A stretch of 64,000 nt of DNA, from NCBI GenBank assembly GCA_963697895.1, contig OY969100.1, positions 1,184,001-1,248,000 of the forward strand, in the 5' to 3' direction. Shown here one piece after another: positions 1-64,000 of this stretch. Below the pieces are notes generated by a model. That model was not told the DNA's origin. It saw only the letters and a program-made list of their open reading frames with translations, and made no database searches. A program made the position numbers and the translations under genes. Source of the stretch: an uncultured Methanomicrobiales archaeon. GTDB lineage: Archaea > Halobacteriota > Methanomicrobia > Methanomicrobiales > Methanospirillaceae. Each line of letters opens with the position of its first letter. The stretch's first letter is position 1.

Positions 1-174
1 GGCGATTCGATCGGGGTCGTGCTCGTTGAGGTGAAGAAGGGAAAGGGGAAACTCTCGCGGGAAGAACGGCTGATCCAGAAGGCGGTCGAAGAGGGGCGGG
101 TCACCTGGCAGACGATCGTGTTGAAGGATGAAAACTCCATCGGTTCCGGGGCAGACGAAGACCCTGCTGCATGA
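1..174 (+). CDS. Holliday junction resolvase-like endonuclease, 3' end (partial)
   Basis: Frame 1 reads GDSIGVVLVEVKKGKGKLSREERLIQKAVEEGRVTW...; the EVK motif and tail fit the Endonuc_Holl family; stop TGA at 172-174. Confidence 0.7.
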   Translation, partial: GDSIGVVLVEVKKGKGKLSREERLIQKAVEEGRVTWQTIVLKDENSIGSGADEDPAA

Positions 175-288
175 AGGAGTCAGGGAAATCGAAAGAAAAC
201 AATTGAATATTATTCCGGTTCTTATTGTACCTTTTATTTGCTCAATTAACCCGAAAGGATATAATCTCTTCATTCTAACCGTTTAACA

Positions 289-1044
289 ATGGACGTTACC
301 CTTATTTCTGCAATGTTTGAAGGATTACCCCGGCAAGGTCCGGGATCGGATGAATCAACCGTTCGTGCCTGTTCCTGTATCCCGTCCTCTTTCAGGGTGG
401 GGAAAATTCTGGACATCGGGTGCGGTTCCGGGATGCAGACCCTTGCTCTGGCACAGTACTTTCCGGATAGCAAGGTTACGGCGATCGATATCCATCGACC
501 GTTTCTCGATGAACTGCGGAAAAGGGCAAAAATTGCCGGTCTTGATGAGAGGATCTTAACTCACCGGGCATCGATGGACAATCTTCCCTTTGAAGAAGAG
601 TCCTTTGATATTGTCTGGGCAGAAGGTTCCGCGTTTATCATGGGGCTCTCTTCTGCGCTCGGGTACTGGAAAACATTTTTAAAACCGGATGGATTTCTGG
701 TATTTTCTGACTGTACCTGGTTTACTGATTCGCCGTCAGAAGAGTGCAGGGTTTTCTTCGATACCGTATCTCCTGATATGCCGTCGGAATCCGGTACTGA
801 AGAGATCGTTCGATCTGCAGGGTTTACCGTTGTCGGTTCATTCCGGCTTCCCGATGCAGGGTGGTGGGATCAGTGTTATTCTCCTTTGGCAGAACGGATT
901 CCCCGGTTAAAAGAAAAATATGCAACCAATCACGATGCACTGGATATCATACACGGGTTAGAAACTGAGCTGGAGATTCATCGAAAATATTCAAAGGAAT
1001 ATGGATATTGCTTTTTCATAATAAAGAATACCGATTCGGAATAA
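289..1044 (+). CDS. Class I SAM-dependent methyltransferase
   Basis: ILDIGCGSG motif I, LPRQGPGS N-terminus, FDIVWAEGS. Confidence 0.9.
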   Translation: MDVTLISAMFEGLPRQGPGSDESTVRACSCIPSSFRVGKILDIGCGSGMQTLALAQYFPDSKVTAIDIHRPFLDELRKRAKIAGLDERILTHRASMDNLPFEEESFDIVWAEGSAFIMGLSSALGYWKTFLKPDGFLVFSDCTWFTDSPSEECRVFFDTVSPDMPSESGTEEIVRSAGFTVVGSFRLPDAGWWDQCYSPLAERIPRLKEKYATNHDALDIIHGLETELEIHRKYSKEYGYCFFIIKNTDSE

Positions 1045-1118
1045 ATCAGGAAGAGAAGAGCGGGGCTGTATCGTCGTGCAGAAAGAATGATTAAGCAAAA
1101 CCGGAGCTATGGTGACGT

Positions 1119-1541
1119 ATGGATTTTTTTAACGCGGCATACAAAGGCTCACCTCCCTGGGACATCGGCCGGCCCCAGAAGGAGTTCGTCGGGCTGGTCC
1201 GGAGCGGAGAGATCACCGGATCGGTACTCGACATCGGATGCGGGACCGGGGAGCATGCCCTCTTCTTTGCGGGTGAAGGGCACGAGGTCTGGGGGATCGA
1301 CTCGGCACCCCGGGCGATAGAGAAGGCAAAGGAGAAGGCTGCCGAAAGAGGACTTCATGTAAATTTTCTCGTCTGGAGTGCCCTGGACCTCTCCTCGCTC
1401 GACCGGACGTTCGATACCGCCACGGATTCCGGGCTCTTCCATACGCTGTCCGATGCAGACCGCCCGGTCTTCGTGGAGAACCTTGCAGCCGTCCTGGCTC
1501 CGGGCGGGAAATACTTCATGCTCTGCTTCTCCGATATCGAA
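1119..1541 (+). pseudogene. Class I SAM-dependent methyltransferase, 5' part (interrupted by insertion)
   Basis: PPWDIGRPQ and VLDIGCGTG motifs; coding-like sequence ends at CFSDIE (1541), then reads into AT-rich DNA and stops at 1556. Confidence 0.85.
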
Positions 1542-1747
1542 ATCACTTTCAATTGATTCAAGTCAAACTGAATTAGTGCACCCTGTGGCAAGCTGTGGTG
1601 TATACGGATAAAATTAAGTGATTCTAAAGGTTTTGAAGAACAATAAGAGACTTTATTCTTTATTAGACAACCCTGGTAGTCACCCCAGGGAACGCGTTTG
1701 GAGGAATTGGGAACTTCACGGTGATTTGTTTATATTTTATCAATTGT

Positions 1748-2052
1748 GATATCTGGAGAGCCTATACCGGAATTGCCTCTCGCGGATTGTTCATTGTCTG
1801 GTGAATCATGGAGAGAAACCGTATACCGATGGGAAAGGAAATCATATCAATGGCCTCGAAGGATTCTGGGGTTACCTGAAGAGAAAACTTGCCTTAAAAG
1901 GAGGAATCCGACGGGAGATACTACCTCTTTATCTCGGTGAATGTGAATATATGGGCGATACAATCATCGAAAGGGAAAGTGGGATCATGAGGGTGAGACG
2001 AATTCTCAAATTGTTACAACAGGAGGTTGGTGGCTAGATTGCCACTATACCC
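1748..2052 (+). pseudogene. IS1595-family (ISXO2-like) transposase 3' remnant with probable right end
   Basis: DIWRAYTGIASRG, VNHGEK..GNHINGLEGFWGYLKR and RYNHR pieces lie in shifting frames; followed by ...GCCACTATACCC. Confidence 0.75.
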
Positions 2053-2082
2053 ACAAAATAATGTTTCAAAGAAAATACTGTC

Positions 2083-3228
2083 TCATACCAAATGTGACCC
2101 GCATTGCCCGCAATATTTTGATCCTTGAAGAACTGAAGCCCCGCAGTTACCACATTTGATTGATTGTTCTGATATTTTCACTTCAATCCCACATTCAGGA
2201 CAAAATTTTATATTAGCTGCAATTTTGTTACCACATTTTCTACAAATAGATGATTCTTGAGATTCAAGAGAAGAACTCTCCGATGCAGTTTTCTCTCCAG
2301 CCGAACGTCCGAAGTCTTTATTCTTATCTCCACCTACCATACCTTTCGAGAGCTCTTGAGCCATAGAAAAGCCTGCACCCATTCCAACCCCTAGTCCCGC
2401 AAGATTCGCTGTATCTCCTCCCTTTGAAGCACCGATTCCAATACCCTCAATGGTTTTTCCTGTTTGGTATTGCATATAGTCAACACCGAGAGCTGACATG
2501 GCACCCCTTTTATCAATGGCAGATTGAACCTCATCCGGGAGATTTAGGTTTAGTCCCGCGAATTTTGTAACTTTTAACCCATAATTTTCAGTCTCTGATG
2601 TTAATTTTGCGAGGCACAGTTGTTCAATTGCCTGTAAATACGAAGGCATATCAAGAACACCCATCCCCTTATGCATTTTTAGCTCTCCAAGAGCATTGTT
2701 AAGAACCATTACAATCTGGTCCTTCAGCCAGTTTACAATCTCCTCAGACTTCGTCATTCCCTTAGTTCCAACGAACTGGGTGATTAAAAGCATCGGATCT
2801 GTAACTTTATATGCGAACTGTCCGAACGAACGAATTCTTATAACCCCAAAATCAACATCTCTGAAGGTCAGGGGTTCGGTTGTTCCAAAATATGAACGGA
2901 ATTCCCTTCTCTGAAGCCAATAAAATTCGCCTATCTGCTTAATACCTATGAGTTTACTCGCAATTGCTTGAAGCCCGGGAATATTCTGAGTTGTGAGAGC
3001 ATATCGATTAGCGCTGTCAAAAGTACGCATTACCTTCCCGTCTCGAAGGAAAACCCCATATTCATCTTCTCTAACGACAACATTGTCATTCCACATAATA
3101 TTCTGGGGAAGCCGCCAGATTACATTCTCCCCCTTATGTTCATCCGGCCAATAGAATGTTTTCCGAGATTCTGTTCCCTTGATATCGCTGCCCACTCCCG
3201 TACTTCGCACCCTCTCAAAGTTGCTCAT
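2083..3228 (-). CDS. SPFH/Band-7 domain protein with C-terminal double zinc ribbon (YdjI-like)
   Basis: VVVREDEYGVFLRDGK, FRDVDFG..IRSFGQF, glycine-rich GLGVGMGAG segment, four CxxC at the C-terminus. Confidence 0.85.
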   Translation of the reverse strand: MSNFERVRSTGVGSDIKGTESRKTFYWPDEHKGENVIWRLPQNIMWNDNVVVREDEYGVFLRDGKVMRTFDSANRYALTTQNIPGLQAIASKLIGIKQIGEFYWLQRREFRSYFGTTEPLTFRDVDFGVIRIRSFGQFAYKVTDPMLLITQFVGTKGMTKSEEIVNWLKDQIVMVLNNALGELKMHKGMGVLDMPSYLQAIEQLCLAKLTSETENYGLKVTKFAGLNLNLPDEVQSAIDKRGAMSALGVDYMQYQTGKTIEGIGIGASKGGDTANLAGLGVGMGAGFSMAQELSKGMVGGDKNKDFGRSAGEKTASESSSLESQESSICRKCGNKIAANIKFCPECGIEVKISEQSIKCGNCGASVLQGSKYCGQCGSHLV

Positions 3229-3764
3229 CAGATTACCCCTATATCTGCCATTTTTTCATGCCTTTCCTCAAGAAGTTCAATAACAGCTTCGAACCTTTGT
3301 CTTAGTTCGGAACATATTTGTTGTGCTTGACTTGTTTCATCCTTGTTAATTTCTTGATTAAGTTTAATGCTAAGATCTTCTAATTCCTTGATTTTCTGAA
3401 TCATACCCCAGTCATAATAATAGAGTGCATATAGTTGTTCTTCGTCAATCTGGTAACTGGGAGAAATGCCAGAGTACCCTTGTTCAGCATGCCCAATGCG
3501 CCCTTCAATCGTTTTTTCCATTTGGATAAGGGTTCCTACTTCACTTAAAAGAGGTAGGTTAAGCCGAGAAGCAATAATCTTTCGGGATTCTTCCAAATTA
3601 TCTCCAATATCCTCACGAAGTTTTTTTGCAAGCTCGAGTCGCAAAAGACTATCAGATGCTCTGATATCCTCTCGCTTCCGATATCCACGAAAACCGGGAA
3701 TTGCAAGTTCAATGTTTTTTATGAGTCCACGGTCTTTTTCAACTCGTTCAATCAGATCAGTCAT
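3228..3764 (-). CDS. Helical hypothetical protein coupled to the SPFH gene
   Basis: 178-aa ORF with IPGFRGYRKREDIR and GYSG motifs; its stop overlaps the SPFH start at 3228. Confidence 0.75.
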   Translation of the reverse strand: MTDLIERVEKDRGLIKNIELAIPGFRGYRKREDIRASDSLLRLELAKKLREDIGDNLEESRKIIASRLNLPLLSEVGTLIQMEKTIEGRIGHAEQGYSGISPSYQIDEEQLYALYYYDWGMIQKIKELEDLSIKLNQEINKDETSQAQQICSELRQRFEAVIELLEERHEKMADIGVI

Positions 3765-3785
3765 ATCACAACTTAGTTCTCTTCT

Positions 3786-4136
3786 TTATTCATAACAAGA
3801 TAAAAGAATAACCCCCAAAGCACAAATGATTAGAATCCCACCAATTAAGAGACCCAAATTTAATGCAGGTCCCTGGGGTCTTGTGAAAAGACTCACAATT
3901 CCAATGAATGCGAGAACCCCCGCAAATCCAAAGAGGTAATTATTTTTTTCTCCGACTTTTATTGCTAGGACTCCTAAAATAATTGAAAGACCAAGGAAAA
4001 AAATCCCTCCAGCGAGATGAATATCCCCGCCACTAATATAATTAAGAATTATTCCTATACCTAGCATCAATGCCAGGGATGCATATCCCAGCTTAAATCT
4101 TTTATCACTGGATCCTTTTCTTTTCTTACTATCCAT
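3786..4136 (-). CDS. Small 4-TM membrane protein
   Basis: Four hydrophobic stretches in 116 aa; co-oriented 21 bp upstream of the helical gene. Confidence 0.7.
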   Translation of the reverse strand: MDSKKRKGSSDKRFKLGYASLALMLGIGIILNYISGGDIHLAGGIFFLGLSIILGVLAIKVGEKNNYLFGFAGVLAFIGIVSLFTRPQGPALNLGLLIGGILIICALGVILLSCYE

Positions 4137-4266
4137 AATAAATAAAAAATATAATTTTTGGCTTTTAAAAGTGTCGGAATATTTACCAAAATTGATCCAA
4201 CTATATCGATCAATTAAATTACATCCTGTGAGTAAAGTCTAAATAGAGAATCAATAAAGAATTTTT

Positions 4267-5076
4267 ATGCCATTTCATGTAGCCAAATGCCCAACGTGTG
4301 GTGCTAGCCTAGAATTAGAAAAACCAAGCGACGTTATGATATGCAAATTTTGTGGCAATAAAATCTTTTTCAAAGAATCAATAGAAGGAGATATCAATAA
4401 AATCACTAACTTTCTTCAGTTGGCCAACAATGAAATGGAATCTGGCAATTTTCAGAAAGCTATTGAATATTTCAATAAAGTCTTAGAGAATGACCCTAAG
4501 AATTCTGCTGCATATCTTGGAAAAGGGTTGTCCTATGGCAGACTGTGTACTGTTGAAGATTTTAAATTTAATGAGTTGCTAGCTGGGTATTCGAATGCGC
4601 AAAAATATGTACCAAATAATGGTAAAAAAGAATTCATCTCTTCTTCAACTGATTTATTATATAATCATGGCATGAATTGCGAAAAAGAATTACATGAAAA
4701 ATTTATTTATGGTGTGACTGATAAGGAATTGAATTATTATATTGAAAGATCTTTCCAAATAATCAGCTTTTATCAAGCAATATACCAGATTAACGAATGT
4801 GATCTGAGATCTCCCAAAAGAATAGTGGAGATAACAAAAACATTGAGTCTCGGTGTAAAAGGGAAGGGTAATCGCTATGATACAAATTGTAATTTGATAC
4901 AAGATTGGAGATATGAGCTAAAACCCGAGATAATTGAAAGGATAAAAACAATACAAAATGATTATATTGAAATTATTCAAAAAACTGAGCCCGAATTTAT
5001 CTTGGTTACGGAAGAAAGAGATATTATCAAGCCTGAATCTAAAAAGAAGGGATTCTTTGAGAGATTTAGAATATAA
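4267..5076 (+). CDS. Zinc-ribbon + TPR protein
   Basis: CPTCG...CKFCG N-terminus; TPR GNFQKAIEYFNKVLENDPKNSAAYLGKG; C-terminal KKKGFFERFRI. Confidence 0.8.
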   Translation: MPFHVAKCPTCGASLELEKPSDVMICKFCGNKIFFKESIEGDINKITNFLQLANNEMESGNFQKAIEYFNKVLENDPKNSAAYLGKGLSYGRLCTVEDFKFNELLAGYSNAQKYVPNNGKKEFISSSTDLLYNHGMNCEKELHEKFIYGVTDKELNYYIERSFQIISFYQAIYQINECDLRSPKRIVEITKTLSLGVKGKGNRYDTNCNLIQDWRYELKPEIIERIKTIQNDYIEIIQKTEPEFILVTEERDIIKPESKKKGFFERFRI

Positions 5077-5113
5077 CCTTTTAATGGTTTTTATCCCTCC
5101 CAAAACAAGCTAA

Positions 5114-5341
5114 TTAAGGATAATCAATATAATCTCTATCGGAATAAGGATTGCAATCTCTCAGTCGATAAATTATCTTTTTGCTGGCATTTCTGAATGG
5201 GTATTTTTCCAAAGCAAAAATTGCATAGTTCGAGCAAGTCGGGTAATGTAAACATTTATGATTCTTATTTCTTGTGGAATATTGATAAACCTTAATCAAT
5301 GCGATAGCCTGGCAATTTAACCAGGGAATTTTCTTCTCCAT
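5114..5341 (-). CDS. yidD: Membrane protein insertion efficiency factor YidD-like
   Basis: LIKVYQ, CLHYPTCSNYA, LRDCNP motifs. Confidence 0.8.
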   Translation of the reverse strand: MEKKIPWLNCQAIALIKVYQYSTRNKNHKCLHYPTCSNYAIFALEKYPFRNASKKIIYRLRDCNPYSDRDYIDYP

Positions 5342-5368
5342 AAAAAAGGATATATTTTAATGAAATTT

Positions 5369-5762
5369 TTATCCTCCAGTTAATTCGTGGTGTATGGCGC
5401 GAATCTCAAGTCCCTTTTGCCTATTCGGGAAGGGGACCCCAAACACTGCTCCTTGAGCATTCACTCTTAGTTCCCAATATTTTTTAGCCAGACATCCTTT
5501 AGGTTGTACTTCAACAATTTCCATACTTGAAATGTTTTTTAGTCTGTAACGTGCCTTCTCTTTCCACATATGCCTCTCCTTCTTTAACCTTTGCATGGTA
5601 TAAAAACCTCTTATCGGTTAATGCTGCCCAAAAATTCCCTTTGCTCAAGAAACTTAGACACCCACTCATCTCAACTGGAGAGAAAAAATAAATTTTTTCA
5701 TCGGGTGTAAGCTGCTTTACTAAATCGTCTGGTAGACCTTCTCTCTTTAATTCTACTGGCAT
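5369..5762 (-). pseudogene. PH-like domain protein with a +1 frameshift near 5543
   Basis: ORF 5762-5511 (LTPDEKIYF..ALTDKRFL..EREGTL) continues in another frame as LKNISSMEIV; removing one base joins them. Confidence 0.6.
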
Positions 5763-5920
5763 ATAGCATTTCTTAATTATCCTTCATTATATAAAATTAA
5801 CGAAATAAGTTTCAATAAATTTAGATAAAAATTTAATGATTTGAAGCTCACTCCTCAAACGGTGCCAGGATCCTGGCGATTTCAGGATTACCGACGCATC
5901 TTTCAGCAATTGAAGTATCT

Positions 5921-6076
5921 CCTCCCGGGTACGGCCCGCGGAGGATAACGCAAAAAGAGATCCGGGACAGTTTCCGCGACGGGTGGACGATCAATTACAT
6001 CCGGGCAGCGGCCTTCGAGAGCCGCACCCGGCCCGGAGGACCCCGTGCCTGGCTCTCCTCGATATCTAAAGAATGA
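5921..6076 (+). pseudogene. Methyltransferase 3' part (51 aa)
   Basis: PPGYGPRRITQKEIRDSFRDGWTINYIRAAAFESRTRPGGPRAWLSSISKE*, the expected continuation after CFSDIE. Confidence 0.85.
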
Positions 6077-6168
6077 CGCTCGTTGACGGGAAACGCCCGC
6101 TCCTGAATGACCGGATCCAAACGTAGTGGTACATCAAAAGTCCGGGGTAAAAAGGAAGGAGATTTACC

Positions 6169-6768
6169 TTAAAATACGATCTCTTCCTTTGCAAACCGCA
6201 CCTTGGGCATCGGCTTGTCCGCCGCGTACCCGAGCGGGCAGAGCATCGTGGGGACGAGCGGCGACGGGATCTTCAGGATCCGCGTGTACTCCCCGGGGTC
6301 GAACCCTCCCATCGGGCAGGAATCGAAGCCGAGCGACTTTGCGCCGTTCACGGCATTCCCGAGCGCAAGGAAGACCTGGGACTGCGCCCAGCAGAGTTTC
6401 TGCTCCGGGCTCATCTTCCCGGTCATATCGGTTGCGATCCCGATCACCATGTTCCGCATCTCATCGGGTGCGCCGGACGTCTTCAACAACGTATCGACTT
6501 TCTGAATCAGGCTTCCAAAGTCCGGGTTCGCGCAGAAGACCAGCAGGTGCGAACAGGTAGTGACCTGCTCCTGGTCATTGGTCGCCGGCTTCAGCTGCTC
6601 CTTTACCTTCTGGTCGGTGACCACCGTGATCTTCCACGGCTGGAGGTTGAGGGCCGAAGGAGCGAACCGGACGATCTCCAGGAGCTGGTTGACCTTCTCT
6701 TCGGGAAGCTTCCGGCCGTCGAATTTCTTGGTCGCATACCGCGACATGACAATTTCCGCAAAATCCAT
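6169..6768 (-). CDS. Nitroreductase family protein
   Basis: SRYATKKFD, APSALNLQPW, DSCPMGGFD. Confidence 0.9.
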   Translation of the reverse strand: MDFAEIVMSRYATKKFDGRKLPEEKVNQLLEIVRFAPSALNLQPWKITVVTDQKVKEQLKPATNDQEQVTTCSHLLVFCANPDFGSLIQKVDTLLKTSGAPDEMRNMVIGIATDMTGKMSPEQKLCWAQSQVFLALGNAVNGAKSLGFDSCPMGGFDPGEYTRILKIPSPLVPTMLCPLGYAADKPMPKVRFAKEEIVF

Positions 6769-6895
6769 TTCATCACTCCGTTCCAGGATACGCTTCTCTT
6801 ACCCGGGGCTGCTATTTATACCATTCCCATCCGGCCCGATGACCCCGGTCTCACCGCCATCTTTATGGTGAGACAGGCATATCAGCAGGACAGGA

Positions 6896-7552
6896 GTGAG
6901 GGAGATGGAACAGGAGACCGTAGGGGAGAGGGAATACCTGGTATTCCCGGGGAGATATCCGGTAGGTATCGTCCTCGTGCATGAGATCCGGGGCGTCGAC
7001 GAGTACGCACGGTCGGTCGCCGGTAAGCTTGCCGCGGCCGGGTACCCCGTGGTCGCCGTGGACCTCTTCCGGGGCCGTCATGCGACGACGCTTCAGGAAG
7101 GGTACGATATCGTCGCGAAGCTGAACAAGGAGGAGGTCCTCGGGACGCTCTCCGTCGGGATCCGCCTCCTGAAGGAGCGGTCTGGCGAGGATGCCGTCAT
7201 CGGCTCGATGGGGTTCTGCATGGGCGGCGGGTATGCCCTGCAGGGGGCATGCGACCTGGACTTCGGGTTCTGCATCGATTACTACGGCATGGTCCCGGAG
7301 GCCGGCGATCTCCGCGGCCTGAAAGGACCGGTCATCCTCTTCCTCGGGACCGAGGACCCCCGCGTCACCCCGTGGGCGTACACGGGTTTCCTCCCGGCGG
7401 CGAACCAGTACAAAAAACGGGTCGATCTCCACCTGTACCCCGGGGCAGGCCACGCGTTTCACCGGCCCGGATGGGAAGGCCACAACCCGGAGGCGGCGAA
7501 GGATGCCTGGACAAAGACGATGGCATTCCTCAGCGCATGCCGGACGGATTGA
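6896..7552 (+). CDS. Dienelactone hydrolase family protein
   Basis: HEIRG, GFCMGG nucleophile motif, YPGAGHAF. Confidence 0.9.
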   Translation: MREMEQETVGEREYLVFPGRYPVGIVLVHEIRGVDEYARSVAGKLAAAGYPVVAVDLFRGRHATTLQEGYDIVAKLNKEEVLGTLSVGIRLLKERSGEDAVIGSMGFCMGGGYALQGACDLDFGFCIDYYGMVPEAGDLRGLKGPVILFLGTEDPRVTPWAYTGFLPAANQYKKRVDLHLYPGAGHAFHRPGWEGHNPEAAKDAWTKTMAFLSACRTD

Positions 7553-7654
7553 AACGGACAGGAATGGATATCGAACGGATCAGGCTCCGGCCGGTCGGAT
7601 ACCCGCCGAAGAACTTTTACAGAACACCCCCATAACGGAATAGAGCAGGATCCC

Positions 7655-8014
7655 ATGACAGACATAGTCCCCGAACCCGACCGGCTGGTCATCCTCTGGA
7701 CCAGCGGCGACCGGGAGGTCGCGTTGAAGATGGTCTTCATGTACGTGCATAATGCAGCCCGGAAGAAATGGTGGAAGGAACTCACGTTCGTCGTCTGGGG
7801 ACCCTCGACCCGGCTGCTCTCGCAGGACCCCGAACTGCAGTCCCATATCCGGGAGATGAAAGGAGAGGGAGTGATCCTCCAGGCCTGCCGGACATGTGCG
7901 GATTCGTACGGGGTCGCCCCGGTCCTCTCCGAACTCGGTATCGACGTGAAACTGATGGGTGAACCGCTGACCCGGTTCCTCAGGGATCCCCGGTGCCGGT
8001 TGATGACCTTCTGA
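7655..8014 (+). CDS. DsrE family protein
   Basis: LVILWTSGDRE, VWGPS, ACRTCADSYGV. Confidence 0.8.
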   Translation: MTDIVPEPDRLVILWTSGDREVALKMVFMYVHNAARKKWWKELTFVVWGPSTRLLSQDPELQSHIREMKGEGVILQACRTCADSYGVAPVLSELGIDVKLMGEPLTRFLRDPRCRLMTF

Positions 8015-8509
8015 CCGGAACCGTACCGCCGATCGCCAATTGACGAAATCCTTCCCGATATGGAACCGGGCTTTTATACGAAAGAGACTGATATACCGAA
8101 TCCGCATCGAAGTTTATAGGTCTTTATTCATGGATCACAAAACAGGACCGGGGACCCTTTACACCGGATTTCCTCTTTCGGGAACATAACTGTTCTTTGC
8201 ACCTGCCGGGAAATGATTTCCCGTCGCGACAATTTCGTTTTTTCCCCGTCCCCTGACGTGTGTATCGGAATCGATCAGGATTTGCCACGAAGGTTAGAGG
8301 TTTAAGCGGTCACGCTCTTATAGTGCCTATAACTGATCGGTTGAAAAAATTTAAGGTACATGGCGAATATTTTAAAAAACAAAAGGGAAAGGAGTTTTAA
8401 ACAAAATGACTGACAACCTGACAATACCCGTCGACGACGGCCCAATGGGGATCGTCAACCACGATTCGTGCACTTTCCAGACAGGACCGCCGACAGGCGG
8501 GGTGAACCT

Positions 8510-9400
8510 ATGAAACGGACAAGCCTCACTGCGGTCCTCCTCCTCATCGCCATCGCGATGCTGCCTGCCATCGCGGCAGGAGCGAGCTCGTACTGGTCGA
8601 ACCAGATCATCGGGCCGGATTATACCGTACCTGCGAACGCGTTCAACCCGCCCGATGCAACTGAATGGAACAAATTTTATGGAGGCTATGCATCGCAGAT
8701 AGCATCCCCGTACGAAACACCGGGCGGACTCCTGCCGTATGACTTCACGGATACCGCCCCCATCAACGCGACACCGGCAACACCGGGCTCCCTGTACCCG
8801 CGGGCAGTCACCGTGCTTCCGATAATCCCGGGTACGGGTCCCGGCGTGTTCCCGGTATATTCGGATACCGTTCCCTCGCCGGTTGTCCCGGGGAATTTCG
8901 CAGTCGTTTCTCCATCCATATTGTTCCCCTCCGGGAACGGCAGCCCGGTTCCGGTATCGTTCCCGAACCCTGCCATCATTCCCTTCGTATATCCGGTCCC
9001 CGTGCTCCCGGATACCCCGGATTCCGGCGGAGCTTCGGTGACGCCGACACCCACACCGGCACCTGAAGAGGCTGTCTTCATCAGCGACCTGAATCTCCAG
9101 GAGGATTATGTGAAGATTACGAACAGCGGGCTTACGCAGGTGGATCTGACCGGGTGGAAGATTGTCGAGGGAAATACCCGGCAGACGATCACGTTCATCG
9201 CCTTCCCGCAGGGGAACGGCCAGACATTCACCTTCACCCTGTACCCGCTGACCACCCTGACCGTCTATTACGGGAAAACCGGGCCGGTCACGGCGACCGA
9301 GGCATACTGGCCGTCCGCGAAGAACGTCTGGAACGACCAGGGTGATACCGCATACCTCTATAACCCCCAGGGACATCTGGTGAGTTCGCTCACCCGGTAG
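8510..9400 (+). CDS. Secreted Pro-rich protein with C-terminal lamin tail domain
   Basis: Signal peptide MKRTSLTAVLLLIAIAML; LTD motifs DYVKITNSG..VDLTGWKI and VWNDQGDTAYLYN. Confidence 0.8.
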   Translation: MKRTSLTAVLLLIAIAMLPAIAAGASSYWSNQIIGPDYTVPANAFNPPDATEWNKFYGGYASQIASPYETPGGLLPYDFTDTAPINATPATPGSLYPRAVTVLPIIPGTGPGVFPVYSDTVPSPVVPGNFAVVSPSILFPSGNGSPVPVSFPNPAIIPFVYPVPVLPDTPDSGGASVTPTPTPAPEEAVFISDLNLQEDYVKITNSGLTQVDLTGWKIVEGNTRQTITFIAFPQGNGQTFTFTLYPLTTLTVYYGKTGPVTATEAYWPSAKNVWNDQGDTAYLYNPQGHLVSSLTR

Positions 9401-9800
9401 AATTTTCTCTTTTTTCTCGTCCGTTTTAGAACAAACCAACCCGTTTTACGCGGATCCTATGCCCCGTGGCCGGGTACCGATCACCGGTTGAAGGATCATA
9501 AGATCGGTTCTGAAATACCCGGCCGGAGCGCGATAGCAAACGGTTATCCTTCGTTATTTTGCCTGAAATAACGAATTATAGGAGAGATCGGGGATTTTCT
9601 CCGATCGGAGACCTATACGGGCAGCATTCAGATAAAACGGAGCCCCCGGAAGCCCCGGATGGGATGACCTCTCCCGCTATTCGAAGAGAATTCAGTCATT
9701 AAAGCAGGAATCCGGTCATTTTTCAGCAAAATTTCAGATCAGTTGTTCCCTCATAGGCATCGGCAAGATCCACGGTAAATGATAGCATCCTCACCCTTAT

Positions 9801-9823
9801 CATTAGGTAAACCCTAACTAATG
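9801..9823. promoter_or_regulatory. Candidate MarR operator (imperfect palindrome)
   Basis: CATTAGGTAAACCCTAACTAATG contains TTAGG/CCTAA and CATTAG/CTAATG inverted pairs just upstream of the marR start. Confidence 0.35.
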
Positions 9824-9835
9824 AGAGATCGAAAC

Positions 9836-10257
9836 ATGAGAGAACGCGGAGGAGCACCTGTTCGAAGCGCTGGAGAACCTTCTCCGCGAAAAGAACGAAT
9901 GTTCCTCCCGGATCCTCTCCGAATGCGGATTATCGGACATGACGGTCAGGCAGATCGCCTACCTAAAAACCATCGACGAGGACAGGGGAAGTCACCTTCA
10001 CCCGGCTCGCGGAGATCACCCGGAACTCGAAACCGACGATCACCGAGATGGTCAACAAGTTCGTCCGGAGGGAGTGCGTCTACCGCGAACCCTGCAGGGA
10101 AGACGGGAGGGTCCTCTACATCCGCCTGACCGAGAAGGGGCAGCGGATCGCACAGGCCGAAGACGACGCCCTGCGCCAGGTGATCGAACGGATGATGGAG
10201 ACCCTCGACGAACGCGAGCAGGAACTCCTCATCCGGCTGCTGGAAAAGGTCAGGTAA
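9836..10257 (+). pseudogene. MarR family regulator with two +1 frameshifts (~9848, ~9984)
   Basis: Joined reading MRER/EEHLFEALENLL..MTVRQIAYLKTIDED/GEVTFTRLAEITRNSKPTITEMVNKF..EDGRVLYIRLTEKG. Confidence 0.8.
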
Positions 10258-10313
10258 TTCTCTTGCCGCACACATTCGCATCAAAGATCAAAGCTTTATT
10301 ATCGAGGCAACCC

Positions 10314-12701
<2,388 letters not shown>

Positions 12702-12865
12702 AAAGGTAAGAAGGGGTTCGGGCGGTATTTAGGAATGACAAAGTCCGGCCCCTCCAAACCCTTCATTCTGTGTACGGAGAAACCCGGGGCGTTCTCTGGA
12801 CCAATTCCGGTGACCATACTCTTATTGTAGAGGAATCGCCAAACACCATACAAGGATGTGAACGG

Positions 12866-13189
12866 ATGCCCGATCTCGTCACAACGCGCCGGCGCAAAAG
12901 TCCTCTTATCAAAAAACTGGAAGGAGCAGCCCCGGCTATCAGCTCACAGTTCGGGGTGACAAAGATCGGCATCTTCGGGTCGTTTGCCCGCGGCGAACAG
13001 ACACGGAAGAGCGACGTGGACGTGCTCGTGGATTTTGCCGAAGGGCACGCAACACTTAAAAATTTTGTCGGACTTGCCGATCTCCTTGAAACGCTCTTCA
13101 AACGGAAAGTGGATCTCATCACGGTCGAAGGGGTTGATAAATATATCCGCGAGAAGATTGAGGCCGAGGTGATCTGGGTTGAAGGATAA
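12866..13189 (+). CDS. MNT minimal nucleotidyltransferase antitoxin
   Basis: FGSFARGEQTRKSDVDVLV (GSX10DXD), RKVDLIT. Confidence 0.9.
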   Translation: MPDLVTTRRRKSPLIKKLEGAAPAISSQFGVTKIGIFGSFARGEQTRKSDVDVLVDFAEGHATLKNFVGLADLLETLFKRKVDLITVEGVDKYIREKIEAEVIWVEG

Positions 13190-13532
13190 CACAGTCTATC
13201 TCCACCACATCCTTGACGAGATCCTGTTCCTGAAACGGATATCGCATGACCGGACACGTGATGACCTCATGAACGATGATTATTTTGCACACGCCGTCCG
13301 GAGCGCAATCGAAGTAATCGGAGAAGCGGCCGGAAATGTCCCGGATCCAATCAGAACAGAAAACCCGGATATTCCCTGGAGGGAGATGGCGGCACTTCGT
13401 AACCGGATCATTCACGGCTATTTCAGGATCGATTATTCCATTGTCTGGAATGTGATTGTCCAGGATCTCCCGGCGATCGAACCGAAAATCTCTGCACTTA
13501 TTCAGAGAATGGATAACAGGTCAGGGAAATAA
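13179..13532 (+). CDS. HEPN (DUF86/HepT-like) ribonuclease toxin
   Basis: [24 protein letters not shown] (RX4HXY); overlaps the MNT gene. Confidence 0.9.
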
Positions 13533-13538
13533 AACCTT

Positions 13539-13747
13539 TCACCGGGCGGGAATAAAGAAGGTGATCCTCCCGAAGGAGAACGAGCGGGACCTGCAGGACG
13601 TGCCGGAGGATGTCCGGGCCGAACTCGCGTTCGTGACGGTCGAGACCGTCGAAGAGGTCCTCCGGGAGGCGCTCGGCATCGACCTGCCCCGGACCTCCGT
13701 CATGCTCCATGCCGGGAACCAGCTTCGTCCCCGTGCAGAACGTGTGA
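13539..13747 (+). repeat. Direct repeat copy 2 (lon 3' fragment)
   Basis: Encodes [18 protein letters not shown]...; a few substitutions and one extra C relative to copy 1. Confidence 0.95.
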
Positions 13748-13907
13748 ACGGGACGAGGAGAATGCGGCGAGCCGGATCATCCATTCTCCTGCACAATACG
13801 GATACGCTCCTCTCAATCGAAAGAAAGAATCCCTCTTTTTTTTACCCTGATGCGTGGCAGGCCGTTTCAGTACTCCACGAAGCCAAAAAAAAGGAACAAT
13901 CCAATAA

Positions 13908-14630
13908 TCACCCGATCAGGTACGTAACCGTGACCGTTGCAGTTACGGTCACATCTCCGGGCTGGATCGGCGTTGTCGTTGCGCCGGGTGCGATATCGCT
14001 CCGTACATAGTTCTGGAACGGGATCGGCGTGTACCCACCGCCGGTATCGGCGGACTTCACCGAGATGATATTGACCCCGAGCGCAGCGGCGACCGTCTGT
14101 GCATCGGCAGCAGCCCTGGCGGTGGCTTCTTTCAGCGCTTCGGTCCGCATCACCTGGGCCTGTTCGTCTGAGAGGAGGAACTGGATGGAACTCGCCTGGT
14201 TGATCCCGTTCGCAACGCCGATGTCGATAACTTCTCCGGTCCGGTTCACATCGTGTAGGGTGACGGTCAGGGTGTTTGTCACGCGATAGGTCCTGATCTT
14301 CTGCAGGGTGCCGAGCTTCGACTCGTCGTACACCGGGTAGATGGTATAACCGGTGGTCTTGAGAGCGTCCTCCGGGATCCCGGCGGCGGTCAGTGCATTC
14401 ATCACCGTCGTCATGCGGGCGGCATTCTCAGCCTGGGCTGCCCGTACATTGGGATTCTCGGTCTCGACCGCGAGAGAGATCTGTGCACGGTCGGGTGTCC
14501 CGATGACGGAACCGGTCCCCGACGCCGTGATCGTATGGTCGGTGCCGGTCTCGGCCGCTGAAACCGCCCCGATCGCAACCATGGCGATGAGGAGCAGGAC
14601 AACGGTAAGAATCGCTCTTTTGTGTTTCAT
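13908..14630 (-). CDS. SIMPL domain (DUF541) secreted protein
   Basis: Signal peptide; [33 protein letters not shown]. Confidence 0.85.
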
Positions 14631-14796
14631 AATGGATCAGGACAGACATTAACCGGCGTTCGGTTTTAAGGTTGCCTTGACTGCGAACGGAATGGCAGTC
14701 ATCATGAGATTGCCGCGGAGCCTGAACTGTCCCGGAGAATGCCTGCCCTCCTTATCCAATAGTTCACCTCGTGATCCAACGAAAGAAGGTATCCCC

Positions 14797-15372
14797 TCAC
14801 CCCTTCCGGTACTTCTTCCCTTCCGAGAATGCCCGGCCGACCTGTTTTCCCACCCCGAAATAGGCGAGATTCGCGTACACAATCGGGTTGACCTTGGTGA
14901 TATCCGGTTTCCCGCCCGTCGTGCATGCCTTATCAGCATGGATCTCCACGACCTCGCCGATTCGGAGGATGTGGCTCCCGCAGTCGACCGATTCAAACAG
15001 CCTGCATTCGATGTTGACCGGGCACTCCTCCGCCAGGGGGGCGGTCTTCAGCTTCCCGTAAAAAGACCGGAAGACAGCGGACTTGTCCTCCTGCGCACCG
15101 GAGACGAGACCGCAGTGGTCGGTCGGGATAACCTGGTGTACCGACGGGATGTTCAGGGAAAAGGTCCCGTTCTGTTCAATCCCCTTTGCCGTATACCGTG
15201 CCTTGTTGATCGCGACGCATACCATTGGCGGCACCATGCAGGCGACCGTCGCCCATGCGGCGGTCATGTAGGTCGGCTTTCCATCGACGGTTGCACCCAC
15301 GAGCACGGTGGGGAGTACGCTCATGTACGGCATCGGGCCGAGCGTGATTTTTTCCATGGTTTCTCTCTCCAC
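14797..15372 (-). CDS. Flavin reductase family protein
   Basis: PTVLVGA, MTAAW, FSLNIPS, APLAEECPVNIEC, GEVVE. Confidence 0.85.
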   Translation of the reverse strand: MERETMEKITLGPMPYMSVLPTVLVGATVDGKPTYMTAAWATVACMVPPMVCVAINKARYTAKGIEQNGTFSLNIPSVHQVIPTDHCGLVSGAQEDKSAVFRSFYGKLKTAPLAEECPVNIECRLFESVDCGSHILRIGEVVEIHADKACTTGGKPDITKVNPIVYANLAYFGVGKQVGRAFSEGKKYRKG

Positions 15373-15494
15373 GGATAGGAGGGGAGGGGAGGTGCGTTAA
15401 GGGTATCTTTGCATGAGGCAGCGCCAGCGGGCATCGATTCGGGTTGTCCGGTTCAGGGAGAATATCTCTCCGGTGAGTTGAGATCGGGCCCCCC

Positions 15495-15998
15495 TCACAC
15501 CCCGAACTTCCCCGGGAGCTCCTTCGCCCATTGTGCAATCGCGTCCCAGTCGCGGAAATCCCCGACCGGGGCTTTCACCATCCCGATCATCCGTTTCTGG
15601 ATGAAGTTGAGCGTCGCGAGGTCGATCCGGCCGGCAAAGAGCGCCTCGGCGACCGGTTCCAGGGGCGAGAGGGTATCGTGAAGGATCTTCTTCGCTTTCT
15701 CTATCTCCCCGGGATTCGTCCCCACCGGGGCCACCCCGACGGCGAATGCAGCGACCGGCAGCGTTGCCAGGGTCTCCCGGTACCTTCCCACGAACTTCCC
15801 CACATCGCCCACGATCTTTCCCATGTAGAACGGTCCCCCGATGACGACCGCGTTATACCCCTCGGGCGACGGGGCCGATTTCAGTTCGACGACATCGACC
15901 ATGTACCCCACCGACTGCAGTTCCTTTCCGATGGCCTCTGCGATCCCGGCGGTCGATCCCTTCGGCGATACATACGCGACAAGAATGCGGGCGGACAT
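15495..15998 (-). CDS. Flavodoxin domain protein (HemG-like), paralog 2
   Basis: ILVAYVSPKGSTAGIAEAIG, GDFRDWDAIAQWA. Confidence 0.85.
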   Translation of the reverse strand: MSARILVAYVSPKGSTAGIAEAIGKELQSVGYMVDVVELKSAPSPEGYNAVVIGGPFYMGKIVGDVGKFVGRYRETLATLPVAAFAVGVAPVGTNPGEIEKAKKILHDTLSPLEPVAEALFAGRIDLATLNFIQKRMIGMVKAPVGDFRDWDAIAQWAKELPGKFGV

Positions 15999-16084
15999 GA
16001 AATTCCTCAAGGGATATTGAATGAAGTCGCGATATAAAAAGAGATGGGCGTGAGAGCGTTATTGCAATTCGGGAAGGACCCAGC

Positions 16085-16588
16085 TCATACGTTCAGCTTC
16101 CCGGGCAGGTTCTTCGCCCATTTCGCGATCGCTTCCCAGTCGCGGAAGTCCCCGACCGGGGCGTTTACCTTTCCCACCATCCATTTCTGGATGAACGAGA
16201 GCTTCTTCAGCTCTATCCTGCCGGCAAAGATCGTCTCAGCAACCGGTTCCAGGGGTGCGAGAGCCCTATGAAACGTCTTCTTGGCATCGCGTATCTGGAC
16301 GGGATCTCTTCCCACCGGCGCCACGCCGACGGCAAATGCAGCGACCGGCATTTTTACCAGGGTATCGCGGAATCTTTCCACGAACTTCCCCACACCGCTC
16401 ACGACCTTTCCTGAATAGAAGGGGCCCCCGATGACCACCGCCCGGTAGCCTTCGAGCGATTTCACCGTATTCATCCCGGCGACATCGACCGTATACCCCG
16501 CCGACCGCAGTTCTTTCCCGATCGCCTCTGCGATTTCGGCGGTCGATCCCTTCGGCGATACATATGCGACCAGTATGCGGGCGGACAT
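16085..16588 (-). CDS. Flavodoxin domain protein (HemG-like), paralog 1
   Basis: ILVAYVSPKGSTAEIAEAIG, GDFRDWEAIAKWA; tandem paralog of the neighbouring gene. Confidence 0.85.
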   Translation of the reverse strand: MSARILVAYVSPKGSTAEIAEAIGKELRSAGYTVDVAGMNTVKSLEGYRAVVIGGPFYSGKVVSGVGKFVERFRDTLVKMPVAAFAVGVAPVGRDPVQIRDAKKTFHRALAPLEPVAETIFAGRIELKKLSFIQKWMVGKVNAPVGDFRDWEAIAKWAKNLPGKLNV

Positions 16589-16727
16589 GATTGTTCCTCA
16601 GTGGAGTTCGAGGTCGGATTATAAAAAACGGGCGGAGAGGGGTATCGACCGGGGCATACTGCTCATCCCGGTCATCGGATCTTCCCGGTGCGAAGCCCAT
16701 TTAACTTCCCGGGACGTAATTCCTTTC

Positions 16728-17282
16728 ATGAACCTTCCGGGCCTGATCCTGTGTCTGGGTATCGTATGCATCCTCGTTGCCGGATGCACGACCCTGTCCC
16801 CGCAGGCCACAGCTCCTTCAACAGGAACCGGTACATCTCCCGGGGTTACGACCACCCCGGCGACATCCTCCGTACCGGCGACCGGTATGCCGCTCATCAC
16901 CCCGGGACCGGTGGATCTTTCCATCCGGGTATCTCCGGAACGATACATCCCCCTCATGTCATCCACGGTCGGGATCGGTCTTACCCCCGAGTATTCAGGT
17001 CCCGGCCCGGTCGTGTACAGCTGGAATACCAGTTATGGGTACTTCGTCGGCTGGAATGCACCGGATTTCAACGTGATCCCGTATAGCAACAGCGTCGAAA
17101 CCACCGATCAGACCATCTACTGGTCGTATTCACCCGATGACATGGGGAAAGAGAAACCGCCGGTCACCATCCGTCTCGTCGTAAAAACACCGCCGCGTTC
17201 TCATGGCGGGAACGCAACCATTGTCGTGAGATACCTCCATATAAGATGGGAAAATACCGATACCGCGGTGATCACCCCGTAG
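16728..17282 (+). CDS. Putative lipoprotein
   Basis: Lipobox-like ILVAGC followed by a Thr/Pro linker and a small globular domain. Confidence 0.7.
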   Translation: MNLPGLILCLGIVCILVAGCTTLSPQATAPSTGTGTSPGVTTTPATSSVPATGMPLITPGPVDLSIRVSPERYIPLMSSTVGIGLTPEYSGPGPVVYSWNTSYGYFVGWNAPDFNVIPYSNSVETTDQTIYWSYSPDDMGKEKPPVTIRLVVKTPPRSHGGNATIVVRYLHIRWENTDTAVITP

Positions 17283-17339
17283 GATGAACGGTGTCTCATA
17301 TGGATTAAAAATCAGCGTGCGGATTCCGTGATACGTACC

Positions 17340-17843
17340 ATGAACGAGTGTGTATGCCCCGGATGCGGGATCCATCTCCCCGCCAATAACCTCGAGCCGG
17401 CAGAGCGGTTCAACGCCACGGGCGAGTGCCTCGAGAAGTGCTTCGCGGTGTTCTGCTGGACCCTCGTGCACGAGGACCCCCGGTTCATCCACCAGTACGC
17501 GGTCGATGCCTATGCAGCCCAGCACTCCGGCGACCGGACCCGGCCGGTAACGACGGTCTTTGCACTCATCGGCCTCTATCTTGCCGTGGAGAAAGGGTAC
17601 ACGGGGCGGCAGGTTCAGCTCGCCCACATGCAGATCGGGAAGAAAAGACGGGACTGGCCCCGGCTGGAATCTCCGGAGCACCCGGCGGAACTGACCGTGA
17701 TGGACGTCCTGCAGGCGGGGACGAATACAGAGAAAGAGGAGATGCTGATGCGGTGGGCGGCGTCGGTCTGGCAGAGCTGGGAGCGTCGCCACCAGTGGGT
17801 GAGGGAGACGACGGAGCGGGTGCTCTACGGGGAAGGCAGATAA
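17340..17843 (+). CDS. Conserved hypothetical protein (DUF5946-like)
   Basis: CPGCG N-terminus, HQYAVDAYAAQH, VFALIGLYL. Confidence 0.7.
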   Translation: MNECVCPGCGIHLPANNLEPAERFNATGECLEKCFAVFCWTLVHEDPRFIHQYAVDAYAAQHSGDRTRPVTTVFALIGLYLAVEKGYTGRQVQLAHMQIGKKRRDWPRLESPEHPAELTVMDVLQAGTNTEKEEMLMRWAASVWQSWERRHQWVRETTERVLYGEGR

Positions 17844-18034
17844 CGGGGTATTCACAGCTCGCGGAACACCTGCATCCGGATCATGGATGAGACAGGCTCA
17901 TATCCTCACATCCCGGTATATTTACGTGGAGAAGAGGGTCGTCCTTCCATTCCGAGTCATCCATCCTGAATGGGAGGAAAAAACATACGATGGATGAGTG
18001 CGATACTCATGATTCTTTGTGAGAATGAAACGAC

Positions 18035-18859
18035 ATGACCATGATTATCATTGATCGGGACCTCTGCACATCGTGCGGAATCTGTGCGAAAATATGTCCG
18101 GTCGGGCTCATTCCGCCACCGGACGGTGATCAGGTACCGGATATTCCGGAGTCGGACCAGACGTTCTGTATCAACTGCGGGCACTGTGAAGTCTTCTGCC
18201 CGTCGCAGGCGCTCACGCTGAATTTCGCACCCGGAGAAAAGGAGATCGTCTCACCCGGCACGGGAGTAATTCCATCGGAACAGCTCGGATACTACCTGAA
18301 AAACCGGCGCTCGATACGGCATTTCTCAAAGAGACCGGTCGCACGGGAGGCGATCGAATCGCTTCTGGATATCGTCCGGTATGCACCTTCGGGGGGGAAC
18401 CGGCAACCGGTCCAGTGGATCGTCGTCCACGATCCGAAAAAGGTGTACCGGTATGCGGCGCTTACCATCGACTGGATGCGGGATTTATCGAGGACAAACG
18501 ATCCCCTCGGCAACCGGTACAATCCGGCCGCCATGGTTGCCGCATGGGAGAGGGGAAACGATGTTATCTGCCGGGATGCCCCGCATCTCCTGATTGCGCA
18601 TGCCCCGGCTGAACTCGGCACTCCTTCCGTGGATGCGATAATTGCGCTCACCTATGCAGACATCGCCGCACCCGCGTTCGGGGTCGGGATGTGCTGGGCA
18701 GGATTCCTCTCCCTGGCAGCCATGTCATGGAAACCCCTGCAGGAGGCGATCGATCTCCCCGAAGGACGGGTCTTCTCATATGCGCTGATGTTCGGATACC
18801 CCGATTACCAGACCTATGGAATCCCGCGACGGAACCCCGTGCAGGTGACCTGGCAGTAG
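18035..18859 (+). CDS. Nitroreductase with N-terminal 2x[4Fe-4S] ferredoxin domain
   Basis: CTSCGICAKICP, CINCGHCEVFCP, RRSIRHF, APSGGNRQP. Confidence 0.9.
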   Translation: MTMIIIDRDLCTSCGICAKICPVGLIPPPDGDQVPDIPESDQTFCINCGHCEVFCPSQALTLNFAPGEKEIVSPGTGVIPSEQLGYYLKNRRSIRHFSKRPVAREAIESLLDIVRYAPSGGNRQPVQWIVVHDPKKVYRYAALTIDWMRDLSRTNDPLGNRYNPAAMVAAWERGNDVICRDAPHLLIAHAPAELGTPSVDAIIALTYADIAAPAFGVGMCWAGFLSLAAMSWKPLQEAIDLPEGRVFSYALMFGYPDYQTYGIPRRNPVQVTWQ

Positions 18860-19300
18860 GGCACAAGACGGGTACGAAAAGTCCCACGGCTCCGGTTCCA
18901 TCTGGTTCATCCTGGGTGTTGGAGGCACCCGGGTTGATCTTATGAGAGCGGGTTTAACGAAATGGACGAACGCCATCTCGGCGATCCGGCAAGAGCAGGT
19001 GAGTTGCCGGAGCTTGTTCGGGACTCTCGCCCTGAAAACCGCTCGTCCCAATAATTATTACCCTTCCCGTCCCATGCGTACCTGTGATGGACAACCATGA
19101 CAGACTGTTTTGTACATCCCGGACCATCATGCGATCCCTGCTCCATTAAGCGGGATAGCATACGCTGAATCGCCGATCGAATCAGTAACAACGCTGTTTT
19201 TTCCGCCCAACCCCGTTGCAGCATTCAGGCATATCGCCGCTCCCGGGCATCCTGCATACCGGGACGAATTATCGCCGGAAACGTCGGCAGGGAGGATTCC

Positions 19301-20977
19301 ATGGAACATCCCCTGATATCCGGTGCGGAGATCCTTGTCGAATCACTCCGCCGGCAGGGAGTGACCACGATATTCGGTTATCCCGGTGCCGCGGTTCTTC
19401 CTATCTATGACGAACTCTATTCGTCCCCGATCCGGCATATCCTCGTCCGCCATGAACAGGCGGCAGCCCACGCGGCCGACGGGTTTGCCCGGGCCTCCGG
19501 TCGGACCGGCGTCTGCCTCGCCACCTCCGGGCCCGGCGCATGCAACCTTATTACCGGGATCGCGACCGCATTCATGGACTCGAGCCCGATCGTCGCGATC
19601 ACCGGCCAGGTGCCGACAGATATGCTCGGGAATGACGCCTTTCAGGAAGCCGACATCACGGGGATGACCATGCCGGTCACCAAGCACAATTATCTCGTGA
19701 AACGGACCGAGGACCTCGGGAGGTTGATACAGGAAGCGTTCCACATTGCCGGGACCGGCCGGAAAGGACCGGTGCTGATCGACATCCCCAAGGACGTGAG
19801 TACCGGCCGGATTCCCTGGCACGAGGACGACGATACCGTGGACCTGCGGGGGTACCGGCCGACCCTCGGCGGACACCCCCGGCAGATCGAAAAGGCGGTG
19901 GATCTGATCCGGAATGCCGAACGCCCGCTCATCTATGCCGGAGGGGGAGTGATCGCCGGCGATGCCTCCGGGGCACTGGTCCGTCTTGCGGAGCGGATGA
20001 TGATCCCGGTCGCGACGACCCTGATGGGGCTCGGCTGCATCCCGGGTGATCACCCGCTCAACCTCGGCATGCTCGGGATGCACGGGACCGTTTCAGCAAA
20101 CTATGCAGTCACCGAATGCGATCTGCTGATTGCAACCGGTGTCCGGTTCGATGATCGGGTTACGGGGAAGATCGGGGCCTTCGCTCCTCACGCACAGGTG
20201 ATCCATATCGATATCGACCCGGCGGAGATCGGGAAGAACAAGGAGGCGCACCTTCCGATCGTGGGCGATTCGAAGACAGTCCTCCACCAGCTACTGGCAG
20301 GACTCGACCGGGGAAAAGAACGCGATGCCTGGCACCGGAAGATCCGCGAATGGAAACATCTCCATCCGCTCCGGTCAACGGAGGACGGGAACCTCCACCC
20401 GCAGTACATCCTCCGGACGATGAGCGAAATGCTCCCCGGCGACACGATGATCGTATCCGAGGTCGGCCAGCACCAGATGTGGACGGCACTGCATTATTGT
20501 TTCCGGCATCCCCGCCAGTGGATCACGTCCGGGGGTCTCGGGACGATGGGCTTCGGGCTTCCCGCCGCGATGGGAGTCCATTACGCACGCCCCGGCGTCC
20601 CGGTCTTCGATATATCCGGGGACGGGAGCATCCAGATGAATATCCAGGAACTCGGAACGATAGCCCAGTACCATATCCCGGTAAAGATCGCGATCATGAA
20701 CAACCGGTTCCTCGGAATGGTCAGGCAGTGGCAGGAGCTCTTCTATGACCGGCGATACGCGTTTACCGAGCTCCCGCCCCTGGACTTTGTCAAGATCGCA
20801 GAGGCCTATGGGATACCCGGGTTACAGGTTGAATCCTGTGAAGAAGTGAAACACGCGATACAGACTGCAACCGAGACCGAAGGACCGTTCCTGATGGATT
20901 TCCGGGTCGAACGGGAGGACAATGTCTTTCCCATGGTCCCGGCAGGGGCCGCGATAAACGAGATGATCCAGGAGTAA
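19301..20977 (+). CDS. ilvB: Acetolactate synthase large subunit
   Basis: RHEQAAAHAADG, TSGPGA, TSGGLGTMGFG, GDGSIQMN..NN..GMVRQWQ. Confidence 0.95.
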   Translation: MEHPLISGAEILVESLRRQGVTTIFGYPGAAVLPIYDELYSSPIRHILVRHEQAAAHAADGFARASGRTGVCLATSGPGACNLITGIATAFMDSSPIVAITGQVPTDMLGNDAFQEADITGMTMPVTKHNYLVKRTEDLGRLIQEAFHIAGTGRKGPVLIDIPKDVSTGRIPWHEDDDTVDLRGYRPTLGGHPRQIEKAVDLIRNAERPLIYAGGGVIAGDASGALVRLAERMMIPVATTLMGLGCIPGDHPLNLGMLGMHGTVSANYAVTECDLLIATGVRFDDRVTGKIGAFAPHAQVIHIDIDPAEIGKNKEAHLPIVGDSKTVLHQLLAGLDRGKERDAWHRKIREWKHLHPLRSTEDGNLHPQYILRTMSEMLPGDTMIVSEVGQHQMWTALHYCFRHPRQWITSGGLGTMGFGLPAAMGVHYARPGVPVFDISGDGSIQMNIQELGTIAQYHIPVKIAIMNNRFLGMVRQWQELFYDRRYAFTELPPLDFVKIAEAYGIPGLQVESCEEVKHAIQTATETEGPFLMDFRVEREDNVFPMVPAGAAINEMIQE

Positions 20978-21229
20978 GGGCCGTGAGGAGGTAATCATCC
21001 GGATCCGTACGCCGGAACCAGGGCTCCTCTCCGGTCCCTCCTCCCGGTCTGGACGCCGGAGGGATCACCCCCTGGGAAGGCCTTCCTGTCTATTAGCACA
21101 CGGCGTGGAGGCCGGAATATCCCGGGATTGAAAGATCTCCCTGCATATTAATACCCAGCAAGGAGGCCGGAGTATCCCGCGATTGCAAATACTCCGCCTT
21201 TTTCTCCGCTGAAAAATCCCGGTGCCTGT

Positions 21230-21787
21230 TCAATGCTTCATCGGGACGTCGAAGAAAATGTTCTTCCCCGATGCCTTGAGGGGAATACCGTAAGCAACGG
21301 TGCATCCCTTCAGCATCCCCCGTTTCAGGGCGGCGATACCGATCGAGGCCATGACCCGGTTGTCCACGTTGTGGATACTTGCGGTTTTCACCGCCGATCC
21401 GACGGCGATGCCGATGTCCGTGACCTTGAACACGCAATTTGGTCCCGGGTAGAGCGCGGGTTTGTTCTTCCCCGCCTTAGCCACCTCTTCCATCTCGGCG
21501 CAGGTCGCGAACCCGCATCCACCGCAGTTAATTCCGGGTGTTTCCTGCCCCCTGACCCCGATCAGGACCGTGGCGTCGCTTGCCTTTACCTGTTCTCCGT
21601 TAATACGGAAGAAATCCAGTTTCAGCTCGTCCGCCCACGCGATCATACTGTCTCCCATCCGTTCCTTCTCCTTCCCGGTGAGGATCTCGACCTGAATCGA
21701 GTCGATTCCCACGGCCTTTGGCGCCGTCCGGGCTGCAAGGGCCATGAGTTCTGCAACAGATTTTACCGCTTCCGATTCAATTGACAT
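21230..21787 (-). CDS. Ferredoxin-domain protein (DUF2148-like)
   Basis: ARTAPKA, NCGGCGFATC, DIGIAVGSA, NVDNRVM. Confidence 0.8.
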   Translation of the reverse strand: MSIESEAVKSVAELMALAARTAPKAVGIDSIQVEILTGKEKERMGDSMIAWADELKLDFFRINGEQVKASDATVLIGVRGQETPGINCGGCGFATCAEMEEVAKAGKNKPALYPGPNCVFKVTDIGIAVGSAVKTASIHNVDNRVMASIGIAALKRGMLKGCTVAYGIPLKASGKNIFFDVPMKH

Positions 21788-21920
21788 ACCCCGAATGTGT
21801 TCACCGGGGTAAAAAAGGGATCCCCGCATACCCACAGAGTCGATCACGGAAACCTGGCTTCGGACAACCAGTAAACGGCCGAAGAGTATCAGAAAGGAAT
21901 AGTCAGCCGGGAACTGGCGT

Positions 21921-22604
21921 CTACTGAACGGGCGAACCTGTTGCCGGATCACGGACCAGGGTGTACCGGTTTCCGGTCCGGGAAACACACCCCATCGCGA
22001 GAAGATCCCCTATTGCGTCACGGACCTCACGAATCGGCACACGAAGGCAGTAATGGTCCCCGAGTTCCCTCTGAATAGCTTCCTCGCCGAGCGGACCTTC
22101 CGCGAGAACCTTCGCGGCAAATCCCACGAGGTCCTCGTGTACCGCCCACGGGTAAATGATCCAGCGCCATTCCTGCTCCTCCCGGGCGAAATAATCCGGA
22201 CAGAACGATGATTTCACCTTGTGCTGGAGGACCGCCGTCCGGATCTCTTCTGGTCCGAGGCTCCGGATATACGAAACGGCAGCATCCAGGGTCTGGCCGG
22301 TATCGGTCACGTCGTCCACGATCAGCACCGCCTGGTCCCGGATATCGACCGCGAGTGGAAACCGGACGATCACCCGGGGTTTCTCCTGTGCGGCCATCCC
22401 CCAGTGCTCGACCTTGAAACTGGTCAGCATATTGTTGAGTAAAAAATCGCAGACCACGCGGGCGGGGACATACCCTCCCCGGCCGATCGCGATGACGATG
22501 TCCGGCCGATACCCGGACTCCTTTATCAGGAGTGCCAGAGACCTGGCCAGTTCAGAGAAATCCTCCCAGCTCACGAGTTCGCAGGGAAATACCTCGGCAG
22601 CCAT
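21921..22604 (-). CDS. Type I phosphoribosyltransferase
   Basis: IAIGRGGYVPAR, VLIVDDVTDTGQT, WIIYPW. Confidence 0.9.
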   Translation of the reverse strand: MAAEVFPCELVSWEDFSELARSLALLIKESGYRPDIVIAIGRGGYVPARVVCDFLLNNMLTSFKVEHWGMAAQEKPRVIVRFPLAVDIRDQAVLIVDDVTDTGQTLDAAVSYIRSLGPEEIRTAVLQHKVKSSFCPDYFAREEQEWRWIIYPWAVHEDLVGFAAKVLAEGPLGEEAIQRELGDHYCLRVPIREVRDAIGDLLAMGCVSRTGNRYTLVRDPATGSPVQ

Positions 22605-22726
22605 CTGATCCTTAGAGGCACGCTGATGATATTGAGGGTTCCGGGCATCCGGTACCCAGTCTGATGCACGTCACGGTTCAGAACATTTATCTGTATCACC
22701 GGAGACCGCTCCTCCAGGTAGAGGGG

Positions 22727-23629
22727 ATGGACTGCTCAATTGTCACGGGACCGGTCTTCGCACGCCATGACTGCAGTGGGCACCCGGAATGCCAGGAACG
22801 CCTCGCGCTCGCGATATCAGGGGTTCCCGGGGATGTCAGGCGGATCGCTCCCCGGCCCGCGTCCGAAGAGGAACTCGCTCTCGTCCACGACCGGGACTAC
22901 ATCGCGATGATCCGGGAACGGTGCGCAGCCTGCCAGCCGGGCCGTTGCATGTACCTGGACCCCGACACGTACATCACCCGCGATTCCTTCGAGGTCGCCC
23001 GGTTCGCTGCCGGGGGGACGATCCTTGCGGCCGAGCAGGCCCTCTCCGGGACTCATTCGTTCGCGTTCGTCCGGCCGCCCGGTCACCACGCGGGCCGGCG
23101 GTATGCGATGGGCTTCTGCATCTTCAACAATGTGGCGGTCGCGGCCGCCCATGCACTGCAATCGGTCGAACGGGTAGCGATCGTCGACTGGGACATCCAC
23201 CACGGGAACGGGACCCAGGAGATCTTCTATGATTCGGGGCATGTGCTTTACTGCTCGATCCATCAGGCACATTCCTTCCCGGGAACCGGGTTGCCGGGGG
23301 AGACCGGGGTCGGGGAGGGGAAAGGGCATACAGTCAACATCCCCGTCCCTGCCGGATCGACGATTGAAACGTACCGCGACGCATTTGACACCTTCATTCC
23401 ATTGGTGAGGGAATACGATCCGGACCTCGTCCTTGTCTCCGCGGGCCAGGACATCCTCGCGGACGACCCGCTCGGCCGGATGGAGATCCTGCCGGAAAAC
23501 TTTGCGGAACTGACGAGGCTCGTGCGGAAAATGACTGACGATCACCTTGCATTCGTGCTCGAGGGAGGGTATGGTCCGTCCCACGGGGAGGCGATCGCCG
23601 CGATCTTCCGGGAGCTGCGGGAGAAATAG
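22727..23629 (+). CDS. Histone deacetylase family protein
   Basis: [30 protein letters not shown]. Confidence 0.9.
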
Positions 23630-23721
23630 GGGAAGGCATTCGCACGTATCGGAATAGAGACAAAGAATATATTCCCGTTTTCATTGATAGGATTCGCAGA
23701 AAAAAAAGAAGATGATATTGT

Positions 23722-24069
23722 TCAGATCATGAGCAGTCTTTCCTGTAATTTGGCCGCTTTGTCCTTATCATAACCTTTTAATTCATCAATAGCCTCGGTT
23801 GCCACCTGCAACGAATTAATCGTCTTCATATTCGCACGATCCGTTCCCATAGCCCCGATCTGATAGCCGAGGAACGCTCCGACAATGGTGCCGAGGACAC
23901 TGGTAAACAGGCCGACAACCGCGGCGACCTGCTCACCATTGAAACTGGTTCCCAGTTTCAAAAGAACGACAACCACCAGCAATGCAATCGCAAGACCGAC
24001 GATGGTGATTAAAAATGCAAACCAAAGCCGATTTGTTTCTAATTTGTAGTACATCTCATGAATATCCAT
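23722..24069 (-). CDS. Hypothetical 2-TM membrane protein
   Basis: Two hydrophobic helices and a charged tail; AT-richer than neighbours. Confidence 0.6.
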   Translation of the reverse strand: MDIHEMYYKLETNRLWFAFLITIVGLAIALLVVVVLLKLGTSFNGEQVAAVVGLFTSVLGTIVGAFLGYQIGAMGTDRANMKTINSLQVATEAIDELKGYDKDKAAKLQERLLMI

Positions 24070-24364
24070 ATGCTGAATACCCCCCTGATGCGGAATAATT
24101 TATGTATGAACTAAAAAATTTTTTTATTTGAATTTCTCACATTTTTCAACTCTTTGTTCCGTGCTCGGTCTGCAGATATTCCGCTGCGTAATTCCGGCAC
24201 CGATCTCACGACCTATGGTGCAGGTGGGGGGTAGACAATTAAAGCCGGAACGCAACAGACGTGAACAGACAAATATTCTATCGGGACTGAAACAAACCCG
24301 GTTAACGTGTTCCGTCAGGTTCCGGAGCTCAGCTATTTATCGATAACCGTCTTCCAAAGGGAGT

Positions 24365-25174
24365 ATGAGATCCAGTATACCCATTCTCCTCCTCGTCGCA
24401 GTACTGCTTCTGATTATCCCGGCCGGGGCGATGGCACACCCGGTAACCGGGTTCAACCTGTTTTCGGGTGGTCTTACTGCATTACCCGGTGCAGCGGACC
24501 TGAACAGCGTCTTATCTTCCCTGCCCGGCGCTGGTGGCAACCTCACCGGGGATGCCCCGGTTATGACCACACCGTCCGGAAGCCCGGACCCTCTCCTGGA
24601 CGAGCTCCTCCTGGGAAACGAGCGGTTCCGGAACGACGTCTATAATTATAGCATCGAACAGTACCAGGAACTTGCCGCCGCCCAGGAACCCGGGGTACTC
24701 TGGATCGGCTGCTCGGATTCGCGTTCCGATCCCGAACGGATCACGGATGCCGGGCCCGGGGAGATCTTTGTCACCCGCAATGTCGGCAATATCGTCCCGA
24801 ACCATGACTGGAGCCTGGCTGCGGTGGTGGAATATTCCATCAACTACCTCCAGGTCCAGGAGATCATCGTCTGCGGGCATTCGGACTGCGGTGCGATGAA
24901 AGCGCTCGACCAAAACCTCACCGACCCCTACATCCCGCTCTGGCTCAACGATGCCCGGGAAGCACAGACCAGGGTCGACAGCCAGATCCCCGCGCCGGTA
25001 ACCCCGGAGGAGAAGAGTGAGCGGGCCCGCCAGATCGAGCTCGAGAACGTCCGGCTCCAGGTCGAACACCTGATGACCTACCCCTCCGTCAAGGAGGCCG
25101 TCGAAGAGGGCAGGGTCCATGTCCACGGCCTCTACTACGATCTCTCGACCGGCGTCCTCTCCCGGGTGGTCTGA
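24365..25174 (+). CDS. Beta-class carbonic anhydrase with N-terminal signal peptide
   Basis: GCSDSR, PGEIFVTRNVGN, CGHSDCGAM; MRSSIPILLLVAVLLLIIPAGAMA leader. Confidence 0.9.
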   Translation: MRSSIPILLLVAVLLLIIPAGAMAHPVTGFNLFSGGLTALPGAADLNSVLSSLPGAGGNLTGDAPVMTTPSGSPDPLLDELLLGNERFRNDVYNYSIEQYQELAAAQEPGVLWIGCSDSRSDPERITDAGPGEIFVTRNVGNIVPNHDWSLAAVVEYSINYLQVQEIIVCGHSDCGAMKALDQNLTDPYIPLWLNDAREAQTRVDSQIPAPVTPEEKSERARQIELENVRLQVEHLMTYPSVKEAVEEGRVHVHGLYYDLSTGVLSRVV

Positions 25175-25227
25175 CCCGAAAACTCACTTATTTTTAACGG
25201 ATCATTCTCACGGAATGACCAGTCATC

Positions 25228-26067
25228 TCAATCCCGTTTCCTGATCGCCAGGAGTAATCCAGTCAATGCAAGCGCAGCGATGATCGTGAACGGAAAGATC
25301 GGGGCGCTCGTCGGCGGGGTGACCGGCGTCGTGGTTTGCAGGGTCGTCGTCGTGACCGGCGATGCGATCGGCGGATTGACATGGACGACGAAGTTTGAGA
25401 CTGGCTGAACTCCAACGACAGGGGACGCAATCGGGCAGAGGGCAGCCGGTGCCTGGCCGGCAACGAATTGAACGTAGACACTCGAATTGTCGTTCGCCTG
25501 GTTGTAGGTGAAGTTCTGACCGGGGGTGAGCGAGGTGTTCCAGACCGGACCGCCGACCCTGCTTATGGTGACGATGGTGGAATTCGCGGTGCAGAAGGAA
25601 CCGGTACAGTCCGTGCAGTCCGGGATTGTGTAATAGGTGACCGAATAGTCCGCTATCAGGGGTGCAGGAAGGCTTTCCGGGTCCCCAAAGAGGTCCCGGG
25701 CAAACCAGTTCTCGATGCCCGGCGTGGGGAAGAGCGTGCCTATCCCGATCCACATTCCTCCGGGCCCCCCGATGCTCGTCGCCTCGACCTGGCTCCCGAC
25801 TGTGACCGTGGCAAAGACGTCCGATACCGGGGAAGTCCCGTTCAGGGTCAGCGGGATGATCGGGTCCCAGGTGCAATTGGTGGTATTATTCCCGAATACA
25901 CAGCCGTACTGGTGTGTTGCGTTGATAGTGACCACGTTGTTCGCCGGGTCCAGGGAGGTAACCGTCCCCCGGTAGGTGATCTCCTGCAGTGCCGCGGTTG
26001 CTGGAAATACGAGCAGGGCAATGAGAATACAGAACCCTGCCAATCCCGCCATTTTCACTCCTTTCAT
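25228..26067 (-). CDS. Cys-containing cell-surface protein with C-terminal sorting-like tail
   Basis: Signal peptide, Thr/Pro linker, APIFPF + TM + RKRD. Confidence 0.75.
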   Translation of the reverse strand: MKGVKMAGLAGFCILIALLVFPATAALQEITYRGTVTSLDPANNVVTINATHQYGCVFGNNTTNCTWDPIIPLTLNGTSPVSDVFATVTVGSQVEATSIGGPGGMWIGIGTLFPTPGIENWFARDLFGDPESLPAPLIADYSVTYYTIPDCTDCTGSFCTANSTIVTISRVGGPVWNTSLTPGQNFTYNQANDNSSVYVQFVAGQAPAALCPIASPVVGVQPVSNFVVHVNPPIASPVTTTTLQTTTPVTPPTSAPIFPFTIIAALALTGLLLAIRKRD

Positions 26068-26270
26068 GATGCAAAATCCTCCGTTATTTTTCCATGGCTC
26101 ACCGAAGATTGGAGCCGTAAGTTCCGGGAGGAGGATCGGTGAACAAGATACAAGAGCCTGACGGTCGCCGCTAACGGAACCCTAATCTGCGGTATAGTTT
26201 CTGTCATTACCTCCCGCTTTATCATCTTTGCTGATCCATAGTTATGACGGTTCGAAAACGGACTATAACT

Positions 26271-26753
26271 ATGACCAGCCTGCTGAAGTTTGGAACACAG
26301 AGCGGTAAAAAGCGAGGATTACTCGTTCTCTTTATCCTCCACTCGCTCTCCCGGGAACCCAAGTCGGGATACGACCTCCGGAAGGAGATCGGGGAAAAGA
26401 CCCATGGGATGTGGGTGCCGAGCAAGGGGACCCTCTACCCGGTGCTCCACCAGCTGGAGGACGAACATCTCATCTCGGTCTCGGACACCGGAAAACGGTC
26501 GCGGATCGTCTTTTGCCTGACCCCGAAGGGGGAGGAGACGCTCGCAACCTTCAAGGAACGGAGCCGGGAGTCGCATAAAAAGATGGCACTCTATAAAAAC
26601 CTGATATTCGACATCTTCGGGGGCGAAAAGATCACCATGAAAGGTCTCCTTTTTGAGATCAGAACAACGGTGGACGAACTGCCTCCCGGCACCGAAGATC
26701 TGGCGGTACCGATCCTGGAAACCTGTCTGAACAATTTGAAAAGGATACCCTGA
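26271..26753 (+). CDS. PadR family transcriptional regulator
   Basis: PKSGYDLRKEI, PSKGTLYPVLHQLE, LTPKG. Confidence 0.9.
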   Translation: MTSLLKFGTQSGKKRGLLVLFILHSLSREPKSGYDLRKEIGEKTHGMWVPSKGTLYPVLHQLEDEHLISVSDTGKRSRIVFCLTPKGEETLATFKERSRESHKKMALYKNLIFDIFGGEKITMKGLLFEIRTTVDELPPGTEDLAVPILETCLNNLKRIP

Positions 26754-26754
26754 A

Positions 26755-27741
26755 ATGCCTGCGGCAATACACGTCGACCAGCTGACCAGAAATTTCAACG
26801 ATCTGGTCGCGGTCGACCATATCTCATTTGATATCGGGCACGGCGAGATCTTCGGCCTGCTCGGCCCGAACGGGGCCGGCAAGACGACCACCATCTCCAT
26901 GCTCGCCACGATGCTGAAGCCGACCTCGGGTTCGGCGACGGTGAACGGTATGGACATCGAACGCGACGAGGACGGGGTCAGGAAGTCGATCGGGATCGTC
27001 TTCCAGGACCAGAGCCTCGACGAGGAACTGACCGGCTGGGAGAACATGGACTTCCATGGCCGCCTCTACCGGATCCCCGGAGAGACCCGCCGGAAGCGGA
27101 TCGCCGAGCTCCTGGACCTCGTGGGGCTCACGGACCGAAAGGACGACCTGGTCAAGACCTACTCCGGGGGCATGCGGCGCCGGCTCGAGATCGCCCGGGG
27201 ACTTCTCCACCACCCGCAGGTGCTTTTCCTCGACGAACCTACCCTCGGCCTCGATCCCCAGACCCGGAACCTCCTCTGGAGTTACATCGCCACCCTGAAC
27301 AAGGAGAAGGAGATCACGATCATCCTGACCACCCATTACATGGAGGAGGCGGACCGGTTGTGCAACCGGGTGGCGATCATCGACCACGGGAAGATCATCG
27401 CCCTCGACACCCCGCAGAACTTAAAAGACGGGATCGGCGGGGACGTGGTGACGATCCGGTCCCCGCAGGCCGAAGCGATCCCGGAAGCCCTGCACGAACC
27501 ATGGATCAGCCACCTCGAGCGGCACGACGGGGCTGTCACCATCAGCCTGCAGAACGCGGAGCAGCACATCCCCGAGATCGTTACCCGGTTAAACGAGAAA
27601 CAGATCGTGCTCGATTCGATATCCATCCACAAGCCGACGCTGGAAGACGTATTCCTGTACTTTACCGGCAAGACCATCCGCGAAGAGGAGGCCGACGGCA
27701 AGGCAAACTTCCGGATGTACCAGAAGATGATGAGGCGGTGA
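26755..27741 (+). CDS. ABC exporter ATP-binding protein (DrrA-like)
   Basis: GPNGAGKTT, YSGGMRRR, LFLDEPT, PTLEDVF. Confidence 0.95.
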   Translation: MPAAIHVDQLTRNFNDLVAVDHISFDIGHGEIFGLLGPNGAGKTTTISMLATMLKPTSGSATVNGMDIERDEDGVRKSIGIVFQDQSLDEELTGWENMDFHGRLYRIPGETRRKRIAELLDLVGLTDRKDDLVKTYSGGMRRRLEIARGLLHHPQVLFLDEPTLGLDPQTRNLLWSYIATLNKEKEITIILTTHYMEEADRLCNRVAIIDHGKIIALDTPQNLKDGIGGDVVTIRSPQAEAIPEALHEPWISHLERHDGAVTISLQNAEQHIPEIVTRLNEKQIVLDSISIHKPTLEDVFLYFTGKTIREEEADGKANFRMYQKMMRR

Positions 27742-27743
27742 CC

Positions 27744-28493
27744 ATGGATATCGTATACACCATCTGGCTCCGGAGCCTCAAACGGTACATCCGTTCCAAG
27801 AGCCGGATCATCGGCAGCGTCGCCATGCCCCTGTTCTTCCTGATCTTCCTCGGGTTCGGGCTGAACTCCGTGGTGCAGATCCCCGGGATGGGCCAGGACT
27901 ATATCCAGTTCCTGATCCCCGGGATCGTCTCCATGAGCGTCCTCTTCACCTCCATCTTCGCCGGGATCCAGATCATCTGGGACAAGCAGTTCGGGTTCCT
28001 GAAGGAGACGCTCGTCGCCCCGGTCTCCCGGCTGGAGATCATGTTCGGCCAGACGCTCGGCGGGGCGACGACGGCCTTCATCCAGGGGGTCATCATCTTA
28101 TTCCTCTCGCTCCTCCTCGGGCTCCACGTCACCGGTGCAGCAGGCTTCCTCATCGCCTTCGGGTTCATGGCCCTGATCGGGATCTCCTTCACCGCCTTCG
28201 GGATCGCGATCGCGTCCCGGATGGAGGATATGCAGGGGTTCCAGCTGATCATGAACTTCGTCGTCTTCCCCATCTTCGGCTTCTCCGGGGCACTCTTCCC
28301 GATCAGCAGCCTCCCCTCGTGGGCCGCCGTGCTCACCCTCTTCGATCCCCTCACGTACGGGGTGGAGGGGATCCGGTATGGCCTGACCGGCGTCTCGCAG
28401 ATAAGCCCGCTGGTGAGCCTCGTGGTCCTCGGCGCCTTCGCCGTGGTGATGACGGTCCTCGGCGGGTACCTCTTCCGGAAGATCAAGTTCTGA
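27744..28493 (+). CDS. ABC-2 type permease
   Basis: About six TMs, GFLKETLVAPVSR, FSGALFPI, DPLTYGVEGIR. Confidence 0.9.
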   Translation: MDIVYTIWLRSLKRYIRSKSRIIGSVAMPLFFLIFLGFGLNSVVQIPGMGQDYIQFLIPGIVSMSVLFTSIFAGIQIIWDKQFGFLKETLVAPVSRLEIMFGQTLGGATTAFIQGVIILFLSLLLGLHVTGAAGFLIAFGFMALIGISFTAFGIAIASRMEDMQGFQLIMNFVVFPIFGFSGALFPISSLPSWAAVLTLFDPLTYGVEGIRYGLTGVSQISPLVSLVVLGAFAVVMTVLGGYLFRKIKF

Positions 28494-28803
28494 AGCGATC
28501 GGAAGGCCGGGGGAAAAGAACCCGTTCTTTTATTTTGATACCCGACGATCAAGAGCAGCGATCGATGGTATTTTTTTGTATTTTACGCTTTATTTATCCG
28601 GTGAACCGTGGATCTGGGTTGGTTACCTGAAATGGGTGAGGAGAATTTTCCGAATCCCCCCGTCCGTCCCGGGACAGCAGATCTTCCTTCGATATGTTCT
28701 TTGGCCCGGGGAGAATCGGTCGATCGGATATCCCGTACCGGCCGGAACGGACCCGTTCGTCACGATGAATATCTATATGTATCTCCCGATATCCTCAGGT
28801 TTT

Positions 28804-29142
28804 ATGGGATACCCCGGAAACTATATGCGCCATATGTATTCTGCAGGCCCGTTCCACAGCGGGGTATGGGTGCTGGTCCTCTGGATCTTCCAGGTGATCA
28901 TCGGGTACTTTGTTTACCGCGATGCAAAGGAGCGAAAGATGAACGCCATCCTCTGGCTCATCCTCGTGATCCTTCCACTGATCGGGTACCTCTTCATGGT
29001 GATCTACCTTGTCATCCGTGAAACGGAGCACCCGCTTCCAAAAGCGGGCGGAGATGCCCGGAAGATCCTCGACGAACGATACGCAAAAGGGGAAATTTCT
29101 AACGATGAATACGAGAAGATGAAGGAAGAACTGGAGAAGTGA
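28804..29142 (+). CDS. SHOCT domain membrane protein
   Basis: VYRDAKER..WL TM hairpin; ILDERYAKGEISNDEYEKMK; start uncertain. Confidence 0.8.
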   Translation: MGYPGNYMRHMYSAGPFHSGVWVLVLWIFQVIIGYFVYRDAKERKMNAILWLILVILPLIGYLFMVIYLVIRETEHPLPKAGGDARKILDERYAKGEISNDEYEKMKEELEK

Positions 29143-29235
29143 GACAAATAAAAAACCGGTTCACAAGGATTCCCCAGGGAATCATTTCAGCCTGTTACGA
29201 AAAGATCGAATACCGGGGCAAAATTCCCTGTTTTC

Positions 29236-29538
29236 ATGCAAAGGTATGTCTCATATGGCCACCTATTAGGGCATACCATGACACGGAGTAATATTCGGCA
29301 TACCCAATGGGAAATTGCCGATTCGCTCGTTTCTTACCTGCAGAACGGCCCCGTGCTCATCGGCCAGGTGGGCGAGATCATCCGGCTCTGCGGAATCCAG
29401 GCAGACGGGAACGCCGTGGGAAAATTTCTCCAGCGGGCGCAATCCATGCAGCATTCACCTTTTCGGATTCAAAGAATGTTTAAGCGGGAAACCGCGGCCC
29501 ACAGCCGCATATACCGGATTGCCCTGAAATTGAATTGA
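29236..29538 (+). CDS. Hypothetical protein
   Basis: 100-aa ORF filling the gap, followed by T/A tracts; no family recognised. Confidence 0.45.
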   Translation: MQRYVSYGHLLGHTMTRSNIRHTQWEIADSLVSYLQNGPVLIGQVGEIIRLCGIQADGNAVGKFLQRAQSMQHSPFRIQRMFKRETAAHSRIYRIALKLN

Positions 29539-29581
29539 ACATTTTTCCCGCTCCACGCTGTAAAAAAAAATATTTCTGTTT

Positions 29582-30172
29582 TCATCCCCGTCCGTAGACT
29601 CCAAGAAGGGTACCGTTCGCGATCACCGCACCCTGGATTGAAGCATCGAACTCCGAACGGTTTGCCGTGCCCGGGATCTCAAGGGTCCGGTCGAGTGCGG
29701 AGACCGTGAACAGGTACCGATGTGTCGTTCCGACCGGCGGGCAGGGTCCGCTGTACCCGGTCCTGCCGAAGGTATTGGTTCCCTGTTCCGTCCCGTCGGG
29801 GAGGACACCCGCATTGGAGATATTTTCGGATAAACCCGGTGTTCCGGGAGGAATATTATAGATGATCCAGTGCGTGAACGGTGATCCCGGTGAGTCCAGG
29901 TCTTCCATCAGGACGGCGATGCTCTTCGTGCCTGCCGGGATGCCGGTCCAGGAGATCGGGAGGGAGACCCCTTCCCCGCTGCATCCGTATCGCGCCGGGA
30001 TCGTCTCACCGCCGATGAACGCTGCAGACGAGACTATAACCCATCGTTCAGTCGCGTTCCCGGCGGATCCCGGGTTCTCCGTCATGCATCCCGATACGAG
30101 GAGAAATCCCGGAATCGCGATCATGAGGAGAATCCAGATTGCGGGAAAGAGATCCTTTCGGCCCATACGCAC
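29582..30172 (-). CDS. YbhB/YbcL (PEBP-like) lipoprotein
   Basis: LVSGC lipobox; EDLDSP..FTHW, GYSGPCPP..HRY. Confidence 0.85.
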   Translation of the reverse strand: MRMGRKDLFPAIWILLMIAIPGFLLVSGCMTENPGSAGNATERWVIVSSAAFIGGETIPARYGCSGEGVSLPISWTGIPAGTKSIAVLMEDLDSPGSPFTHWIIYNIPPGTPGLSENISNAGVLPDGTEQGTNTFGRTGYSGPCPPVGTTHRYLFTVSALDRTLEIPGTANRSEFDASIQGAVIANGTLLGVYGRG

Positions 30173-30257
30173 CTCTCTAACCCTGAAAACTATAAAGGAT
30201 ACCGCGGCCCGATCGATATCTTTATCCTGCTATCATCCGTCTCTACGGGTATCGGGG

Positions 30258-30941
30258 ATGGGAATGAAAGTACTCGGATTGAATGCGAGCCCGAAGGGAA
30301 AGGAGAGCAGGACCCTGCAGCTCGTAAAAGCGGTGCTCGAGGGAGCCCGGGAAGAGGGTGCACAGGTGGAACTCGTCGATCTCTACGAGCTCGGGATAGA
30401 ATACTGCACCGCATGCGGAGCCTGTTACGCGAGCGGGGACTGCACGCTCGAGGACGATTTCGCGGAGCTCTTCGAGAAGATGATGAATGCCGATGGAATC
30501 GTGCTTGGTTCTCCGAACTATATCGATTCCATCACGGCACCGTTAAAAGCGGTCTTCGACCGGATGGCGGATGCGATCCATTGCCAGATGTTTACCGGGA
30601 AATACGGGTGCTCGGTCTGCACCGCCGGGGGAAGCCACCATGACGAGGTCGTGGAGTACATGAACCATGTCCTGACCACGCTCGGGGCGACGACGGTCGG
30701 GGGAATCGGTGTCGCGGTCGGGAGAGACCCGGCGGCACTCCCGAAGGCGGAATCAGAGGCGGTTGCTCTCGGAAAAAAACTCGCACAGTCGATCCGGGGG
30801 GAGCATAAATACCCGGAACAGGAAGAGATCCACCGGCAGCGGCGGGACTATTTCTGCCAGCTCATCCGGTACAACAAGGCGCAGTGGGCACACGAATACG
30901 ACTGGTGGGTCCAGATGGGATGGATCAAGGAAGGCGAGTGA
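30258..30941 (+). CDS. Iron-sulfur flavoprotein (flavodoxin family)
   Basis: ASPKGKESRT, CTACGACYASGDC, ADGIVLGSPNY. Confidence 0.9.
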   Translation: MGMKVLGLNASPKGKESRTLQLVKAVLEGAREEGAQVELVDLYELGIEYCTACGACYASGDCTLEDDFAELFEKMMNADGIVLGSPNYIDSITAPLKAVFDRMADAIHCQMFTGKYGCSVCTAGGSHHDEVVEYMNHVLTTLGATTVGGIGVAVGRDPAALPKAESEAVALGKKLAQSIRGEHKYPEQEEIHRQRRDYFCQLIRYNKAQWAHEYDWWVQMGWIKEGE

Positions 30942-30959
30942 AAGCGGCGGGGGCTGATT

Positions 30960-31115
30960 TTGACAACCTGCAGGGACTGTTTGAGCTACATGCCGGAGAA
31001 TGCAGACGAAGGGGTGTGCCAGATCAACGGACCGACGTTTCCCGACCGTGAATCCGACCGATGCCCGTCGAGGACATTCCGACCGAAACCGACAGATCGA
31101 AGACCGGGATCATGA
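30960..31115 (+). CDS. Small four-Cys protein, BssC/HiPIP-like (51 aa, not in the ORF track)
   Basis: TTG start after a G-rich RBS; MTTCRDCLSYMPENADEGVCQINGPTFPDRESDRCPSRTFRPKP... Confidence 0.65.
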   Translation: MTTCRDCLSYMPENADEGVCQINGPTFPDRESDRCPSRTFRPKPTDRRPGS

Positions 31116-31267
31116 AGATAACAGTCCGCCGGGAATGATGAAAAGAGATTGGTGATTCAGAACCGGACAGTACATCTCTTCGTCCCGGCGGCAAAACGGC
31201 CTGAAACAGAAGCCTCCGGATATGTTCAAACGCAAAGCGTATGAAATAGAAGCGCAGATCGTATAAT

Positions 31268-31687
31268 ATGCGAAGAGATCTCCTTATCGTCGCCATCGTG
31301 GTTGTGGCTGTCGCAGTAATCGGGGTGATCCTGCTCTCCCTTTCCGGACCGGTCAATGCTGAAATTGCCTCGGTCGATACGGAAAAAGAACTCTACCATT
31401 CTGACGAGATCATGAATATTACCGTTGAGGTCAGTTCGACCGGAAACCTGGACAACGCGACCCTCATGATCGAGGGTATCCAGGATAAACATGGGAGGAC
31501 CCGCCTCTCCCATGAAATGCAGGTGAACCTCACCCCCGGGGAGAATAATTTCACCTATGACTACCAGCTGCCGGAATGTTCCTCCTGTGCGGGACTGAAT
31601 GCCGGAACCTATCAGGTTAACGTTACCCTGAGCCAGAACGGGACCGTCATTTCCAACGCAACGAAAACCGTGGAAATTCAGCAATAA
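31268..31687 (+). CDS. Membrane-anchored beta-sandwich-like hypothetical protein
   Basis: N-terminal TM, LPECSSCAGL..GTYQVNVTL. Confidence 0.7.
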   Translation: MRRDLLIVAIVVVAVAVIGVILLSLSGPVNAEIASVDTEKELYHSDEIMNITVEVSSTGNLDNATLMIEGIQDKHGRTRLSHEMQVNLTPGENNFTYDYQLPECSSCAGLNAGTYQVNVTLSQNGTVISNATKTVEIQQ

Positions 31688-31794
31688 CTTTTTTTGACAG
31701 GACTCGACTGCCCGGACCGGCCGGGGATCGGCCCACAAAGAGGCAGTAAAAACGCTTAAATATATCGGTCGGATAGTGACGGAGGTGTGAACGG

Positions 31795-32145
31795 ATGACG
31801 ATCAGGCTGAAACGGGCGTATGAACCACCGGCAGAAGATGACGGGTACCGCATCCTCGTGGAAAGGCTGTGGCCGCGGGGACTGTCAAAAGAGCGTGCAA
31901 AAATCGATCTCTGGATGAAAGAGGCGGGAGCGAGCCCTGAACTTCGCACCTGGTTTGGGCACGACCCGGAAAAATGGGAGGAGTTTCGCCGGAGATATTT
32001 CAGGGAGATCGGACAGCAGCCTGAGGTGCTGCGGGTGCTCCGGGATGCCATCCGGGAAAAAGGAACGGTGACTTTTGTCTTTGCGGCGCATGACGAGCGT
32101 CACAACAATGCCGTCGCCCTGAAAGAGTTCCTTGAACAGGGATAG
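31795..32145 (+). CDS. DUF488/YeaO family protein
   Basis: IRLKRAYEP..DDGYRILVERLWPRG, ELRTWFGHDP. Confidence 0.9.
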   Translation: MTIRLKRAYEPPAEDDGYRILVERLWPRGLSKERAKIDLWMKEAGASPELRTWFGHDPEKWEEFRRRYFREIGQQPEVLRVLRDAIREKGTVTFVFAAHDERHNNAVALKEFLEQG

Positions 32146-32285
32146 GTTCAACCCAGGGTATACCCCGATGAGTACAGCATAATCTGCTCTCCTTCCGGAG
32201 AAGAAACCTATTTAAGGTAAATGTACCATTGGTCACTAATCATGAGGGAGATAGATCGCAATACCTCGTGGTACGGGAGAAAAAA

Positions 32286-35200
32286 ATGAACAGTTCACTG
32301 CATACAAAAATACTACTTATCAGCATGATTGTTGTTTTATGCGCTTTCGTCTCACCGGCATTGGCGCAGGCAACAGCCCTGACCGCTTCGGCCACTCCAA
32401 CGAACGTTGCGGTTGGTCAGACGTTTGTTATCGATGGATTTTTAACCAACGCGACAACAGGAACCGGCTTGACCACCGAATTTGTTACGGTTGTGGTATC
32501 GGCTGACGGGGGGGTAACCTTCGTTCCGGCGGTCACGACGACTACGTTCACCGGCGGGGAATATCGGGCCACCCAGTCCCAGGCGATACCCGGGACATAC
32601 ATTTACGGTACGATCTATCAGGGATCGCTCAGTAATGACCCGGCAGTGAGTAACGGTGTTGCCGTTACCGTCGGGGCTCCAACCCGGGACGCCACGAGCC
32701 TCACGATCACCGCCACCCCGTCCAATCCGGCCGAGGGTGCGACATTCGTCCTCTCAGGCATCCTGATGGACCTGACCACCGGAACGGGGCTTTCAGGGCA
32801 GTTTGTTTCGGTCGAGGTCTCGAAGGATGACGGCGCTACCTGGAACCTGGCATCTACTACCGCCACCTTTGCCGGCGGAGCGTACAACGTGAACCAGGCA
32901 CAGGGTACCGCAGGGAACTATCTTTACCGGGCAAACTTTGCGGGAACGACCGACTTCGCGCCAATCATCAGTGATCCCCTGCTCGTGGTTGTCGGAGCCC
33001 CGCCGGGACCTGATCCTACAAGCATCTCGATCACCGCAACTCCCGCCAACCCGGCCGAGGGTGTGACATTCGTCCTCTCCGGTGCCTTGATGGATCTATC
33101 CACCGGCACAGGGCTGGCCGGACAGTTTGTCTCGGTCGAGGTCTCGACGAATAACGGAACCACCTGGAACCTGGCGTCCACGACCACCACCTTTACCGGG
33201 GGCGCGTACGCGGTGAACCAGGCGCAGAACGCCGCAGGAAACTATCTTTACCGGGCAAACTATGCAGGAACTACGGACTTTGCTGCAGTAATCAGTGATC
33301 CCCTGCTCGTGGTTGTCGGAGCCCCGCCGGGACCTGATCCTACAAGCATCTCGATCACCGCAACTCCCGCCAACCCGGCTGAGGGTGCGGCATTCGTCCT
33401 CTCCGGCACCCTGACTGACCTGACCACCGGTACGGGACTGCCCGGCCAGTTTGTTTCGGTCGAAGTCTCTACGAATAATGGCACCACCTGGAACCTGGCA
33501 TCCACGACCACCACCTTTACCGGGGGCGCGTACGCGGTGAACCAGGCGCAGAACGCCGCAGGAAACTATCTCTACCGGGCAAACTATGCAGGAACTACGG
33601 ACTTTGCTGCAGTAGTCAGTGACCCCCTGCTCGTGGTTGTCGGTGCGCCTCCCGGACCAGATCCGACCTCGATTACGATCACCTCTACACCGTCGAATCC
33701 CGCTGAGGGCGCAACCTTTGTCCTCGACGGGTTCTTGATGGATACTGCAACCGGTACAGGACTGGCCGGACAGTTCGTCTCGGTCGAGGTCTCCACGAAC
33801 AATGGCACAACCTGGAACCTGGCGGAGACCACCACTACTTTCACGGGTGGAGAGTACGCCGTTGACCAGGCACAGGCTGCCGCAGGAAACTATCTTTACC
33901 GCGCAAACTTTGCGGGAACTACGGACTTTGCCACGGTAATCAGCGACCCGCTGCTCGTTGTTGTCGGGGCACCTCCCGGACCAGATCCCACCACGATCAC
34001 GATCACATCGACGCCAACGAACCCTGCTGAGGGAGCGACCTTCGTCCTCGACGGCTTCCTGACCGACCTGACCACGGGAGCAGGGTTAGCCGGCCAGTTT
34101 GTTTCGGTCGAAGTCTCTACGAATAATGGCACCACCTGGAACCTGGCATCCACGACCACCACCTTTACCGGGGGCGCGTACGCGGTGAACCAGGCGCAGA
34201 ACGCCGCAGGAAACTACCTATACCGGGCAAACTATGCAGGAACTACGGACTTTGCTGCAGTGATCAGTGATCCCCTGCTCGTTGTTGTCGGGGCACCTCC
34301 CGGACCAGATCCGACCTCGATTACGATCACCTCTACACCGTCGAACCCTGCTGAGGGTGCTACATTCGTCCTCGATGGGTTCCTGACCGACCTGACCACG
34401 GGAGCAGGGTTAGCCGGTCAGTTTGTTTCGGTCGAGGTTTCCGCAAATAACGGGACCACCTGGAACCTGGCGGAGACCACCACTACTTTCACGGGTGGAG
34501 AGTACGCCGTTGACCAGGCACAGGCCGCCGCAGGAAACTATCTTTACCGCGCAAACTTTGCGGGAACTACGGACTTTGCCGCGGTAATCAGCGACCCGCT
34601 GCTCGTTGTTGTCGGGGCACCTCCCGGACCAGATCCGACCTCGATTACGATCACCTCTACACCGTCGAACCCTGCTGAGGGTGCTACATTTGTCCTCGAT
34701 GGGTTCCTGACCGACCTGACCACAGGAGCTGGCTTGGCCGGACAGTTTGTTTCGGTCGAGGTTTCCGCAAATAACGGGACCACCTGGAACCTGGCGGAGA
34801 CCACCACTACTTTCACGGGTGGAGAGTACGCCGTTGACCAGGCACAGGCCGCCGCAGGAAACTATCTTTACCGGGCGAATTATGCGGGAACAACCGACTT
34901 CGCGGCGGTGATCAGCGACCCGCTGCTCGTTGTTGTCGGAGCACCTCCCGGACCAGATCCCACCACGATCACGATCACATCGACGCCAACGAACCCTGCT
35001 GAGGGAGCGACCTTCGTCCTCGATGGGTTCCTGACCGACCTGACCACAGGAGCTGGCTTGGCCGGACAGTTCGTCTCGGTTGAGGTCTCTACAAATAACG
35101 GAACCACCTGGAACCTGGCATCCACTACCTCCACCTTTACTGGTGGTGAGTATACTGTGAACCAGGCACAGGCTGCCGCAGGAAACTATCTTTACCGCGC

Positions 35201-36509
35201 AAACTTTGCGGGAACTACGGACTTTGCCGCGGTAATCAGCGACCCGCTGCTCGTTGTTGTCGGGGCACCTCCCGGACCAGATCCGACCTCGATTACGATC
35301 ACATCGACACCGTCGAACCCTGCTGAGGGAGCGACCTTCGTCCTCGACGGCTTCCTGACCGACCTGACCACAGGAGCTGGCTTGGCCGGACAGTTCGTCT
35401 CGGTTGAGGTTTCTACAAATAATGGAACCACCTGGAACCTGGCATCCACTACCTCCACCTTTACTGGTGGTGAGTATACTGTGAACCAGGCACAGGCCGC
35501 CGCAGGAAACTATCTTTACCGCGCAAATTATGCAGGAACTACGGACTTTGCTGCAGTGATCAGTGACCCGCTGCTCGTTGTTGTCGGTGCGCCTCCCGGA
35601 CCAGATCCGACCTCGATTACGATCACATCGACACCGTCGAACCCCGCTGAGGGTGCTACCTTCGTCCTCGACGGCTTCCTGACCGACCTGACCACGGGAG
35701 CTGGCTTGGCCGGACAGTTCGTCTCGGTCGAAGTTTCTACAAATAACGGAACCACCTGGAACCTGGCATCTAGTACAACTACATTCACCGGTGGAGAATA
35801 CACCGTGAACCAGGCACAGGCCGCCGCAGGAAACTATCTTTACCGGGCGAACTATGCGGGAACAACCGACTTCGCGCCGGTAATCAGCGATCCGGTGACG
35901 GTCACGGTCGGGGCACCCCCCGGGCCCGATCCCACAGCGATCAACATTACCGCAACACCAACAAACCCGGCTACGGGTGCGACATTCGTTATCGATGGCT
36001 TCCTGACTGATACCGCAACCGGATCCGGAATCGCTGATCAGTTCGTCTCGGTCGAAGTTTCGATCGATAACGGAACCACCTGGAACCTGGCATCCAGTAC
36101 CACCACCTTCACCGGCGGAGAGTATACCGTGAACCAGGCACAGGCAACTGCGGACACTTACCTTTACCGGGCGAACTATGCGGGAACAACAGACTTCGCT
36201 CCGGTAATCAGCGATCCGGTTACGGTCACGGTCGGGGCGGCATCTGCGTTAGTGGCAGTCTCACCGAATTCCGCAGGATTAGTCTCAAGCCCAGCAGTAT
36301 CACCAGGCATTCAGCAGGTAATATCCTCCCCGTCTCTAGTGACACCGGCAGGTCTCCTCTATGGTCCCGGAGACCTCCCCGTCATTCAGCCGGTAATCGT
36401 TCAGCCGGTATATTCCCCGCAGGCCCCGTTGACCCCGACCAATATCCTCTATAATTCAGCCGCTCCACAGACTGTTCCGATAGTCACCGGATCGTATCTG
36501 AGTTATTAG
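32286..36509 (+). CDS. Secreted protein with 12 tandem 108-aa Ig-like repeats
   Basis: Signal peptide ending PALA; 324-bp periodicity; each unit ends VVGAPPGPD or similar; Pro-rich tail. Confidence 0.9.
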   Translation: MNSSLHTKILLISMIVVLCAFVSPALAQATALTASATPTNVAVGQTFVIDGFLTNATTGTGLTTEFVTVVVSADGGVTFVPAVTTTTFTGGEYRATQSQAIPGTYIYGTIYQGSLSNDPAVSNGVAVTVGAPTRDATSLTITATPSNPAEGATFVLSGILMDLTTGTGLSGQFVSVEVSKDDGATWNLASTTATFAGGAYNVNQAQGTAGNYLYRANFAGTTDFAPIISDPLLVVVGAPPGPDPTSISITATPANPAEGVTFVLSGALMDLSTGTGLAGQFVSVEVSTNNGTTWNLASTTTTFTGGAYAVNQAQNAAGNYLYRANYAGTTDFAAVISDPLLVVVGAPPGPDPTSISITATPANPAEGAAFVLSGTLTDLTTGTGLPGQFVSVEVSTNNGTTWNLASTTTTFTGGAYAVNQAQNAAGNYLYRANYAGTTDFAAVVSDPLLVVVGAPPGPDPTSITITSTPSNPAEGATFVLDGFLMDTATGTGLAGQFVSVEVSTNNGTTWNLAETTTTFTGGEYAVDQAQAAAGNYLYRANFAGTTDFATVISDPLLVVVGAPPGPDPTTITITSTPTNPAEGATFVLDGFLTDLTTGAGLAGQFVSVEVSTNNGTTWNLASTTTTFTGGAYAVNQAQNAAGNYLYRANYAGTTDFAAVISDPLLVVVGAPPGPDPTSITITSTPSNPAEGATFVLDGFLTDLTTGAGLAGQFVSVEVSANNGTTWNLAETTTTFTGGEYAVDQAQAAAGNYLYRANFAGTTDFAAVISDPLLVVVGAPPGPDPTSITITSTPSNPAEGATFVLDGFLTDLTTGAGLAGQFVSVEVSANNGTTWNLAETTTTFTGGEYAVDQAQAAAGNYLYRANYAGTTDFAAVISDPLLVVVGAPPGPDPTTITITSTPTNPAEGATFVLDGFLTDLTTGAGLAGQFVSVEVSTNNGTTWNLASTTSTFTGGEYTVNQAQAAAGNYLYRANFAGTTDFAAVISDPLLVVVGAPPGPDPTSITITSTPSNPAEGATFVLDGFLTDLTTGAGLAGQFVSVEVSTNNGTTWNLASTTSTFTGGEYTVNQAQAAAGNYLYRANYAGTTDFAAVISDPLLVVVGAPPGPDPTSITITSTPSNPAEGATFVLDGFLTDLTTGAGLAGQFVSVEVSTNNGTTWNLASSTTTFTGGEYTVNQAQAAAGNYLYRANYAGTTDFAPVISDPVTVTVGAPPGPDPTAINITATPTNPATGATFVIDGFLTDTATGSGIADQFVSVEVSIDNGTTWNLASSTTTFTGGEYTVNQAQATADTYLYRANYAGTTDFAPVISDPVTVTVGAASALVAVSPNSAGLVSSPAVSPGIQQVISSPSLVTPAGLLYGPGDLPVIQPVIVQPVYSPQAPLTPTNILYNSAAPQTVPIVTGSYLSY

Positions 36510-36625
36510 TATCCATCCCCCCTTTTTTTTACCTGCTGCTCTGTGGTGGAACTAACAGGAGACAGAGATTTATATGCATCCCCGCCTTGATCGGGGATAT
36601 CGAACAACTAGTGGAGATGAATATA

Positions 36626-37198
36626 ATGAAAATTTCGATCGGACCGAAAACGTCCCTGTACCCGGATCCGGTATTAATCGTGGGAACGTATGATCGCGAA
36701 GGGAACCCGAACGCCATGACGGCTGCGTGGGGAGGAATCTGCTGTTCAAACCCTCCCTGCATTGCGGTCTCCGTGCAGCCACCCCGCCATTCCTTCACGG
36801 CGCTGATGGAACAAAAATCATTCACGGTCAGTATCCCCTCGACAAAATACGTCAAAGAGGTGGATTATCTCGGGGTCACGTCCGGGAAGAATACGAATAA
36901 GTTCGCTGATACCGGCCTCACGCCGGTGAGAAGCGAACTCGTGAATGCACCCTATGTCGGCGAATTTCCCGTCGTCCTCGAATGCGATGTCATCAGGATC
37001 TTCGATCTGGGGATGCATACCCAGTTCATCGGGGAGATCATCGACGTCAAAGTCGACGAGGGTGTCATGGGACCTGATGGGAAGCCTGATGTCCAGAAGA
37101 TCCAGCCGTTCTGTTACGATCACCTGAGACAGGAATATTATGGGATCGGAAAGGTGGTCGGAAAAGCTTTTTCAGACGGGAGGACGCTCAAAAAATAG
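36626..37198 (+). CDS. Flavin reductase family protein
   Basis: PVLIVGTY, NAMTAAWGG, APYVGEFPVVLEC, HTQFIGEI. Confidence 0.9.
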   Translation: MKISIGPKTSLYPDPVLIVGTYDREGNPNAMTAAWGGICCSNPPCIAVSVQPPRHSFTALMEQKSFTVSIPSTKYVKEVDYLGVTSGKNTNKFADTGLTPVRSELVNAPYVGEFPVVLECDVIRIFDLGMHTQFIGEIIDVKVDEGVMGPDGKPDVQKIQPFCYDHLRQEYYGIGKVVGKAFSDGRTLKK

Positions 37199-37274
37199 GT
37201 AATATAAGCCGATATATCTGAATATTCCCTTTATTCCGGATAGAGAATCCAATCTGAGTTGGGAGAACAGGAGG

Positions 37275-38210
37275 TCAGCAATTCTCCGCACCAGCGAATC
37301 CCCGGTGCAAACCCTCCTTCTTCGCACATTCTATCGCGTACCGGTATTCAGCGGTCGAGACAGCCCGCTGCATGCGCATGTAGAGCGGATGCTCCGGTTC
37401 TTCGAGGATGTGCCAGACCGGCCGGTATTGCGCCATGATATTGACATAGCTCTCCCGGGAGATTTCCCGGGCGATGAACGCCATGACGAGTTCGCTGTTC
37501 GCAAGGTCGTCCGGCAGGACCAGGTGCCGGATGATCAGTCCCCGGACCGCAATGCCGTCCTGGCATACGAGATCCCCAGCCTGCCGGTGCATCTCCCGGA
37601 GGGCGTCCTTCATGACGCCCGGATAGTCGGGGATCCCCGAGAGTACGAGGCCGACCTCGTCCCGGCCGTATTTCGTGTCCGGCATATAGATGTCGACGAT
37701 CCCGTTGAGGAGGGCAAGGGTACCTGCGGTGTCATATGTCCCGGTGTTGTACACCAGCGGGATCGCAAGCCCCCGGGACGCGGCGATCTCCGTTGCCGCG
37801 ATGATCTGGGGCACCACGTGGGTCGGAGAGACCATGTTGATGTTATGGCATCCCATATCCTGCAGGTCGAGCATTATTCCGGCCAGCTCCTCGATGCCGA
37901 CCTCCCGGCCGCATCCCTGCTGGCTTATCTCGTAGTTCTGGCAAAAGGCACAACGGAGGTTGCAGTGGGTAAAAAATATCGTGCCGGAACCGCACCTGCC
38001 GACCAGCGGAGGTTCTTCCCCGAAGTGCGGGCCGAAACTCGATATCATCGGCAACCTCCCCGTCCGGCAGAAGCCCCGCTCGCCCGCGTTCCGGTCTACC
38101 CCGCATTGCCGGGGGCATATCGTGCAGGAGGAGAGAATTTGTTCCGCCTTCTTCACCCTCTCCTGGAGTTCGCCCGTCCGGTGCAGGCCGATATAGGACG
38201 GCGATGACAT
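37275..38210 (-). CDS. Radical SAM protein (PflX-like)
   Basis: CTICPRQCGVDR, PHFGEEPPL, CNLRCAFCQN. Confidence 0.9.
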   Translation of the reverse strand: MSSPSYIGLHRTGELQERVKKAEQILSSCTICPRQCGVDRNAGERGFCRTGRLPMISSFGPHFGEEPPLVGRCGSGTIFFTHCNLRCAFCQNYEISQQGCGREVGIEELAGIMLDLQDMGCHNINMVSPTHVVPQIIAATEIAASRGLAIPLVYNTGTYDTAGTLALLNGIVDIYMPDTKYGRDEVGLVLSGIPDYPGVMKDALREMHRQAGDLVCQDGIAVRGLIIRHLVLPDDLANSELVMAFIAREISRESYVNIMAQYRPVWHILEEPEHPLYMRMQRAVSTAEYRYAIECAKKEGLHRGFAGAENC

Positions 38211-38266
38211 AGACAGAGATCTCTCTTTCCATGAGAAGATGTTTCCTCCTCCGGGGAATTCCCTTC

Positions 38267-39121
38267 TCACACCCTTATGAACAGAAAATCCCCGTCACAC
38301 CGGATGAACCCTTCTCCCACCAGGGCTCCGATGATCCGTTCCAGTCTCTCCCGTTCGCACCCGATCCTGCGATCCAGATCCGGAACGGGGATACCGGGTT
38401 CGGCCAGAACGATTCTGATTATCTCTCCCCTGATACGCCTGTCGGAACCCGCGAAAGGGGGTTGGCGCTGGTAATGGCGGCTCCTCCGGTTTGGATTTGG
38501 TACCGATCTCTTGAGATACGACCCGTAGTCCATCAGGGCATAATACCATTCCCGCGGGTTTTCCCGGTCAAGGGTCTCCCCAACAAGAGGCAGGATCTCA
38601 GTGTCGTGCACCTCTTCCCGGTCCGGGAAGAAACAGTGGATGAAGACCCGTCGGATATTGGTCTCGATGAAGACGACCGGCCGGTCATACGCGAATGCGA
38701 CGATAGAACCGGCGGTTGCTCTCCCGATCCCCGGGAGTCTCCCGAGAACTTCCGGATCGTCGGGAAGCATCCCGGCGTATTCCATGACTATGATCCGGGC
38801 GATCTCCTTTAAGAATTTTGCACGGCGATTATATCCCATTCCCTGCCAGAACCGCAGTATCTCCGGAAACGGCGCCGAGGCAAGGCTCCCGAAATCCGGA
38901 AACGCATGGATGAACCCGGGATATTTCACCATGACCCGTTCGACCTGCGTCTGCTGGAGCATGATCTCTGAAACGAGAACCGCATAGGGGTCTTTCTGAT
39001 TCCGCCAGGGCATCTCCCGACGGTGCTTCCGGTGGAACCGGTACAACTGCTCCCTGAACCGGTCGATCCGTCCGGGTGAGAGGAGATTGTTCGTCACGAT
39101 ATCAACTCGATCTCCGGCCAA
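38267..39121 (-). CDS. MutY-like HhH-GPD DNA glycosylase
   Basis: VSEIMLQQTQV, WQGMGYNRRA, LPGIGRATA; no Fe-S cysteine motif. Confidence 0.85.
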   Translation of the reverse strand: MAGDRVDIVTNNLLSPGRIDRFREQLYRFHRKHRREMPWRNQKDPYAVLVSEIMLQQTQVERVMVKYPGFIHAFPDFGSLASAPFPEILRFWQGMGYNRRAKFLKEIARIIVMEYAGMLPDDPEVLGRLPGIGRATAGSIVAFAYDRPVVFIETNIRRVFIHCFFPDREEVHDTEILPLVGETLDRENPREWYYALMDYGSYLKRSVPNPNRRSRHYQRQPPFAGSDRRIRGEIIRIVLAEPGIPVPDLDRRIGCERERLERIIGALVGEGFIRCDGDFLFIRV

Positions 39122-39205
39122 TGCAGAAATACCGGACGGATGGGATTCATACCGCAGATCTCTTCAGGACCTTCCGGCTCGGACCGTCATCTCGCTGAAA
39201 AGAAG

Positions 39206-39610
39206 TTAAATAAGTTTCTTTCCCGCATTGCCGCCCGGCATGCACTCGAAGACATCGGTTATTTTCACGACGATCAGGGATCTTGCCGGCAGTGCAGGGT
39301 TTTTCTTGTTGATCTTCGCCTTCATCTCGTCGTATTCCTTCCCCTTCGTGGAGATGGTGGTTGCCCCTTTGATCTGGTAGCATCCCTTGATCTCCGGGCC
39401 CCAGAGGTACAGGGAAATCTTCGGGTTCTCTTTCAGATTGTCCATGGTCTTTTTCATGAAGTTATCCGTGATCCAGATCGTATCGTCATGAACCAGTTCG
39501 ACGATCCCGAGAGGGATCACGTTCGGCGTCCCGTCCTTCGATGCGGTTGCGACCGGAAATATCTTCATCTTTTTGAATGCCTCTTTCATCTCTTCGTTCA
39601 GTTTCACCAT
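39206..39610 (-). CDS. Pyridoxamine 5'-phosphate oxidase family protein
   Basis: ATASKDGTPNV, DNFMKKTMDNLKENP, YQIKG. Confidence 0.9.
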   Translation of the reverse strand: MVKLNEEMKEAFKKMKIFPVATASKDGTPNVIPLGIVELVHDDTIWITDNFMKKTMDNLKENPKISLYLWGPEIKGCYQIKGATTISTKGKEYDEMKAKINKKNPALPARSLIVVKITDVFECMPGGNAGKKLI

Positions 39611-39763
39611 GCGGAGTTCACCGGGGTATCATCAGATATTCATTCTTATATACCTTGGTGTCCGGGGTAAATCCCCGGTATATCCAGGAATATGGGAAGA
39701 GGGAATGTCCCTGAAAAGATCCATTCCGGATTGAACGGGAAGGGGGAATGTCCCCCTTCAGTG

Positions 39764-40261
39764 TTAATAATAGGGATTGAATGAGTAGAGGGGAATCTGC
39801 GGCGTTGCAATATACGGGATATTGAATACGGGTGGGGCATAGGAGATGCCGGTAAAGATGTCGACCGGTGATACCGGGTCCGAAACCAGGTATTGCGGCT
39901 GCATGATGCTTTGATCATTTAAGGTCCATGACGGTCCCTCGGTATTCCAGTGCCGGTAATCCCAGCTCGTCGATTCATTTCCCCTCGTCATGTCGAAGAG
40001 CGTGTGAGCGGTATAGTCGTCCAGGTTTTCAAAGGTCTTCGACTGTTTCCATTCGTACGTCTTCGCCGAGTCCCCGGTCCCTTCGGACCAGATAAGACTG
40101 ACAGTCTCATTTACGACGGCATCGCCCGATATCATCGAATTTATCTTCACGTGGGCATTGTCAATCGGAACATTGGGGGATGCCAGAGCGGGAATGGACA
40201 GGATAGCCCCGATAAAAAGCGCCGTGACCATCATGAATGTGGATATTTTCAATGCTATCAC
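39764..40261 (-). CDS. Secreted hypothetical protein with Pro/Tyr-rich tail
   Basis: Signal peptide ending IPALA; tail YAPPVFNIPYIATPQIPLYSFNPYY. Confidence 0.65.
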   Translation of the reverse strand: MIALKISTFMMVTALFIGAILSIPALASPNVPIDNAHVKINSMISGDAVVNETVSLIWSEGTGDSAKTYEWKQSKTFENLDDYTAHTLFDMTRGNESTSWDYRHWNTEGPSWTLNDQSIMQPQYLVSDPVSPVDIFTGISYAPPVFNIPYIATPQIPLYSFNPYY

Positions 40262-40549
40262 CTCTCGGTATCCGGCTCTCGGAGCCGCATGAGCAGTACT
40301 CAGCGGGAACGGTTAAAGGGCTTCTGGTTACAGAACCGGGCGGTTATAGGGATTTCCTTTCCGGTACAATGCACCTATGCTCCTGAACGGTACTCCGGTT
40401 AAGACGCGCTCCCCCTTCCCGAAAAACCGGTCTTTGTCCAAGGGAAACTTGCAGTTGGGAAATTATGATGCCCGGCGCTTGCACGAAAGGAATAAAAAGG
40501 GATGTTGTTCCTCCGGTACATTCACTCCCATCTTCACCGGGCGGCTTCA

Positions 40550-40870
40550 TCATAGACTCTTCTTCACAAGGGGCAGTATTGGAGAGAGACCCCCTTTTTC
40601 CGGGAGGAGGACCTGCACCCATGCAGCAACGATTCCACCATGCCCGGTGACCGGAACCGTGCGGAAATGCTTTGCGACCTCTTCACGGTCGGTCTCCGTC
40701 AATTTCGTCAGGATGATCCCGCCGGTGACCAGGAGTGCGAAGACCCTCCCGTTCACGATATACCCAGGGAGACCGAAAATTGCCTTCGTGGTCACTCCGG
40801 GCCACCGGAAGATCTCTCGCTCCAGAGAAATACGGATCGCGTGCATCGCCTCTTCGGAATACGTATCCAT
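40550..40870 (-). CDS. TfoX N-terminal-like protein (probable frameshift at ~40555; corrected end 40534)
   Basis: WPGVTTKAIFGLPGY.VNGRVFA; removing one base gives ...VKKSYDEAAR*. Confidence 0.7.
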   Translation of the reverse strand: MDTYSEEAMHAIRISLEREIFRWPGVTTKAIFGLPGYIVNGRVFALLVTGGIILTKLTETDREEVAKHFRTVPVTGHGGIVAAWVQVLLPEKGGLSPILPLVKKSL

Positions 40871-40905
40871 ATGATTCCGGGTAGGTCAACGATGCTTTTA
40901 ATGGT

Positions 40906-42657
40906 TTACCGCTTGAACATCCGATCGATCCGGTCCCGGGTGAACGATATGATCGTCGGTCTCCCGTGCGGGCAGCTGTACGGGTTTTCGGTCCGGGCCA
41001 GCTGAGCAAGGATCCGTTCGCACTGTTCCCGCGTGCAGGCGGTACCGGCCCGGATGGCGCCATGGCAGGCAACTATCCGGCAGATCCGTTCTTTCCGGTC
41101 CGGGACACCGCGGACATCCTCCGCGAGCAGCTCGCTGATCAGTTCATGGATCACGAGCTCGTCCTCGAGCCGGCCGAGCACGACCGGGACCGCCCGGACG
41201 GCGTACCGGTCCCTGCCGAACTCCTCGATGACGAACCCTTCCTCTTCCAGGAGGGGGTGCATCCCCGGTATCAGGGCCGATTCGGTGGGGGAAAGATGGA
41301 CGATGATGGGAACGAGCAGTTCCTGGGATTCCCCGCCTCCCCGGCTCTTCTCCGAGACCTGTTCATAGAGGATCCGCTCGTGGGCAGCATGCTGATCGAC
41401 GAGGAACAACTCGTCCCCGGCGGTCCGGGCGATGATATAGGACTCCGCAAACTGGCCGATCACCTCCATCTCCGGAAGGAGGGATTCCGCCGGAATACCG
41501 GTGGGAAGCTCCGTCTGCCGCAGCTGCCGGTCTGTTTCCAGGAGGTACGGGTGGCAGGTCTCCCGGACATGCCGGGGGGTCCCGGCATGGACCGGGTATA
41601 CCCCGGTGACCGGACCCCGTTCTCCCTCCACCGGTGCTTCGGTGACCAGGGACTCGCCTTTTAACGCATTCCAGACCGTTTCCGCGATCACGGCACCGAT
41701 CTCACGCTCGTGCCCGAGCCGGACCTGTCGTTTGGTCGGGTGAACGTTCACGTCGACGAGCCGGGTATCGATCTCCAGGTTCAGGAAGACCACCGGGTAC
41801 GTGTCTTTGGCGAGCAGTGTGCCATATCCTTCACGTACCGCTCCGATGAGCGGCACCGAGTGGATATGCCGCCGGTTGATCGCGATATACATCTGGTACG
41901 GGTTCGGGCGCGAAAGGCCGGGGGGGGAGAGGTACCCGGAGAGCTGCACGAGCGGGTGGGAACCGTTCACCGGAATCATCTCCTCTGCGACCCCGGTCCC
42001 GAAGAGACAGGCGATCGCCTCCCGGAGATTGGATGCACTCTGCGTCGATATCTTCTCCCGGCGATTGTACACCATCCGGAATGCGATATCCGGGTGGCTG
42101 ATGGCGATCTCTTCCACCACCCCGGTGATCCGGGTAACCTCCCAGGCGAGGCTCTTCTGGAATTTTTTCCTCGCCGGGGTGTTGAAGAAGAGATCCTCCA
42201 CGATCACGGTGGTTCCTCCGGGAGTGCCGGCATCTGCGGATTCGAGGAGGGCTCCTCCCCGGACCACGATCTTCGTTCCTGCGCCTGACCCGCGGGTCCC
42301 GGTCAGCAGGGTCACCTTCGCCACGGAAGCGATGCTTGCAAGCGCCTCCCCGCGGAACCCGAGAGTATTGCATTCCGAAAGATCCGTGATCCGGGTTATC
42401 TTGCTCGTGGCATGTCGGGTGAATGCGATTGACGCGTCCGACGGGCCCATCCCGCACCCATCGTCGGTGACCCGGATCCGGGTGACGGCACCTTTCGCGG
42501 CGGAGACCTCGACTTCCACCCGGGTCGCCCCGGCATCGATCGCGTTCTCGACCAGCTCCTTGACCACCGATGCCGGCCGCTCCACGACTTCCCCGGCCGC
42601 GATCTGATTGACCGTCTCCTCGTCGAGGAGATGGATCCGGTGCTCGTCTCCGGTCAT
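40906..42657 (-). CDS. mutL: DNA mismatch repair protein MutL
   Basis: NQIAAGEVVERPASVVKELVEN, GFRGEAL, DVNVHPTK, DQHAAHER, CPHGRPT. Confidence 0.95.
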   Translation of the reverse strand: MTGDEHRIHLLDEETVNQIAAGEVVERPASVVKELVENAIDAGATRVEVEVSAAKGAVTRIRVTDDGCGMGPSDASIAFTRHATSKITRITDLSECNTLGFRGEALASIASVAKVTLLTGTRGSGAGTKIVVRGGALLESADAGTPGGTTVIVEDLFFNTPARKKFQKSLAWEVTRITGVVEEIAISHPDIAFRMVYNRREKISTQSASNLREAIACLFGTGVAEEMIPVNGSHPLVQLSGYLSPPGLSRPNPYQMYIAINRRHIHSVPLIGAVREGYGTLLAKDTYPVVFLNLEIDTRLVDVNVHPTKRQVRLGHEREIGAVIAETVWNALKGESLVTEAPVEGERGPVTGVYPVHAGTPRHVRETCHPYLLETDRQLRQTELPTGIPAESLLPEMEVIGQFAESYIIARTAGDELFLVDQHAAHERILYEQVSEKSRGGGESQELLVPIIVHLSPTESALIPGMHPLLEEEGFVIEEFGRDRYAVRAVPVVLGRLEDELVIHELISELLAEDVRGVPDRKERICRIVACHGAIRAGTACTREQCERILAQLARTENPYSCPHGRPTIISFTRDRIDRMFKR

Positions 42658-42733
42658 TTTTTTCCTTCCTTCCGGGTATGAAACCACAGTTCGTCCGGGT
42701 TTCTGCACCCTTCCCCGGTACGTTCGTTCCCGT

Positions 42734-45380
42734 TCATTTCACGCCCATGTCCATGGCCCGCCGCTGGAGTTCGTAGAGTTTCAGGAGGGCGTCCAGGGGC
42801 GACATGCCGTCGAGCGGGAGCCCTTTGAGATCCCGGAGGACCGGGTCTACTTCCGCCTCTCCCGGCGCATCGATCAGGAGCATCTGTGTGTACCGCGGTG
42901 CCTTCCCGCCGGCATACCGGTCCGGTTCCTCCTTTAACAGAGTATATGCCCGTTCTATCACTTTTGCCGGGACACCCGCCCGTTGCGCCACATGGATGCC
43001 ATAGCTCTTGTCGGTGGCCCCGGGGATGATCTTCCGGAGAAAGACGACGTCATCTCCCGTATCCTTCACGGCGAAATGGTAGTTCCTGACCCGTCTCAGC
43101 TCGGCTTCCATCGAGACCAGGTCATGGAAATGGGTCGCGAAGAGGGTTCGCGGCCCCGATGCGCCCTTCCCGTGCAGATATTCGAGAACGGAGCGGGCGA
43201 TGCAGTACCCGTCGAGCGTGCTCGTCCCCCGCCCGATCTCGTCGAGGATGACGAGGCTTTTCGGGGTCGTGTTGTTGAGAATATTTGCGAGCTCAACCAT
43301 CTCGACCATGAACGTGCTCTGCCCGCTCGCCAGGTCATCGAACGCACCCACCCGGGTGAAGATCCGGTCGACGAGCCCGACCCGGGCATATGCGGCCGGG
43401 ACAAAACTTCCCATCTGGGCCAGGATCACGAGGAGCGCCGCCGATCGCATGTAGGTGGACTTCCCTGCCATGTTTGCGCCGGTGATGATCAGGATCTGAT
43501 CCCCGGAACCGTCGAGGGAGAGGTCATTGGGAACATACCCGCTTTCCAGACCCTGTTCCACCACGGGATGCCTTCCTTCACGGATCAGCAGTCCCGTTTT
43601 TTCATCGATGACCGGCCGGACATACCGGAACTCCTTCGCAAGATCTGCAAGCGATGCCGCGACATCGAGCACGGCGATCCCGCGGGAGATCTCCTGCAGC
43701 ACCGGGATGGAACCCTGGAGCTTCCGGAGGATCCCGGCATAGAGATCCCCCTCCCGGGCACTGAGGCGGTCTTCTGCGGTTGCAATCCGGGATTCCATCT
43801 CTTTGAGCTCCGGGACGATATACCGCTCGCCCGAGACCGTCGTCTGCCTCCGTTCATAATGCGGCGGGACCAGCGCGAGGTTGGCCTTTGTGACCTCGAT
43901 GTAATACCCGAATACCGAGTTGTACCCGACCTTCAGGGACTTAATCCCGGTCTTTTCCCGCTCTTTCTGCTGGAGATCCGCCATCCACTGCCGCCCGGAG
44001 GTGGTCAGGCCGCGGAGAGAATCCAGTTCTGGATCGAAACCATCCCGGATCACCCCGCCGGACCGGATCACCGCCGGCGGATCATCGTTGATTCCCCATT
44101 CGATCAGCCCCACCAGGTCCGGCTGCTCCCGGATATCCCCGAGCGTTTTCCCGATAAGGTCGGGAAGAACCGTTCCGGCAGGGAATGCGGCCTTGATCAG
44201 GGGAACGGTCAGGAGCGTTTCTTTCAGTCCGATCAGGTCCCGTGGCCCCGCATTCCCGTACGCGATCCGTCCGGCGATCCGCTCCAGGTCGCCGCACCGG
44301 GCGAGGAGTTCCCGGACCTTCTCCCGGAGGAGCATATCCCCGGCAAAGTATTCGACCCCGTCGAGCCGGCGTTCGATCTCTCCCCGATCGGTCAGCGGTG
44401 CGGAGAGCTCCATCCGGAGGAGGCGTCCACCCATCGGGGTCTTCGTCCGGTCAATCGTCTTCTGGAGGGTCCCGTGCCCGGGATCACCCCGGACGTTCTG
44501 GAAGATCTCGAGGTTCCGGAGGGTGATCGCATCGAGGACCAGGGAGCCGCCCGGGTTCCGTATCGTAAGGCCGGTGATATGGGTGAGAGGCGCCATCTGC
44601 GTCTCATGCGCATACCGGAGCGCCGCCCCTGCGGCCCGGATGGCGGCGGGGTTCTCTGCAGCGCCGAACCCATCGAGGGAATCGACCCGGAACTGTTCAC
44701 GAAGCGCTTCCCGTGAGGATCGGTCCGAGAAGGCATCTTCGCAATACGGTGTTACGACGACCCCGCGATCGGCCAGTAACGATCCCAGCCGGCCGGACCC
44801 GGACGAGGGGATCACTGCTTCGCTCGGGCGGTATTTCGCCACCTCGGAGAGGAGCTCCCGCATCGCCCGAACAGACCCGGGCGAAGAACTCCCCGGTGGA
44901 GACATCGAGGAAGGCGGCACCGAACCGATCCTCGCGGCCGTCCGGCGCGATCGCCATGAGAAACGAGGCCCCGGAGGAGCGGAGCATCCCGGAATCGATG
45001 ACCGTCCCGGGGGTGATAACCCGCACGACGTCCCGTTTCACGACCCCTTTTGCGAGTTTCGGGTCCTCGAGCTGATCGGCGATCGCCACCCGGTACCCCT
45101 TCCCGACCATGCGTGCGATATATCCCTCCACGGCATGGCAGGGGACACCGGCAAGCGGCATCCGGTTCCCCTCCCGGTCCTTCGACCGGGAGGTAAGTAC
45201 GATATCGAGTTCCCGGGAGACGACTTCGGCATCGCTTCCGAAGGTCTCATAAAAGTCTCCCATATGAAAAAATACGATCGTATCGGGATATTTTTCCTTG
45301 ATCGTATAATACTGCTCCATCGCAGGGGTCAGCCTTACCCGCCCCGGACTCCCCTCGTCCTGCTTCGGCTGTACCATCAT
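42734..45380 (-). pseudogene. mutS: DNA mismatch repair protein MutS, frameshifted near 44860
   Basis: N part TPAMEQY..GDFYETF..DVSTGEF and C part ELLSEV..TGANMAGKST..DEIGRGTST..SYGIHVA lie in different frames. Confidence 0.9.
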
Positions 45381-45605
45381 TCACCCATCGCTTTCGCACG
45401 GGAAATGCATACCGATCCGGTACTGATAGCGCAATGGAATGGTTGCGACACGGGGATTGAACGGGAATTCAGGCATGGTTAGTTGGGAGATTCAGCCGGG
45501 AACCGGTTCCCGGCCCGGTGATCCCTTTATGTGGATTACTGCTTATCTAACCCCTGCGAACGGTGCGAAAATGAACGGCACCGGTCATCGGGGAGCGAGA
45601 ATACG

Positions 45606-47778
45606 ATGGACGACGGAAACAAAGGCACCGCAATTCAGGAAAAAAAACAGTTCAACCGTCTGATCCGGGAGAAGAGCCCCTATCTCCTCCAGCATGCAGG
45701 CAATCCTGTGGACTGGTACCCCTGGGGAGACGAGGCGTTTGCCGCGGCGAAATCCCGGGATAATCCGATCTTCCTCTCGATCGGGTATTTCACCTGCCAC
45801 TGGTGCCACGTGATGGAGCGTGAATCCTTCGAGGACCCGGAGATCGCAGCGCTCCTGAACGAGACCTTCGTCTGCATCAAGGTGGACCGGGAGGAACGCC
45901 CGGATATCGATCAGCTGTACATGACCGCAGCCCAGCTGATGACCGGTTCCGGCGGCTGGCCGCTGACGATCCTGATGACCCCCGAAAAGCAGCCGTTCTT
46001 TGCCGGGACTTATATCCCTCCGGAGAGCCGGTATGGCAGGATCGGTCTCCGGGATCTCATCGCCCGCATCAGGGAACTCTGGGAGAAGAAGCGCGGAGTG
46101 CTTCTGGTGGAGAGCAGCGGAATCATCGATGCGATCTCACGGGGATCCCGGAATACGCCGGGGAAGGAACCCGACCTTTTCACGCTGGAGAATGCGTTTG
46201 AGGCGCTTCTTCTCCGGTTCGATCCGGAGTATGGCGGGTTCGGTCATGCCCCCAAGTTCCCGACCCCGCATACGCTCCTCTTCCTGCTCCGGGTACTGGT
46301 CCCGGAATGAAAATACACACGCACGAACGATGGTCACGGTGACCCTCGACCGGATGGCGACCGGTGGGATCTATGATCATCTCGGGGGAGGTTTTCACCG
46401 GTACGCAACCGATCCACGGTGGATCGTACCCCATTTCGAGAAGATGCTCTATGACCAGGCGCTCCACGTGATGGCGTACACGGATGCATACCTTGCGTTC
46501 GGCACCCCCCGGTACCGGCAGGTGGCCGAAGATACGATCCGGTTCGTCCTCCGGGAAATGTCATCCCCGGAAGGAGGATTCTATGCCGCCGAGGATGCGG
46601 ACAGCGAGGGCGAGGAAGGAAAATTCTACATCTGGACTCGGGAGGAACTGGAAACCCTCCTGGACCCGGAGGAGAAAGAAGTCTTCTTCTCCCTGTTTCA
46701 CATCAGCAAAACGGGAAATTTCATCGATCCCGTCACCGGTGAGCGGGGAGGCAAAAATATCCTCCACCAGGTCATCACCCCGGAGGAATGGGCGGAGCGG
46801 GTGCACCGGGATCCGGGGGAGGTGGCAGAAATCCTCGAAAGTGCACGGAAGAAACTCTTTTCCGCCCGCGACGCCCGTATTCATCCCGGAAAGGACGATA
46901 AGGTCCTGGCCGACTGGAACGGCCTCATGATAGCGGCGCTTGCCCGGGCTGCACGGGCATACGATCATCCCCCTTACGCGGAAGCGGCGGGAATTGCGGC
47001 ACAATTCCTCCTCGACCGGATGCGAACCCCGGACGGAGGCCTCCTGCACCGTTTCCGGGACGGAGAAGCCGCGATCCCCGGAAGAGGAGTGGATTATGCA
47101 TTTCTTATTTACGGCCTGATCGCACTGTACGAGGCAACATTCACCCTCTCCTTTCTTAAGAGTGCGATCTCCCTCGATCAGTACTTTGTCGATCACTTCT
47201 GGGACGAAGACGGGAAGGGGTTCTTCAGCGCCCCGGCAGAGGAGACCGACCTGCCGGTGCGGCAGAAAGAATATTACGACGGTGCGCTGCCCGCCTGCAA
47301 TTCGGTCGCCTTCTCGAATGAGATCCTCCTCGGGCGGATCACCGGCGATCCGGTGTATGAACGGCGGGCGGCCGGGATATCCCGGAATTATGCCGCATTC
47401 GCCCGGGATAACCCGGCGTCCCACACCTTCTTTCTCACCGGTCTCGACCACGCACTCGGGCCTTCCTTCGAGATCGTGCTCGTCGGTGAACCGCAGGAGC
47501 CCGGCATCGCCGCCATGGAGCGGCTGATCGGGACGACCTTCCTCCCGCGGGCGGTGGTGATGAACCGGCCCGACCGGGATCCCACCCCGGAGATCACGAA
47601 GATCGCCCCGTATACGGAACCGCTGACCCGGCTCGGGGATCTTCCCACTGCATACGCGTGCACCGGCCGGAGCTGCCGGCGGCCGACAGATGAACCGGCA
47701 GTGCTTCGTGCGATCCTCGCCGGGGAAGATCCGGATCCGGCCCCGGAGAACCTGGCAGAACTCCGGAAGAAAGGATAA
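45606..47778 (+). pseudogene. YyaL/SSP411-like thioredoxin-domain protein, +1 frameshift at GGG 46291-46293
   Basis: [27 protein letters not shown], then GGIYDHLGGGFHRY..PHFEKMLYDQ in the next frame. Confidence 0.85.
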
Positions 47779-47800
47779 AAATCAGGAAAGGGTCAGGGTT

Positions 47801-48277
47801 TTACAGGTTTTTTAATGCAACCAGGTCCTTGACCCCGACAAGCTTCCAGACAAAGGATCGCTCTTCATAGGCAATCGCCTCGGGCGGGTCGTGCGGGGTA
47901 TGCCCGAGTGCCGCAAGGATATTTGACGAGAGTTTCTTCTTTTTGATAAGGTCGACGAACTCCTCCCGGATCAGTTTCTTCTCGATCGAATCGGTCACTT
48001 CTTCCAGGTATCCCTGGAGCGTGACAAAGGTATACGAGGAGAGATCCTTCGTGTACTTCTCCACTTCAACGGAAACATACGGGCTTTTACGGAAATACTC
48101 GATCTTTTTGCCGTATTTGGTGGAGAGGAAGTAGAGGAACTGGCCGTCAAAAACGTAGAGGAACGGGGCGATATAGGGGTATTTCTCACCCTGGAAGGCA
48201 ATACGGCAGATGTATCCTTCCGCGATCAGGCGATCATAATCTTCCTTGTCCATCCGGGGAATTTTGACAATCTCCAT
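47801..48277 (-). CDS. Pyridoxamine 5'-phosphate oxidase/NimA-like flavin-binding protein
   Basis: ICRIAF..YPYIAPFLY..GKKIEY..PYVSVEV. Confidence 0.8.
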   Translation of the reverse strand: MEIVKIPRMDKEDYDRLIAEGYICRIAFQGEKYPYIAPFLYVFDGQFLYFLSTKYGKKIEYFRKSPYVSVEVEKYTKDLSSYTFVTLQGYLEEVTDSIEKKLIREEFVDLIKKKKLSSNILAALGHTPHDPPEAIAYEERSFVWKLVGVKDLVALKNL

Positions 48278-48442
48278 CGGCTCACCTCATCTGCATTTCC
48301 GGCTGACCGAGATAAATATTGTTAAATATCACTCGCGGTGGAAAAAGAGAGAAAATGTGATCCTTCATCCGGTTTCCTGCAGATCCCCCGAAAAGGCCAA
48401 TTCAATGCGGCAATTTTCGTCCAATCCGGAGATGTTCTTTCT

Positions 48443-49813
48443 TCACCGGACCGGTTCCGCCGGATAGCCCGCCCGGATCCATCCCGTCATCCCGCCGAGG
48501 AGATTCACGACCCGCGTGTACCCGTTCCGGGTGAGAACGCTCACCGCGAGGCTCCCTTTATATCCCGAATCACAGTACACGATCACTTCCCGGTCCCGGG
48601 GGACCTCAGCGATCCGGCCCGGCAGCTCCCCGACGAAGATATGGTGGGATCCCGCGATCTCGCCCACACTATTCCGGTTATGGATATCCCTGACATCGAG
48701 GAGGAAGAGGGAAGAGTCCGCGACCCGGTCATGGAGTTCCTGTACCGACCAGGCATCGGAGCGTGTATGCGGTTTTCCTGTCTTGAACCACGAAGGAAAC
48801 CCGCCGGCAAGATACCCGGTGATGTTGTCGTACCCGAGCCGGATCACGTCGCGGACCACATCGTCGAGGGCGAGGGTTAAATCGGTGATAAGAATGATCG
48901 GTGTTTCATACGCGAGAAACCACCCCATATAGGCTCCGAGCCCTTCCCGCCAGATAGAGAGAGAGCCGGGGATATGGCCACCGGCATACGAGGTAGGCGA
49001 GCGGATATCGAGGATCTGGGCGCCACCGTGGCGGAGCCGGTCCACTTCCGCCGGGCTGAACGGGGTGATATCCGGGAGCCGGTGGAGTATGGGCGGGCCC
49101 GTGAGGTTCAGCATTTCCATCTTCGCAAAATACGGCGGGATATAGTACTGCTCCTTCGATACCCGTGCGATGAATGAACCCCGATCCATGCGGAGCAGTG
49201 GATTTGCCGTTTTTTCATACCCTATCGTGGTAAATTCACGCCCGGCGATGAGGGATCCGCAGACCGACCCGGAACCGTGGGCCGGGCAGACGATCGCCCC
49301 GTCTCCGCTGGGCAGTATCTTCTCCATGATGCTGTCGTGGATCAGCGCCGCCGACTCCTCCCGGGGAATCCCCATCAGGTCGGTCCTGCCGACATCCCCG
49401 GCAAACAGTGCGTCTCCCGTGAATACCATCAGCACCCGTTCCCCGCCCTCGGCATCCCGGAGCGCAAACGATATGCTCTCGGCCGTATGGCCCGGCGTCT
49501 CGAGGACCTCGAGATCGAGTTTCCCGAAGGAAAAGTGATCCCCATCACGTGCGGCGTGCCCATACCCGAACAGTGTCTTTTCGCCATGGTAAATAGCGGC
49601 GCCGCACCGGTACGCGAGTTCCAGGGAACCGGTACAGAAATCTTCATTCCGGTGGGTTTCAAAGATATGCGTGATCTGCATATCGTGATCCCGTGCGAAA
49701 TCCATGTACCGATCGCAGTCCCGTCTCGGGTCGATTACGGCAGCCACACCGTCCGAGCCGATGAGATAGGAGTTGTGCGCAATCCCGGGAGAAGTAATTC
49801 TTTCCACAACCAT
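48443..49813 (-). CDS. MBL-fold hydrolase with two rhodanese domains
   Basis: ETHRNED, TPGHT, FTGDALFAGDVGR, GHIPGS, YCDSGY. Confidence 0.9.
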   Translation of the reverse strand: MVVERITSPGIAHNSYLIGSDGVAAVIDPRRDCDRYMDFARDHDMQITHIFETHRNEDFCTGSLELAYRCGAAIYHGEKTLFGYGHAARDGDHFSFGKLDLEVLETPGHTAESISFALRDAEGGERVLMVFTGDALFAGDVGRTDLMGIPREESAALIHDSIMEKILPSGDGAIVCPAHGSGSVCGSLIAGREFTTIGYEKTANPLLRMDRGSFIARVSKEQYYIPPYFAKMEMLNLTGPPILHRLPDITPFSPAEVDRLRHGGAQILDIRSPTSYAGGHIPGSLSIWREGLGAYMGWFLAYETPIILITDLTLALDDVVRDVIRLGYDNITGYLAGGFPSWFKTGKPHTRSDAWSVQELHDRVADSSLFLLDVRDIHNRNSVGEIAGSHHIFVGELPGRIAEVPRDREVIVYCDSGYKGSLAVSVLTRNGYTRVVNLLGGMTGWIRAGYPAEPVR

Positions 49814-50013
49814 GACGAACACCGAATGGGAGTTCATATCCGACCGGACATTTAAGGGTTCCGGTAATTTCCGCCCGGATTCCCTTTCCCTGCCCTGGCG
49901 ATGATGAGTCAGGCGGGTTAGCCGAATCAGGCCTGGAACCGGGTCTCCAGGGCAGTGACCGGATCAGCCATGCTCCGCCCATAAATTCTTATTGATCTAC
50001 GTACAATTGGCAC

Positions 50014-50583
50014 GTGATGACCCAGATACAAAAACGAACGTTATTGACATGCCTTCTCCTGTTTTTCCTCGCGGGAGCCGTCTCTTTCTCCGGGTGCAGT
50101 ACCATCACCAATCCAATCCAGCCCGTTGCAGGAAATGGGACGATCCGCCTTTTCAATGCGGAGGAGGGCCTCTATGGAATCTTCTCAACCGACGGTGCAA
50201 AATATATTCCTCTGACCCTTCCTCCCGAATTTCAGGTTGAAGGGATGAATGTATCGTACACCGTGGTCGTGAACACGAGCGTTACTGCAACCCCGGGTGT
50301 GGGAACCCCGGTAGATGTGATCGAGCTCGTCCAGCTCTCGCCTCCCGGAGACCTGGTCTATGCCCTGGGGACGGTGCAGTACGTGAACCTTGAGGGGGGG
50401 TTCTACGGGATCGTCGTCGATAAAGGGAGTTATGGAACCGTCGACTTCTTCCCGCTCAACCTGGACGAACAGTACCAGGTCAACAATACGATGATCCGGT
50501 TTACCGGTATACCGCAGAAGGACCTCGTTACAACCGTGCAGTGGGGCATCCCCATCCGGATAACCAGCGTCCAGCGGGTGTAA
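50014..50583 (+). CDS. Lipoprotein with an internally duplicated small beta domain
   Basis: FSGC lipobox; GTIRLFNAEEGLYGI..PLTLPPEFQV and GTVQYVNLEGGFYGI..PLNLDEQYQV. Confidence 0.7.
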   Translation: MMTQIQKRTLLTCLLLFFLAGAVSFSGCSTITNPIQPVAGNGTIRLFNAEEGLYGIFSTDGAKYIPLTLPPEFQVEGMNVSYTVVVNTSVTATPGVGTPVDVIELVQLSPPGDLVYALGTVQYVNLEGGFYGIVVDKGSYGTVDFFPLNLDEQYQVNNTMIRFTGIPQKDLVTTVQWGIPIRITSVQRV

Positions 50584-50702
50584 CCATACCGGTGGTTTTG
50601 ACGGGGAAGGACGGGGATCTTCCCCCTCCATAGAGTAGGGGGAGTTCTGTCCCGTCTGGAGGATTCACTTCAGGGGAGAGATATTCCAGAGGATCTGAAA
50701 TC

Positions 50703-51383
50703 ATGTGCGGCCGGTTCACGATTGCAGTCACCATCGGGCTGTACGAACGGTTCTGTGTAACGAACCGGAGATACGATATTCTCCCCCGGTGGAATGTCGC
50801 ACCCGCAGAAGAGGTTCCGGTCGTTATCGCCCGGGACGGAGAGGAAACCCGGGAACTCATGATGATGCAATGGGGGCTTGTCCCGGCCTGGGCCCGCCTC
50901 CCTGCCTTCCATCCCCTGATCAACGCACGGGCCGAATCCCTTGCTGAAAAGCCGGTATTCCGGAACCTGCTCCGGACCCGCCGGTGCCTTGTCCCGGCGA
51001 CCGGGTTTTTCGAATGGCAGCATGAGGGAAAGAAGCGGGTACCCTGGTACATCCGGAAGAGGGATCGATCGCTCTTTGCGTTTGCCGGATTGTATGACAT
51101 CCGGGATGAGGAAAATGCACCGGCCTCATTCACTATCATCACGACCGCACCGAATGCACTCGTGAAGCCCCTCCACAACCGCATGCCGGTGATAATATCC
51201 GCGGACCGGGAAAATGACTGGCTCGCCGGAGTTGCTCTCGATCCAGCCGGTGTACAGGAGTATTTCCTGCCGTATCCCGAAGAAGAACTGGAGGCGTACC
51301 GGGTATCTTCCCGGGTGAACGCCACCGGGGCTGAAGGACCTGACCTGATCCAGCCGTTTTCAGGCGGGCTGCCGCTGACCTGA
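50703..51383 (+). CDS. SOS response-associated peptidase (SRAP/YedK/HMCES family)
   Basis: MCGRF N-terminus, INARAE, GFFEW, HNRMPV. Confidence 0.9.
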   Translation: MCGRFTIAVTIGLYERFCVTNRRYDILPRWNVAPAEEVPVVIARDGEETRELMMMQWGLVPAWARLPAFHPLINARAESLAEKPVFRNLLRTRRCLVPATGFFEWQHEGKKRVPWYIRKRDRSLFAFAGLYDIRDEENAPASFTIITTAPNALVKPLHNRMPVIISADRENDWLAGVALDPAGVQEYFLPYPEEELEAYRVSSRVNATGAEGPDLIQPFSGGLPLT

Positions 51384-51419
51384 CACCCTCATATAGGAGT
51401 GTGGCGATAGGTTAGGTTC

Positions 51420-51890
51420 ATGAGCGATCCCGCTGATGTCCCTGAAAAACCCCGGGAACGGAGATGCCCGTTCTGCAATCCCGAGGAGAAGTGGGTCGTG
51501 CTCCGGAACGAACTTGCGTATGCACGGCGGGATATCCGGCCGGTGAGCCAGGGGCATATGCTCATCATACCCTTCCGGCATGTACCCCGGTTCTTCGATA
51601 CGACCCCGGAAGAACGGGCTGCGATCATGGATCTGACCTTCCTCCTCAGGGATTATCTCGAAGAGCACTATCATCCTGCCGGGTACAATTTCGGCGTCAA
51701 TATCGGGGAAGCCGCGGGGCAGGTGATCATGCATCTGCATTTCCATCTCATCCCCCGGTACCGGGGCGATGCCAGAGGAGGACGAAGCGGGCTCCGGCAC
51801 GTGATCCCGGAGCCATGCGTATGGCAGCGGAAACTCGGGGATTTTTACCCGGAGCAGGCACCGCGAAGAAGACCCGCAAAAAATGAGTAG
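51420..51890 (+). CDS. HIT family hydrolase
   Basis: CPFC, GQVIMHLHFHLIPRY. Confidence 0.9.
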   Translation: MSDPADVPEKPRERRCPFCNPEEKWVVLRNELAYARRDIRPVSQGHMLIIPFRHVPRFFDTTPEERAAIMDLTFLLRDYLEEHYHPAGYNFGVNIGEAAGQVIMHLHFHLIPRYRGDARGGRSGLRHVIPEPCVWQRKLGDFYPEQAPRRRPAKNE

Positions 51891-51900
51891 AAAAGGGAGA

Positions 51901-52395
51901 TCATTTCTTTCCAGCAGACAAAGACTGCAACCGCTCCTTCACAGCCGCCACGTGCCCGACAACATTCACTTTTCGCCAGACTGCTTCGATCCGTCCGTCC
52001 GGCCCGATGAGGAAGGTGCTCCGCACCACCCCGGAGACCTCCTTCCCGAAGATCTTCTTCGGTTGCCAGACCCCGTACTTCTCCAGCACCGTATGACCGG
52101 TATCGCTCAGAATGCGGAACCGAAAGCCGTATTTTTGTGCAAATTTCTGGTGGCTTTCGATCGTGTCCGCACTGATGCCGATGATCGTCGCACCGAGCGT
52201 TGCGAATTCATCGAACTCGGAGGTGAATCCCTTCGCCTCGAGGGTGCATCCGGGGGTATTATCCCGCGGGTAGAAGTAGAGGACCACCCACTGGCCACGG
52301 AAAGACGCCAGGCATACATCTTCCCCGGATGCGTCGGGGAGACAAAAGTCGGGCGCCTGCTCTCCGGCCAGCGGGTCCGGCTGTTCGGTTGTCAT
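51901..52395 (-). CDS. bcp: Peroxiredoxin (BCP/PrxQ)
   Basis: YFYPRDNTPGCTLEA, RSTFLIG. Confidence 0.9.
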   Translation of the reverse strand: MTTEQPDPLAGEQAPDFCLPDASGEDVCLASFRGQWVVLYFYPRDNTPGCTLEAKGFTSEFDEFATLGATIIGISADTIESHQKFAQKYGFRFRILSDTGHTVLEKYGVWQPKKIFGKEVSGVVRSTFLIGPDGRIEAVWRKVNVVGHVAAVKERLQSLSAGKK

Positions 52396-52588
52396 GAGAG
52401 CAGATACACGTTCCGGGGAAAAGAAGATGCGGGTATTCATGCGGGACTTATCCCATCAGGGAAACGAAAAACGCTCCAAACCATGCGCACCAGGTAAAAG
52501 AGGCGCTTCGAAGGCTACGGAGATCGGCCATCCGGCATCCCCTGAATTGGCAGGGACCTTCTTCCTTCCCCCGTTTGCGGGAGATTTA

Positions 52589-53188
52589 TCATTTTCCTTT
52601 CCGGTAGAACCCGAACGGGTCCCGGAAATTGATGAACCCGTGGCTCTTCTGCCGGGGAAAGACCCCTTCTGCAGCGGTCCGCACATCTTCGATCGAGTAG
52701 AACGCCCCCGGCTGGTAGGTGTTCACGATCCCGATCGCCTTCGGCAGGTCCTGGCGCTTGATGATCAGGAAGATGACTTTCACCTTCCCGCTCGCTCCCT
52801 CTGCTTCCATGTTCGTCACCCCGAATCCCTCACCCCTGAGGGCAGCGGCGAGTTCGGTCGCTTCCTTCTGGGTGATGACCCGCAGACTCACCATCCCGAG
52901 CGAGAGGCGCTCCTCAACTTTCATGCCGACGAACGTACCGGTTGCAAACCCGGCACCGTACGCGATATAGGAGGCGGCATTGGTGATGTTCTGCATCACC
53001 TGGCCGATAGCGAGGAGCCAGATGATCACCTCGAAAAACCCGATTACCGGGGCGATGTACTTGAACCCTTTCGAGATGAAGATGACCCGGATCGTCCCGA
53101 GACTGACATCGGCGACCCGGGCGGAGAAGATCAGGAGCGGCAGGATCACCCAGGCAAAGACCTCGTTATTGGCAGTAAGTTCCAGCAC
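52589..53188 (-). CDS. DUF2179/DUF5698 membrane protein
   Basis: RVADVSLGTIR, GFFEVIIW, GFATGTFVG, GFGVT. Confidence 0.85.
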   Translation of the reverse strand: MLELTANNEVFAWVILPLLIFSARVADVSLGTIRVIFISKGFKYIAPVIGFFEVIIWLLAIGQVMQNITNAASYIAYGAGFATGTFVGMKVEERLSLGMVSLRVITQKEATELAAALRGEGFGVTNMEAEGASGKVKVIFLIIKRQDLPKAIGIVNTYQPGAFYSIEDVRTAAEGVFPRQKSHGFINFRDPFGFYRKGK

Positions 53189-53229
53189 CAGTGGATCACC
53201 GGGAATTTTACTAACAGTATGGGAGCTGA

Positions 53230-53420
53230 TCCGGAATTAAAGGATATGGTGCATCTCTCCCGAAGGAAACAGAATCCGGCCTTCCGGAATTAAAGGATAT
53301 AGGAACTCTCCCGAAGAAACAGAATCCGGCCTTCCGGAATTAAAGGATATGGTGCATCTATCCCGAAGGAAACAGAATCCGGCCTTCCGGAATTAAGGAT
53401 ATAGGCACTCTCCCGAAGGA
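53230..53420. repeat. Tandem repeat, ~3.7 copies of a 50-53 bp unit in A-B-A-B order
   Basis: TCCGGAATTAA(A)GGATAT starts at 53230, 53283, 53333 and 53386. Confidence 0.9.
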
Positions 53421-53466
53421 CCGATTTAAGAGACAAAGACAATCCTGTCATCCCGGTTTTATCCTT

Positions 53467-54735
53467 TTACAGCCATCCCCGGTACCGCATTGCCTGTACC
53501 ACCCGTTTCACCGCGATCGCATACGACACCTGTCGCATCGGAACCTTGTCCTTCGATGCGACCTCCCAGACCATACGGAAGGTATCGACCATCTTCTTCT
53601 CCATCCGCCGCTCGACCTTCTCCCGATCCCAGTGTTCCATGTTGGCGTTCTGTACCATCTCATAGTATGAGACGACGACCCCCCCCGCATTGCAGAGGAA
53701 GTCCGGTATGATGGGAATGCCCCGCGCCTGGAGGATGCTGTCGGCTTCCGTCGTCACCGGCCCGTTGGCGAATTCGGCAATAACACGTGCCCGGATCCGA
53801 TCCGCATTTTTCGCGGTGATCACGTGTTCCAGGGCGGCAGGGACGAGGATGTCCACATCGAGTTCGAGAAGTGCTTCATTCGTGATCTTCTCCGTACCGG
53901 GGAAGTCACGGACCATCCCGGTCTTCTGTTTGTGTTCCATGACCTTCTGGATATCCAGCCCGCCCGGGTGGTAGATCCCTCCCTGGCTGTCGCTGACCGC
54001 CACCACCCGGCACCCGAACTCCCGCTGCCCGATCAGTGCGGCATGTGCACCGACATTCCCAAAGCCCTGGATGGCGATCGATGCCTTATCCGGTTCCATC
54101 GCAAACTCCTTCGCCGCCTCCCGGAGGACATACCACCCGCCCCGGGCGGTTGCATCATCCCTCCCTTCGGATCCGCCGAGTGACTCGGGCTTTCCGGTTA
54201 CCACCCCGAAGGTTGTCTTCCCCGAGATCCGCGAGTACTCGTCCATCATCCAGGCCATCACCTGTGGATTCGTGTAGACGTCCGGAGCAGGGACGTCTCG
54301 ATCCGGTCCGATGAACTGGTAAATCGCCTGGATATACGCCCGGGAAAGCCGCTCGATCTCCCGCGGGGACATCGCCTTCGGGTTGCATACCACCCCGCCC
54401 TTCGCACCCCCGAGCGGGAGGTCGTAGAGTGCACACTTCCAGGTCATCAGTGCCGCAAGCCCCCGGATGGTATCGATCGTCTCCTCCGGGTGAAACCGGA
54501 TCCCTCCCTTGGTCGGTCCGAGTGCATCGTTGTACTGCACGCGGAATCCCTGGAATGCCCGGATAGTTCCGTCGTCCATGCGGACCGGGATGGATACGTG
54601 GAGTTCCCGCATCGGCATCTTCAGGATCGTCTCCGCATTCGGGGTGATCTGGAGATCGATGGAACAGGCACATATATTCGCTTTCACCATATCGAAGAGG
54701 TTATGGTTATTCACCGGTTTTTGGGGCGCATCCAT
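53467..54735 (-). CDS. gdhA: Glutamate dehydrogenase (Glu/Leu/Phe/Val family)
   Basis: [42 protein letters not shown]. Confidence 0.92.
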
Positions 54736-54861
54736 GGTACAACCTAACCGAGCCGTTTATTCATAAAGTCTATCGAGAAGAGCGGAATTCTTCGCGGGCA
54801 TTTACCCTTCTGTCGCGACAAGCGGATAAATCCGGAGACCGGGAGAAAAAGGTGAATGTAT

Positions 54862-55710
54862 CTAAATCCGGGAATCGAGGAGATCGCGGATCTTCTCTTC
54901 CCGGTCTCCGGCCTTTGCCTCTGGCGGTGCAAATCGTTCCGAGAAGGTCGGCATCTCTTTTTCATAGAATACCCCGAGGCCGATGGGTGCGTCGGTGTTG
55001 TAATCCCACTCCCGGGATCGCCTGAACGCAGCATTGAAATCCCCTGTATCGTGATCCGTGAGATCGTAGACCAGTTTGTCGTACTGCGCCGACATGTTGA
55101 AGTAGGTCGCACAGATCTGCAACACGTCGATGAACGCAAAGCCCTTGTATCGGACTCCCTTATCAAGAATCTCCTGCAACCCCGGAAGTCGCCGCGTATA
55201 CCCCCTCGCAACGAACCCCGCCCCGCTTGCGAGCATGAGTTCGAGGGGATTGAACGGGAGCTCTTTTGTCCCCTGCGGTGTAGACCGGCCATGGAATCCG
55301 AGCGGTGACGTGGGGGTGTACTGTCCGGTCGTGAGTCCGTAAACCCGGTTATTATGGACGATGAGCGTGACGTCGATATTCCGCTTCGCAGCAAAGATAA
55401 GGTGATCGAGCCCCTCCGCGTAACAGTCCCCGTCGCCTGCACAGCAGATCACCGTGAGCTCGGGCCGGGCCAGTTTGATCGCGGTCGCAACCGGCAGGGT
55501 CCGGCCGTGGATGGAATAAAAACTGTTGATATCCAGATAGTCGGCCATCTTCGCGTGGCACCCGATCCCGGTGACGAGCACGATCTCCTCGAGCGGTGTC
55601 CCTTCTTTCACCATGCCCAGGATCACGTCCTTCAGCTTGTGCTGGATTGAAAAATTCCCGCATCCGGGGCACCAGGTGTTCTGCGCCGCGGTGATCAGAT
55701 CCCCGGTCAT
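54862..55710 (-). CDS. 2-oxoacid:ferredoxin oxidoreductase beta subunit (KorB-like)
   Basis: WCPGCGN, GIGC, HGRTLP, GDGD..NNRVYGLTTGQ. Confidence 0.92.
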   Translation of the reverse strand: MTGDLITAAQNTWCPGCGNFSIQHKLKDVILGMVKEGTPLEEIVLVTGIGCHAKMADYLDINSFYSIHGRTLPVATAIKLARPELTVICCAGDGDCYAEGLDHLIFAAKRNIDVTLIVHNNRVYGLTTGQYTPTSPLGFHGRSTPQGTKELPFNPLELMLASGAGFVARGYTRRLPGLQEILDKGVRYKGFAFIDVLQICATYFNMSAQYDKLVYDLTDHDTGDFNAAFRRSREWDYNTDAPIGLGVFYEKEMPTFSERFAPPEAKAGDREEKIRDLLDSRI

Positions 55711-57356
55711 GCGATCACCCGTCCGACTTCGGCTTCCAGTTCATCTACGGAGAACGGCCTGCCGTCATACCGGTGTATCTGATCCTGGACGGAGAAGCCA
55801 TACCGCATGATGAGCGTCGCGAGCTGGCCGTTTACATTGTCTTCCACGGCGATCAGGCGTTTCACTCCCTGAAGCGCCGCCCGGAATTGTTCCACCGGGA
55901 ACGGGGTGAGAACGATCGGCTGGATCGCCCGGATTTTTAGCTTTCCGGCGACCTCCCGGCAGACTCCCCGGTTCGAACCCCAGCAGAGCAGGGCAACCGG
56001 AGCGGATGGCGGGCCGGATATCGACACGCCTTCCAGGCCTTTCACGGCCATTTCCAGCGATCGCTCCTTTCTCATCCGCTTCTCGACCATCTTCTTCGCG
56101 ATCTCCTTATTTTCTGTCGTGATCCCGTTTTCGACATGTGTATAACCGTTGGCCTTGATTGCCGCACCCTGCAGGGGAGGAAACCGGGCCGGGGAGACCC
56201 CGGACGGAGTGTCGGCATACCGGTGATACGGGGTTTCCGCGGGCTCGTTCAGTTCCGGTATCCGGTATTCCGGCACCGCTTCCCGGTCGAAGCTGTAGGT
56301 CCCTTCACAGACCGTTTTGTCTCCGAGGATTATCGCCGGCACCTGGTACTGCCAGGCGAGCTGCACGGCGACCGAGGACCAGGTGCATGCCTGTTCCGCA
56401 TCTCCGGGGGCGACAACGAACCGCGGGAACTCTCCCTGGCCGGCATGGAGGACGAAGAAGAGATCGGTCTGGGCGGTATACGTCGGAAGTCCCGTGCTCG
56501 GCCCGGTCCGCTGCCCCATCACCACGACGACCGGAAGCTCGGCCTGACCGGAGAGCGAAAACCCCTCGGTCATCAGGCAGAACCCGCCTCCCGATGTGCC
56601 GACCGCCGTCTTTTTCCCGGCGTATGCAAACCCGAGCGCCATGAGCATGACCGCGATCTCGTTCTCCGGGTGCACGACCGTAAGGGAGAAGGTATCGGCC
56701 TGCTCCGCGAGAAAATGAAGGATGTTTGAGGTCGGGGTCATCGGATACGCCACGTACGCATCCAGCCCGCCCCGGATCATCCCGATCCCGATCGCCTCGT
56801 TTCCCGTAACGGCCGGAAGGGGGGGCCGGTTCAGCGGGGGCACGGCATGGCGCACTTCTGCCGCATCATACCCCCGGCGGGCGACCTTCAGGTTCAGGTC
56901 GGTCGCCTTCGGGAGGTGTTTCCGGAACACCTCCTCGAGGACCTCCCAGGATATCCCCGCGGCGCAGGCGAAAGCACCGATCATACAGGTGTTGGTCATG
57001 ATATCGGGCGCCTGCTCCTCTTTCAGGATCTCATTGACATCCAGCCCAACCCCTTCGGCACTTGCACGGTACGAGTCGTACACGATGACCGTCTCCGGAC
57101 CGGTCACGTCCCGGTGCAGGTCGACGGTGTCCTGGTTCAGCGCGATGATAAAATCGGCCCGGTTCCGGTGAGCTCCGATCTTCTGTTCGCTCGCGCGGAT
57201 GACCGCAAAGTTATGTCCCCCCTTGATGAGCGAGGGGTAATCGAAATACATGTAGGTGTAGTACCCGAGACGGCCGAAGAGACGGGCAACGGTTGCTCCC
57301 GCGACATTGATCCCCTCCCCTGCTTTTCCGCCGATCACCACCGAGATATCCTGCAT
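55707..57356 (-). CDS. 2-oxoacid:ferredoxin oxidoreductase alpha subunit (KorA-like, gamma-fused)
   Basis: IGGKAGEGI, YPMTPTS, ENEIA, GPSTGLPT; 4-bp overlap with the beta gene. Confidence 0.92.
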   Translation of the reverse strand: MQDISVVIGGKAGEGINVAGATVARLFGRLGYYTYMYFDYPSLIKGGHNFAVIRASEQKIGAHRNRADFIIALNQDTVDLHRDVTGPETVIVYDSYRASAEGVGLDVNEILKEEQAPDIMTNTCMIGAFACAAGISWEVLEEVFRKHLPKATDLNLKVARRGYDAAEVRHAVPPLNRPPLPAVTGNEAIGIGMIRGGLDAYVAYPMTPTSNILHFLAEQADTFSLTVVHPENEIAVMLMALGFAYAGKKTAVGTSGGGFCLMTEGFSLSGQAELPVVVVMGQRTGPSTGLPTYTAQTDLFFVLHAGQGEFPRFVVAPGDAEQACTWSSVAVQLAWQYQVPAIILGDKTVCEGTYSFDREAVPEYRIPELNEPAETPYHRYADTPSGVSPARFPPLQGAAIKANGYTHVENGITTENKEIAKKMVEKRMRKERSLEMAVKGLEGVSISGPPSAPVALLCWGSNRGVCREVAGKLKIRAIQPIVLTPFPVEQFRAALQGVKRLIAVEDNVNGQLATLIMRYGFSVQDQIHRYDGRPFSVDELEAEVGRVIA

Positions 57357-57667
57357 CGAATCACCACTCTTCCCATGGGGGAGCCGCGATATAAAAGTTC
57401 CCCGGGATAACCGGGCGGCTCTGACTCCCGCGAAACAGGAGTACCACTGCGATATCCAAAAGGATACGTATATCCGCTCATACAGGAAATTTTCTGCGAT
57501 ACTAACGGAACAGCCCGTATTTTTGCACCTACCGAAAATCCGGGTTGTAGCCGGAGACGACCGTATATCCTGAATAAAATTTTCCGAACAGAGATTGTTC
57601 CCGTTTACCCAAGCCATTCTGAAATTAAAATCCAAAAAATTATTTCTTCCTGCGGCGATTGTTCGAC

Positions 57668-58285
57668 ATGCCGCTGACCCGAAAAGGGTACCTTCTCCTC
57701 GGCCTCATTGTCGCCCTTTTTGCTGCGGTTACCGCGCTCGCCCTTTCGACACCGTTCTATTATACCTCCCCGCTGGGGGTGGCCATCCGGTTGTTCGGGC
57801 TGTACGGGTTTCTCATGATCGCCGTTGCCCTCATGTTGACCCCGTTTCTTTCTGCGGTGTACCGGACCTTCGGCAGGCCCTTCCTCAAAATCCACCATTT
57901 CTTTGCAATATCCGGGATTGTGCTCATCACGCTCCATCCGGTCTCGTTCGCCGTCCTGGTCATGACCCCGGTCGTATTTATCCCCAGTATACAGTCATGG
58001 ATCGATTTCTGGGTCAATGCAGGGAGAGCCGCACTCATTGTCCTCTATGTTGCGGTGATCGCGGTCCTGCTCCGCAGGAGAATCAGGCACTGGAGATATC
58101 TGCATGCGCTGATGTACCTCGTCCTCCTGCTTGCGATCGTCCATGCGAACCTGATCGGCACCGACTTCGTGAACACCGGGATCCGGGTGATCTATGATTC
58201 CCTCTTCATCGGGGTCGTTATCGTCTTCTTGCTCAGTCTTCGGAGGAAACTCTCCCAGAGAACCGCCCGGCACCAGACGAAATAA
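57668..58285 (+). CDS. Ferric reductase-like (MsrQ/YedZ-type) transmembrane protein
   Basis: About six TMs; KIHHFFAISGIVLITLH (H-X13-H) and WRYLHALMYLVLLLAIVH (H-X12-H). Confidence 0.8.
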   Translation: MPLTRKGYLLLGLIVALFAAVTALALSTPFYYTSPLGVAIRLFGLYGFLMIAVALMLTPFLSAVYRTFGRPFLKIHHFFAISGIVLITLHPVSFAVLVMTPVVFIPSIQSWIDFWVNAGRAALIVLYVAVIAVLLRRRIRHWRYLHALMYLVLLLAIVHANLIGTDFVNTGIRVIYDSLFIGVVIVFLLSLRRKLSQRTARHQTK

Positions 58286-58354
58286 GAACTCCGCGATCAG
58301 GGTATCGTCCTGACCGTCAGACTTCTATAGACGGGCGCAGATCATTGAGAACAA

Positions 58355-60088
58355 ATGACCGAAACAGAACCGGGAGCGATCGGTATTCCGCCGGTCCATC
58401 ACCATGATTGCATCATCATCGGCGGAGGACTGACCGGTCTCCGGGCGGCACTCGAGATCTCCGGTGCCGGTTACGATGTCGCCGTTCTTTCAAAGGTCCA
58501 CCCGCTTCGTTCGCATTCCGTGGCAGCCCAGGGAGGGATCAATGCCGCCCTCGGAAATGCCGCTGAGGGGAGAGACGATTCCTGGGAGGCCCATGCGTAC
58601 GATACCGTGAAAGGCTCGGATTATCTTGCAGACCAGGATGCGGTGGCCGTGATGTGCAGGGACGCACCCAGGGCCGTGATCGAACTGGAACATATGGGTA
58701 CCGTATTCTCCCGGGATGAAGAAGGAAAGATTGCGCAACGGCCGTTCGGAGGTGCGGGATTTCCCCGGACGTGTTATGCCGCGGACAGGACCGGCCATAA
58801 TCTCCTCCATACGATCTACGAGCAGCTGGTCTCCCGGAAGATCCCGGTATATGAAGAGTTCTTCGTGACGTCGCTCGTGAAGGAGGATGCCCGGTGCGTC
58901 GGGTGTGTTGCGCTCGAGCTCGTGACCGGCATCCTGCATGCATTCGGATCAAAAGCCACCCTTCTCGCGACCGGAGGGTTCGGCCGGATCTACAACCGTT
59001 CGACAAACGCACTGATCAACACCGGAGAAGGGGCAGCACTTGCATTCCGTGCCGGGGTGCCGCTGAAGGACATGGAATTCGTCCAGTTCCATCCGACCTC
59101 CCTCTGCGGGACGAACATCCTGATCTCCGAGGCAGCCCGGGGTGAAGGCGGCATACTCCTGAACCGGAACGGGGAACGGTTTATGGAGCGGTATGCCCCG
59201 CAGTCTGTGGACCTTGCACCACGAGACGTGGTTGCCCGGGCGATCCAGACCGAAATAAACGAGGGAAGGGGGTTTGACGGGGAGTATGTGCACCTCGACC
59301 TGACGAATCTTGGCGCCGACCTGATCGAGACACGGCTTCCGGGCATCCGCCAGATCTCGATAGATTTTGCATCGGTCGACCCTGTCGACGAACCGATACC
59401 CATACAGCCCGCCCAGCATTATTCGATGGGGGGTATCGATGTGAACGGAGAAGGGGAAACCCTGCTGCCCGGCCTCTACGCCGCGGGAGAATGCGCCTGT
59501 GTCAGCGTGCACGGAGCGAACCGGCTCGGGGGGAATTCTCTCCTCGACACCGTCGTATTCGGGCGGATCGTCGCCCGGAAGATCATCGGGGACATCGCCG
59601 GAAAGGAGGGACCACTGCAGGAACCGCTGTATAGTGGACTGTATGAGATGAAGAAAAATATTGATGCGATACTCTCCCGTTCGGATGGGGAGCTCCTTTA
59701 CCCGATCAGAAATGAGCTGAAACAGACGATGTTCGCCCATTTCGGCATTTTCCGGAGCGAGAAGCAGATGATCGAAGGACTTCGCCGGTTAAAAGGATTG
59801 CAGGAACGGTCCAGGCAGGTGGTGATCCGGAACAAAGGGCGGATATTCAACCAGGCGCTCCTGCAGGTGCTCGAACTCGAGGGTATGCTGCTCCTCGCCG
59901 AGATCGTCGCGAAAGGAGCCCTCGAGCGGAGGGAGAGCAGGGGATCGCATATGCGGACGGATTATCCGAACCGGGACGATACCGGATTCCTGAAGCATAC
60001 CGTAGCCACGGAGGCTGACGGTGAGGTGAGCATAGGGTATGCACCGGTGAGGATGGGGATCTTCAAACCGGAGGAGCGGGTGTACTGA
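58355..60088 (+). CDS. sdhA: Succinate dehydrogenase/fumarate reductase flavoprotein subunit
   Basis: RSHSVAAQGG (covalent FAD His), MEFVQFHPT, HYSMGG, HGANRLGGNSL, RRESRGSH. Confidence 0.93.
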   Translation: MTETEPGAIGIPPVHHHDCIIIGGGLTGLRAALEISGAGYDVAVLSKVHPLRSHSVAAQGGINAALGNAAEGRDDSWEAHAYDTVKGSDYLADQDAVAVMCRDAPRAVIELEHMGTVFSRDEEGKIAQRPFGGAGFPRTCYAADRTGHNLLHTIYEQLVSRKIPVYEEFFVTSLVKEDARCVGCVALELVTGILHAFGSKATLLATGGFGRIYNRSTNALINTGEGAALAFRAGVPLKDMEFVQFHPTSLCGTNILISEAARGEGGILLNRNGERFMERYAPQSVDLAPRDVVARAIQTEINEGRGFDGEYVHLDLTNLGADLIETRLPGIRQISIDFASVDPVDEPIPIQPAQHYSMGGIDVNGEGETLLPGLYAAGECACVSVHGANRLGGNSLLDTVVFGRIVARKIIGDIAGKEGPLQEPLYSGLYEMKKNIDAILSRSDGELLYPIRNELKQTMFAHFGIFRSEKQMIEGLRRLKGLQERSRQVVIRNKGRIFNQALLQVLELEGMLLLAEIVAKGALERRESRGSHMRTDYPNRDDTGFLKHTVATEADGEVSIGYAPVRMGIFKPEERVY

Positions 60089-60846
60089 TGCTGTTCAAAA
60101 TATTCCGTTCGGACGGTTCGGGAGGGCAGTCGCGATATGACGACTTTTCACTCGCCGCTACTCCCGGCATGACCGTACTGGCTGCGTTGTTTGAAATCAG
60201 TGAGCAGTTTGACGAATCTCTTGCTTTCCGGTACTCCTGCCGGGGAGCCGCCTGCGGCACCTGTGCAATGCTGATCAACAGGGTCCCGCGGCTGGCATGC
60301 AGGACCCAGGTGGCTTCCCTTATCTCCGGAACCGATATCATCAGCCTGAAACCCTTTACGGTGATCGAACAGACGATACCGTGGAATCCGGCAACCGAAG
60401 TCCTTCTCGAGCCGCTCCCGCACCTGCCGGTGATACGGGACCTCGTGGTGGATATGAAACGGTTCTTTGAGTTCTACCTCCTCACCGAACCGGTACTCCG
60501 GCCGGCAGACCCTGCCCCTGATAAGGAGCGGCTCATGAGCCCGTACGATGTCCGGGCACTGGAGACCTACACCACCTGTATCCTCTGTGCCGCCTGCTTC
60601 GGGGCATGCCCCGTGAACGGGCAGAATGCGGAATACTGGGGTCCTGCGGCACTTGCCAAGCTCTACCGGTTTCATATCGATCCCCGGGAGGCGGGAGACG
60701 GATCACGGCTGCTCCGGGCCGATCGCCAGGAGGGATGGTGGGCATGCGAATTCCACGGGAACTGCGCCCGCGTCTGCCCGAAGAATGTTCCCCCGAATAT
60801 CGCGATCGGGAAAGCACGACAGGAGTTGCAAAAACGGAAAAAATGA
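60088..60846 (+). CDS. sdhB: Succinate dehydrogenase/fumarate reductase iron-sulfur subunit
   Basis: SCRGAACGTC..LAC, CILCAACFGACP, CEFHGNCARVCP. Confidence 0.93.
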   Translation: MLFKIFRSDGSGGQSRYDDFSLAATPGMTVLAALFEISEQFDESLAFRYSCRGAACGTCAMLINRVPRLACRTQVASLISGTDIISLKPFTVIEQTIPWNPATEVLLEPLPHLPVIRDLVVDMKRFFEFYLLTEPVLRPADPAPDKERLMSPYDVRALETYTTCILCAACFGACPVNGQNAEYWGPAALAKLYRFHIDPREAGDGSRLLRADRQEGWWACEFHGNCARVCPKNVPPNIAIGKARQELQKRKK

Positions 60847-60966
60847 ATATAATCTCAGCACATGCCTGTGGCGGGTGCCCACGTATATATCGGTTCCCGC
60901 GCTATCCCTGCATATGACGGGGGTAACCATGACCGACCGGGGGGGGCACAGTTGATAATACCGGGC

Positions 60967-62517
60967 ATGATCGCGATCGGTGGAATGGCAATGATTGCCG
61001 TATCGCTGGTAGCAAAGAACAGTCCCCGCGAAGACGAAATCGATGCGATCATCCAGCGTGATTCCGGGCAACTTATCACCGCTCTGCAGGAGCTTGTCCG
61101 GATCCGGAGCGTAGCGGGTGATCCCGCACCGGACGCACCCTTCGGGCAGGGCCCGGCGGAAGCGCTCCGGAAGGCCCTCGAAATAGCGGCAGGTCTCGGG
61201 TTCAGAACGGTGAATCTGGATAACTACATCGGGTATGCAGAATATGGTGCCGGGGACGAGTATGTCGCCGTCCTCGGACACCTGGATACCGTCCCCGTGG
61301 GAGGGAACTGGACGCATGCACCGTTCGGAGGAGAACTGACTGAAGATCGTATCTACGGCCGGGGGGCGCTCGATGACAAGGGACCGGTTCTTGCTGCCCT
61401 TTTCGGGCTGAAGGCGGTAGTGGAGAGCGGCCTTTCCCTTTCCCGGAAGGTACGGGTGATCTTCGGCACGAACGAGGAGACCGGGAGCCTTGACGTCCGG
61501 CATTATCTCTCTGTCGAAAAGCCGCCGGTAACAGGATTTACCCCTGATGCCGACTTCCCGGTTGTTTTTGCCGAGAAGGGGATCCTCTGGATCGTGCTGG
61601 AGAAGACCCTCGCCCCCTCGTACTCCGGCCCGGTGCTTCGGAGGATGAGCGGGGGGATCGCGGTGAATATGGTCCCGGATGCAGCTTTTGCCGAATTACA
61701 GACGGAGAATGCAGAGGATCTCATGCAGAAGTGCGAGGATTTCTCCCGGAGTACCGGATATCACCTTCACGCCCGGCAGGAAGGAGACGGGGTGGTAATC
61801 CGGTCGGAAGGGCTGAGCGCCCATGCCTCGACCCCGGAGAAGGGAAAAAATGCGATCATGCAGCTCATCGCCTTCCTCGCAACACTGGACCCGGGGTATT
61901 CCGATGCGTTCGATGCGATCCGGTTCTTTGACCGGTGCATCGGGAAGGAGACGACCGGGAGATCGTTCGGGCTCGGGATCTCCGATATGCGTTCCGGAGC
62001 ACTCACCCTGAACGCCGGCCGGATCGAAGTAACCGATACCCGGTTCAGCTTCACCCTCGATATCCGGTACCCGGTCACGTTCCACCGGGAGGCAGTGATG
62101 GACCGGGTGAAGATCGCGATCCGGAGGAGCGGTTTCTCTGTTTCCATCGAAAAGTACGATCCCCCGATCTATCACCCCGTGGATTCGCCGCTCATAGAGA
62201 CCCTCCTGGAGGTATACCGGAGCTGCGAGGGGGACAAGTCCCCACCGGTCGCGATCGGGGGCGGTACCTATGCGCGGAGTCTCCCTCATATCGTTGCGTT
62301 CGGCCCCTATCGTCCCGGCCAGGAACTCTCCATCCATTCCCGGGATGAATTCATCACCCGGAACGAGTTGATCGCCGATGCACGGATCTATGCCCATGCC
62401 ATCTATGCGCTCGCAAAAGGCCTTCCCCCGACAGAGAGCGGGATGATATCCGGAGAAAAGGACGAAACGGCCGAAATGCCGGTTGAGCCGGTGGATAACC
62501 AGACACCCGAACCGTGA
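60967..62517 (+). CDS. pepV: M20 family dipeptidase (PepV-like); start uncertain, possibly 60929
   Basis: GHLDTVP, YGRGALDDKGP, TNEETG, FTPDADFP, GGGTYAR. Confidence 0.85.
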   Translation: MIAIGGMAMIAVSLVAKNSPREDEIDAIIQRDSGQLITALQELVRIRSVAGDPAPDAPFGQGPAEALRKALEIAAGLGFRTVNLDNYIGYAEYGAGDEYVAVLGHLDTVPVGGNWTHAPFGGELTEDRIYGRGALDDKGPVLAALFGLKAVVESGLSLSRKVRVIFGTNEETGSLDVRHYLSVEKPPVTGFTPDADFPVVFAEKGILWIVLEKTLAPSYSGPVLRRMSGGIAVNMVPDAAFAELQTENAEDLMQKCEDFSRSTGYHLHARQEGDGVVIRSEGLSAHASTPEKGKNAIMQLIAFLATLDPGYSDAFDAIRFFDRCIGKETTGRSFGLGISDMRSGALTLNAGRIEVTDTRFSFTLDIRYPVTFHREAVMDRVKIAIRRSGFSVSIEKYDPPIYHPVDSPLIETLLEVYRSCEGDKSPPVAIGGGTYARSLPHIVAFGPYRPGQELSIHSRDEFITRNELIADARIYAHAIYALAKGLPPTESGMISGEKDETAEMPVEPVDNQTPEP

Positions 62518-62673
62518 AATATAACAGGCGAAAAGGATTCGATTATTGTTTCTCCGTTTCCCCGGCATGATTTTCCTAGGGGAGAAATTTTAGGGTATGC
62601 CCGAAGGGGTTTTCGCGAAAAAGGACGAAGGAATGATTTCCCTGAAGATGGTCTTCCCGAACGGGAATGGGTT

Positions 62674-62949
62674 TTATTTCTTTAATGTCCGGATCCGGTC
62701 CACTTCTTCCTGGCACGGGATCTTCAAAAGGAACGTGCCGTGACAGGGTTTTGTATACGGGAGGATCAGCGAATCCCCTTCGATCCCGATCAGGATCGGC
62801 GGCTGGCCGATGAGATAGCTGTCGAAGACCTTCTCCCCGATCGGCAACTCGCGGAATTCCGTGTAATGTTCCCGGATATAGTCCCTGCATTCCTTGAACG
62901 AGACATTTTTCAGGACGACCTCGTACCTCAGAGATTCGATACAACCCAT
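62674..62949 (-). CDS. DUF1894 family protein
   Basis: MGCIESLRYEV..SFKECRDYI, PYTKPCHGTF. Confidence 0.8.
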   Translation of the reverse strand: MGCIESLRYEVVLKNVSFKECRDYIREHYTEFRELPIGEKVFDSYLIGQPPILIGIEGDSLILPYTKPCHGTFLLKIPCQEEVDRIRTLKK

Positions 62950-63422
62950 GGGAGCACCTCGTCGATCTTCTTCTTCAGCGGCATCGGGTTATGAACGGCT
63001 TTCACGGCGATCTTCTCGCAGGGGAACTCGATCTGGGCTGCCGTCTCCAGCGCGTGTTCGCCGTATACGACCGCGATGACAGACCCGGTGGAAAGCGCCT
63101 GGATGGTGGCGCCGTAGGTGATGCCGGCGTCGTTATGGATGAAGACGAAACAGAGGTCAAAGTCCCGCTTCTTCTCGGCCAGTTCCCCGATACACCGGTC
63201 CAGGTCTATCACTTCGCCGATGTAGTGCCGGTCGGGATCGGAGACCTCGACCAGTACCCGCGCCGACTGGTTCCCCGCGATGACCGGCTTCAATCCCTTC
63301 TTCTTGAGGGCACTCACCAGGTAGAGGGCGATACCGGTCTGGACCGGTACCTGCGGGCATCCGAGGACCAGCAGGGCGCTCCGCGGTTCTTCCCGTGCAG
63401 CTGCAGCCATTGAATCACACAC
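62928..63422 (-). CDS. DUF1890 family protein
   Basis: ALLVLGCPQVPVQT, SDPDRHY, FIHNDAG, AVHNPMPL. Confidence 0.85.
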   Translation of the reverse strand: MCDSMAAAAREEPRSALLVLGCPQVPVQTGIALYLVSALKKKGLKPVIAGNQSARVLVEVSDPDRHYIGEVIDLDRCIGELAEKKRDFDLCFVFIHNDAGITYGATIQALSTGSVIAVVYGEHALETAAQIEFPCEKIAVKAVHNPMPLKKKIDEVLPWVVSNL

Positions 63423-63556
63423 TCACTACTATATCGGGTTCCTCTTGCTTATGTCCTTCTCCTTTCCCTCCTGGGGGCTGTCCATCCCGTTAAAAGGTCA
63501 GATGGAGAGACCTATTTCATCCCGTACCAGACAAAGAAGGGATAATCCCCGAACCG

Positions 63557-64000
63557 TTATCCGGTCTCATCCATCCGGGTATACAGGTCGCGGACCCGCC
63601 CGGGATGTGTATACACCGTGAACCGCGGCCCCCGGGAGAAGCAGATAAGGGTGATCCCCGCCTCTCCCGCGACCGCGATCCCGCGGTCCGTCGAGGAGGC
63701 TCGCGAGATGACAATCGGGATGCCGGAATGGGCACATTTCCCGACCATCCCGGCGGGCTGCCTCCCGGTACACCCGACGATGCATGTCGCCCGGTCGATC
63801 CCGTGGAGGGCCGCGTACCCGACGACCTTGTCGATGGTGTTGTGTCGTCCGATATCGCTGCTCTTCACGACGAGTTCCTTCCCCGAGAAGAGGACCGAGC
63901 AGTGTACGCCCCCGGTCTTTCGCCAGAGATCGGATTCGATCTCCTGCGTGATCCGGTACACGTCGGTCTTTTCGATAGAGATCTCCGAATGCACCTTTCC
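63557..64000 (-). CDS. fdhD: Formate dehydrogenase accessory sulfurtransferase FdhD (3' part)
   Basis: KTGGVH, DIGRHNTIDKVVG, TGRQPAGMV; runs off the window edge. Confidence 0.9.
   Translation of the reverse strand, partial: GKVHSEISIEKTDVYRITQEIESDLWRKTGGVHCSVLFSGKELVVKSSDIGRHNTIDKVVGYAALHGIDRATCIVGCTGRQPAGMVGKCAHSGIPIVISRASSTDRGIAVAGEAGITLICFSRGPRFTVYTHPGRVRDLYTRMDETG

Follow-up and report, generated by a model that had tools for sequence, protein, structure and literature searches.

A single gene for a 192-aa class I SAM methyltransferase lies in two parts, at positions 1119-1541 and 5921-6073 of the window (the whole stretch of 64,000 nucleotides that was analysed), and these parts are separated by a single-copy insert of 4,379 bp (1542-5920). 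The insert looks like a one-off pasted fragment, unlike a working mobile switch. We consider the chances to be even that a foreign fragment of chromosomal DNA was captured here by blunt end joining when the gene had been broken.

The N-terminal part on the plus strand comprises the first 141 of the 192 codons and matches Pfam Methyltransf_25 (E 6.6e-23), with 100% coverage and 82-91% identity against intact homologs. It ends in TTC TCC GAT ATC GAA, the last base being 1541, and is followed by ATCACTTTCAATTGA, so that the frame enters the insert for 4 more codons (ITFN) up to a stop at 1554-1556. The C-terminal part (plus strand, 5921-6076) consists of the last 51 codons and a stop codon (6074-6076) and lacks a start codon of its own. 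It begins with CCT CCC GGG TAC and reads PPGYGPRRITQKEIRDSF...SISKE, which in 10 intact homologs corresponds to the final 51 residues, immediately following the N-terminal part. When the two parts were aligned separately with these 10 homologs, which were taken from the genomes of relatives with L009 left out, they abutted at the joint SDIE|PPGY with a gap of 0 and an overlap of 0, and jointly covered 192 of 192 residues. Likewise, in an alignment of the rejoined query with 116 of 119 homologs (3 proteins were excluded because their length fell outside 190-200 aa), residues 141 and 142 occupied adjacent columns, and 0 of the 117 rows were gapped within 3 columns of the joint. The exact in-frame split by a 4,379-bp insert, put forward in a preliminary description of this DNA, and the ungapped alignment across the joint, suggested there as a check, were thereby confirmed, and the empty-site and circle-junction strings given in that description agree with the sequence. 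All 6 short database proteins that match the C-terminal part cross the joint unbroken. The closest intact relative (P0002, 192 aa, 91% identity over the N-terminal part) could be aligned with the solved 194-aa structure 6mro_A over residues 3-190 (E 5e-50). Since this alignment spans residues 3-190, the C-terminal part is a portion of a single domain, and the full-length, single-domain match places the protein in the 192-aa archaeal class I SAM methyltransferase family represented by 6mro.

At columns with a conservation of 95% or more, the rejoined protein deviates from the family 0 times, the corresponding values for the 116 homologs being a median of 1 and a maximum of 5, and both parts of the gene are free of stop codons. 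The insertion event therefore appears to have been recent, as had been supposed beforehand. Because what is left is a 145-aa truncated product and a C-terminal piece with neither promoter nor start codon, the disrupted gene, apparently one for a small-molecule-type SAM methyltransferase, is probably a fresh pseudogene. Annotators should mark the 145-aa ORF at 1119-1556 as disrupted and assign the 51-codon remainder at 5921-6076 to the same gene.

The split is unique among the sequences that we examined. Of 80 metagenome loci with a homolog, 79 align across the joint in one piece, and in the remaining one (L074) the contig end is reached before the joint. A match was found in 80 of 228 genomes of the family, where a short frame (146 aa) occurs only in the source genome (G000) and all other matches have frames of at least 192 aa. 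The interrupted state was thus observed in 0 of the 79 other gene-bearing family genomes and 0 of the 80 metagenome loci. Moreover, contigs from two sediment runs (X1 and X2), which are ~90% alike, join position 1540 to position 5924 with 4 letters between, and also cover genes upstream and downstream of the methyltransferase gene. The insert is nearly uncovered in these runs, with trace depth in two bins in X1 and none in X2. At ~90% likeness the bridging contigs have other organisms as their source, and related organisms therefore have the uninterrupted gene in the same neighbourhood. In the comparison of sequencing runs with the source genome, the best share of words was 0.06.

These observations bear on the idea that the insert acts as a programmed DNA switch, the conditional excision of which would give back the methyltransferase in the way that skin restores sigK. 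This is the least probable of the readings considered here. The one point in its favour is that the gene, which is undecayed, becomes intact again when exactly 1542-5920 is deleted, but the insert has no recombinase of its own, no att repeats and no conserved interruption among the 79 family genomes and 80 metagenome loci, and among the records listed in a literature search such elements came from bacteria only. The cyanobacterial nifD element is an excisable gene-interrupting element. Exact removal restores one open frame in the case of skin (sigK), SPbeta (spsM) and the nifD element, and the insert resembles them in this respect. In contrast to the insert, however, elements of this type are characterised by an element-encoded site-specific recombinase, att repeats and a conserved interrupted state. 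The only recombinase-related sequence in the insert is a piece of a DDE transposase, and direct repeats of the att type are lacking, so that the analogy with skin and nifD drawn in the preliminary description fails on the features that define these elements.

The insert has a GC content of 37.4% whereas that of the remainder of the window is 58.1%, which marks the insert as foreign. Its boundaries are fixed and cannot slide, since the insert starts with AT where the right flank starts with CC, and ends with CT where the left flank ends with AA. There is no target-site duplication, the host gene being complete with 0 extra bases, and the 50-nt junction windows contain no att-type direct repeat that spans the junctions; the longest direct match between these windows is the palindrome core CAATTGA, which is out of register (offsets +8 and -14). 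The tips do not form an inverted repeat, their outer 6 nt agreeing at 1 of 6 positions, and a dinucleotide common to both junctions, as in crossovers of the serine/IS110 type, is not present. With neither direct repeat nor duplication nor tip inverted repeat, the proposal of a still-excisable, non-autonomous switch mobilised in trans is not supported. An intron also does not fit. The archaeal bulge-helix-bulge layout is staggered, and the pairing at the insert boundaries is symmetric (6 nt plus 8 bp on each side); with regard to a self-splicing intron, positions 1000-6500 gave 0 Rfam matches at E values up to 1.

The symmetry of the boundaries is due to an 8-nt inverted repeat, the left arm of which (TTCAATTG, 1548-1555) and the right arm (CAATTGAA, 5907-5914) are each located 6 nt inside the respective tip. 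Such a repeat at equal offset has a post hoc P of about 0.0007, or 0.0046 if a slip of up to 3 nt is allowed, and the genome contains only 19 copies of the left-arm 8-mer and 23 of the right-arm 8-mer. No other segment of the genome that is bounded by this motif pair shows a comparable drop in GC. The repeat is an oddity that would not be expected in a random fragment and hints at ends that were made by a sequence-specific enzyme. We regard it as quite unlikely, but worth stating, that the tips were cut on both sides 6 nt outside CAATTGAA by an enzyme recognising this motif, which might be a novel transposase or a type IIS-like nuclease. An archaeal transposase that leaves no target duplication would make the insert the first-seen member of a new type of cargo-carrying element that is mobilised in trans and leaves its target gene intact on excision. 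A type IIS-like nuclease, combined with ligation by Ku, would make it a natural footprint of gene transfer by restriction plus end joining in archaea.

A related alternative, possible though clearly less probable than end joining, is a non-autonomous cut-and-paste or peel-and-paste element without target duplication, the subterminal CAATTGAA motifs of which would be recognised by an enzyme whose gene lies elsewhere, perhaps in the donor alone, so that the element would be moved in trans and might still be capable of precise excision. The exact insertion without duplication, the undecayed host gene and the inverted repeat of rare 8-mers at an equal offset of 6 nt are consistent with such an element. 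Against it, the insert is present in a single copy: neither it nor its ends have a second copy in the genome, and the 227 other genomes of the family contained neither 25-nt end even when 3 mismatches were allowed, nor did blastn detect the ends in the 400 other genomes of the order. Also arguing against it are the poor agreement of the outer 6 nt of the tips, the lack of another motif-bounded segment with a comparable GC drop, the debris of other repeats immediately after the left end, and the failure of searches to detect Y1, IS110 or serine enzymes in the genome. In these searches we obtained 0 matches to Y1_Tnp (with the control positive in 6 of 14 genomes), 0 to the IS110 DEDD domain and 0 to serine recombinases (Resolvase); as the genome is 93.85% complete, these counts do not prove absence. 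The source genome does contain one tyrosine recombinase and intact IS1595 copies, and the trans-acting candidates that are left are IS1595 transposases, whose ends the insert lacks. Mobilisation in trans, as proposed in the preliminary description, is therefore not supported, given the single copy, the 0 of 227 family genomes with its ends and the one tyrosine recombinase.

Known element types differ from the insert in similar ways. IS200/IS605 elements with the non-autonomous PATEs, IS91, IS110 and IS607 insert exactly, with no target duplication and no long terminal inverted repeats. The insert shares this exact entry, but differs from such transposons in its single copy, its large cellular cargo and a genome in which searches returned no Y1, DEDD or serine transposase. 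A non-autonomous member of the IS200/IS605/HUH type is not supported, as the searches returned no cognate transposase, the source genome has one copy and 0 of 227 family genomes have the ends; nor is a MITE or short non-autonomous DDE element, for lack of tip inverted repeats and target duplication. IMEX are recombinase-less elements that exploit host Xer at dif. The insert, like them, has no recombinase of its own, and its host has one tyrosine recombinase; however, the insertion target lies within a coding gene and not at dif, and the junctions contain no dif-like or repeated sites. As to IS1595, insertion produces an 8-bp target duplication (ISfinder rule), and some members of this family carry passenger genes. 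The insert contains a transposase remnant and a right inverted repeat of this family, of which intact copies exist in the genome, but the remnant is internal and 5'-truncated and the tips of the insert are not IS1595 inverted repeats. With no tip inverted repeats and no 8-bp duplication, an IS1595 insertion sequence or composite transposon is not supported.

Within the insert, a Pfam scan (8 insert ORFs, 10 proteins in all) detected no recombinase other than the truncated DDE transposase piece. The term 'recombinase-less' used in the preliminary description therefore holds in so far as no functional recombinase is encoded, but it overlooks the frameshifted IS1595-family transposase remnant on the plus strand (1740-2052, the start being approximate). 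This remnant is truncated at its 5' end, corresponds to residues 169-262 of 262 and matches Pfam DDE_Tnp_IS1595 (E 2.9e-4); in tblastn with the genome's own 262-aa copy, 91 residues aligned at 60% identity, and a further stretch aligned in a second frame. The remnant retains an intact right terminal inverted repeat, which ends at 2052, internal to the insert. In the IS copies of relatives, the match to the insert always begins at insert position 196-207, the best being 85%. The remnant is preceded by a deleted copy (plus strand, 1561-1620, middle missing) of a ~155-nt non-coding repeat, which has 5 copies in G046 and 7 in G047 (another genus of the family) and which in the source genome occurs only within the insert. 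The left 500 bp of the insert is debris, presumably from the donor, rather than the end of an element; it is made up of the deleted repeat copy and an IS1595 of which only the 3' third is left.

The cargo is a mosaic of ordinary cellular genes: an SPFH three-gene operon, a zinc-ribbon/TPR gene and a yidD pair. The operon, on the minus strand, starts with a gene for a 116-aa hydrophobic protein (3786-4136) that matches no family; of the 4 closest loci, L020 and L021 have a homolog at the corresponding position. Next comes a gene for a 178-aa coiled-coil protein (3228-3764; NCBIfam LIMLP_15305_fam, E 4.8e-9, below cut-off), which adjoins the SPFH gene in all 4 of these loci. The SPFH/Band 7 protein itself (2083-3228, 381 aa; Pfam Band_7_1, E 7.4e-37) has a C-terminal double zinc ribbon (Zn_Ribbon_1/DZR) and 53-64% identical proteins in Methanomicrobiales records. 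The next gene (plus strand, 4267-5076) encodes a protein of 269 aa in which an N-terminal zinc ribbon is combined with a single TPR (Pfam TPR_2, E 3.5e-6, not above cut-off) and for which viral contigs gave no close relative. On the minus strand, a 75-aa YidD-type membrane protein insertion efficiency factor (5114-5341; Pfam YidD, E 3.7e-14; TIGR00278, 53.4 bits with a cut-off of 40) has 69% identity to its counterpart in G101. Its neighbour (minus strand, 5369-5762) is read in two overlapping frames of 83 and 75 aa, and is a single 131-aa ORF adjoining yidD in G101. The frame changes at a run of six A at about 5535-5540, which may reflect a genuine frameshift or an assembly error in the homopolymer.

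An assembly artefact, namely a chimeric join in a single-contig assembly of the metagenome type, is nevertheless a very improbable source of the insert. Although it consists of a single contig, the genome reaches a completeness of only 93.85% by marker genes, and at least one insert gene as well as hsdR are read in two frames, which would fit an error-prone long-read assembly. However, two false joins would be needed, the second returning to the very next base of the codon series, and the junction sequences are nowhere repeated in the genome, so that there is no repeat able to mislead an assembler.

When 401 genomes of the order were searched by blastn, only internal pieces of the insert were matched, namely the IS (up to 85%), the SPFH operon (65-72%) and yidD with its neighbour (68%). 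The cargo relatives in Methanomicrobiales thus show 65-85% nucleotide identity; these best partial relatives never reach the insert ends, and the search did not reveal a donor locus. No clear viral family was found in the cargo, the weak PHROG matches being mostly to the zinc-ribbon and TPR parts with function unassigned in all but one; a PADLOC match and relatives in viral contigs were also not found. The insert adjoins an island of low GC and of the defence type that contains a type I restriction system, the hsdR of which, upstream of the insert, is the gene read in two frames. One could therefore imagine a remnant of a larger integrated element (a virus, a plasmid or an IS1595 composite transposon) that later lost its recombinase and most of its genes, and both this island and the presence of an IS1595 remnant alongside intact copies elsewhere in the genome would agree with it. 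We nonetheless rate this origin as a long shot, because both outer junctions are original and show neither an 8-bp duplication nor an att repeat, the intact IS right end is internal at 2052 and not at a tip, and the cargo has no clear viral family, PADLOC match or relatives in viral contigs.

End joining is the explanation left over, and with the support of the gene content of the host it is our best reading. The host has a complete set of Ku, Pol, PE and ligase functions in four separate genes: one for a LigD-type primase-polymerase (260 bits), which lies immediately upstream of the Ku gene (123 bits), and one for a LigD_N phosphoesterase (148 bits), which has a second ATP-dependent ligase (DNA_ligase_A_M, 116 bits) some 200 bp away. 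This set is patchy among relatives and places the host in a minority of its order, Ku being detected in only one of 14 control genomes and, with the source genome counted, in 8 of 41 relatives; none of the other Ku-bearing relatives (7 of 40) has the same insertion. The junctions are devoid of homology, duplication and recombinase sites, and may well have been produced by end joining. In the scenario that we propose, a double-strand break would have occurred between codons 141 and 142 of the methyltransferase gene, and a fragment from the chromosome of another archaeon, perhaps a lower-GC member or relative of the same order, would have been joined blunt with 0 host bases lost and 0 gained. 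The most likely machinery would be the Ku-dependent pathway of the host, with its predicted primase-polymerase, phosphoesterase and second ATP-dependent ligase. An insert acquired in this way would presumably be unable to leave again. Three observations count against end joining. Ends are often trimmed or filled in this process, yet both junctions are perfect; the 8-nt inverted repeat, with each arm precisely 6 nt from its tip, speaks against ends that are fully arbitrary; and the insertion is not shared by the other relatives that have Ku.

Had it been a switch or a novel mobile element, the insert would have been of wider importance, but the data are not sufficient for either reading. What the locus offers is a clean natural example of foreign DNA entering an archaeal chromosome without homology, transposase or integrase. 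According to PMC6379672, Ku/LigD end joining in Sinorhizobium meliloti captures heterologous DNA at a chromosomal break, and before that bench work such capture had been suggested by comparative genomics only. As this demonstration concerns one bacterium, a dated and base-exact pair of archaeal junctions would be a useful case. The two situations share a foreign fragment, the lack of homology, duplication and recombinase, and a host with Ku and LigD-type functions. Unlike the S. meliloti events described there, the event proposed here would be natural and archaeal, with separate genes, perfect junctions and a symmetric 8-nt motif near the tips. In S. meliloti, the same study reports, the cassette was located at the break in 285 of 285 transformants, and 5 of the 23 that were sequenced had a deletion at one end (PMC6379672).

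The gene for a class I SAM-dependent methyltransferase is interrupted by an insert of 4,379 bp (1542-5920). Its N-terminal part, which comprises the first 141 residues (ORF start at 1119, + strand; Methyltransf_25, E-value 6.6e-23), is read up to the GAA codon at 1539-1541 and then enters AT-rich DNA, where a stop codon follows four codons on. At 5921 a GC-rich frame resumes on the + strand with the C-terminal part, PPGYGPRR...SISKE, and its stop codon at 6074-6076. GC content is 37.4% in the insert, 58.1% in the remainder of the window and 53.8% over the entire source genome (G000), which is assembled as a single contig of 2.09 Mb. The preliminary description held that the gene is split exactly in frame and that both halves are free of stops, and this view is supported by our alignments and by the lack of stop codons in either part. 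When the two parts were aligned separately with 10 intact homologs from the genomes of relatives (L009, a locus missed by the motif filter, was left out), they abutted with neither gap nor overlap. In addition, the rejoined protein was aligned with 116 of 119 database homologs, the three outside the range of 190-200 aa having been dropped. Residues 141 and 142 occupied adjacent columns, and all 117 rows were gap-free to a distance of three columns from the joint, which means that the alignment runs ungapped across SDIE|PPGY as had been predicted. The local words most frequent among the homologs at this position are SDLEPPGY, SELEPGGY and SDLEPAGY. The boundary of the insert is fixed, because neither its first nor its last bases are the same as the host bases next to them. 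Among intact proteins the closest is P0002 (192 aa), with 91% identity over the N-terminal part. A solved structure of this methyltransferase family, 6mro_A (194 aa, Methanosarcina acetivorans), covers P0002 residues 3-190, and the 51 missing residues therefore belong to the single domain. Since they are part of one domain, the truncated product of 145 aa should be inactive, as judged from this alignment.

At columns conserved in at least 95% of the sequences the rejoined protein shows 0 departures; for the 116 homologs the median is 1 and the maximum 5. The insertion thus appears to be recent when measured by protein divergence, as proposed previously, because the halves are stop-free and the conserved columns are unchanged. 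A frame change in one of the cargo genes is possibly an assembly error, because it lies at a homopolymer run, and for this reason it is unusable as a sign of age. The two-frame reading of an hsdR gene upstream cannot be used for this purpose either.

We compared the locus across relatives. A methyltransferase match (E-value of 1e-40 or better) was found in 80 of 228 family genomes, none of the others being of the same genus as G000. Only G000 has a short open frame (146 aa), while all other matches in these genomes lie in frames of at least 192 aa. Furthermore, the homolog is uninterrupted across the joint in 79 of 80 metagenome loci, the remaining one (L074) being cut by a contig end before the joint, and no different cargo is present at the site in the 79 loci that could be aligned across it. 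The split is therefore peculiar to G000 among these loci and genomes. Six short matches to the C-terminal part were considered as possible splits at this site elsewhere, and all six cross the joint uninterrupted. Two sediment metagenome runs (X1 and X2) have a share of words of 0.05-0.06, and the relatives they contain are about 85-97% alike. Contigs from these runs cover the split gene together with the methyltransferase gene upstream and the nitroreductase gene downstream of it. In them, only four letters separate 1540 from 5924, as in an uninterrupted gene, and the insert has almost no coverage (in X1 a trace depth in two of its bins, in X2 none). These findings show that the uninterrupted gene is the ancestral state. 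It should be noted that these contigs belong to other organisms and speak to ancestry, not to excision. The nitroreductase gene adjoins the methyltransferase gene in just one of about 96 loci (L123), and the conservation of the neighbourhood rests mainly on the short sediment contigs. The upstream methyltransferase gene (289-1044, + strand, 251 aa, GC 0.47) is directly adjacent to the split gene and encodes an unrelated second SAM methyltransferase.

The leftmost 19 nt of the insert are followed by a copy of a non-coding repeat of about 155 nt from which the middle is deleted (1561-1620). This is the sole copy in G000, and 5 and 7 copies are present in G046 and G047, two genomes from another genus of the same family. 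The repeat contains two GC-rich hairpins (L138 2271-2430; L140-L149 in G046 and G047) and no obvious inverted termini in the copies of these two genomes, and it may be either a putative small RNA or a miniature element. Next (about 1740-2052) is what is left of an IS1595-family transposase gene, its 3' third (residues 169-262 of 262), in which the reading frame changes. The right inverted repeat of this IS is intact and ends at 2052. In many family genomes there are related IS copies, whose match always starts at insert position 196-207, and the piece is therefore truly truncated there. A three-gene operon on the - strand (2083-4136) encodes a hydrophobic protein of 116 aa, a coiled-coil protein of 178 aa and a protein of 381 aa with SPFH/Band 7 and double zinc ribbon domains. 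In the four closest loci, from records of Methanomicrobiales, Methanocalculus and Methanocorpusculum (protein identity of 53-64%), the latter two genes always occur together, and all three occur in two. The operon is followed by genes for a zinc-ribbon/TPR protein of 269 aa (4267-5076) and a YidD-type protein (5114-5341; TIGR00278, over the cut-off). The last gene (5369-5762, - strand), next to yidD, has a frame change at a run of six A (about 5535-5540), and its counterpart in the relative G101 is one ORF of 131 aa that adjoins yidD. This frame change and the low completeness of the genome, although it is a single contig, suggest homopolymer errors in the assembly.

None of the cargo genes encodes a recombinase. 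The previous designation of the insert as recombinase-less thus holds for its genes, with the qualification that a frame-changed third of a transposase gene is present. A viral or defence origin of the cargo was considered and rejected: PADLOC gave 0 matches for 7 cargo proteins, PHROG matches were weak and mostly to the zinc-ribbon and TPR parts, and in viral contigs the 269-aa protein had no close relatives and the 381-aa protein 0 loci. On these grounds, the cargo appears to be cellular DNA from within the same order, with nucleotide identities of 65-85%, and the collections searched contain no near-identical donor.

For site-specific crossover, tyrosine, serine and IS110-type enzymes require a core that both junctions share, and DDE transposition leaves a duplication. 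No direct repeat spans both junctions of the insert, the longest common word being the palindrome core CAATTGA, which is out of register, and no target-site duplication was detected. A crossover at the 4-nt TATC common to both junction areas was dismissed, because it would leave the target frameshifted. Dinucleotide cores of serine and IS110-type enzymes were rejected because the junction dinucleotides differ, and the asymmetric layout predicted by the Tn916-type coupling-sequence model was not seen. The insert is single-copy in G000, with no further match of more than 19 nt for the 200 nt at each end, and each of its 25-nt tips (up to 3 mismatches) is missing from all 227 other family genomes. 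G000 has one tyrosine recombinase (307-aa frame), located distant from the split locus. Y1 transposases, IS110-type enzymes and serine recombinases were not found in this genome, which at 93.85% completeness should not be taken to mean that they are absent; the same searches gave signals in 6, 6 and 12 of 14 control genomes, respectively. Only IS1595-type transposases were seen. Elements of the IS1595 family require the family's inverted repeats at each tip and generate a duplication of 8 bp; this insert shows neither. RNA-based explanations were dismissed as well (0 Rfam matches; BHB-intron layout rejected by eye). The insert is not an IS1595 element, MITE, IMEX or intron. A third IS1595-type transposase gene of G000 (G000:C1:1829970-1830382, - strand) is read in two pieces, corresponding to profile positions 2-109 and 114-153, and is frameshifted or broken.

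The likeness to skin and the nifD element that was drawn previously is only partial. Exact removal would restore the gene, a feature that the insert has in common with skin, SPbeta and the nifD element. However, these elements are defined by their own recombinase and att repeats, and the insert lacks both. For the same reason, we regard it as most improbable that the insert is a programmed DNA switch for the methyltransferase. A literature search for archaeal gene-interrupting excisable elements gave bacterial cases only.

One feature of the ends is symmetric. The motif TTCAATTG occupies 1548-1555 and its complement, CAATTGAA, occupies 5907-5914, each exactly six bases inside its tip. Over the outermost six bases there is no match between the two tips. 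In random 40-mers of the insert, the probability of an 8-nt inverted match at equal offset was 0.0007, or 0.0046 with a slip of up to three bases, in what was a post hoc test. The two words have only 19 and 23 copies in G000, and in a genome-wide search no other G000 segment bounded by the same pair had a GC drop of similar size. The motif could be due to chance, or it could be a sign that a sequence-specific enzyme made the insert ends. The latter would speak for the previously proposed element mobilised in trans, a reading that we consider unlikely.

The lack of both a crossover core and a duplication leaves two options. A transposon that makes no duplication, and whose enzyme is outside G000, remains one of these. 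The other is the ligation of a linear fragment, and it is with moderate confidence that we propose the insert to be a captured foreign chromosomal fragment, end-joined into a break. Such a fragment accounts better than a dedicated element for the left end, which resembles debris, and for the mixture of cellular genes in the cargo. A linear foreign fragment would simply have been ligated into a chromosomal break, and the joining agent may have been the Ku-type end-joining set of G000 itself; we infer this connection between the end-joining genes and the insertion event. A LigD-type primase-polymerase gene lies directly upstream of that for Ku (G000:C1:465649-467341; locus L153 4649-6341). A LigD-type phosphoesterase gene is located about 200 bp from that for a second ATP-dependent ligase (G000:C1:1917989-1919098), which is distinct from the ligase with a 578-aa frame encoded elsewhere in G000, presumably the replicative one. 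The set is complete and consists of four separate genes. Among 41 relatives (G000 counted) 8 have a Ku match, as does 1 of 14 control genomes. In a preprint, the same four functions make up the complete archaeal end-joining set, following Methanocella paludicola, and all four are reported for only 97 of the surveyed archaeal species (10.1101/2023.09.30.560322). The behaviour nearest to that of the insert is end-joining capture of foreign DNA in one bacterial experiment. In this study, Ku/LigD of Sinorhizobium meliloti placed a heterologous cassette at a break induced in the chromosome; this was the case for all 285 transformants analysed, with a one-end deletion in 5 of 23 sequenced junction sets (PMC6379672). 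The present insert represents a gene disrupted by horizontally acquired DNA, and the case is notable for its exact junctions, for the symmetric motif and for a genome that also encodes the end-joining set, which is rare in archaea.

Lastly, P0009, a truncated methyltransferase homolog of 147 aa on a 59.8-kb contig, ends in ...SDLEPAR, two codons past the split site. A simple frameshift of the usual sequence does not account for this end. It may represent a second interruption near the same site, which would make this site a candidate hot spot. The contig is neither among the 80 loci from the metagenome scan nor in the 228 family genomes. In three metagenome loci (L064, L072 and L078) the homologs are about 90-120 nt longer than others within the N-terminal part, as if by short in-frame insertions. 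A low-GC island (L150 3171-13185, G000:C1:1173171-1183185; GC 0.39-0.56) is located just upstream of the window and contains the type I restriction-modification genes hsdR, hsdS and hsdM, two ORFs without family and a gene for a 972-aa DEAD-box helicase. In this assembly hsdR takes the form of two ORFs that overlap (435 and 533 aa), and the split methyltransferase gene lies about 2 kb from the edge of this island.
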